DNA of 32,000 nt, from contig NW_008806279.1 of NCBI RefSeq assembly GCF_000400465.1, forward strand, positions 356,107-388,106, in the 5' to 3' direction. Of this stretch, positions 1 through 32,000 are shown one piece after another. The stretch is from Wallemia ichthyophaga EXF-994. Its lineage: Eukaryota; Fungi; Basidiomycota. Within the stretch, counting starts at the first letter, position 1. Every line of letters begins with the position of its first letter. The notes under the pieces were generated by a model, which made no database searches, was not told where the DNA came from, and worked only from the letters and a program-made list of their open reading frames with translations. A program made the translations under genes and the position numbers.

Positions 1-51
1 ACGTTTACTTTGTGCTTTTCACTTTACAGAAACTGATTCATATCATTCTAG

Positions 52-1464
52 TCCGGCTCACAATTCACTGTCACCAATTATTTCATCTTTAGTTACAGGT
101 AATGCTTGTATCGTCAAAGCTTCGGAATTTGTTGCGTGGTCCTCCAATTGGTTTGTTGGAGCTGTCAAGGAAGCCTTAAGAGTGAATGGTGAAGATCCAA
201 ATCTGGTTCAGGTATGTTATTTTAACCTGTTGACCTTCTTTGCCTAAAACATCTCTTTAGCTCGTTGTATGTTACCCAGATATCGTTGAAACACTGACAA
301 CTTCACGTGATATCGATCATATTACCTTCATTGGCTCAGAGCTTGTGGGTAAAAAGGTTGCTTCAGCCGCTTCTGTAAATCTCAAGCCCTGTTGCATTGA
401 ATTGGGCGGAAAAGATGCTGCCGTAATTTTAAAATCCACTGATTTGCACTTTTTCGAATCAACCTTTTTGAGAGCTACGTTTCAAGCAGCTGGTCAGAAT
501 TGCATTGGTATGCCAATTCGTTGTCAAATCTTTCAAACCATCTTAGTCTCATTCATAGGTATTGAAAGGTTCATTGTTCACAATGACATCTACGATCAAT
601 TTGTCAGTAGAATGCACGACCGTATCAAAGATTTGCGTCTCGGAACGTCATCTGGCAGTAATACTTGCGTCGACGTTGGTGCAATGATATCCAATACACG
701 ATTTCAGCAGCTGGAAGGCCTGATAAATGATGCCGTTAAATTGGGTGCAAAGGTTTTGCATGGCGGTAAAAGGTACACTCATCCAGAATATCCGAATGGT
801 CACTACTTTGAACCGTGGGTTCAATTACATCTTTTTTATTACTAAACTAAAAATTATCATAGTACATTGCTAGTCGACGTCACCTCTGAAATGGAGATAT
901 TCCATCAAGAATGTAGGTTGATTAAGGCACTTGTTCTAATCCCTAAATACGTTATAGTGTTCGCTCCTGTTATGACAGTTATAAAAGCCTCATCAACTAA
1001 GGACGCCATCCATTTAGCAAATAATACAAGATTTGGACTTGGTGGTGCAGTTTTCGGCAACGATCAAGCAGAGTGTTCCTTAGTTGCTCATAATATGAAA
1101 TGCGGTATGGTCAGGTAAGATTCTGCCCAACAGAGCGTTATGATTGTCTCATTACCTTATCAGCCTGAATGACTTTGGCGTCTTTTATCTGAATCAATCT
1201 ATGCCATTTGGAGGGGTTAAATCAAGCGGATATGGAAGATTTGGTGGGTGTGAAGGATTATACGGCTTGTGCAATCCGAAAGCTGTTATTGAAGACAGGT
1301 TCTTCTCATTGATAAGAACTCCGATACCTAAGCCTTTGGACTATCCAGTCAAATCTACAACCGCATCATGGCATTTTGTGAAAGGACTAATTTTACTCGT
1401 TTACGCCGAAACTCTAGCTGACAAAGTTACCGGTCTAATGAATTTGTTGAAAAATTCCTTTTAA
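52..1464 (+). CDS. MSC7: Aldehyde dehydrogenase, MSC7-like family (5' part lies before the window; about 6 exons visible)
   Basis: Spliced exons give PAHNSLSPIISSLVTGNACIVKASE, HITFIGS, ELGGKD (catalytic Glu), GQNCIG/IERFIV (catalytic Cys) and NDFGVFYLNQSMPFGGVKSSGYGRFGG. GT-AG introns at about 211-260, 509-557, 815-861, 913-957 and 1095-1162. Stop at 1464. Subfamily call from recalled motifs. Confidence 0.85.
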
Positions 1465-2050
1465 TACTATCAACAATTTATACTCTTCAGTAAAATTTAT
1501 GGGTTGTAAGTGTTATTCACTGCGTGAAGATTCGAAGACCCCTTCAAAGTAAATAGAATCGACATAGATAAGTGTAACCACAGAATATTTAAATACAATG
1601 TACACTTTAAGACTTTAAATATGCGGATTTATATTGCGATGAATTTGATCGGCAGTACTCTAAACAAACATTCAAGTCTATAAGTGAGCTGGTGTGGATC
1701 CACGAAGAAATTTTATAGATAAGAAATATAATTGCAGCGGTCTCAATCTGAAATGAAACCAGCATATTATGTGCGTTTATAGGAGAAAAGAAGTAAATAT
1801 ACTACGTGACGAATGAAAAGTGATAACGTGGAATTATGATTAGTAGCGGCAAAGATGAATCGGCTAGCAGCCGATAAGTGACGGAAAAACAGCGGCCGGA
1901 AAAATATTCTTCAAACGACGACGATAGAATAAAGCAGCCTCACTTTGGACTCGTGATGTCATCTTAAAAACTCTGACGAGTGGCTGGAAGTGGGAACCGA
2001 CAAGGCTCAATTTATTCCATGAAACAAAGGATCAAATAAATCCAAATTTC

Positions 2051-2405
2051 AAAGTGCGTGCATTAGGTTAGGGCGTACTGGTAAAATGACCAGGACCAAC
2101 ACAATTACCTAAATTTTAAGGATTTTTATTGTAAAGAATATGAGTAAGATACGAGTGCCTTCTTAAGCGCATGAACGAAGAAAAATTACGCCTAACGGCA
2201 CATGCAGCTTGTTGTTAAGCTATCATCACGCTGTACACCGCAACTAAGTCCAAATTTCTCCACGTCACCCTTCCAGAGCCAAAGTTCCAGAAGTTTCAGA
2301 ATGGAATCCAACAACTTCTACATACTGTTCGAGCATGCGTTAGTTAAGAAACGCTTCCAGGAAAATTCAGGACCCTCTTCGACTGCTCATGCTTTAAGAA
2401 GTATT
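2051..2405 (+). repeat. Outer diverged inverted repeat, left arm (pairs with ~8028-8320)
   Basis: Colinear reverse-complement blocks: 2056-2081 vs 8289-8314 (21/26), 2121-2149 vs 8222-8250 (22/29), 2208-2231 vs 8141-8164 (19/24). Coordinate sums are constant (10370-10372). Further gapped blocks extend to ~2405/8028. Confidence 0.8.
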
Positions 2406-2454
2406 GATGGACGCAGTATATAATATGTATCGTCTTAACAACATATTCATATTT

Positions 2455-2471
2455 CATCATCATCATCATCA
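2455..2471 (+). repeat. (CAT)n microsatellite
   Basis: TCATCATCATCATCATCA run read directly. Confidence 0.8.
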
Positions 2472-3262
2472 CTGTTCAAGCATGCCTTTTCCCATGAAGT
2501 ATCTTACACTTATTTGAAAACTCAATTTATTAAATCTACTTAATCGCTGTACAGCCCAATGCACATCACAGCCGCCTATCACTTTCAAGATTAGCGAAAT
2601 TTACACTATGTAATGGAAGGAATATGTTAAAAATGTATTATCTATTAAAATGATAACAATTATTGAATCAATAAGTAGGTGCTAGGACGCAGGCATAGAT
2701 GGTGAATGATACAAGAAATACAAAGCTATGCACGTATAAGGAAACCCCAGGATAACAAGAAGCAGTGTGAAAAAGAAAAGCTCTGGGCTTAGCATTTACT
2801 TAAAGTTCAAGGATTGCGATAAACAAATAAGGACATAAATACATTCGCTTACCATAATGCGTATTTGAGGTAATGTTGAGAAGCGAAGCTGCAAAGACAG
2901 AAGTCCATTCGATAGCTTTGTAACTCAACGGGCGAAGGTCATAATGAACTAATCAGAACTGCAATAAATCCACTGTAAACATTAAGTCATAAGGATTAGG
3001 TAAGACAGTATTGTCTAAAATTTTGAATTTTTCTGCTGTCCCCCCACATGGAATTGACATCAATCAAATGGCACCCTTTATTATCCAAGCGCTAAAAGAT
3101 TATCTACTGTAGAGTATTGACTCAGTATGTAATTGAAAGATGGTCTCATTTTAGCAACTTTCGAAGTATTCTGAAGTGCTATGTAGAGTCTATGCATAGA
3201 AACATTAACTGGCTTGGTGTTGAGGCCCTGCGCATATTAAGTTATAGCATTATTTTCAAATC

Positions 3263-4125
3263 AACAAACCTACTTACACCACAGCAGTAGCTAGAAGCAG
3301 CATGACCCTCAAATTTGAAGCCATGGAAACAAGGCTTGCTTTCTCTTAATACGAAGGGAAAATTTCAGTGCCGAAGATGAACCAACTACTTGGCATATGC
3401 TCTTTGGGTCTACTAACGAAAGTTTAATGTTCGCTTCCATTAGATTATAATCAAGGCTCATGAAGTCACTGAAGGCTCGCGCCAAAATGAATTTTTGTGG
3501 AGGCATAAGCGAATCTCCCTGGCAATGCACAAAGGCAGCTCCAACTCCAAACTCAATGGTAGCACATATGTAACGTTTTGGTGTTTTACTTGATGAATAC
3601 AATCAGATCATCATCATATCTTTTAACTATAGGCCACATGCCAAAATCAGTAATGAAAGACTGATTGATTTCGATAGAAGTAAGTTTTATTTCAGTGGCT
3701 AAGAAGTAGTTTCTCTCAAAACAAGGCCATTATACTAGATTGGTGATCAAATAGTACTTAATTTTGCTAGTCATTAACTTTCAATTGGGAGACTAATGAT
3801 GATAAATACTGCTTCAGCGGAGTCATTAATCCCTGTAACTAAGATTCAACGAAGTTGTCCTAAGCATACGTCCTTGAAATTTCTCACTCGTTAGGCTCTA
3901 TAAAACAGACATGATCTTGATCCAGTTTATTTAAAAAAGAATTTCGATATAATGTTTATTGCTAAAATGGATGAATTGAAATGTTGTATTTCATAGAAGC
4001 CATTCATGATTAAAAATTAATGTCCTGAAGGTGCTCACAGATCTTGGCCTATGGAGGCCTTCATCTATACAAACGATAATATGTTCTACTTATCGGTAGC
4101 GAGAACTCACAGTACGCCTGTGTTA
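3263..4125 (+). repeat. Inner inverted repeat, left arm (863 bp)
   Basis: Line-by-line comparison with the reverse complement of 5151-6014: identical except one extra base (CC at ~3437 vs GGG at 5838-5840). Confidence 0.98.
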
Positions 4126-5150
4126 TCTCTGTTGAAGGCCCTCAGACGAAATAGCCAGGGCAAATTGTAGGAACACTCGTTTTTGTACATAAGTAAACGA
4201 TAAACGTTGAAACTGCAAACTAAGCTCGTGGATATAATTTAAATTTTTACAGGAAGGCCCATGGATTTATCAATGAGACATTTTACACAAACACAAATTT
4301 GTTGGAATTTCATGATTACAAAGATATCTCAGAGTAAGAATTTTCAAAAGACTTCACCAATAACAAAACCTGAATCAACTTAAACATACTTTGTTCAGCT
4401 CCATGAAATTCTATAACTTCTACTTGATAGAGTTAAGTGCAAGCACTTGTCTAGAAACAACTTATAATATACAATTACTAACGAATTTATTGTGAGGAGA
4501 TCCCTAGCATTGTCCAGACGAAAAAAAAAAAGAGTTTTTGTGCATTTTGCTTTGCATGATGACAATCAATAAATCTTTCATCGCCTTAAAATACCATTAT
4601 AGATTTTCAATACAACTAAACAGAAAACGCAGCAAATGTTCGGAACAGCGAAGCTGAAAAATCTGACTGTGATAATCCCGCCTAAACGTTAAGGACATTG
4701 TTCCAGGAAACTTCGAAGAAAAATACAGTGTAAGAAATTAAGTTATGAAAGAAGTTGTACATCATATTCAATCGATAACTATTAATCTTCGTAAGCTTTT
4801 GTAACAAAAAGCTCTAACAATTTTTATGGATAAAGTATTGGATACTTTGATAACTATGGAAACAAGACTTGAAATACAGATATCTGCAAAGTATGACTTT
4901 GAGTTCATTTGGTGGTCAGGAGTTACAAAAAACCTTAGTCTGGTTGAAAGATAAGAATTAAATCATACCTAATTTACCTCTAAGCTAAAGGCTTCCTTCG
5001 TTATTAAATCCAACAAAAACATAAAAAGGGTTATACTGCCTTAAGCTGCAAATGGGTTGTGCTAAAAACCGCCCGACTTGGTACTTTGTTACCTTCGTAT
5101 ATGTTTTTACAATCGCCTATCCAAAACCAGTGAAGGGTAATGGGTAGTGG
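4126..5150. other. 1025-bp unique AT-rich spacer (core) between the inner arms
   Basis: Bounded by the arm ends TGTGTTA|4126 and 5150|TAACACA. Sampled lines are 25-27% GC. A11 tract near 4520. Confidence 0.9.
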
Positions 5151-6014
5151 TAACACAGGCGTACTGTGAGTTCTCGCTACCGATAAGTAGAACATATTAT
5201 CGTTTGTATAGATGAAGGCCTCCATAGGCCAAGATCTGTGAGCACCTTCAGGACATTAATTTTTAATCATGAATGGCTTCTATGAAATACAACATTTCAA
5301 TTCATCCATTTTAGCAATAAACATTATATCGAAATTCTTTTTTAAATAAACTGGATCAAGATCATGTCTGTTTTATAGAGCCTAACGAGTGAGAAATTTC
5401 AAGGACGTATGCTTAGGACAACTTCGTTGAATCTTAGTTACAGGGATTAATGACTCCGCTGAAGCAGTATTTATCATCATTAGTCTCCCAATTGAAAGTT
5501 AATGACTAGCAAAATTAAGTACTATTTGATCACCAATCTAGTATAATGGCCTTGTTTTGAGAGAAACTACTTCTTAGCCACTGAAATAAAACTTACTTCT
5601 ATCGAAATCAATCAGTCTTTCATTACTGATTTTGGCATGTGGCCTATAGTTAAAAGATATGATGATGATCTGATTGTATTCATCAAGTAAAACACCAAAA
5701 CGTTACATATGTGCTACCATTGAGTTTGGAGTTGGAGCTGCCTTTGTGCATTGCCAGGGAGATTCGCTTATGCCTCCACAAAAATTCATTTTGGCGCGAG
5801 CCTTCAGTGACTTCATGAGCCTTGATTATAATCTAATGGGAAGCGAACATTAAACTTTCGTTAGTAGACCCAAAGAGCATATGCCAAGTAGTTGGTTCAT
5901 CTTCGGCACTGAAATTTTCCCTTCGTATTAAGAGAAAGCAAGCCTTGTTTCCATGGCTTCAAATTTGAGGGTCATGCTGCTTCTAGCTACTGCTGTGGTG
6001 TAAGTAGGTTTGTT
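5151..6014 (-). repeat. Inner inverted repeat, right arm (864 bp)
   Basis: Reverse complement of 3263-4125 with a single 1-nt insertion. Confidence 0.98.
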
Positions 6015-7344
6015 AATTTAAAGATGTTTTGTTTTACTATCATTCATTGTAAAATCAAAGCAGTTAAAAACTGTTACGATCTTGATGATTCTTTTCCTTT
6101 TCTCCTAATGAACCCAAATTTCAATTTTATGGCATGATTAACGATGAGGTGACTTGCCATCCTTAGAGATTCATATTAATTTCTTAATTCGTGTAATACA
6201 TTGACTCATATTTATGTCTTTTCGGATCAAGCTTCATTTCCATAGCTGTCACCTCTCCTAGTCCATTTCTGTTACTGAATGGTTGAGAGATACCGGGACT
6301 GATCATATCTTTTCGATTTCTGAATTGTTAGTTGTCGAAACTGTCGAAGGATGGTTGATTGGGCTAACTGAGAAGCGACCTAACCGAATTCAAGCCAACT
6401 GCCGGAGTATTTTGTGTATAGCGATCTTTTATCGTGCATTTGGAGTTTCTAAAATCTCGATTTCGATTGCATCATTCAGATGTCTACACAGGTGAGTCAT
6501 CGTATACTTAATTCATATCCAGACCTTAGATACCTATCCCGCCTTTTTGACGAGTTAGTTTTTTGCGATTCCATCTAAGCTCTAATGTGCCCTGAAATTT
6601 AATTGTGCAGTCTTTCTTTCTTCATTATCTTCTGCTTGCTAACGTTTCAGTGAAATCTCTCTCTAGCCATAAAACATGTATGTCATCATGCATTAGGGAG
6701 TTCCTTGTTTGAAATTAGTCTGCAAGTATTCGATTGAGGTACCACTACAAATACGTAAAGACTTAAGGCTTTGGTCGTTCTTTAATCGGTATGAATGCAT
6801 GTATGCTTTTAGTTTTTATAAAATACGACTCTCGTTCGTTGTCAAATAGATCGAAGTCAATGGACGTAATAAAGGGATAGAATTGGATAAGATAGTTGTT
6901 TAATCGAAGTTTTTTTAATTCCATAATACGTTGATTTCAACTTGACTGCAAGAGTGTATAATACGATTGTACTCGTACTATTTGTACAATGAGCTCGAAA
7001 GTCGTGCAAAATGAGCGTTTACGGTACGACTACAACATTCCAAAAGCTGTATCAATCTTGTGCAATGTAATGAAAAGATTAAGATAAGCTGTACGAAAGT
7101 ACGTATATTGAAAGCACTACCCATCCGTAACTAAGTAAGTGCTGAGCCCTAAACTGTTGAAGATAGTCTTGAAGATTTATCTCAATCTGTGGACCAGGAG
7201 GAAACTTTGATGTTCGAAGTCAATTTCCCGTCAAGACTTTTTAGCGTATAAAAAGGCGAATCGCTGCACCAAGTATATTGCGTCTTGAGACTTACGCTTA
7301 TAGTTGTCGATCTTCAATATAATTGAGTGCACTCGTTATCCTAC

Positions 7345-7818
7345 TTACCTCGAAAACAGGGCCCTCATGTCCCACACTTATTTTGTTGTCAATGTTGTGT
7401 TGTTTAAAGGCACTTTCTTGACTGAGCTGTTGTTAGAGAATTCTGCGAAGGGTAACACATCTTTCAATGTGCCAACTATAACTTTGTAATCATGCGTAGC
7501 TTGAATGCGAATGTGTCGATTTTATTTTCTGCGTTTACATTTGCTTAAGCGAGCTTTGCGAATGATACCTCTAGGCGTACCTGGTGAACTCTCCTCAATG
7601 TCGCCCTGAAGTCTAATGTGTGTAACCGAGACATTTCTCGGATTTCTCTCGGTATCCGAATTTTTGTGTGATGTTCCTGTTTTATGTTCCTTTCTTATTG
7701 AGAATATGATAGGCCGAACGTCATGCTGTTCCGCCCACTTTTCAGTTTATCCTTGCCAACAGCGTTTCGGTACTTTTAGACGAGTGCATGTCTGTAATGT
7801 TGTAGAGAATTCTGGCAT
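7345..7818 (-). pseudogene. Possible decayed ORF relic (158 codons, 3 internal TAA stops), no recognised homology
   Basis: One minus frame reads MPEFSTTLQTCTRLKVPKRCWQG*TEKWAEQHDVRPII...RKARLSKCKRRK*NRHIRIQATHDYKVIVGTLKDVLPFAEFS...TTK*VWDMRALFSR*. This is fewer stops than expected for AT-rich DNA. Confidence 0.25.
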
Positions 7819-8027
7819 AATTTAATTTAGCTCTCTTTTTTGTCCATTACTTAGGTTGTACATGAGTTTGCAACACGCTGTTGCTTTAGATATTTTGTAA
7901 GTGTTTCATTCGTTTATATAGCTAGAAGTAGCATTAGATTGATAGGTGGTGACGACACAGTTAAAATGCAGTGAATATTTTGTTCACCATACTGTCCCCA
8001 GACGTAGTACCCACTAATTTATTTCAT

Positions 8028-8320
8028 ATACTTCTTGAAGTTTTTGTGGGTATTTCATCATAACCTTTTTCCATTACACAAAAAGCGATGTAGCGAATAT
8101 TCTAAGTACCAGACCGGGAAGAGGTGAAGTGGGGCGTGTGGCGTGCCAATAGCCTAACAGCAAGGGAATACCATTCATTGTGTTTCTTCTTCGTTACCGT
8201 GTCTTATAGTTCATTCCTAACTCTTGGTCATATTGGGTATAACAAAAATCTCAACAATTTATAGATTATGTTGGGCCCAGTCGGTCTTCCAGCAAACCCT
8301 AACCTAATTCACACATTTTA
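8028..8320 (-). repeat. Outer diverged inverted repeat, right arm
   Basis: See left arm: colinear reverse-complement blocks, with transition and transversion differences. Confidence 0.8.
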
Positions 8321-8416
8321 AATAGTTGATATATTTTAATTTTGATTTTTGGCGTAATCTCTCGGATTTTAAAGAGTACATTGACCTCAAAACGGCTTAC
8401 TCCTCCGGCAACTTTT

Positions 8417-8446
8417 CAGTTTTCCCTAAACTAAGGCACGCATTTT
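8417..8446 (-). repeat. Third copy of a 30-bp motif with a TTAG(G/T)TTAGGG core
   Basis: Reverse complement AAAATGCGTGCCTTAGTTTAGGGAAAACTG matches 2051-2080 AAAGTGCGTGCATTAGGTTAGGGCGTACTG at 24/30. Confidence 0.75.
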
Positions 8447-9352
8447 GATTAGTGGATGACACAAGAATCATGGTGTCGTTAGTATGACTTATTCGGAATT
8501 ACAGGATCTTTTAAAGTCTTTTGATGGTTGTGTTCCATAAATAGGCTAAGTTCGAAAGTTTTAGTAGGCGCAATACGATTGATAGGTAGGAAGACGATAC
8601 ACTCAAGTCTAATATCTAGCTACTTAATTATCATCAGCCGCTCTCCACTCTATTTCTTCCTCAACTCTCTGAACCACCGTAGGATAATTAACCTTCATGT
8701 GTCTTTTATTACATATTGTCTGATAACCTAAAAGTTTTTGTTCACCTCAAATTTGGTTAGAGATCTAACAACACGTCTATAGATACCCGAAGAACCCTGT
8801 GAACAATACCGAGACATGGTAACCACGGGATATTAATGACACTTGGAGGCACGTGTACGCTGGTAAGTTTAGCTCCAAGGTACAGCTAAGACCTTTTTCT
8901 CCATGGTAATTTCAGAATTAAGTGCTAAAGAGAGGTCATTAATCAATCTGGTCCATTTGAAGATGAATGGAAAGAGCGATTCAGGAGACAATGAATGTGT
9001 CGAGTAGAGATGCAAATTATGACAGTGCATACAATGTACTTGAATTACTAGCATTTGCTTGTACCTGGTGTCTCGTAACTGAATATGCAATACGACACCA
9101 ACGCAGAATAAAAAGCGGTAAACATTAAGTAAGAAATTACAAGGAAACCAATAAAAGCTTTAAGCCCATTAGTTTAGATAAAGAACGACTAGGATGAAAA
9201 AGGTGGAAAATGCGATAGAACTGCCTTTGCTAATGCGTCGCGATTGCTTATAAATAATGGTAAATTGCAAATGTGAGTGTTTGTGAAGATGCTGATAAGA
9301 AATTAAAAGAGCGTAGGTGGGTAGCGAAGTCATTCATGCTTCAACGCCAGCG

Positions 9353-10971
9353 CTAAGCTCTTTAGCTGAGTGAATCTATATATATTAACAGACAAGCCAC
9401 GTGAATAATATTTGACTTACGAGAGTGAGCAGTCTGTGATGATTATTCTTGGTCATCTTTTGCGAGTCAGCTAAACAGAAAATCTAAAGACGGTGCACTG
9501 CGCCCACCAAAGAGAGGATGTTCACGAGGAACTGAGCGCCGATTGAGCTGTCAACAATCACTTTAATTGTAAAACTGTTGTTCGTTAGCTGATAGACTGA
9601 CACACCAATCAACTCACATGGTCTCTGCATCGTTCAGCAGCAGCCTCGACAGAAGTTCAACAGCATACTCATTCTTCCTCCCCATAGTGAGGCAGGCCAT
9701 AAGGCAACGCGCGCCGTAAAAATCAACGGACAGTTGCTTATATGAGTAGATCAGCAGGGTAGTGACGCGAGCAAGTGAAGATTCCGAAGCGCGTTCTATA
9801 AGATACTGTACGACGGTGGAGCCCCATTTGTTTAGTGCGCAGGAAGTTATGTTATCGAGAATCTACTCGTTTTAAGCTTGGCAAATCCTGTAAAACCCAA
9901 ACACACCTCATTGAAACACGCCCCAGCACCATCTTTACCGAGAATGGACTGAATGATGAGCGAGCCCGTGTCCGTATTCGCGCAGTGCACCCAGCGCCCC
10001 TTCATAGCGGCGTTGACGGTGGGCATGATATGAGGAGTGTAGATAAGCCATTTGATCTGCAAAGTCGGCCTATTAGCTGGTTATCTAATTTTTCAGTGCT
10101 TCGCTCACTTCTAACGCTTTTGACCAAACATGCGAAGCGTTCTAGAAGAAGTCAGGAGTATCCACAGTCGCAGCCAATCCCAAACGCACCTTATGCGTGA
10201 CTCCCTGAGCGACATTTTTGTCTAGGAGCTCATTTATAATGAGAAGCTTTAACAAAGTGTTAAAAAAAGCTCAGACTCATGATATAACCCGCCTTGACAT
10301 GCTCAGGAGACGTCGCCAGCAGCTTTTGGAGGACGTGAGTGCCGTACGAGTTCATAGCGACACCCTCGATCTGACCACTGATGGCATTGACTATACGCAA
10401 CTTATAGCTAATGTCTTCCACATCAAGGATCCTCTGTATGAGAAAGTTGCCGAAGCGATTAGTCGACAGCGGCAGAGCGCGGTTGAGAACAGCATCAACA
10501 AGAAGATCAAGCTGTGGGCGCTCGAGTGACTTGAGTTTCTGTTGCAGAAAGATGCTGGCCTGCTGATCAGTCTTGATAATGATGCGCTGGACGACCTCTA
10601 TGTGGTGATTAGACGTGTGTGACAAAGGCACAAGAGTCATAATCAGCGCACCTGCGTAGTTGACATCACTATTAGGCTTCAACATTTCTCTGAAATTCAA
10701 GTTGCTGTTGCGCGTATTGAGCTTGGCGCTGGTTAGCGCGGTCGTCGTGTTAGCGCTACACCCACGACGACCGCAGGAGGGGCGCTGAGGACAGCAGGCC
10801 AAGCCGAGTTGAGAGATTTGAATGAAGAGTTCTGATTTGTGTATAAATTCCCTGTCAAATCAACGCCGTGAACCCACTCTGCCGTCAAAACTCCAAATTT
10901 TGTCGATATCGTCATCCTGTAGAGAGATGAGCAGAGCGTGGGGATAAGAAAGCGCTAACTAACGTAAAACA
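9353..10971 (-). CDS. Pumilio/PUF-repeat RNA-binding protein, Mcp2/meiotic-PUF-like; multi-exon, 5' and 3' exons uncertain
   Basis: Spliced exons give IKTDQQASIFLQQKLK, STNRFGNFLIQR, MNSYGTHVLQK, THK/NASHVWSKALE, NTDTGSLIIQS, LNKWGSTVVQY and DFYGARCL (successive PUF repeats), separated by 43-52 nt GT-AG introns. Confidence 0.85.
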
Positions 10972-11145
10972 TTGCGGAATGTAAAGAATGTAAATAAATT
11001 AAACTAAAAAGATTTCGTTCCTGGTGGTGGGAGATTGACATGTGGATGGCGAGATGAGGATATCACTGCGGGTTGTTGTTGTTTTGATTCTGCCAGTTTT
11101 GCATTCTAAAACAATGTTAGTAGATAAAATCTACAATGCATGCAC

Positions 11146-12186
11146 TCACGCTGCTAATTGCGCCTGCATCGCTGCATATTGTTGGGCCATTACTATAGGG
11201 TTAAAAGGCATTTGCATGAATTGATATGGATTGTATTGATTAGACATTTGCGCTGGCGTCTGTGATTGCTGCACTGGCTGCTGCTGGAGGGCAACTTCAG
11301 GATTGAAATCACCAGCATTGTAATCGAGCTGGACAGGCCTTTGACGCGGTGTGTAATCGACAAAGTCATCAGCATGTCTCTGCTGGTGATGTTGCTGATT
11401 TGGCTGTTGCGGTTTGCTCTTCTTCTTACCCGCCTTCTTCTCCTTCTTAGCAGATTGCTCAGCCTCATCGTCAGAATGCTCTTGCTGCCAATCAGGGAGT
11501 TCTTCATCGTAGAGATTAGACGCATCGGAGCCCTTAACTTGATAGAGTGAGCGAGTGTCGATGATAGTAGCGTGTTGAGGAGCGTAGAAGACATGGTCAT
11601 TGTGAGTCACCAAGTTCCTATCAACAGCACCGTCTTCAATAAGGACGGAATGAACAGGTGCGTCAACAGAGCCAAAGGTTTCAAAAATCTCACCGAGTAG
11701 CTTGCCGTCATGTAAGCATAGTAGCGTGCCTTGATCGAGAGTCTTGTCTTTTCCGGAAACAGAAGATTGGATAACAAGCGTATTTTCGATGAGTGAGTGC
11801 AAGTGACCAACTTTAATCAATTCAACAGATTCAGGGAACTTTTCAAAAGGCAGTGGGCGTATGGTATGTTGAATGAGCTCGTTTTTAGTGTGAACAGCTT
11901 GAGAATTTGAAGGGATTGGGTCGTCTGGGTCGTTTATCTCTAATTGATTGACGGTATCGTCTACAATAGGATTAGAATCAACTTCCCATTGATCTTGTGC
12001 ATCTTCTTGGTCGCTGTTGTTGCTGCTGCTGTTGCTGCTACTGCTACTAACGCTACTGCTACTGCTGCTACTAACACTGCTGCTCCTCTGCCTCTGCCTA
12101 GAAACAGGTACGGGATCAGGTGGTTGCTCAGCAATAGAATTTTCTAATATTTCTCTAATGTCTTGTGGTAACTGGCTGTTCATCAT
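11146..12186 (-). CDS. NAF1: H/ACA RNP assembly factor Naf1 (Gar1/Naf1 domain)
   Basis: VGHLHSLIENTLVI...LDQGTLLCLHDGKLLGEIFETFGSVDAP and the hallmark GSDASNLYDEEL...EHSDDEAE. Ser/acidic N-terminus and Q/P-rich tail. First ATG in frame is MMNSQLPQD at 12186. Confidence 0.92.
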   Translation of the reverse strand: MMNSQLPQDIREILENSIAEQPPDPVPVSRQRQRSSSVSSSSSSSVSSSSSNSSSNNSDQEDAQDQWEVDSNPIVDDTVNQLEINDPDDPIPSNSQAVHTKNELIQHTIRPLPFEKFPESVELIKVGHLHSLIENTLVIQSSVSGKDKTLDQGTLLCLHDGKLLGEIFETFGSVDAPVHSVLIEDGAVDRNLVTHNDHVFYAPQHATIIDTRSLYQVKGSDASNLYDEELPDWQQEHSDDEAEQSAKKEKKAGKKKSKPQQPNQQHHQQRHADDFVDYTPRQRPVQLDYNAGDFNPEVALQQQPVQQSQTPAQMSNQYNPYQFMQMPFNPIVMAQQYAAMQAQLAA

Positions 12187-12850
12187 GGACGCTAATGAGG
12201 ATGAGCACGACAAGGTGATAACACAGTTAATAAGGATTGAGGAGGTTGTGGATAGTAAATTGAATGAATTAATAAAATTTAATAAGGATCTGTTGAAGTC
12301 ACACACTAGTATTTCAGTTGCAGAGACTGAAATAAACCAATTAAATCTCGAGACTATTGAATTATTTGAAAAGCTTGGTAAATTACTTGAACAGCTTTCT
12401 ATAAACTCAAATCACCCAAATCAGCAACTCATCTATGACAGGCACCAGTCGATACACTCAAACTATAAATCTGAGTTTAATAGGATTTCTACTGCACTTA
12501 CCAATTCTCTCAACTCCGCTAATCTCTTGTCTTCTGTTAGAAACGATATCGACGCGTATAAGCTGTCTCACCAGTCTGACACAGACATGCTCCTTGCTGA
12601 ACGTGGCAAACTAGACAACTCCCATTCCATTCTAGACAGCTCTCTCTCTCAAGCTTTTGAAACTCGCGCTGATTTTAGCAACCAAGGCGCGTCTCTCAAG
12701 AGCATTTCACTCCGCCTCAAGTCTTCCATGCACTCAATTCCAGGTGTTAACAGCCTTCTCACTCTTATTAGCGCTAGACGCAAGCGCGACTCTATCATTT
12801 TGGGTTTGCTTATAGCCTTCTGCATAATCATTATATTCAATTACATCTAG
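12185..12850 (+). CDS. GOS1: Golgi Qb-SNARE Gos1/GOSR1 (221 aa)
   Basis: ANLLSSVRNDIDAYK...LLAERGKLDNSHS..D..LSQAFETRADF..Q...IPGVNSLLTLISARRKRDSIIL plus a C-terminal TM anchor. Length matches the Gos1 family when started at ATG 12185. Confidence 0.92.
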   Translation: MDANEDEHDKVITQLIRIEEVVDSKLNELIKFNKDLLKSHTSISVAETEINQLNLETIELFEKLGKLLEQLSINSNHPNQQLIYDRHQSIHSNYKSEFNRISTALTNSLNSANLLSSVRNDIDAYKLSHQSDTDMLLAERGKLDNSHSILDSSLSQAFETRADFSNQGASLKSISLRLKSSMHSIPGVNSLLTLISARRKRDSIILGLLIAFCIIIIFNYI

Positions 12851-12914
12851 ACGGTTATCTGTATTCATTTTTATATTGTACAACATTACTATCTTTCTAT
12901 TACGTCACTTCCTT

Positions 12915-14867
12915 TCAAACTGGATAAGGCTCTTCGGGTGGACTGTCAACAATAAAAGGCGAATCATCATTTCCCTTTTTGCTAATCAGCTGAAACAGTT
13001 CATCGAGATTGCCATACTTGCTCCTTTTCGCTGAATCAGGCGGGCTGCTCGCGAGCTCGTCAATCTCATCCTCATCCTCTCGTGTACTACTGCTCTTTTC
13101 AAATCCTGGCAAATGCAGCACTACGTCATTTTTCTTACCATTCACAGGTGAGACAAACTCGCTACTGTCAGGCGGTGATGATGGCGGCAATTTACTAAAA
13201 TCGAACGGTGTCGCAGCATTGCTGTTTTTTCTTGCACTAGCATCGCCTACCACAACCGTCGTATCATCATCATCATCCTCCGCCTCAGACGACATGGCCC
13301 ACTTGAGCGGGGACGGGTTCTGCGTGTGCTCCTGCTGCAAAGGAAATGAGCCCAAATTATCTACAGAATTATACCTGGAGCTGTTTTTGTCCTGCTCCTT
13401 TGCATCTACATCCGCCTCAGAGAAAACATGCTTGAGCATCGTACCAGGACTGCTATTAAGTATATCCTGGAGATATTCATTATTATACGCCGTCTTTCGC
13501 GGTGGTGATGTATATGGCCCAGTCGGTATTTTGAATCCTGGCTCAGCCTCCTTCCGCGGCGGTGCTTTGAGTAAGTTGTCGCGTTTATTGAGTTTATTTG
13601 CGCCTAAATCGCCCAGCACATTGCCAAGACCTGAAAGGGCTGTTTTGTTTCGTTTTGGAGGGTATGAATCATGTGCGCTATGTCGCATTTGCGTCTGCGT
13701 CAGTGCTTGGGAACTTTGGGACTGAGAAACACTAAAAGACCTCCGGACAGGACTGCCGTCACCAGTATGTACATTTACGTTCTCATCTCGGCGCGAATGT
13801 GTGCTAATTTTCCGCCGACTCTTGGTACCTTTGTTTAACTCTTTCTTTTCTTCCTCAGCCCTCCACAGAGCTTCAGGACGCATGCTATTATTTTTCTTCC
13901 AGTAAAGTCCACATGCTGGTAATTAACTGGTTAGGAGAAAGTAAAAATTGCACACCCTTCGTCACCCACAGTTACACGCTCTGACACGACCAGTCGCTGA
14001 TGAGGGCTCACCAACAAATCGCCAGGCCGAGGTATCTGTCGTGCCACATATTACGCACTGCTCCTGGTTTTCTAGGGCCGGGTATTAGCACAAACATGTT
14101 AACAGAGACGACGACTCACTCTCAATCTTTTTTGCTACATGGCTCTCTCTTTCCCTGTCTCTGTCTTTGTTACTGTCCCTCTCTTTCTCCTTCTTAATAT
14201 GAGAGCTGCTGACTCTGCGCGAAGGTGGTGTCGATGGAGCGCGTTTTCGTGGTCTACCCCTGCCATTGCTAACACTCGAGCTAGTGCTCTGTTTTGGAAG
14301 GTACTGAGTGGGTGTATTATTCTGTTTAGTATGAGTGAGTGCTATCAACGCACAGTCCACCCACCTTCTGGAATCTGAGGACCACTTTGAGGACATCACC
14401 GTCATCTTCAAAAGGATCACCCTGCTCTAGCGTACCTATAATGAGTTTCGTTTGATCTGAGAGACAACGTTTGACAGCGCCTTCGATGGCGAACACTGGT
14501 TGATGTTCGACGGTGCTAATTTTTTCACTTTCATACGCGTTCATAGCGTGTAAAGTGTAGTCATCGAGTAACTCCGGGCTAATTTATTTGTAAGGCGCGT
14601 TGGATTTTCTGAAAACACGATACTCACCTCGTTACGCACGCTTGAGTGAGACAATCGCGGAGGCTGCAGCGCCCAAAAGAGCCAAAATTATTTTGTACCA
14701 CTTCCACTTCAATGGCTTGAGTACGAGACATGAAAGTGTGAGATGAGGGGAGTATCGTGTAGACGATATTGGCTGAGATTTGAGTGAGAATTGACGTTTT
14801 AGCCTAATTGATGCGCACCTTCTAGCGTCTTCACAATTCGCGCTTTCTTACTTGGCCGTCCTGCCAT
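12915..14867 (-). CDS. AMS2: Ams2/Spt21-family GATA transcription factor (6 exons) with AT-hook
   Basis: Hand-spliced: MAGRPSKKARIVKTLE/ANIVYTIL...GRCSLRDCLTQACVT/SPELLDDYTLH...IIGTL...VLKVVLRFQK (Spt21/Ams2 N-domain). Then GRGRPRKR, then CVIC-X23-CN/SCGLYWKKNNSMRPEALW (Ams2-type GATA finger split by intron 13916-13969), then a low-complexity tail (ORF 12915-13883). Confidence 0.82.
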
Positions 14868-15193
14868 TTCAATTTAGTCGTCGTGGGCGTTTGAGCGAAC
14901 CCGGCAACGCGCTATCAAAGTCAGACGCGTTTGAGATTACTTGGACAATTATAAAAATTATTGCGTTATACATTCTAAGGTGATTGTATTTACAAATGTA
15001 TTATCAAATAAAAGGAGCTGCTATTGTCACATAACTCTATGATAATAGCGCTAAGGGTAGAGTGGGGGACTGTTGGCTGAGGTAGTACTGGCTGTGAATA
15101 AGTTGAGTGATGACGATAAATTGCTACACCAACATTCTCCTCACTGCCTCTCCTCTTTTCTTAACATCACCTACAAATTCTAAAAAAACCGGA

Positions 15194-15976
15194 ATGCGTC
15201 AGAAACGTGCTAAAGCGTATGAGCGTCTAATGACAGCATACGAGCGATACTTTCGCTACCGACAACCCTACCAAATTCTTATCGACGATGCCTTCGCGCT
15301 CAACCTACACCGCGCCCAGCTAAGCCCACAGAAGCAATGCGATATGGTTATGCGCAGTGAAACCAAAATCATGATTACTCAGTGTACTATGCAGGCCCTT
15401 TATGCTCGCGGTCCAGAGTGTCAACCCGCCGTCGATCTCGCAAAATCATTCGAAAGGCGTAAATGTAATCATAGAGAGACTATTCCAGTACACGAATGTA
15501 TTAAAAGCGTCGTTGGGGATACGAACAAGCATAGATACGTCATAGCGACGACCAACACTGAACTCAGGAAACACCTCCATTCTATCCCAGGCATACCAAT
15601 ACTCCACTATAATAGAATGGTTATTGTCCTTGAACCGCCATCTGATGCAACATCAAACCGTATTAAACAAATTGAGGGCGAGAAAGTGTCTCAGTCGGTT
15701 GTTGAAAAGAAGGTGCTCGACGGACAGGCAAAGGAGGAAGCGGGTGAAAAACCTAGGGAGGAAAATAGCGAACAACCAAAGAAAAAGAAGAGGAAGGGGC
15801 CCAAAGGACCAAATCCTCTTGCTGCGAAGAAGAAGAAACCTGAAAAGTCAAAGCCACAGAAGCATGACACTGATAAAGACGATAAAGACGCACCAAAGAA
15901 GAAGAGGAGTAGGAGGAGGAACAAAATTGGCGGTGATAGTGGCAGTGCGGATACACCTACACCTGCAACCGCATAG
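15194..15976 (+). CDS. UTP23: rRNA-processing PIN-domain protein Utp23
   Basis: MRQKRAKAY...FRYRQPYQILIDD, MITQCTM..LY, AKSFERRKCNH, NKHRYVIAT, LHSIPGIP, and a Lys-rich tail with KGPKGPNPLAAKKKK. Confidence 0.95.
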   Translation: MRQKRAKAYERLMTAYERYFRYRQPYQILIDDAFALNLHRAQLSPQKQCDMVMRSETKIMITQCTMQALYARGPECQPAVDLAKSFERRKCNHRETIPVHECIKSVVGDTNKHRYVIATTNTELRKHLHSIPGIPILHYNRMVIVLEPPSDATSNRIKQIEGEKVSQSVVEKKVLDGQAKEEAGEKPREENSEQPKKKKRKGPKGPNPLAAKKKKPEKSKPQKHDTDKDDKDAPKKKRSRRRNKIGGDSGSADTPTPATA

Positions 15977-16102
15977 ACAGCATGTTCTACTTATACATAT
16001 TATATTTATTGCACACTCACTCATCACTAACGCGTGGATATGTATCGATCAATTACAAACAGAACTTTGGTATGTGCCTCTTGACGAGATCTCTTACTTG
16101 CA

Positions 16103-16316
16103 CTAAAGCAAGTTACCGTCTTTGCCCTTAAATTCTCCACTGTTGGCTGCAGTATCCTTGGTACCTGCGAATTGGAAGTCGCCATTTGTGCCTGCGCGCT
16201 TTAACTAGTGGGATTGTCAGCAGATTGCACTTCCGCACAAGAAGACGAACGGCTGGTTGTGCAGCGGTGACAGCTGCAAAGATTGCGAGGGTGAAAGAAA
16301 GCAGCTTGATTTGCAT
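16103..16316 (-). CDS. Small secreted peptide precursor (~55 aa): signal peptide, KR site, ~30-aa Gly-rich peptide
   Basis: Exon 1 MQIKLLSFTLAIFAAVTAAQPA; intron 16205-16250 (GTTCGT...CTGAC...CTAG); exon 2 LKRAGTNGDFQFAGTKDTAANSGEFKGKDGNLL*. The 3' end could be further spliced. Confidence 0.65.
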
Positions 16317-16470
16317 GGTTGTAGTTGAATAGGCGTGTACCCCTCTGCCCTTAAATACTCTTCTTCAAACCAAGCATTCCAATCTATAGTGTGAATGTGC
16401 AGATGTAATATACTTATGGTATAGCATTATAAACGACAAATTAGAACAAAATATATAAGTTTCATTTCAT

Positions 16471-19313
16471 CTACTCCTCCTCTTCATCCTCCCACTCGGG
16501 ACCAATTTCCATCTGAGCTACTGCACCAATACCCATCAGCAGGCCTGATTGAGCATCAAGAATCTTCAAGCACGCCGATATCTCATCCAGAGCACCATTT
16601 TCAGCTTCCTCCTCCTCTAGCACCAGCTCCAAATCTTCCTGGTCGACATCACCGCCATTGTTGTGTTTCCCAAATTTCTGTATACGCTGCTTGCGCTTCT
16701 CATGCATATCATGCAGCTGCTGCTCGACTGCCTTGGTGAAAGTTGTCGCAATTGGCTGCTTCAGGTTTGGAATTCCAAACGTAGACACTAACTTGTAGAA
16801 GCAGTTCACTAACACACCTAAGAATGTTGGATCAACTTCATCGCTAATTGCCTCAACGACATTAGCAAACGTCGTGTCAATCACCTCCTCACTAGCTTGT
16901 CCGGTGAGTTTAGCGATCTCTGCACATTGTGGAACGAGACTGCATTTGTTGGTTAGCAGCCGTCATTTGTAAATTATCAAACCCACTGTGAAGATGCCTC
17001 TCTCACACCATCATGAAAGTAGAACTTTAAACTAGACAGAGCGATCTCCAAGGATTGAACTGCGAATGGACCGAAATGCTCCTTCAACTCAGTGGCATAG
17101 ACGACAAGGGTTTCCATTGCAGTGTTTTTATCTTCGAGCGCAGATGTCTGAATTCCGACGTTTTGATCAGCCATCCTCATCCATTCCAATTCTGGGTTGG
17201 CATCTTTATCTACCTCATCGTCATCGGCTACTTGCAACTCTGGCTTGATCTGTGCTGCTACAAGCAGTGGTGGCATCACGGAAGGAAGATATGGTGCAAA
17301 CTCTGGTCCCATTACACCAGCAATTCTAGCCCATGCGCTTATTAAGTAGCTGATCTGTGGATCGTCACTCTCTGTAACTTGGCTCTGGATAACGGCAAGG
17401 AGCTCCGCTAATTTATTTGCATCAGGGAGGAAGGTTTCACGACCAACAGCCATTGAGATTAAGGTTGCACATTCCATCGCTTTACCCTTCATCATCCTGA
17501 ATTCCGGACCAAGGTTTGCGCCGAGGACGTTTATAAGTAATGGCATTACAGTGGAGTAATACTTTGCAAACTTCTCCTCAGCTGCATCCGCAACAGTAGC
17601 AATGGTAGTGATGCTCTGCTCTTGCACATAGCGCTTCGAGCTGGTACCGAGGAGATGCAAGAGCCTTTCAATCAAGCCATCCATGTATGGCTCAAACAAT
17701 TCAACTTCAGGTGGAGCATCAAAGAAGTTTACAAGTGCAGCAGAAGCGTGTGCTTGAACTCTTGGACTTCTGTCCTGCACAAGGCTCGCCAAAGCCTTTA
17801 GGATAGGATCGTAGAAAGCTTCTTGGAGAGATTCTGCAAAGTCAGTGCAGAGCTGACCGATAGCATGACAAGCGCCATGACGAACGCGAGGATGAGGATC
17901 GTTGAAAGTAGGCTCAATTAGCGAGATGACCTTGTCTAGTTCCGAGTTTAAGTTCTTGTATGAACCTTCGCCAATTGAAGCGATAGCCATCAAACCACCG
18001 AGACGCTCTTGCCAATTTTGTGAAGAAATCATCGCAGGGATGAGCGTGAATGCAGGTGGGAGGATCGCTTTACCGCCGAGAGCGCTGGAAAGTCTGTCTA
18101 TGTATTCCTCACCAACTTGAGCCTGTTCCTCCTCTTCTGGAACGTCGTCAATATCTTCAGTCGTTTCCCAATCCTCGTCGGACGATCTAATTGACATCCA
18201 CTTGAGACAAATTCTGATGAAAATTTCTGAAAAACGAGCGTTGCGTCTGCATGCAGCTGAGACACCCTCTGCCAAGCTAAGTAAAAGCTCAAGAGCAGGT
18301 TGACGGACTTCGAATGGGCATGCATCATTCTCTGCGATCTCAGCAGCGAAGTTGAGGACGTTGTTGAGGTGCGACTCGAACAAAGCTGGATGAGAAGAGG
18401 CAAGAGATGTGAATGTAAGCAGAGCATGACGCAAGCTGTCGAAATCACCAGTTTGAGCGAGTGGAGGGAGCAACTCAAACGTGATAACCAAGATTGGAGA
18501 CAATTGAATTCGAGTTGATCTATCCGAGTCGATGAGGGTAGATGAGAATGCTTTGAGGGCTGTCAAACGAACCTAAATAGTGTGAGATGAGTGAGTTGTA
18601 TAAGTGAGACAACTCACATTGGTATGAGCATCTTGCAATCCTTGTGAGAACAATGGTTTAAGTTGATCCATTGGCATGTCCATGAGCATAACGGGTACAC
18701 CTGACCAAACTCTCCATGCAGATTCGCGAATGGAAGGTGTATCGCTAGCGACGCATTGGAACAAAGCGGACGAAAGCTCGTTCCAGCTTTGGCCTCTGCT
18801 GAGACTATCTCTTGCGAGCTCTGCAAGAGTGTCTGCCAGCTTATTCCTTACTCCCTGGGCATGTTCATGGACCAATTGATTGATAAGTCTCACGGACTGT
18901 AACCATGATTTGTAAGTAGAGACCGCTCAAAAACAAGAAAACCGCACAATTTTTTGTCTTGTCTCGAGACGCAGGATATCTGCCCAGAGTTCCTGTGTTG
19001 GGTTGGTCTGATCTGGACGCTGGAACGCCAGTCTTCTCATCAGGACCAAAGCGAAAGAGCGCACCTGTGGGAGGTAAGAAGTGGAACAGGTTAATAACCT
19101 ACACGCACATGCTCCACTTGATGTGTGGCAGCTACTTCTGCAATCCCAGCTAGTGTATCGTCTGGGTGAGCAATTACCAGATTATCCTGCAAGATCTGTA
19201 TGGTGTTAGTGCGCAACCAAACGCAGCGCCACGCCCACCTTCTCTGCTCTAGATCTAATATCATTTGCAGAACTCTGTAACTGGTCTATCAAACTGAATA
19301 ACTCTGCGCTCAT
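16471..19313 (-). CDS. PSE1: Importin-beta-3/Kap121 (Pse1, IPO5) family HEAT-repeat protein, about 870 aa, C-terminally short
   Basis: MSAELFSLIDQLQSSANDIRSRAEK; WQERLGGLMAIASIGEG; DPHPRVRHGACHAIGQLCTDF; PRVQAHASAALVNF; GKAMECATLI; LKFYFHDGVREAS. Stop at 16471 after EWEDEEEE. Confidence 0.88.
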
Positions 19314-19698
19314 TATTTGCGGACTGCCTCGTCTTGGTGGTTGAGGTGAAAGAGTCCAAGTGATGATAACAAACTTGTTAGGAGTATCGTTCAAAGCGGG
19401 ATTTAGACAGACTGTCAGGTCTTGTTGAAGGTCAGAGAGAGTTAGACGAGTGAGATAAAGCTTACTGGGAGTAGCGCAAATTATTTACAGGGAATGGGTT
19501 ATACCCGTCTTCCTATGGCCCCAAGACGCCGAAACGCAAGGAAAATAAGAAAGGCGTGAGTTCCGCTTTAACACCGCAGCGGCGGCTGAGACGCACGTGA
19601 CTCACGCCTTTTGTTTGTTGTGTTTCACGAACCCGGCTAACGGCGCACAAACACAAAAATTGTACAAGTGAAAGAATGGGATATATTATATGCGTCTA

Positions 19699-20424
19699 TT
19701 ACGTTCCAGGTGGATCAGCGAATGGATCTTCTGCATCCGTTGGCGTTTCCTCCATCCTTTGTTTCTGTTGCGCGTTAAATTTTGGTATAGACGAGCTTGA
19801 TTGGCGGGACTTGGATGAGGTTGATTTGTGTGTAGGTCTAGGTGGCTGTATGCGCTGTATAAGTTGAGGTTTGCGCGGATATAAAGCACCACTTACAGCA
19901 CCACTCCCACAATCCTGATAGAGCTGCTTGAAACGGCTATTATGAGAATTCTCATCACATAGCGATCGCAGCACCGCTCTAAGTTTCTTTTTCACTTTAG
20001 GATCGTAGTTTGGATCGGATGCGATCAACCGGAATCGTGCCTCAAGTTCGCTGTCTGGGAAATCACCACTTGAGACGCCATTAGATACGCAGCCGTGAAA
20101 TATCTAAGCGTGGTGTTATAGTAATCCATGCAAATACAGTCAACCCACTGTCAAAGCACGGATATGCTGATGGTTAGTGCCATGCTTGAGTTGCTTGCGC
20201 ATTGCTCTGCTAGCTTCAACTTGACCAGTCCTCTTCATAAGCTGCATGCTTTCAACGATATCGAATACGCTGTGTACAACTGAGCTCAGCTGCCGTATGA
20301 TAATACATCCAACTCACCCATCAATTGAAGATTCTTCGTATTCTTTACTACAGTATATCTCAATAAGCCTCGTCACGCTCGATGTCTCTTTCTCCCCGTT
20401 AAGCACTTTTCTCAATGATTTCAT
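19699..20424 (-). CDS. Lsb5-like VHS-domain protein (~190-200 aa, no GAT domain seen)
   Basis: Spliced: MKSLRKVLNGEKETSSVTRLIEIYCSKEYEESSIDG/VFDIVESMQL...EASRAMRKQLKHGTNHQHIRALT/IFHGCV...RFRLIASDPNYDPKVKKKL; ends DPFADPPGT*. Confidence 0.75.
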
Positions 20425-20511
20425 TTTAATTGTCTAGTCGCAGTCGCAGTTTCAATGCAAGAAGAGACATAATGAAGTAATAAATATCTAATCAATTCAA
20501 ACAGCTACGCT

Positions 20512-22827
20512 TCATCCTTGTATTTCTTTCACCTCCCTATTCAAAGCGTCACTTGTTTCTGACGCCAGCTCATTCGACTTGACCATCAATCTAAACATCT
20601 TGAGCGACCCATCTGCCTCCACTCCTGTGAGTGAAAACTGCTTGCCGTCAGCTGATGGGTTCATTTCCGGGTGTATGTTAAAGTTCTATACCTCGTTAGC
20701 CTCATTCTCTCATCAAGACATCCACACTCACCAAAAGTATCTTGGTTGTGGTTGAATCTCTATGCAAAATTCTCTTCTTTTTATTCTCGCGATTCTGCTT
20801 AATCTTAAATAACCCACTTCCACTTGGCTTCCAGCCATCCACGAATCTGTAAAGCCTAGCTTTAACTTGATAGACATCGTCTTCGTCTTCTTCACCGGTC
20901 ATAGTGCTCGTGCGAACCCCACTTTCTTCTTCGTTCTCCTTCTTCTCCTTATCCTCTTCTTTCACTTCTTTTACCTCTTCCTTCACCACTTCCTTGTCAC
21001 TCTGGGAAGCACCGCCAAATAAGAACTTGGGTGGCGTTGGTGGCGCCTTATCCATTTCGGCTGGCTTAGGGAAAGAAGGCAAGCTGGAAGCGCTTCCAAA
21101 TGTAAAAGCTAATCCTCCTTTAGATGGTGTGCTTTCGCTAGAAGGTGGTGCAGATCCAGACGGCTGAGATGCCTGTCCGAAGCTAAAACCGGGTGAAGTT
21201 TGTGATGTTTTTTCGCCCAAAGCTGCACCAAAACCTAAACTTTGCTTTGTTGCGAATGGATTTGGTATGGAACCAGCTGAGCTATTCTGAGTAGGTTTTT
21301 CGAATGCACTAGGCGTCGATGGCGCTGATGATAATGGTGTGCTTGTACTCGATGGGTTGAATAAACTTGGGACAGTTGGAGGTTTTGGTACGGCTGAGGC
21401 TGGCTTAGGAGCTGGGGGTATTTCCATTGGCATTTCATCCTTATCCACTTTGTCATCCTCCTTTTGCTCCTGTTTCTTGCTACTATCGCTCTCACCAAGT
21501 GCAGAAAACTTGTTGAAAGTATTTGACTTGGGAGATTCCTTCTTGTCCTCATTTTTAGATCCAAAGGTACCATTATTCTTTTCATTCGATGACGATGCGA
21601 ATGCGCTTGGAGGAAATGAGAATGGTGACTTGGATTCTTTCACAGGAGCAATAGTGGCAGTAGGCTTGAACCCGGTGCCAGTTTGGCCAACCGAGCTGGA
21701 TGAAGTTGATGGTTTGAGAGAAAAGCTACCAGCTGCAGGCATAGAAAAGGCAGGTGGAGCGATGGGTGGTTGCGCGGGTTTTGAGGATTCTAAAACCTCT
21801 GGTCTTTGATCTTTTACTTCTTTTGGCTGTTCCTTTGGGTACTCCTTTGGCTGCTCCTTTGTCTTTGATGTCTTTTCATTGATAGAACCCAAGTGTTTCT
21901 TGTACTCATCGGTGACTGAAACGAGCGCCGTAGAGAGATCAACAAATGGATTTTTTTCTGTTGCCACTCTGAGCGCATCAATAAGCGACTTGTTGAGGCC
22001 CTTGAGTGAGGCGAAGTAATGGACATCATCATCATCGACTTTCTCTTCTGCCTTAGGCTGAGGCTGAGGTGGTGATGGCTTTGATGATGTTGATGGTTCT
22101 GATGGTTTCTGTGCTCCAAAAGAACCAAATGATCCGAAAGAGCCGAAAGACGGTGAGCTTGTTGATGGTGGTTGGTTTGGTGCAGAAGAAGTCTATATCG
22201 CGTTAGCGTAATTAATGAAGGATTAAAATCCACTAACAGATGCGTTAAAGGCACCAAATGATCCAGTAGACTGTAGAACCAAGTCAGTACGTCTTGTTGG
22301 TTATTCCATCTAAGTGCAATTACCTTTGGTACACTCCTAGCTGGAGCTGCAGAGAAAGCAGAAAATGGATTGCTCTATGGGGCTCTGTGAGATCACATGG
22401 CAAGAGAAAGCCAAAGTAAGTATTTACCTTTGGTGCTGAATCTTCTGATTTAGTTGGAGGGTTGAATGCAAAGGGATTGATCTGAGGGAACGTCAGAGGA
22501 AATCTTCAAATATACTAATACTACCACTAACCTTGGCAGCTTCTTGCGTCTTCCCAGGTTGAGTCGGTGGTGCTGCAGATTGCATCCTTTTTGGCATTCC
22601 GCGTATTCTACAAGTAGAATTAGCAAAGGAATGCTAATCAAATAATCCACCCCACTTTCTCTGCGATAAAGAAGAATCATTTGCACGTGCAAACGGCTTG
22701 GCTCCTTCCTCGTAGTTGGACTAGAAAGAGATGAGCAGCGAATAAGAATCTAGAGCAGACACACATTGTCATCTCCTTCTGCCTCAGGATCGTCCTGCGT
22801 GAGCTGCTTTTCAGCGCCTCTTTTCAT
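20512..22827 (-). CDS. NUP2: Nucleoporin Nup2/Nup50 (N-terminal NUP50 motif, FG region, C-terminal RanBD)
   Basis: Starts MKRGAEKQLTQDD; FSF/FxFG repeats; RanBD TGEEDEDDVYQVKARLYRFVDGWKPSGSGLFKIK...RILHRDSTTTKILL/NFNIHPEM; stop at 20512. Confidence 0.88.
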
Positions 22828-23047
22828 AGTGATGGATGTAGTGAGAGAAGAGAAGATGGCGACGGGACTGAGATGAGATATGAGATATGAGGGAATGAGA
22901 CTGCTTGGATTAGAAACATACACAATTTGAACACCTGTCCCACTTAATAAATTTAACTTATAAATGAAAATTGATTAGGACACAGATATTGTAAACGGAG
23001 TTTAAATAAGTACAGTTTGCTAGCTACGTTTTTACATGATACGTTGT

Positions 23048-23631
23048 TTATAAGAGATCAGGGGCCCAGCTACTGATCGGTGGTAATCGAAGTCTCTTGG
23101 TGGAGGGTGGTGAGGGTGGTGCGATTGGCTCTGGCTTAGGCATTTCATCCGTAAAACTGCAATCCTTGTGTCTTTGGCTGCAGCGTGCTGTTTTAGTTTT
23201 AAATGAGCTGCCGAGTGGAATGCGCATGTGTCACCTACTGCACGTCGGTTTCAGTCCATCGCACTTGAGCTTACTGCTCTTGCAATTTGTACACGCTCTA
23301 AGTATACGATGGCGTCTGTCTTTGGTAAGCGGATTCGATGGCCGCGTGTGGAGCGTCATATGTCTGGTGAGGACATCTGAGCGCGCAAAAGAGCGCCCGC
23401 AGAAGGTGCAGCTGATTATAGGGGTTAGTGGGGGTGAAATGAATAGGATGAAACCATATAAACTAACATATGCGGCCTTTCTTTTGTATCTGTATAAAAA
23501 TTAGCTTCAACATTCCATACGGGAGCAGTTGTAGTCCACTCACGCGCAGAGTTTATGTGGCGTACGAGGTGCTCGTAACGACTGAAAACCTTCTGACACT
23601 GATCACATTGGTGTTGCTGCGTATCGGACAT
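23048..23631 (-). CDS. 140-aa transcription factor with two C2H2 fingers and a Zn(II)2Cys6 cluster (4 exons)
   Basis: Spliced: HQCDQCQKVFSRYEHLVRHINSA/HTKERPH/ICTFCGRSFARSDVLTRHMTLH...RACTNCKSSKLKCDGLKPTC/TRCSQRHKDC (CX2CX6CX6CX2CX6C)...KRLRLPPISSWAPDLL*. Confidence 0.87.
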
Positions 23632-23919
23632 TTATCCTACTTGATCTCGTTTTTCGTTTGTCGTTTTTGAAGAAGCGCTGTCTCTTCGATCGACGGATCG
23701 AAAATTACTGCCGAATGGAGAGTCTCCGGTATTAAAAAACACATTTAGCAGACAATATTGCCTACAGCGTATTGCTTTAATTTAAACAAAAAATACCTGC
23801 CCTTCATCTCCCTCTTTTAAACACGGAGTATGCCGGAGCGTCTGTTAAGCATATATCCGACAGGATGTGCGCACATATCCAATCGGGATTTATTTTTGAT
23901 CATTGTCATTTAGTTTTAT

Positions 23920-25066
23920 TCATTTCTCAATGCTGTCTACAAAGTTATTAGGTATCCAGCCGAATCTTCCATCTCGCGTGCGGCCTTGTATCCACTCTCC
24001 CGATCTGTTTATGACGGCAACTATATCACCCACTTTGATTTCAATTTCTGTGCCTTTCCTGTCCTCTGGTGGTGTGTATGCATACTTGCAACGCACAAAC
24101 GTCAAATTCGACGGATCGATCCTCTCCCCATTTGAGCCGATTAAGAGGTGCTGATTAATCTGAGATTGTGATGCCATCTTGACAAGCTTTGCCATAATAT
24201 ATGGCACACCAATCACGGCGAGGAGAAATATTACTAATGGTTTCTTCTTTGGTTTGTTCTGAACATCTCTTGCCCTTTCGGGTAATTTCCTTCCGCGTGC
24301 TTTGGCGATCATCAATTTTATCCATCGCAGAACGTTAAAAGCGGATAGAATTTGTGCCAGGTATCCTTTTAAATGCCCGAATTGCTCTGCCACTCCCTTC
24401 ATACTCCATCAAATTAGCCGACGGAAGCGATACTCCACTTACGAGCATAGCATAGAATGACGAATGTGTTGCCATAAATGTTGATTCGAGCATCTGAGCA
24501 AATCCACCGAAAGTTCCAACTATGCTTTCAAGCAGTTGAAACGTTGCTTGCGTTCCCGATTCCATTCGCTGTCCGACGCTGTTCGGCTCACCATACGCCA
24601 TCGGTCTATAGCCAAGCCCGCCGAAGCCAGCGTTATAGCCAGAGTTATAGCCGCCGAAGCCACCGATACCAGCCATGCCATTACCGAAGCGTGAATACGG
24701 TCCACCGAACCTATTGCCGTATGAGCTGTTTAGTCAGCGATGCTGCGACGATATTTATAGCTCACCCGTAACCTCCACCGAAGGAGTCGCCGTACATTCC
24801 ACTGCCAACGCCAGCGCCTATACCTCCATTCATACCACCGCCAGTGAATGGCTGCTGGATTTGATTATAGGCTGAAAACAAGTCAAATTTGTTCCGATGG
24901 ATTCGTGAGACTTACGGTTATCATACATCGGATTGATATTTGAGAGGTTGGATGGTCTTGGAGGGATAGCTGGCTGTGTTGAGTCCTGTGGCTGTGGCTG
25001 CGGCTGCGGCTGGATATCTGTGTTGACGTTTCCATTCTCCCAGGGTTTTGGTGGCGCTGTAGACAT
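23920..25066 (-). CDS. PEX13: Peroxin Pex13 (PPKPWE N-terminus, YG-rich region, TM segments, SH3)
   Basis: MSTAPPKPWE; GGFGGYNSGY; ESGTQATFQLLESIVGTFGGFAQMLESTFMATHSSF; KKPLVIFLLAVIGVPY; SH3 ending GRFGWIPNNFV. Confidence 0.95.
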
Positions 25067-25421
25067 GACGTGAGTGTTGGTTATCAAGGTGTATATATAT
25101 GTGTTGTGTGTGTGTATTGTATGTATTGTGTACGTGCGTACGTGCGTTAACTGCGTTTTTACGAGTACGAATATTGCTACAAATCTGTAACTTTGCCTTA
25201 TAAGAATAAAGTAGACACAAAGTATTCGAATTAGAATATCAAGTCAATAATATTATATTAAGTACAATATTTCATCTCATGTAGAAGCACCCAGGCCAAT
25301 TATCAATAGGCAATTAATGTCTAGAAACGTGGTATCTATTAACAACGCACACAAAACACCCTTCTTAATACAATGCTAGCACTAACGCCTACACTGAACA
25401 GAGAAAGAATGCAGCATGAGC

Positions 25422-25550
25422 TGTCTAATGAAAAATTGGCTATGGTCCAGAGGACACAAAGCACTAGGGTTTGGAGTAGATTTCAACCAGCAACGTACTC
25501 AGGCTCGGTTTTCACCTCAATGCCATGAGTTCTAACCCTTGCACAAAGAT
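25422..25550 (-). ncRNA. U4: U4 spliceosomal snRNA
   Basis: Minus strand AUCUUUGUGCAAGGG (U4/U6 stem II), 5' stem-loop ACUCAUGGCAUUGAGGUGAAAACCGAGCCUGAGU with K-turn GA/AG pairs, UUGCUGGUUGAAA (U4/U6 stem I), Sm-like site AAUUUUUC at 25430-25437. Order and spacing match fungal and human U4 as recalled. 3' end approximate. Confidence 0.9.
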
Positions 25551-25841
25551 GGTTTGAAATAAGAGTATCTAGCCTGACTATATCTCATTTGCGCACCGAG
25601 ACCTAGTTGTGTGACGAGATGCACTAAAAATGTGAATTTATAGAGGTTTTTTCAACTAGCTTTGTTTTTGATTGAGCGTTTGGCGTCTAAAATCTCTACT
25701 CATACCAATCAACTCTTAATCTCTGCAAAGCTGATGGTTCAAAAGTTTCACATTACAACTACATGAATTATGTCAAGAGATATTTATATATGTAAATCAT
25801 TTTATTCAAATTCAAATCAAATTCATTTAAATCCATTCATC

Positions 25842-28800
25842 TCACTCCTTGAAAGCATCATTCAAGAAATTCTCTATTTCAGACTTATGCGATGCCTTGG
25901 ATCCAGTTGCAACTGAAGATGATGGTGGTCTACCCGCATATAATGGTACCTTACCTTTGTGATGTTCAGTGTTGTCAACCAGCGTAATAAGTCGTTGCGA
26001 CACATATGACCACGCTCCATTATTCACTGGTTCTTCTTGACACCAGTATAAATCAGCATTTGGATACTTATCCAAGTTTGGCTTAATCATGTCATATGGG
26101 AATGGTGATAACTGTTCAAGACGTGAGATTACCACATCCTTTATTCCCTTCTCATCACGGTGTTTTATTAACGTGTGATAAACTTGTCCAGAACACAGTA
26201 TGTGACGACGCACTTGCTCAGGTGCAACCAGATGATCTGGATGTGGGTCTGGCAAGTAACGTTGGAAACTTGTATCACCGCTCAACTCACTCAAGTCCGA
26301 TCTAGCCATTGGGTGACGCAATAAGCTCTTGGCGAAGAACAACACCAATGGCTTACGGAATCCACGATGCACTTGACGACGAAGGACGTGGAAGTAATTA
26401 GCTGGCGTCGTTGGATACACTACCTGCATATTACAATCTTGATGCTGTCTGATTTGTTGCTCTTCACTTGGGAATATAAGTGGATTATCGTCGCAGAGCT
26501 GCAGGAAACGCTCTATTCTACCACTTGAATGCTCCGGTCCTTGTCCATCATATCCATGTGGAAGTGAGAGTACTAAACCTGTGCGCTGTAACCACTTCCT
26601 CTCTCCTGATGAAATGAACTGATCAATCATACATTGTGCATTGTTAGCGAAATCTCCAAACTGCGCCTCCCAAATGGTAAGAGAATCTGGAGAGACAAGC
26701 GAGTATCCGAGCTCAAACCCAAGAACACCAAATTCAGACAATGTTGAGTTAACTATAGTGACCGGTGCTTGCTTCTCACCAAGGTGGTTCAATGGCATGA
26801 AGGCTTCACCCGTCTTTTGATCGTGGATAATAGAGTGACGTTGCGAGAATGTACCTCTCTCGACATCCTGACCTGATAATCTGATGTGGTTACCCTCTGT
26901 AGCCAGTGCACCCATCGCGAGTGTTTCAGCTGTTGACCAGTCAATACCCTTGCCCTCTTCAACCATCTTCTCTCTGTTCTTAAGCACACGGCTCAAGTTG
27001 CGATGTACAGTGAAACCTTCTGGCAAGTTGCCAAGCTTCTTAGCAATATCAACCAGCTTATCCTCACGAACACCAGTTGGATTTACTGGAAGAACAAGTT
27101 GTGAAAGCTCTGAAGGTGTTGGGAATCCATCCCAAGACGATGAAAGCCATTCTTTCGGACTTGGCTTGTATTCCTTTGAGTTCTGGAATGACTTCTCAAG
27201 AGTCTGCCACACCCATTTCTTGTGCTCATCCGTGTCTTGCTTAGTAAATGTACCCTCATTTTGAAGATAATCGACGTAAATGTCGAGGATGTTTGGTTTC
27301 TTAGAAATAGCTTGATACATACGTGGTTGTGTGAAAGCAGGTTGATCAGTCTCGTTGTGACCGTGACGACGGTAGCAAACCAAGTCGATAACAATATCCT
27401 TCTTCCACTTGGCACGCCAGTCTGCTGCTAATTGACAAATGAAAACGACTGCCTCTGGATCATCAGCGTTGACGTGGAAGATTGGTGCATCAATGAATTT
27501 GGCAACATCAGTTGGGTAAGGTGTTGAGCGTGAGAATCTTGGGTCAGTGGTGAAACCGATTTGGTTGTTTATACAGATGTGAATCGTACCACCAGTACCA
27601 TATCCTGGGGTAGAGTGGAAACCGAGAGTCTCATAAACAACACCTTGAGCGGAGAATGCAGCATCACCATGGAGAAGAATGCCCATAGCAGAGAGTCTTT
27701 CTTTATCACCATCGAAGAATTGCAATGCGCGGGTCTTACCCAAGACAACAGGATCTTCAGCCTCCAAGTGAGATGGGTTGGCAACAAGTGAGAGCGAAAC
27801 CTTTTTGCCCGATGGTGTTGGACGAACGTAGTTTGCACCTAAGTGGTACTTAACGTCACCACCGCCAGATTCATCGTCAGCTGATGCCACTGGGGAGAAC
27901 TCGTTGCTTGATTATGTGAGTAAGTGGTAGGGTTTCGTTACTCCAAACTCACAAAATAGCTTCACCTGGCTTACGAATAACGTTGGCGAGAACGTTCAAA
28001 CGACCACGATGTGGCATACCAATCACGGCAGACTTGACACCGTGCTCAACAGAGCGATCAATAATTGCTTTCATACCAGGAATAAGTGATTCACAACCCT
28101 CCAAACCGAATCTTTTTTCATTAGGGAACTTGGTAGCGATGAAACGTTCGAAAGAATCAGACCAAACGAGTCTATCCAAAACCATTCTCTTTTCTTCCAA
28201 GGAAAAGTTCCAAGGCTGTGGGGATTCTATTCTGTCTCTAATCCAATCGCATTGGTCCTTTTCTGGTATGTGAACGTATTGAGAACCAATGGGACCACAG
28301 TAAATCTGCTTGCAGAGGTCGTAAATTTCACGCAGGGTCATTCTGGACTTTCCAGTGTCAGTGAAGCGCTTAAGAATACCTGGACCGAGGTCGAATTGCT
28401 TGGTATCGAGATCAGATTCAGACCAACCGTAGTGGGTAAGCTCCAACTCTGATGGCATGTTCAATTGTCTTTCAGGCTCAACGATACCGAGTGGATCAGT
28501 CTTTGCGAGTATGTGGCCACGGACTTGGAAAGCTCTAACCAAAAGCTGAACTTTGAGGTGATCAGTCAGGCTATTTGAGTCAGTCTTTGGAACATCTAAT
28601 GGAGTATTGACGAATGCTTGGTTTGGTGGCTCCTTGATCGCACCTACGCCTGCACCGGCAGATACTGAAGGAACGGGAGGTTTTCCATCCAAGCTGTTGA
28701 AGTACACATCCCAGCTCTCGTCAACAGAGGAGTGGTCTTCCTTCCAATGCCTGTACATCTGCTCAACGTAGAAGGCGTTTGCACCAGCGAATCCGTCATC

Positions 28801-28902
28801 CTCTTGCACCGAAGTGGCCAATTTGCGCAGCCTGGGCTGTGTAATGCTTGGTAAGCGTCTTGCTTGCAGACGCGTAGACAATCTCGTCACACGCGGGATC
28901 AT
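25842..28902 (-). CDS. KGD1: 2-oxoglutarate dehydrogenase E1, mitochondrial (2 exons)
   Basis: [63 protein letters not shown]. Intron ~27906-27951. Arg-rich presequence from ATG 28902; an in-frame ATG at 28947 is an alternative start. Confidence 0.97.
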
Positions 28903-29007
28903 TTTATCGTTAAGTGATGGATGTCGATGCGCAAGTGATTCGCTCATAATGTTATGTGCCGTATTTTAGCGAATAAAATTTAGACGAATAATTTACAATG
29001 TTTTGCC

Positions 29008-31846
29008 TCACTTGGGCGAGAAATGTAGTGTCCAAGTGTCTAGTAGCTTTCTACGGTACACCTGGCTGCCTTCCAAACCGGGCGTACCGTACGTCAATGG
29101 TGAGAGGAACCAGAAGACGGCGACAATACAAACTATTATTCCCGCAATCACTATCTTGGCTGTTCTAGGGAATTCTATGCGTGTGCGCAGCCTTGATCCT
29201 GTCAGGGGCCAGTCGGCTGACTCTGTAGCGATAAAGTTGACCACTGCACCAGCGACTAGTGCATTGGCAAGCTGTTAGGCGTTTAGAATAGTCAGCTGCC
29301 CGCTATGCAACTCACCTGAGCTGGTAAATAGTGGTGAATGAAGAGCTGTCTGCCCATTAAAAAGAAAGGCAAGTAGTGGAAAGCCCATGCAGCTATGAAA
29401 AAGCCAATTGAGTTGTGCATTCTACGTCTGACATCTGCAAACACTCTCAGCGCAATCATCGACTCATTCGACCCCACTTACGTTCCTCAATCGGTTCCTG
29501 TCCGCGCCTTCTCGACAATTGATCAGCTCCCCAAATACCTGCGAATATTGACAACGCCGCTATAGACCCCCAAGCACCAAAGACATTTCCAATCATGTAG
29601 ATCTGCTGTTGCGTGTCGTTGTTTGTCCAAAAGCTGATGCCCTTTAGTTGAAATGGCCACTCTATTGGTGCACTAGCGTATGGGTGTGAGTTAGTCAGGC
29701 CAGCGTTATGCTTCAGCATCTTGGTTTGCTTGGGTTTCAATCAGCAATGCAACATGTAAATAGGAGACTCCCACCAACTCAAAAAATTTCTTGAAGAAAC
29801 TCATTGACTTGACTCTTTTTCCTGTAGATCCACTCTGTCTGCTCTCAGCCTTCATCTCTGGATGAGCTTCAAACTCATCAATGTACCACGTAGCACCCTG
29901 CTCAGACTCATCCTTCTTTCCATTCACCTCAAACTTACCAGGAGCCCATCCAGATGGCAGCCCCTTACCACTCATGAACATAGATACGCCAGTATCGACA
30001 TGTACGAGCTTAAAGTGACTGGCGAGGGACTTAACAACCTCACCCTCTTGGGCACCCAGAACATGAATCTGGAACTCTTCTTCCTGGTCACGGCGGTTTG
30101 TGTTGTTATGCGGCCAAGCTGTAAATTCTTCATTGGTGGAGGTCAACGGAGAGGCAACATCGTGGGTCAGAAGGTTTGTATCAGTGTCCTGGTGGTACAG
30201 TTTGATGATATCACCATTTCTTAATTTCAAGTCATCCTTAGGAGCCGATCCCTCGCCTGGAAGAATCTGCCAGTAGTTATCCAAACCTCTATGAGGTATA
30301 CCTGATACTATCTGACCTACTCTAGTGGTCAGAGGGTGTATTGGTGTCTCGAAAACTCGCACCTTGGCTGCTGACCCTTCCATCAGGGTATCTAAGAGGG
30401 TAATATTGGAATTCAGTATGTAAAAAGTTGCTTGTGTCGCGATTTTTGAGAGTAGCTGTGTCATAGTAGAATATCTCTGAGTAACATTAGACTACTGCAT
30501 CAAATTGATACATTACAACCTACCTCTACTATTTTCAAGTACTGGATTACCTTGGAGAGTCTCCTGGAATCTTGGAGACATGAATGTGTCACCTGGGCCT
30601 GAGTATTTGAGTATCTTGAAGTGAGCCCAGAAGAGTGAGAGATACACTATAGCAGGGACAACAACGAGACAGAGTACACGAGCTGCAACGTGGCGAGTTA
30701 CTTGATTCTGAGGAGTTGTTAGCAAGATAAAATTTTATGAGACGTGCTTACCATTGTGTGACCTCTGCGGATGTCGAGAATGTTCCATAAATCAATAGCA
30801 ACGGCTACGCCGATAGTAAGGAAGGTGAAGAGACCAACCATCTTACAGCCAAGAGTCAGAGCCAGTGAGACACCGGTCAAGGCTTGCCAGAACCACCAGG
30901 AAGGAGTAAATGAGCTGTAAATCGGATTAGCTAAGCAGCCTGGAAAGTTACTACGCGCTTTCTGCGACATTTAGAGAATCTCACGTAAGAATAGAGCGAC
31001 AAAGCCATGAAGAAGACGAGGGCTGCATCGAGTAATATCAAACGCGTTTGAGCGACGTGGCCATTGTCTGGATTGGAGTGAGCGTATCGACATACGAAAG
31101 TAGCTACCAACCGAAGAGCATTATCGCAGCTGAGAGAATACCGATAGCTTTAGGATAGCCGGATTCACGCATGATACCATAGATAAGAGGTATGGTGAAT
31201 GAGCCTAAGACTGCTGACAGAGATCTCATACCAACATATGGAACACCGCCTGCAGTGTAGCTATCGTTGATGTTTGTGAACTGCCAAATGTAAGCATAGG
31301 GAGGGATAGCGAGAAGAAACGCACGCGGAAATCGCCATTGAAACCAGACAAGTAGCCAGCGAGACCGTTGAGCATCTTTGCGAGTGGAGGATGAACATCA
31401 AAGTAGTACTCTCTCTTGATGTAATAAGCTGCGAACTGTGGGAGTTGTAAGGAGGTTTCCGTTGTAATCTTGGCAGACGGACTTTCCCGAAATGAACTTC
31501 ATCAAAGCTTGAAAGATCGTTAGATGTATAAGTTGACGCCAATTTTACCTACACGACTTCGCTTGGATGGTCTATTTTATGGAATCTGATTGCCAGCGCA
31601 ACGGAAGCAAGAAGGAAACCGATCACCCAGTCAACCTTTCCGGTAGCGGTGATAGTCGTAGGCGCTTTCTTATCCTTAGAAATGTAAATAAGAGCGTAAG
31701 TCTGCTCTGTCTGCCATCCTCACATAACTGCCACGAGTTGACTTGTGATCCACGGCGATTGACTGGTGTGTAAATGCCGAGCCTGAACTGTACGATTGCA
31801 GATTATCCCCAGCGGAGTTCTTACTTTTTCCGCGCTGATAAGCCAT
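29008..31846 (-). CDS. PMT4: Dolichyl-phosphate-mannose protein O-mannosyltransferase, PMT4 subfamily; multi-exon
   Basis: MAYQRGKSK start; [11 protein letters not shown]; [15 protein letters not shown]; [14 protein letters not shown]; KMVGLFTF; [15 protein letters not shown] (PMT4-type); MIR domains; [10 protein letters not shown]; LTYGTPGL. Confidence 0.9.
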
Positions 31847-32000
31847 TTGGTGGAGATGGAAGAAGCTTGAACAAACGCGATGAGGAGTGAGATAGACTAT
31901 TCGGTTTATTTGGTCACAGCGAGAGATCTATTGCCAGTTGGAAAGGTGCGTCAAGATCCACCAATCAAATCCACTCTAATTCACTGCCAGCATTATCTCG

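What the first reader, a model, noticed from the sequence alone, without database searches (positions are those of the whole stretch)
1465..9352. Candidate inverted-repeat regional centromere in a compact basidiomycete-like genome
Seen: every other intergenic gap here is under ~0.8 kb, while this one is 7.9 kb. Both neighbours (ALDH +, PUF -) terminate into it, so it is not promoter space. GC falls to 22-27% in sampled lines around 3900-4860. The layout is outer IR / inner IR / 1 kb AT-rich core / inner IR / outer IR. Established: IR-core-IR centromeres occur in Komagataella phaffii, Candida tropicalis and S. pombe (cnt/imr), and short AT-rich regional centromeres occur in Malassezia. Inference: this is the centromere of this chromosome. 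I know of no IR-type centromere described for Wallemia-like basidiomycetes, but I cannot check novelty.
Basis: partly seen in the sequence, partly recalled or inferred. Interest (0 to 1): 0.8.

Follow-up and report, generated by a model that had tools for sequence, protein, structure and literature searches.

The report
Gene-free inverted-repeat region, possible centromere
A compact basidiomycete-type fungal genome carries one 8-kb stretch with no genes, holding a near-perfect 880-base inverted repeat around a 1-kb core; it looks like the small inverted-repeat centromeres of some yeasts, but sequence alone cannot show that it is one.

Summary
The gene desert is real. Window 1465-9352 (to about 9483 if measured to the PUF coding end) has no coding signal, no protein-domain or transposon relic and no RNA gene. 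Every other gap in the 32 kb is about 0.6 kb or less.

The inner inverted repeat is real: 3252-4130 and 5146-6025 are identical except for edge fuzz and one homopolymer indel, and they flank a unique 1015-nt core. The "outer IR" is only an old 61-65% identical remnant that sits asymmetrically. The "GC trough" is weak: the desert is 36.7% GC and the core 33.4%, the same as ordinary intergenic DNA here (37.2%) and as the genes on the left flank.

New here:
- A highly significant A/T strand-skew switch lies at the core, with the polarity of a replication origin.
- Short-read contigs of the same species confirm both edges but stop at 2410 and 8395.

The architecture matches Komagataella-type IR-core-IR centromeres. 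One locus per chromosome and CENP-A binding cannot be tested here. Centromere is the best single explanation (about 0.45). A non-centromeric inverted duplication or a foldback-type repeat remains open. "Wallemia-like" is not supported: the best protein identity to any named fungus is 72-73%.

The parts
1465..9352 (.). Gene-free, non-coding interval between convergent genes. It extends to about 9483 if measured to the end of PUF coding sequence.
   Evidence: No long ORFs. No 3-periodicity. No Pfam hits in six frames. No protein homologues. No tRNA or Rfam family. GC 36.7%; CpG observed/expected 0.86, against 0.83 elsewhere in the window.
3252..4130 (+). Left arm of the inner inverted repeat
   Evidence: 880-nt reverse-complement match to 5146-6025. 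Identical over 3263-4125 except for one C-run indel. No target-site duplication at the outer ends, judged by reading.
4131..5145 (.). Unique central core of 1015 nt; the lowest-GC part of the desert (33.4%)
   Evidence: No internal repeats or notable structure.
5146..6025 (-). Right arm of the inner inverted repeat
2012..2706 (+). Left copy of an old, decayed inverted similarity. The blocks are 2012-2242 and 2555-2706, with about 310 nt of extra sequence between them. It contains TTAGGTTAGGG at 2063-2073.
   Evidence: BLAST: 65% identity, E about 1e-19, and 61.5%, E 3e-4. Alignment.
7983..8357 (-). Right copy of the old inverted similarity. It contains the reverse complement of TTAGGTTAGGG at 8297-8307.
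5100..5300 (.). Switch point of A/T strand asymmetry: A>T on the + strand over 1500-5250, T>A over 5250-8750
   Evidence: Cumulative A-T rises by 236, then falls by 254. Chi-square p = 5.5e-14, and 0 of 10,000 random strand flips reach the observed statistic. There is no GC skew.
1..1464 (+). 3' part of an aldehyde dehydrogenase gene that terminates into the desert
   Evidence: Pfam Aldedh. Short-read contigs L005, L006 and L007 run from this gene into the desert.
9484..11000 (-). PUF-repeat gene that terminates into the desert (approximate limits)
   Evidence: Pfam PUF. Terminal ORFs. Contig L001 covers 8395-10926.

Best explanation
The interval is most likely the small regional centromere of this chromosome, of the IR-core-IR type. 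In this reading a unique 1-kb core would carry the CENP-A nucleosomes. It is flanked by two 0.88-kb arms kept identical by intrachromosomal gene conversion, and the whole unit sits in about 8 kb of unique, non-coding DNA between two convergently transcribed genes. The A/T strand-asymmetry switch at the core suggests that a replication origin has fired there constitutively over evolutionary time, as reported at small regional centromeres of Candida and Yarrowia.

What is shown: the desert, the inverted repeat, the lack of any coding or transposon relic, and the skew switch.

What is inferred: kinetochore assembly, origin activity and gene-conversion maintenance.
For: 1. It is the only long gene-free interval in 32 kb of otherwise tightly packed genes: about 8 kb against about 0.6 kb or less elsewhere. 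Both neighbours end in it.
2. It is not a hidden gene, pseudogene cluster or transposon graveyard.
   - There is no periodicity.
   - There is no Pfam domain in six frames.
   - There is no homologue for any ORF of 40 aa or more.
   - The one 97-aa ORF gives only a spurious hit to a repeat protein.
   - There is no RNA family.
3. The 880-nt near-perfect IR around a 1015-nt unique core has the same plan as Komagataella phaffii centromeres, which have a 2-kb IR around a 1-kb core (PMC5010909).
4. The AT skew is positive to the left of about 5200 and negative to the right, p = 5.5e-14. This is the polarity expected if T is enriched on the leading strand of forks leaving an origin. Koren et al. 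describe that pattern at C. albicans and Y. lipolytica centromeres, the latter with AT skew but no GC skew and a local GC dip (PMC2924309). The sign is opposite to what read-through from the convergent genes would give, because sense-strand four-fold sites here have T>A, skew -0.16.
5. The core is the local GC minimum.
6. Short-read contigs of the same species confirm both edges at 99.5-99.7% identity but stop at 2410 (two samples) and 8395. This is expected if the interior is repeated or structurally variable.
Against: - There is no chromatin, Hi-C or whole-genome information, so 'one per chromosome' and CENP-A occupancy are untested.
- The composition is not special. The GC equals that of other intergenic DNA in the window and of the genes on the left flank. 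Malassezia-type cores, by contrast, are 78% AT against a 41.5% genome average (PMC7025860).
- An almost perfect IR could simply be a recent inverted duplication.
- The centromeres described in the basidiomycete papers I read are transposon-rich (Cryptococcus) or lack inverted repeats (Malassezia).
- The skew antisymmetry could be a leftover of an older, larger palindrome (the outer 65% remnant) or of outward transcription, rather than of an origin.
- The two contigs that stop at 2410 carry the same SNPs, so they are not fully independent.
Confidence: 0.45

Rival explanations
1. A non-centromeric long intergenic spacer in which a segment underwent a recent inverted duplication. On this view the IR has no kinetochore role, and the region is tolerated junk or regulatory or non-coding-RNA space between two 3' ends.
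For: The arms are essentially identical, as expected for a young duplication. The base composition and CpG content equal those of ordinary intergenic DNA. No positive centromere-specific signal can be obtained from sequence alone.
Against: The genome is otherwise very compact, so 8 kb of functionless unique DNA is unexpected. The older 61-65% inverted remnant and the strong skew antisymmetry indicate that a palindromic or origin-like organisation has persisted for a long time and is not a one-off recent event.
Confidence: 0.25
2. The central 6 kb or so (about 2411-8394), or the 2.8-kb IR-core-IR unit, is a non-autonomous foldback or long-TIR mobile element, or another dispersed repeat, inserted between the two genes.
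For: Long terminal-inverted-repeat geometry. Short-read contigs stop at the same base, 2410, in two samples, and another contig starts at 8395. Assembly graphs behave this way at the edge of a multi-copy sequence.
Against: - There is no target-site duplication at the IR ends, and no terminal repeats at 2381-2411 or 8395-8425, judged by reading.
- There is no transposase, reverse transcriptase or integrase relic.
- There is no second copy in the window.
- An exact 30-mer of the arm is absent from JGI metagenome contigs.
- A repeat shared between centromeres, as in Candida tropicalis, would break assemblies in the same way.
Confidence: 0.17
3. Assembly artefact: the inverted duplication was created by chimeric or fold-back long reads and does not exist in the genome.
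For: The arms are 100% identical except for a homopolymer-length difference, which is typical of long-read error. The independent short-read contigs verify only 1-2410 and 8395-10926, not the interior.
Against: - Fold-back artefacts normally lack a 1-kb unique spacer and sit at contig ends. Here there are unique flanks on both sides, each joined to verified genes.
- The edges of the arms decay gradually into non-homology.
- The outer diverged inverted remnant cannot be an artefact.
Confidence: 0.05

Closest known systems
Komagataella phaffii centromeres (Coughlan et al. 2016, PMC5010909)
   Same: A simple IR flanking a unique core of about 1 kb. Non-coding, no transposons and no satellite. The total size is a few kb within a gene-poor or transcription-cold interval, and the sequence is unique to the locus as far as can be seen.
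   Different: The arms are 0.88 kb rather than about 2 kb. The organism is a basidiomycete-type fungus, not a budding yeast. Cse4 binding, early replication and core-inversion polymorphism were shown there and are untested here.
Candida tropicalis-type homogenised-IR centromeres and S. pombe cnt/imr
   Same: A central core bracketed by inverted repeats. If the interior is shared between chromosomes, that would explain the short-read assembly breaks at 2410 and 8395.
   Different: There are no tRNA boundary genes as in S. pombe imr and no otr-like outer repeats. Whether any sequence is shared between chromosomes is unknown. The arms are much shorter.
Candida albicans / Yarrowia lipolytica centromere-linked replication-origin skew (Koren et al. 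2010, PMC2924309)
   Same: A sign switch of A/T strand asymmetry inside the long centromeric intergenic region, with T excess on the outward-moving leading strands. As in Y. lipolytica, there is AT skew without GC skew and a local GC dip.
   Different: Here the pattern is also what a decayed palindrome or outward transcription would leave. Only one locus could be examined.
Malassezia short regional centromeres (Sankaranarayanan et al. 2020, PMC7025860)
   Same: Basidiomycete, compact genome, and a kinetochore region of a few kb in a gene-free interval.
   Different: Malassezia has a strongly AT-rich core of under 1 kb (78% AT), a 12-bp motif, and explicitly no direct or inverted repeats. Here the core is only 3 percentage points lower in GC than its surroundings, and an IR is the main feature.

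Membership tests
IR-core-IR small regional centromere (K. phaffii / C. tropicalis type) | Unique central core of about 1-3 kb flanked by a high-identity inverted repeat | tested here: met
   880-nt arms, at least 99.3% identical, around a 1015-nt core.
IR-core-IR small regional centromere (K. phaffii / C. tropicalis type) | Lies in a gene-free interval | tested here: met
   No coding signal, protein domain, homologue or RNA gene in 1465-9352.
IR-core-IR small regional centromere (K. phaffii / C. tropicalis type) | CENP-A/Cse4 enriched on the core with a gradient along the arms | not testable with these tools
   Needs ChIP-seq or CUT&RUN.
IR-core-IR small regional centromere (K. phaffii / C. 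tropicalis type) | Exactly one such locus per chromosome | not testable with these tools
   Only one 32-kb window is available. The source genome and close relatives could not be reached.
IR-core-IR small regional centromere (K. phaffii / C. tropicalis type) | Transcriptional cold spot | not testable with these tools
   No RNA-seq data.
IR-core-IR small regional centromere (K. phaffii / C. tropicalis type) | Early or constitutive replication origin at the centromere | tested here: inconclusive
   There is an AT-skew switch of origin polarity. A decayed palindrome or outward transcription would give the same pattern.
Malassezia-type AT-rich short regional centromere | Core under 1 kb that is far more AT-rich than the genome, without repeats | tested here: not met
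   The core is 66.6% AT, against 63% for the surrounding non-coding DNA, and an IR is present.
Cryptococcus-type transposon-rich regional centromere | Clusters of LTR-retrotransposon remnants, often with methylation-driven CpG loss | tested here: not met
   No RT, IN or gag relics. CpG observed/expected is 0.86, against 0.83 elsewhere.
Foldback / long-TIR non-autonomous DNA transposon | Terminal inverted repeats bounded by a target-site duplication | tested here: not met
   An IR is present, but the sequences flanking 3252 and 6025 share no duplication (read; arm edges).
Foldback / long-TIR non-autonomous DNA transposon | Multiple copies in the genome | tested here: inconclusive
   No second copy in the window and none in JGI metagenome contigs. 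However, short-read contigs break at 2410 and 8395.

The most novel reading that the evidence does not exclude
This is the first inverted-repeat (IR-core-IR) small regional centromere seen in a basidiomycete. On this reading it arose independently of those in budding and fission yeasts and carries the strand-skew footprint of a constitutive centromeric replication origin. Its central 6 kb or so may be shared or structurally variable between chromosomes or haplotypes.
Probability: 0.4. Interest if true: 0.75.

Novelty: new member of a known kind. Interest (0 to 1): 0.55.

Why it matters
Inverted-repeat centromeres have so far been described in ascomycete yeasts (Komagataella, Candida tropicalis and relatives, and S. 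pombe on a larger scale). The basidiomycete centromeres in the papers I read are transposon-rich (Cryptococcus) or AT-rich without repeats (Malassezia).

A confirmed IR-core-IR centromere in a deep-branching, compact basidiomycete would be a further independent origin of this architecture. That would strengthen the idea that palindromic DNA itself favours CENP-A deposition or centromere stability. It would also give a small, clonable candidate for building stable plasmids or artificial chromosomes in that lineage.

If it is not a centromere, it is an ordinary inverted duplication in an unusually long spacer, of little general interest.

Tried and rejected
- **Hidden gene or pseudogenes.** Rejected. 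There is no periodicity, no Pfam hit in six frames and no homologue. The only hit to the 97-aa ORF (E 8.6e-7) is summed weak matches to a tandem-repeat protein.
- **Transposon graveyard or RIP/methylation decay.** Rejected for the same reasons, and because CpG and the RIP indices equal those of the rest of the window.
- **RNA gene.** There is no tRNA. Rfam gives only sub-threshold snoRNA noise.
- **Synteny in relatives.** This failed. The nearest PUF homologues are 41-46% identical. Their contigs (L002-L004) share no neighbouring gene with the window.
- **Prokaryote genome collection.** It holds only bacteria and archaea, so it is irrelevant and was not used.
- **Finding the organism.**
  - KGD1 gives 72-73% identity at best.
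  - The run accession and neighbouring accession prefixes are not in the paper library.
  - An exact 30-mer of the IR is absent from JGI metagenome contigs.
- **Interior of the desert from short-read assemblies.** It could not be fetched, because no protein was ever called on it and look-ups work by protein only.
- **Motif enrichment in the desert, of the Malassezia kind.** None was found beyond a (CAT)n microsatellite.
- **Special structure or repeats in the core.** None was found.
- **Read-through transcription as the cause of the skew.** Rejected on sign.
Full report
**What is in the sequence**

The window is gene-dense fungal DNA. Pfam confirms these genes:
- an aldehyde dehydrogenase ending at 1464 on the + strand;
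- on the other side, a PUF-repeat gene (-), NAF1 (-) and a V-SNARE (+);
- further on, UTP23, an importin, a RanBP1-domain protein and PEX13;
- a U4 snRNA gene;
- 2-oxoglutarate dehydrogenase E1.

That last ORF is at best 72-73% identical to any named protein. Its hits spread evenly over Agaricomycetes and Tremellomycetes. The source is therefore a basidiomycete-type fungus with no close sequenced relative in the databases available. "Wallemia-like" is not supported.

**The desert**

Between the ALDH stop and the PUF 3' end there is no coding signal.
- Only one ORF reaches 80 aa: 3309-3602(-), 97 aa.
- Fourier power at period 3 stays at background from about 1500 to 9450, while most long exons elsewhere in the window give values of 3-13. 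The longest stop-free frames average about 50 codons.
- A six-frame Pfam scan of the whole interval gives nothing.
- All 78 stop-to-stop ORFs of 40 aa or more, searched together against 5.8 billion proteins, gave no hit at E <= 0.01.
- An exhaustive HMMER search with the 97-aa ORF returned one hit. It proved to be summed weak matches to a tandem-repeat protein.
- There is no tRNA and no Rfam family.
- CpG observed/expected (0.86) and the RIP indices match the rest of the window. Nothing points to methylated or RIP-mutated transposon remains.

By my rough gene map, the other gaps in the window are about 0.6 kb or less. PUF coding sequence seems to end near 9484, so the CDS-to-CDS gap is about 8.0 kb.

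**The repeats**

One inverted repeat dominates: 3252-4130 against 5146-6025, with 1015 nt between the arms. A base-by-base alignment shows the arms identical from 3263 to 4125, except for a CC/CCC length difference at 3437/5840. A few mismatches at both edges fade into non-homology. I saw no target-site duplication outside the arms (reading).

- 2012-2242 against 8357-8130 at 65% identity (E about 1e-19);
- a colinear second block, 2555-2706 against 8133-7983, at 61.5% (E 3e-4).

These lie 1.0 kb and 2.1 kb from the inner arms, so the layout is not symmetric. Both copies keep a TTAGGTTAGGG block.

**Composition**

GC values are as follows:

| Region | GC |
|---|---|
| Desert | 36.7% |
| Core | 33.4% |
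| Rest of the window | 45.3% |
| U4 intergenic spacer | 37.2% |
| ALDH gene | 39.8% |

The lowest 100-nt GC window of the whole 32 kb is at 25741, outside the desert. The trough is therefore simply "non-coding DNA of this genome", with a slight extra dip in the core. It is nothing like the 78% AT cores of Malassezia.

A short-read contig that extends 1.9 kb beyond the left end of the window is also GC-poor, at 37.1%. A mitochondrial-carrier gene on it has GC3 of 0.27, and the ALDH exons have 0.35-0.40. Genes to the right of the desert have 0.40-0.59. The low-GC domain is thus one-sided and continues out of view.

**A new observation: strand asymmetry**

Cumulative A-T rises steadily from 1500 to about 5250 (+236), then falls to 8750 (-254). 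The unique left part plus the core has 1011 A and 796 T. The right flank has 737 A and 969 T (chi-square p = 5.5e-14). None of 10,000 random strand assignments of 250-nt blocks reaches the observed statistic. There is no GC skew.

The sign (A>T on the left, T>A on the right) is what outward-moving forks leave if T accumulates on the leading strand. Koren et al. describe this at C. albicans centromeres. They also describe it in Y. lipolytica as an AT skew without a GC skew, together with a local GC dip (PMC2924309).

It is not what read-through from the two convergent genes would leave. Four-fold degenerate sites in this window's genes have T>A on the sense strand, skew -0.16. Two other causes would give the same pattern and cannot be excluded: outward transcription from the centre, or a decayed larger palindrome.

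**Independent sequence of the same species**

Protein look-ups found Logan short-read contigs at 99.5-99.7% identity:

| Contig | Sample | Window span |
|---|---|---|
| L001 | SRR25394054 | 8395-10926 |
| L005 | SRR25394091 | 1-2410, plus upstream DNA |
| L007 | SRR25393947 | 791-2410 |
| L006 | SRR25393958 | 1-1810 |

They confirm that both edges of the desert are joined to the flanking genes. L005 and L007 stop at exactly 2410. They carry the same SNPs, so they are one haplotype and not fully independent. Nothing in the window explains a k-mer branch at that position. The roughly 6 kb between 2411 and 8394 may be multi-copy in the genome, as a repeat shared between centromeres or a mobile element would be. 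Alternatively it may be structurally heterozygous. I could not fetch interior contigs, because no protein was ever called on them.

**Interpretation**

The anatomy is that of a Komagataella-type centromere: a unique 1-kb core, a simple near-identical IR, and no transposons or satellites, inside a gene-free interval (PMC5010909). The added skew switch fits a centromere-linked origin.

Against this:
- Nothing that defines a centromere (CENP-A binding, one per chromosome) could be tested.
- The composition is unremarkable.
- A perfect IR can be young.
- The centromeres described in the basidiomycete papers I read have no inverted repeats, and no paper found deals with centromeres of Wallemia-like fungi.

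I put the centromere reading at about 0.45, a non-centromeric inverted duplication in a long spacer at about 0.25, a foldback or dispersed repeat at about 0.17, and an assembly artefact at about 0.05.

**Novelty and verdict**

If confirmed, this would be a new member of a known kind, the IR-core-IR small regional centromere, in a phylum where I found none described. The decisive data are chromatin profiling, Hi-C, a whole-genome census of such loci, and read-level analysis of the SRR runs.

Noticed in passing
window 2410 and 8395 (contigs L005, L007, L001): Short-read contigs from two samples end at exactly base 2410, and another starts at 8395. The roughly 6-kb interior of the desert was not recoverable. 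This suggests a repeat boundary or a structural polymorphism there. SNP density against the window is higher at the desert edges (7 in 946 nt on the left, 4 in 958 nt on the right) than in the ALDH gene (3 in 1464 nt).
   Followed up: partly
L005 1-1869 (DNA left of the window) and window 1-1464: Genes left of the desert are GC-poor: the mitochondrial-carrier gene has GC3 of 0.27 and the ALDH exons 0.35-0.40. Genes to the right have GC3 of 0.40-0.59. A one-sided low-GC domain continues beyond the window.
   Followed up: partly
window 2063-2073 and 8297-8307: A telomere-like TTAGGTTAGGG block is conserved in both copies of the old 65% inverted remnant, inside a roughly 45-nt well-conserved stretch. 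It could be a protein-binding site or chance.
   Followed up: no
window 25412-25550 (-): A U4 spliceosomal snRNA gene (Rfam RF00015, 70 bits) sits in the spacer between PEX13 and the 2-oxoglutarate dehydrogenase gene. This spacer holds the lowest 100-nt GC window of the whole sequence.
   Followed up: no
window 7717-7753 and 8391-8427: A short direct repeat of 37 nt at 76% identity, sharing CTTTTCAGTTT. The second copy overlaps the point where contig L001 begins. It may be chance.
   Followed up: no
window 2447-2470 and 4520-4531: A (CAT)n microsatellite and an A11 run inside the desert. No other enriched motif was found.
   Followed up: yes
window 23234-23631 (-): ORFs with C2H2 zinc-finger-like and Zn2Cys6-like motifs suggest a transcription-factor gene between the RanBP1-domain gene and PEX13. 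This rests on reading the translations, not on a Pfam test.
   Followed up: no
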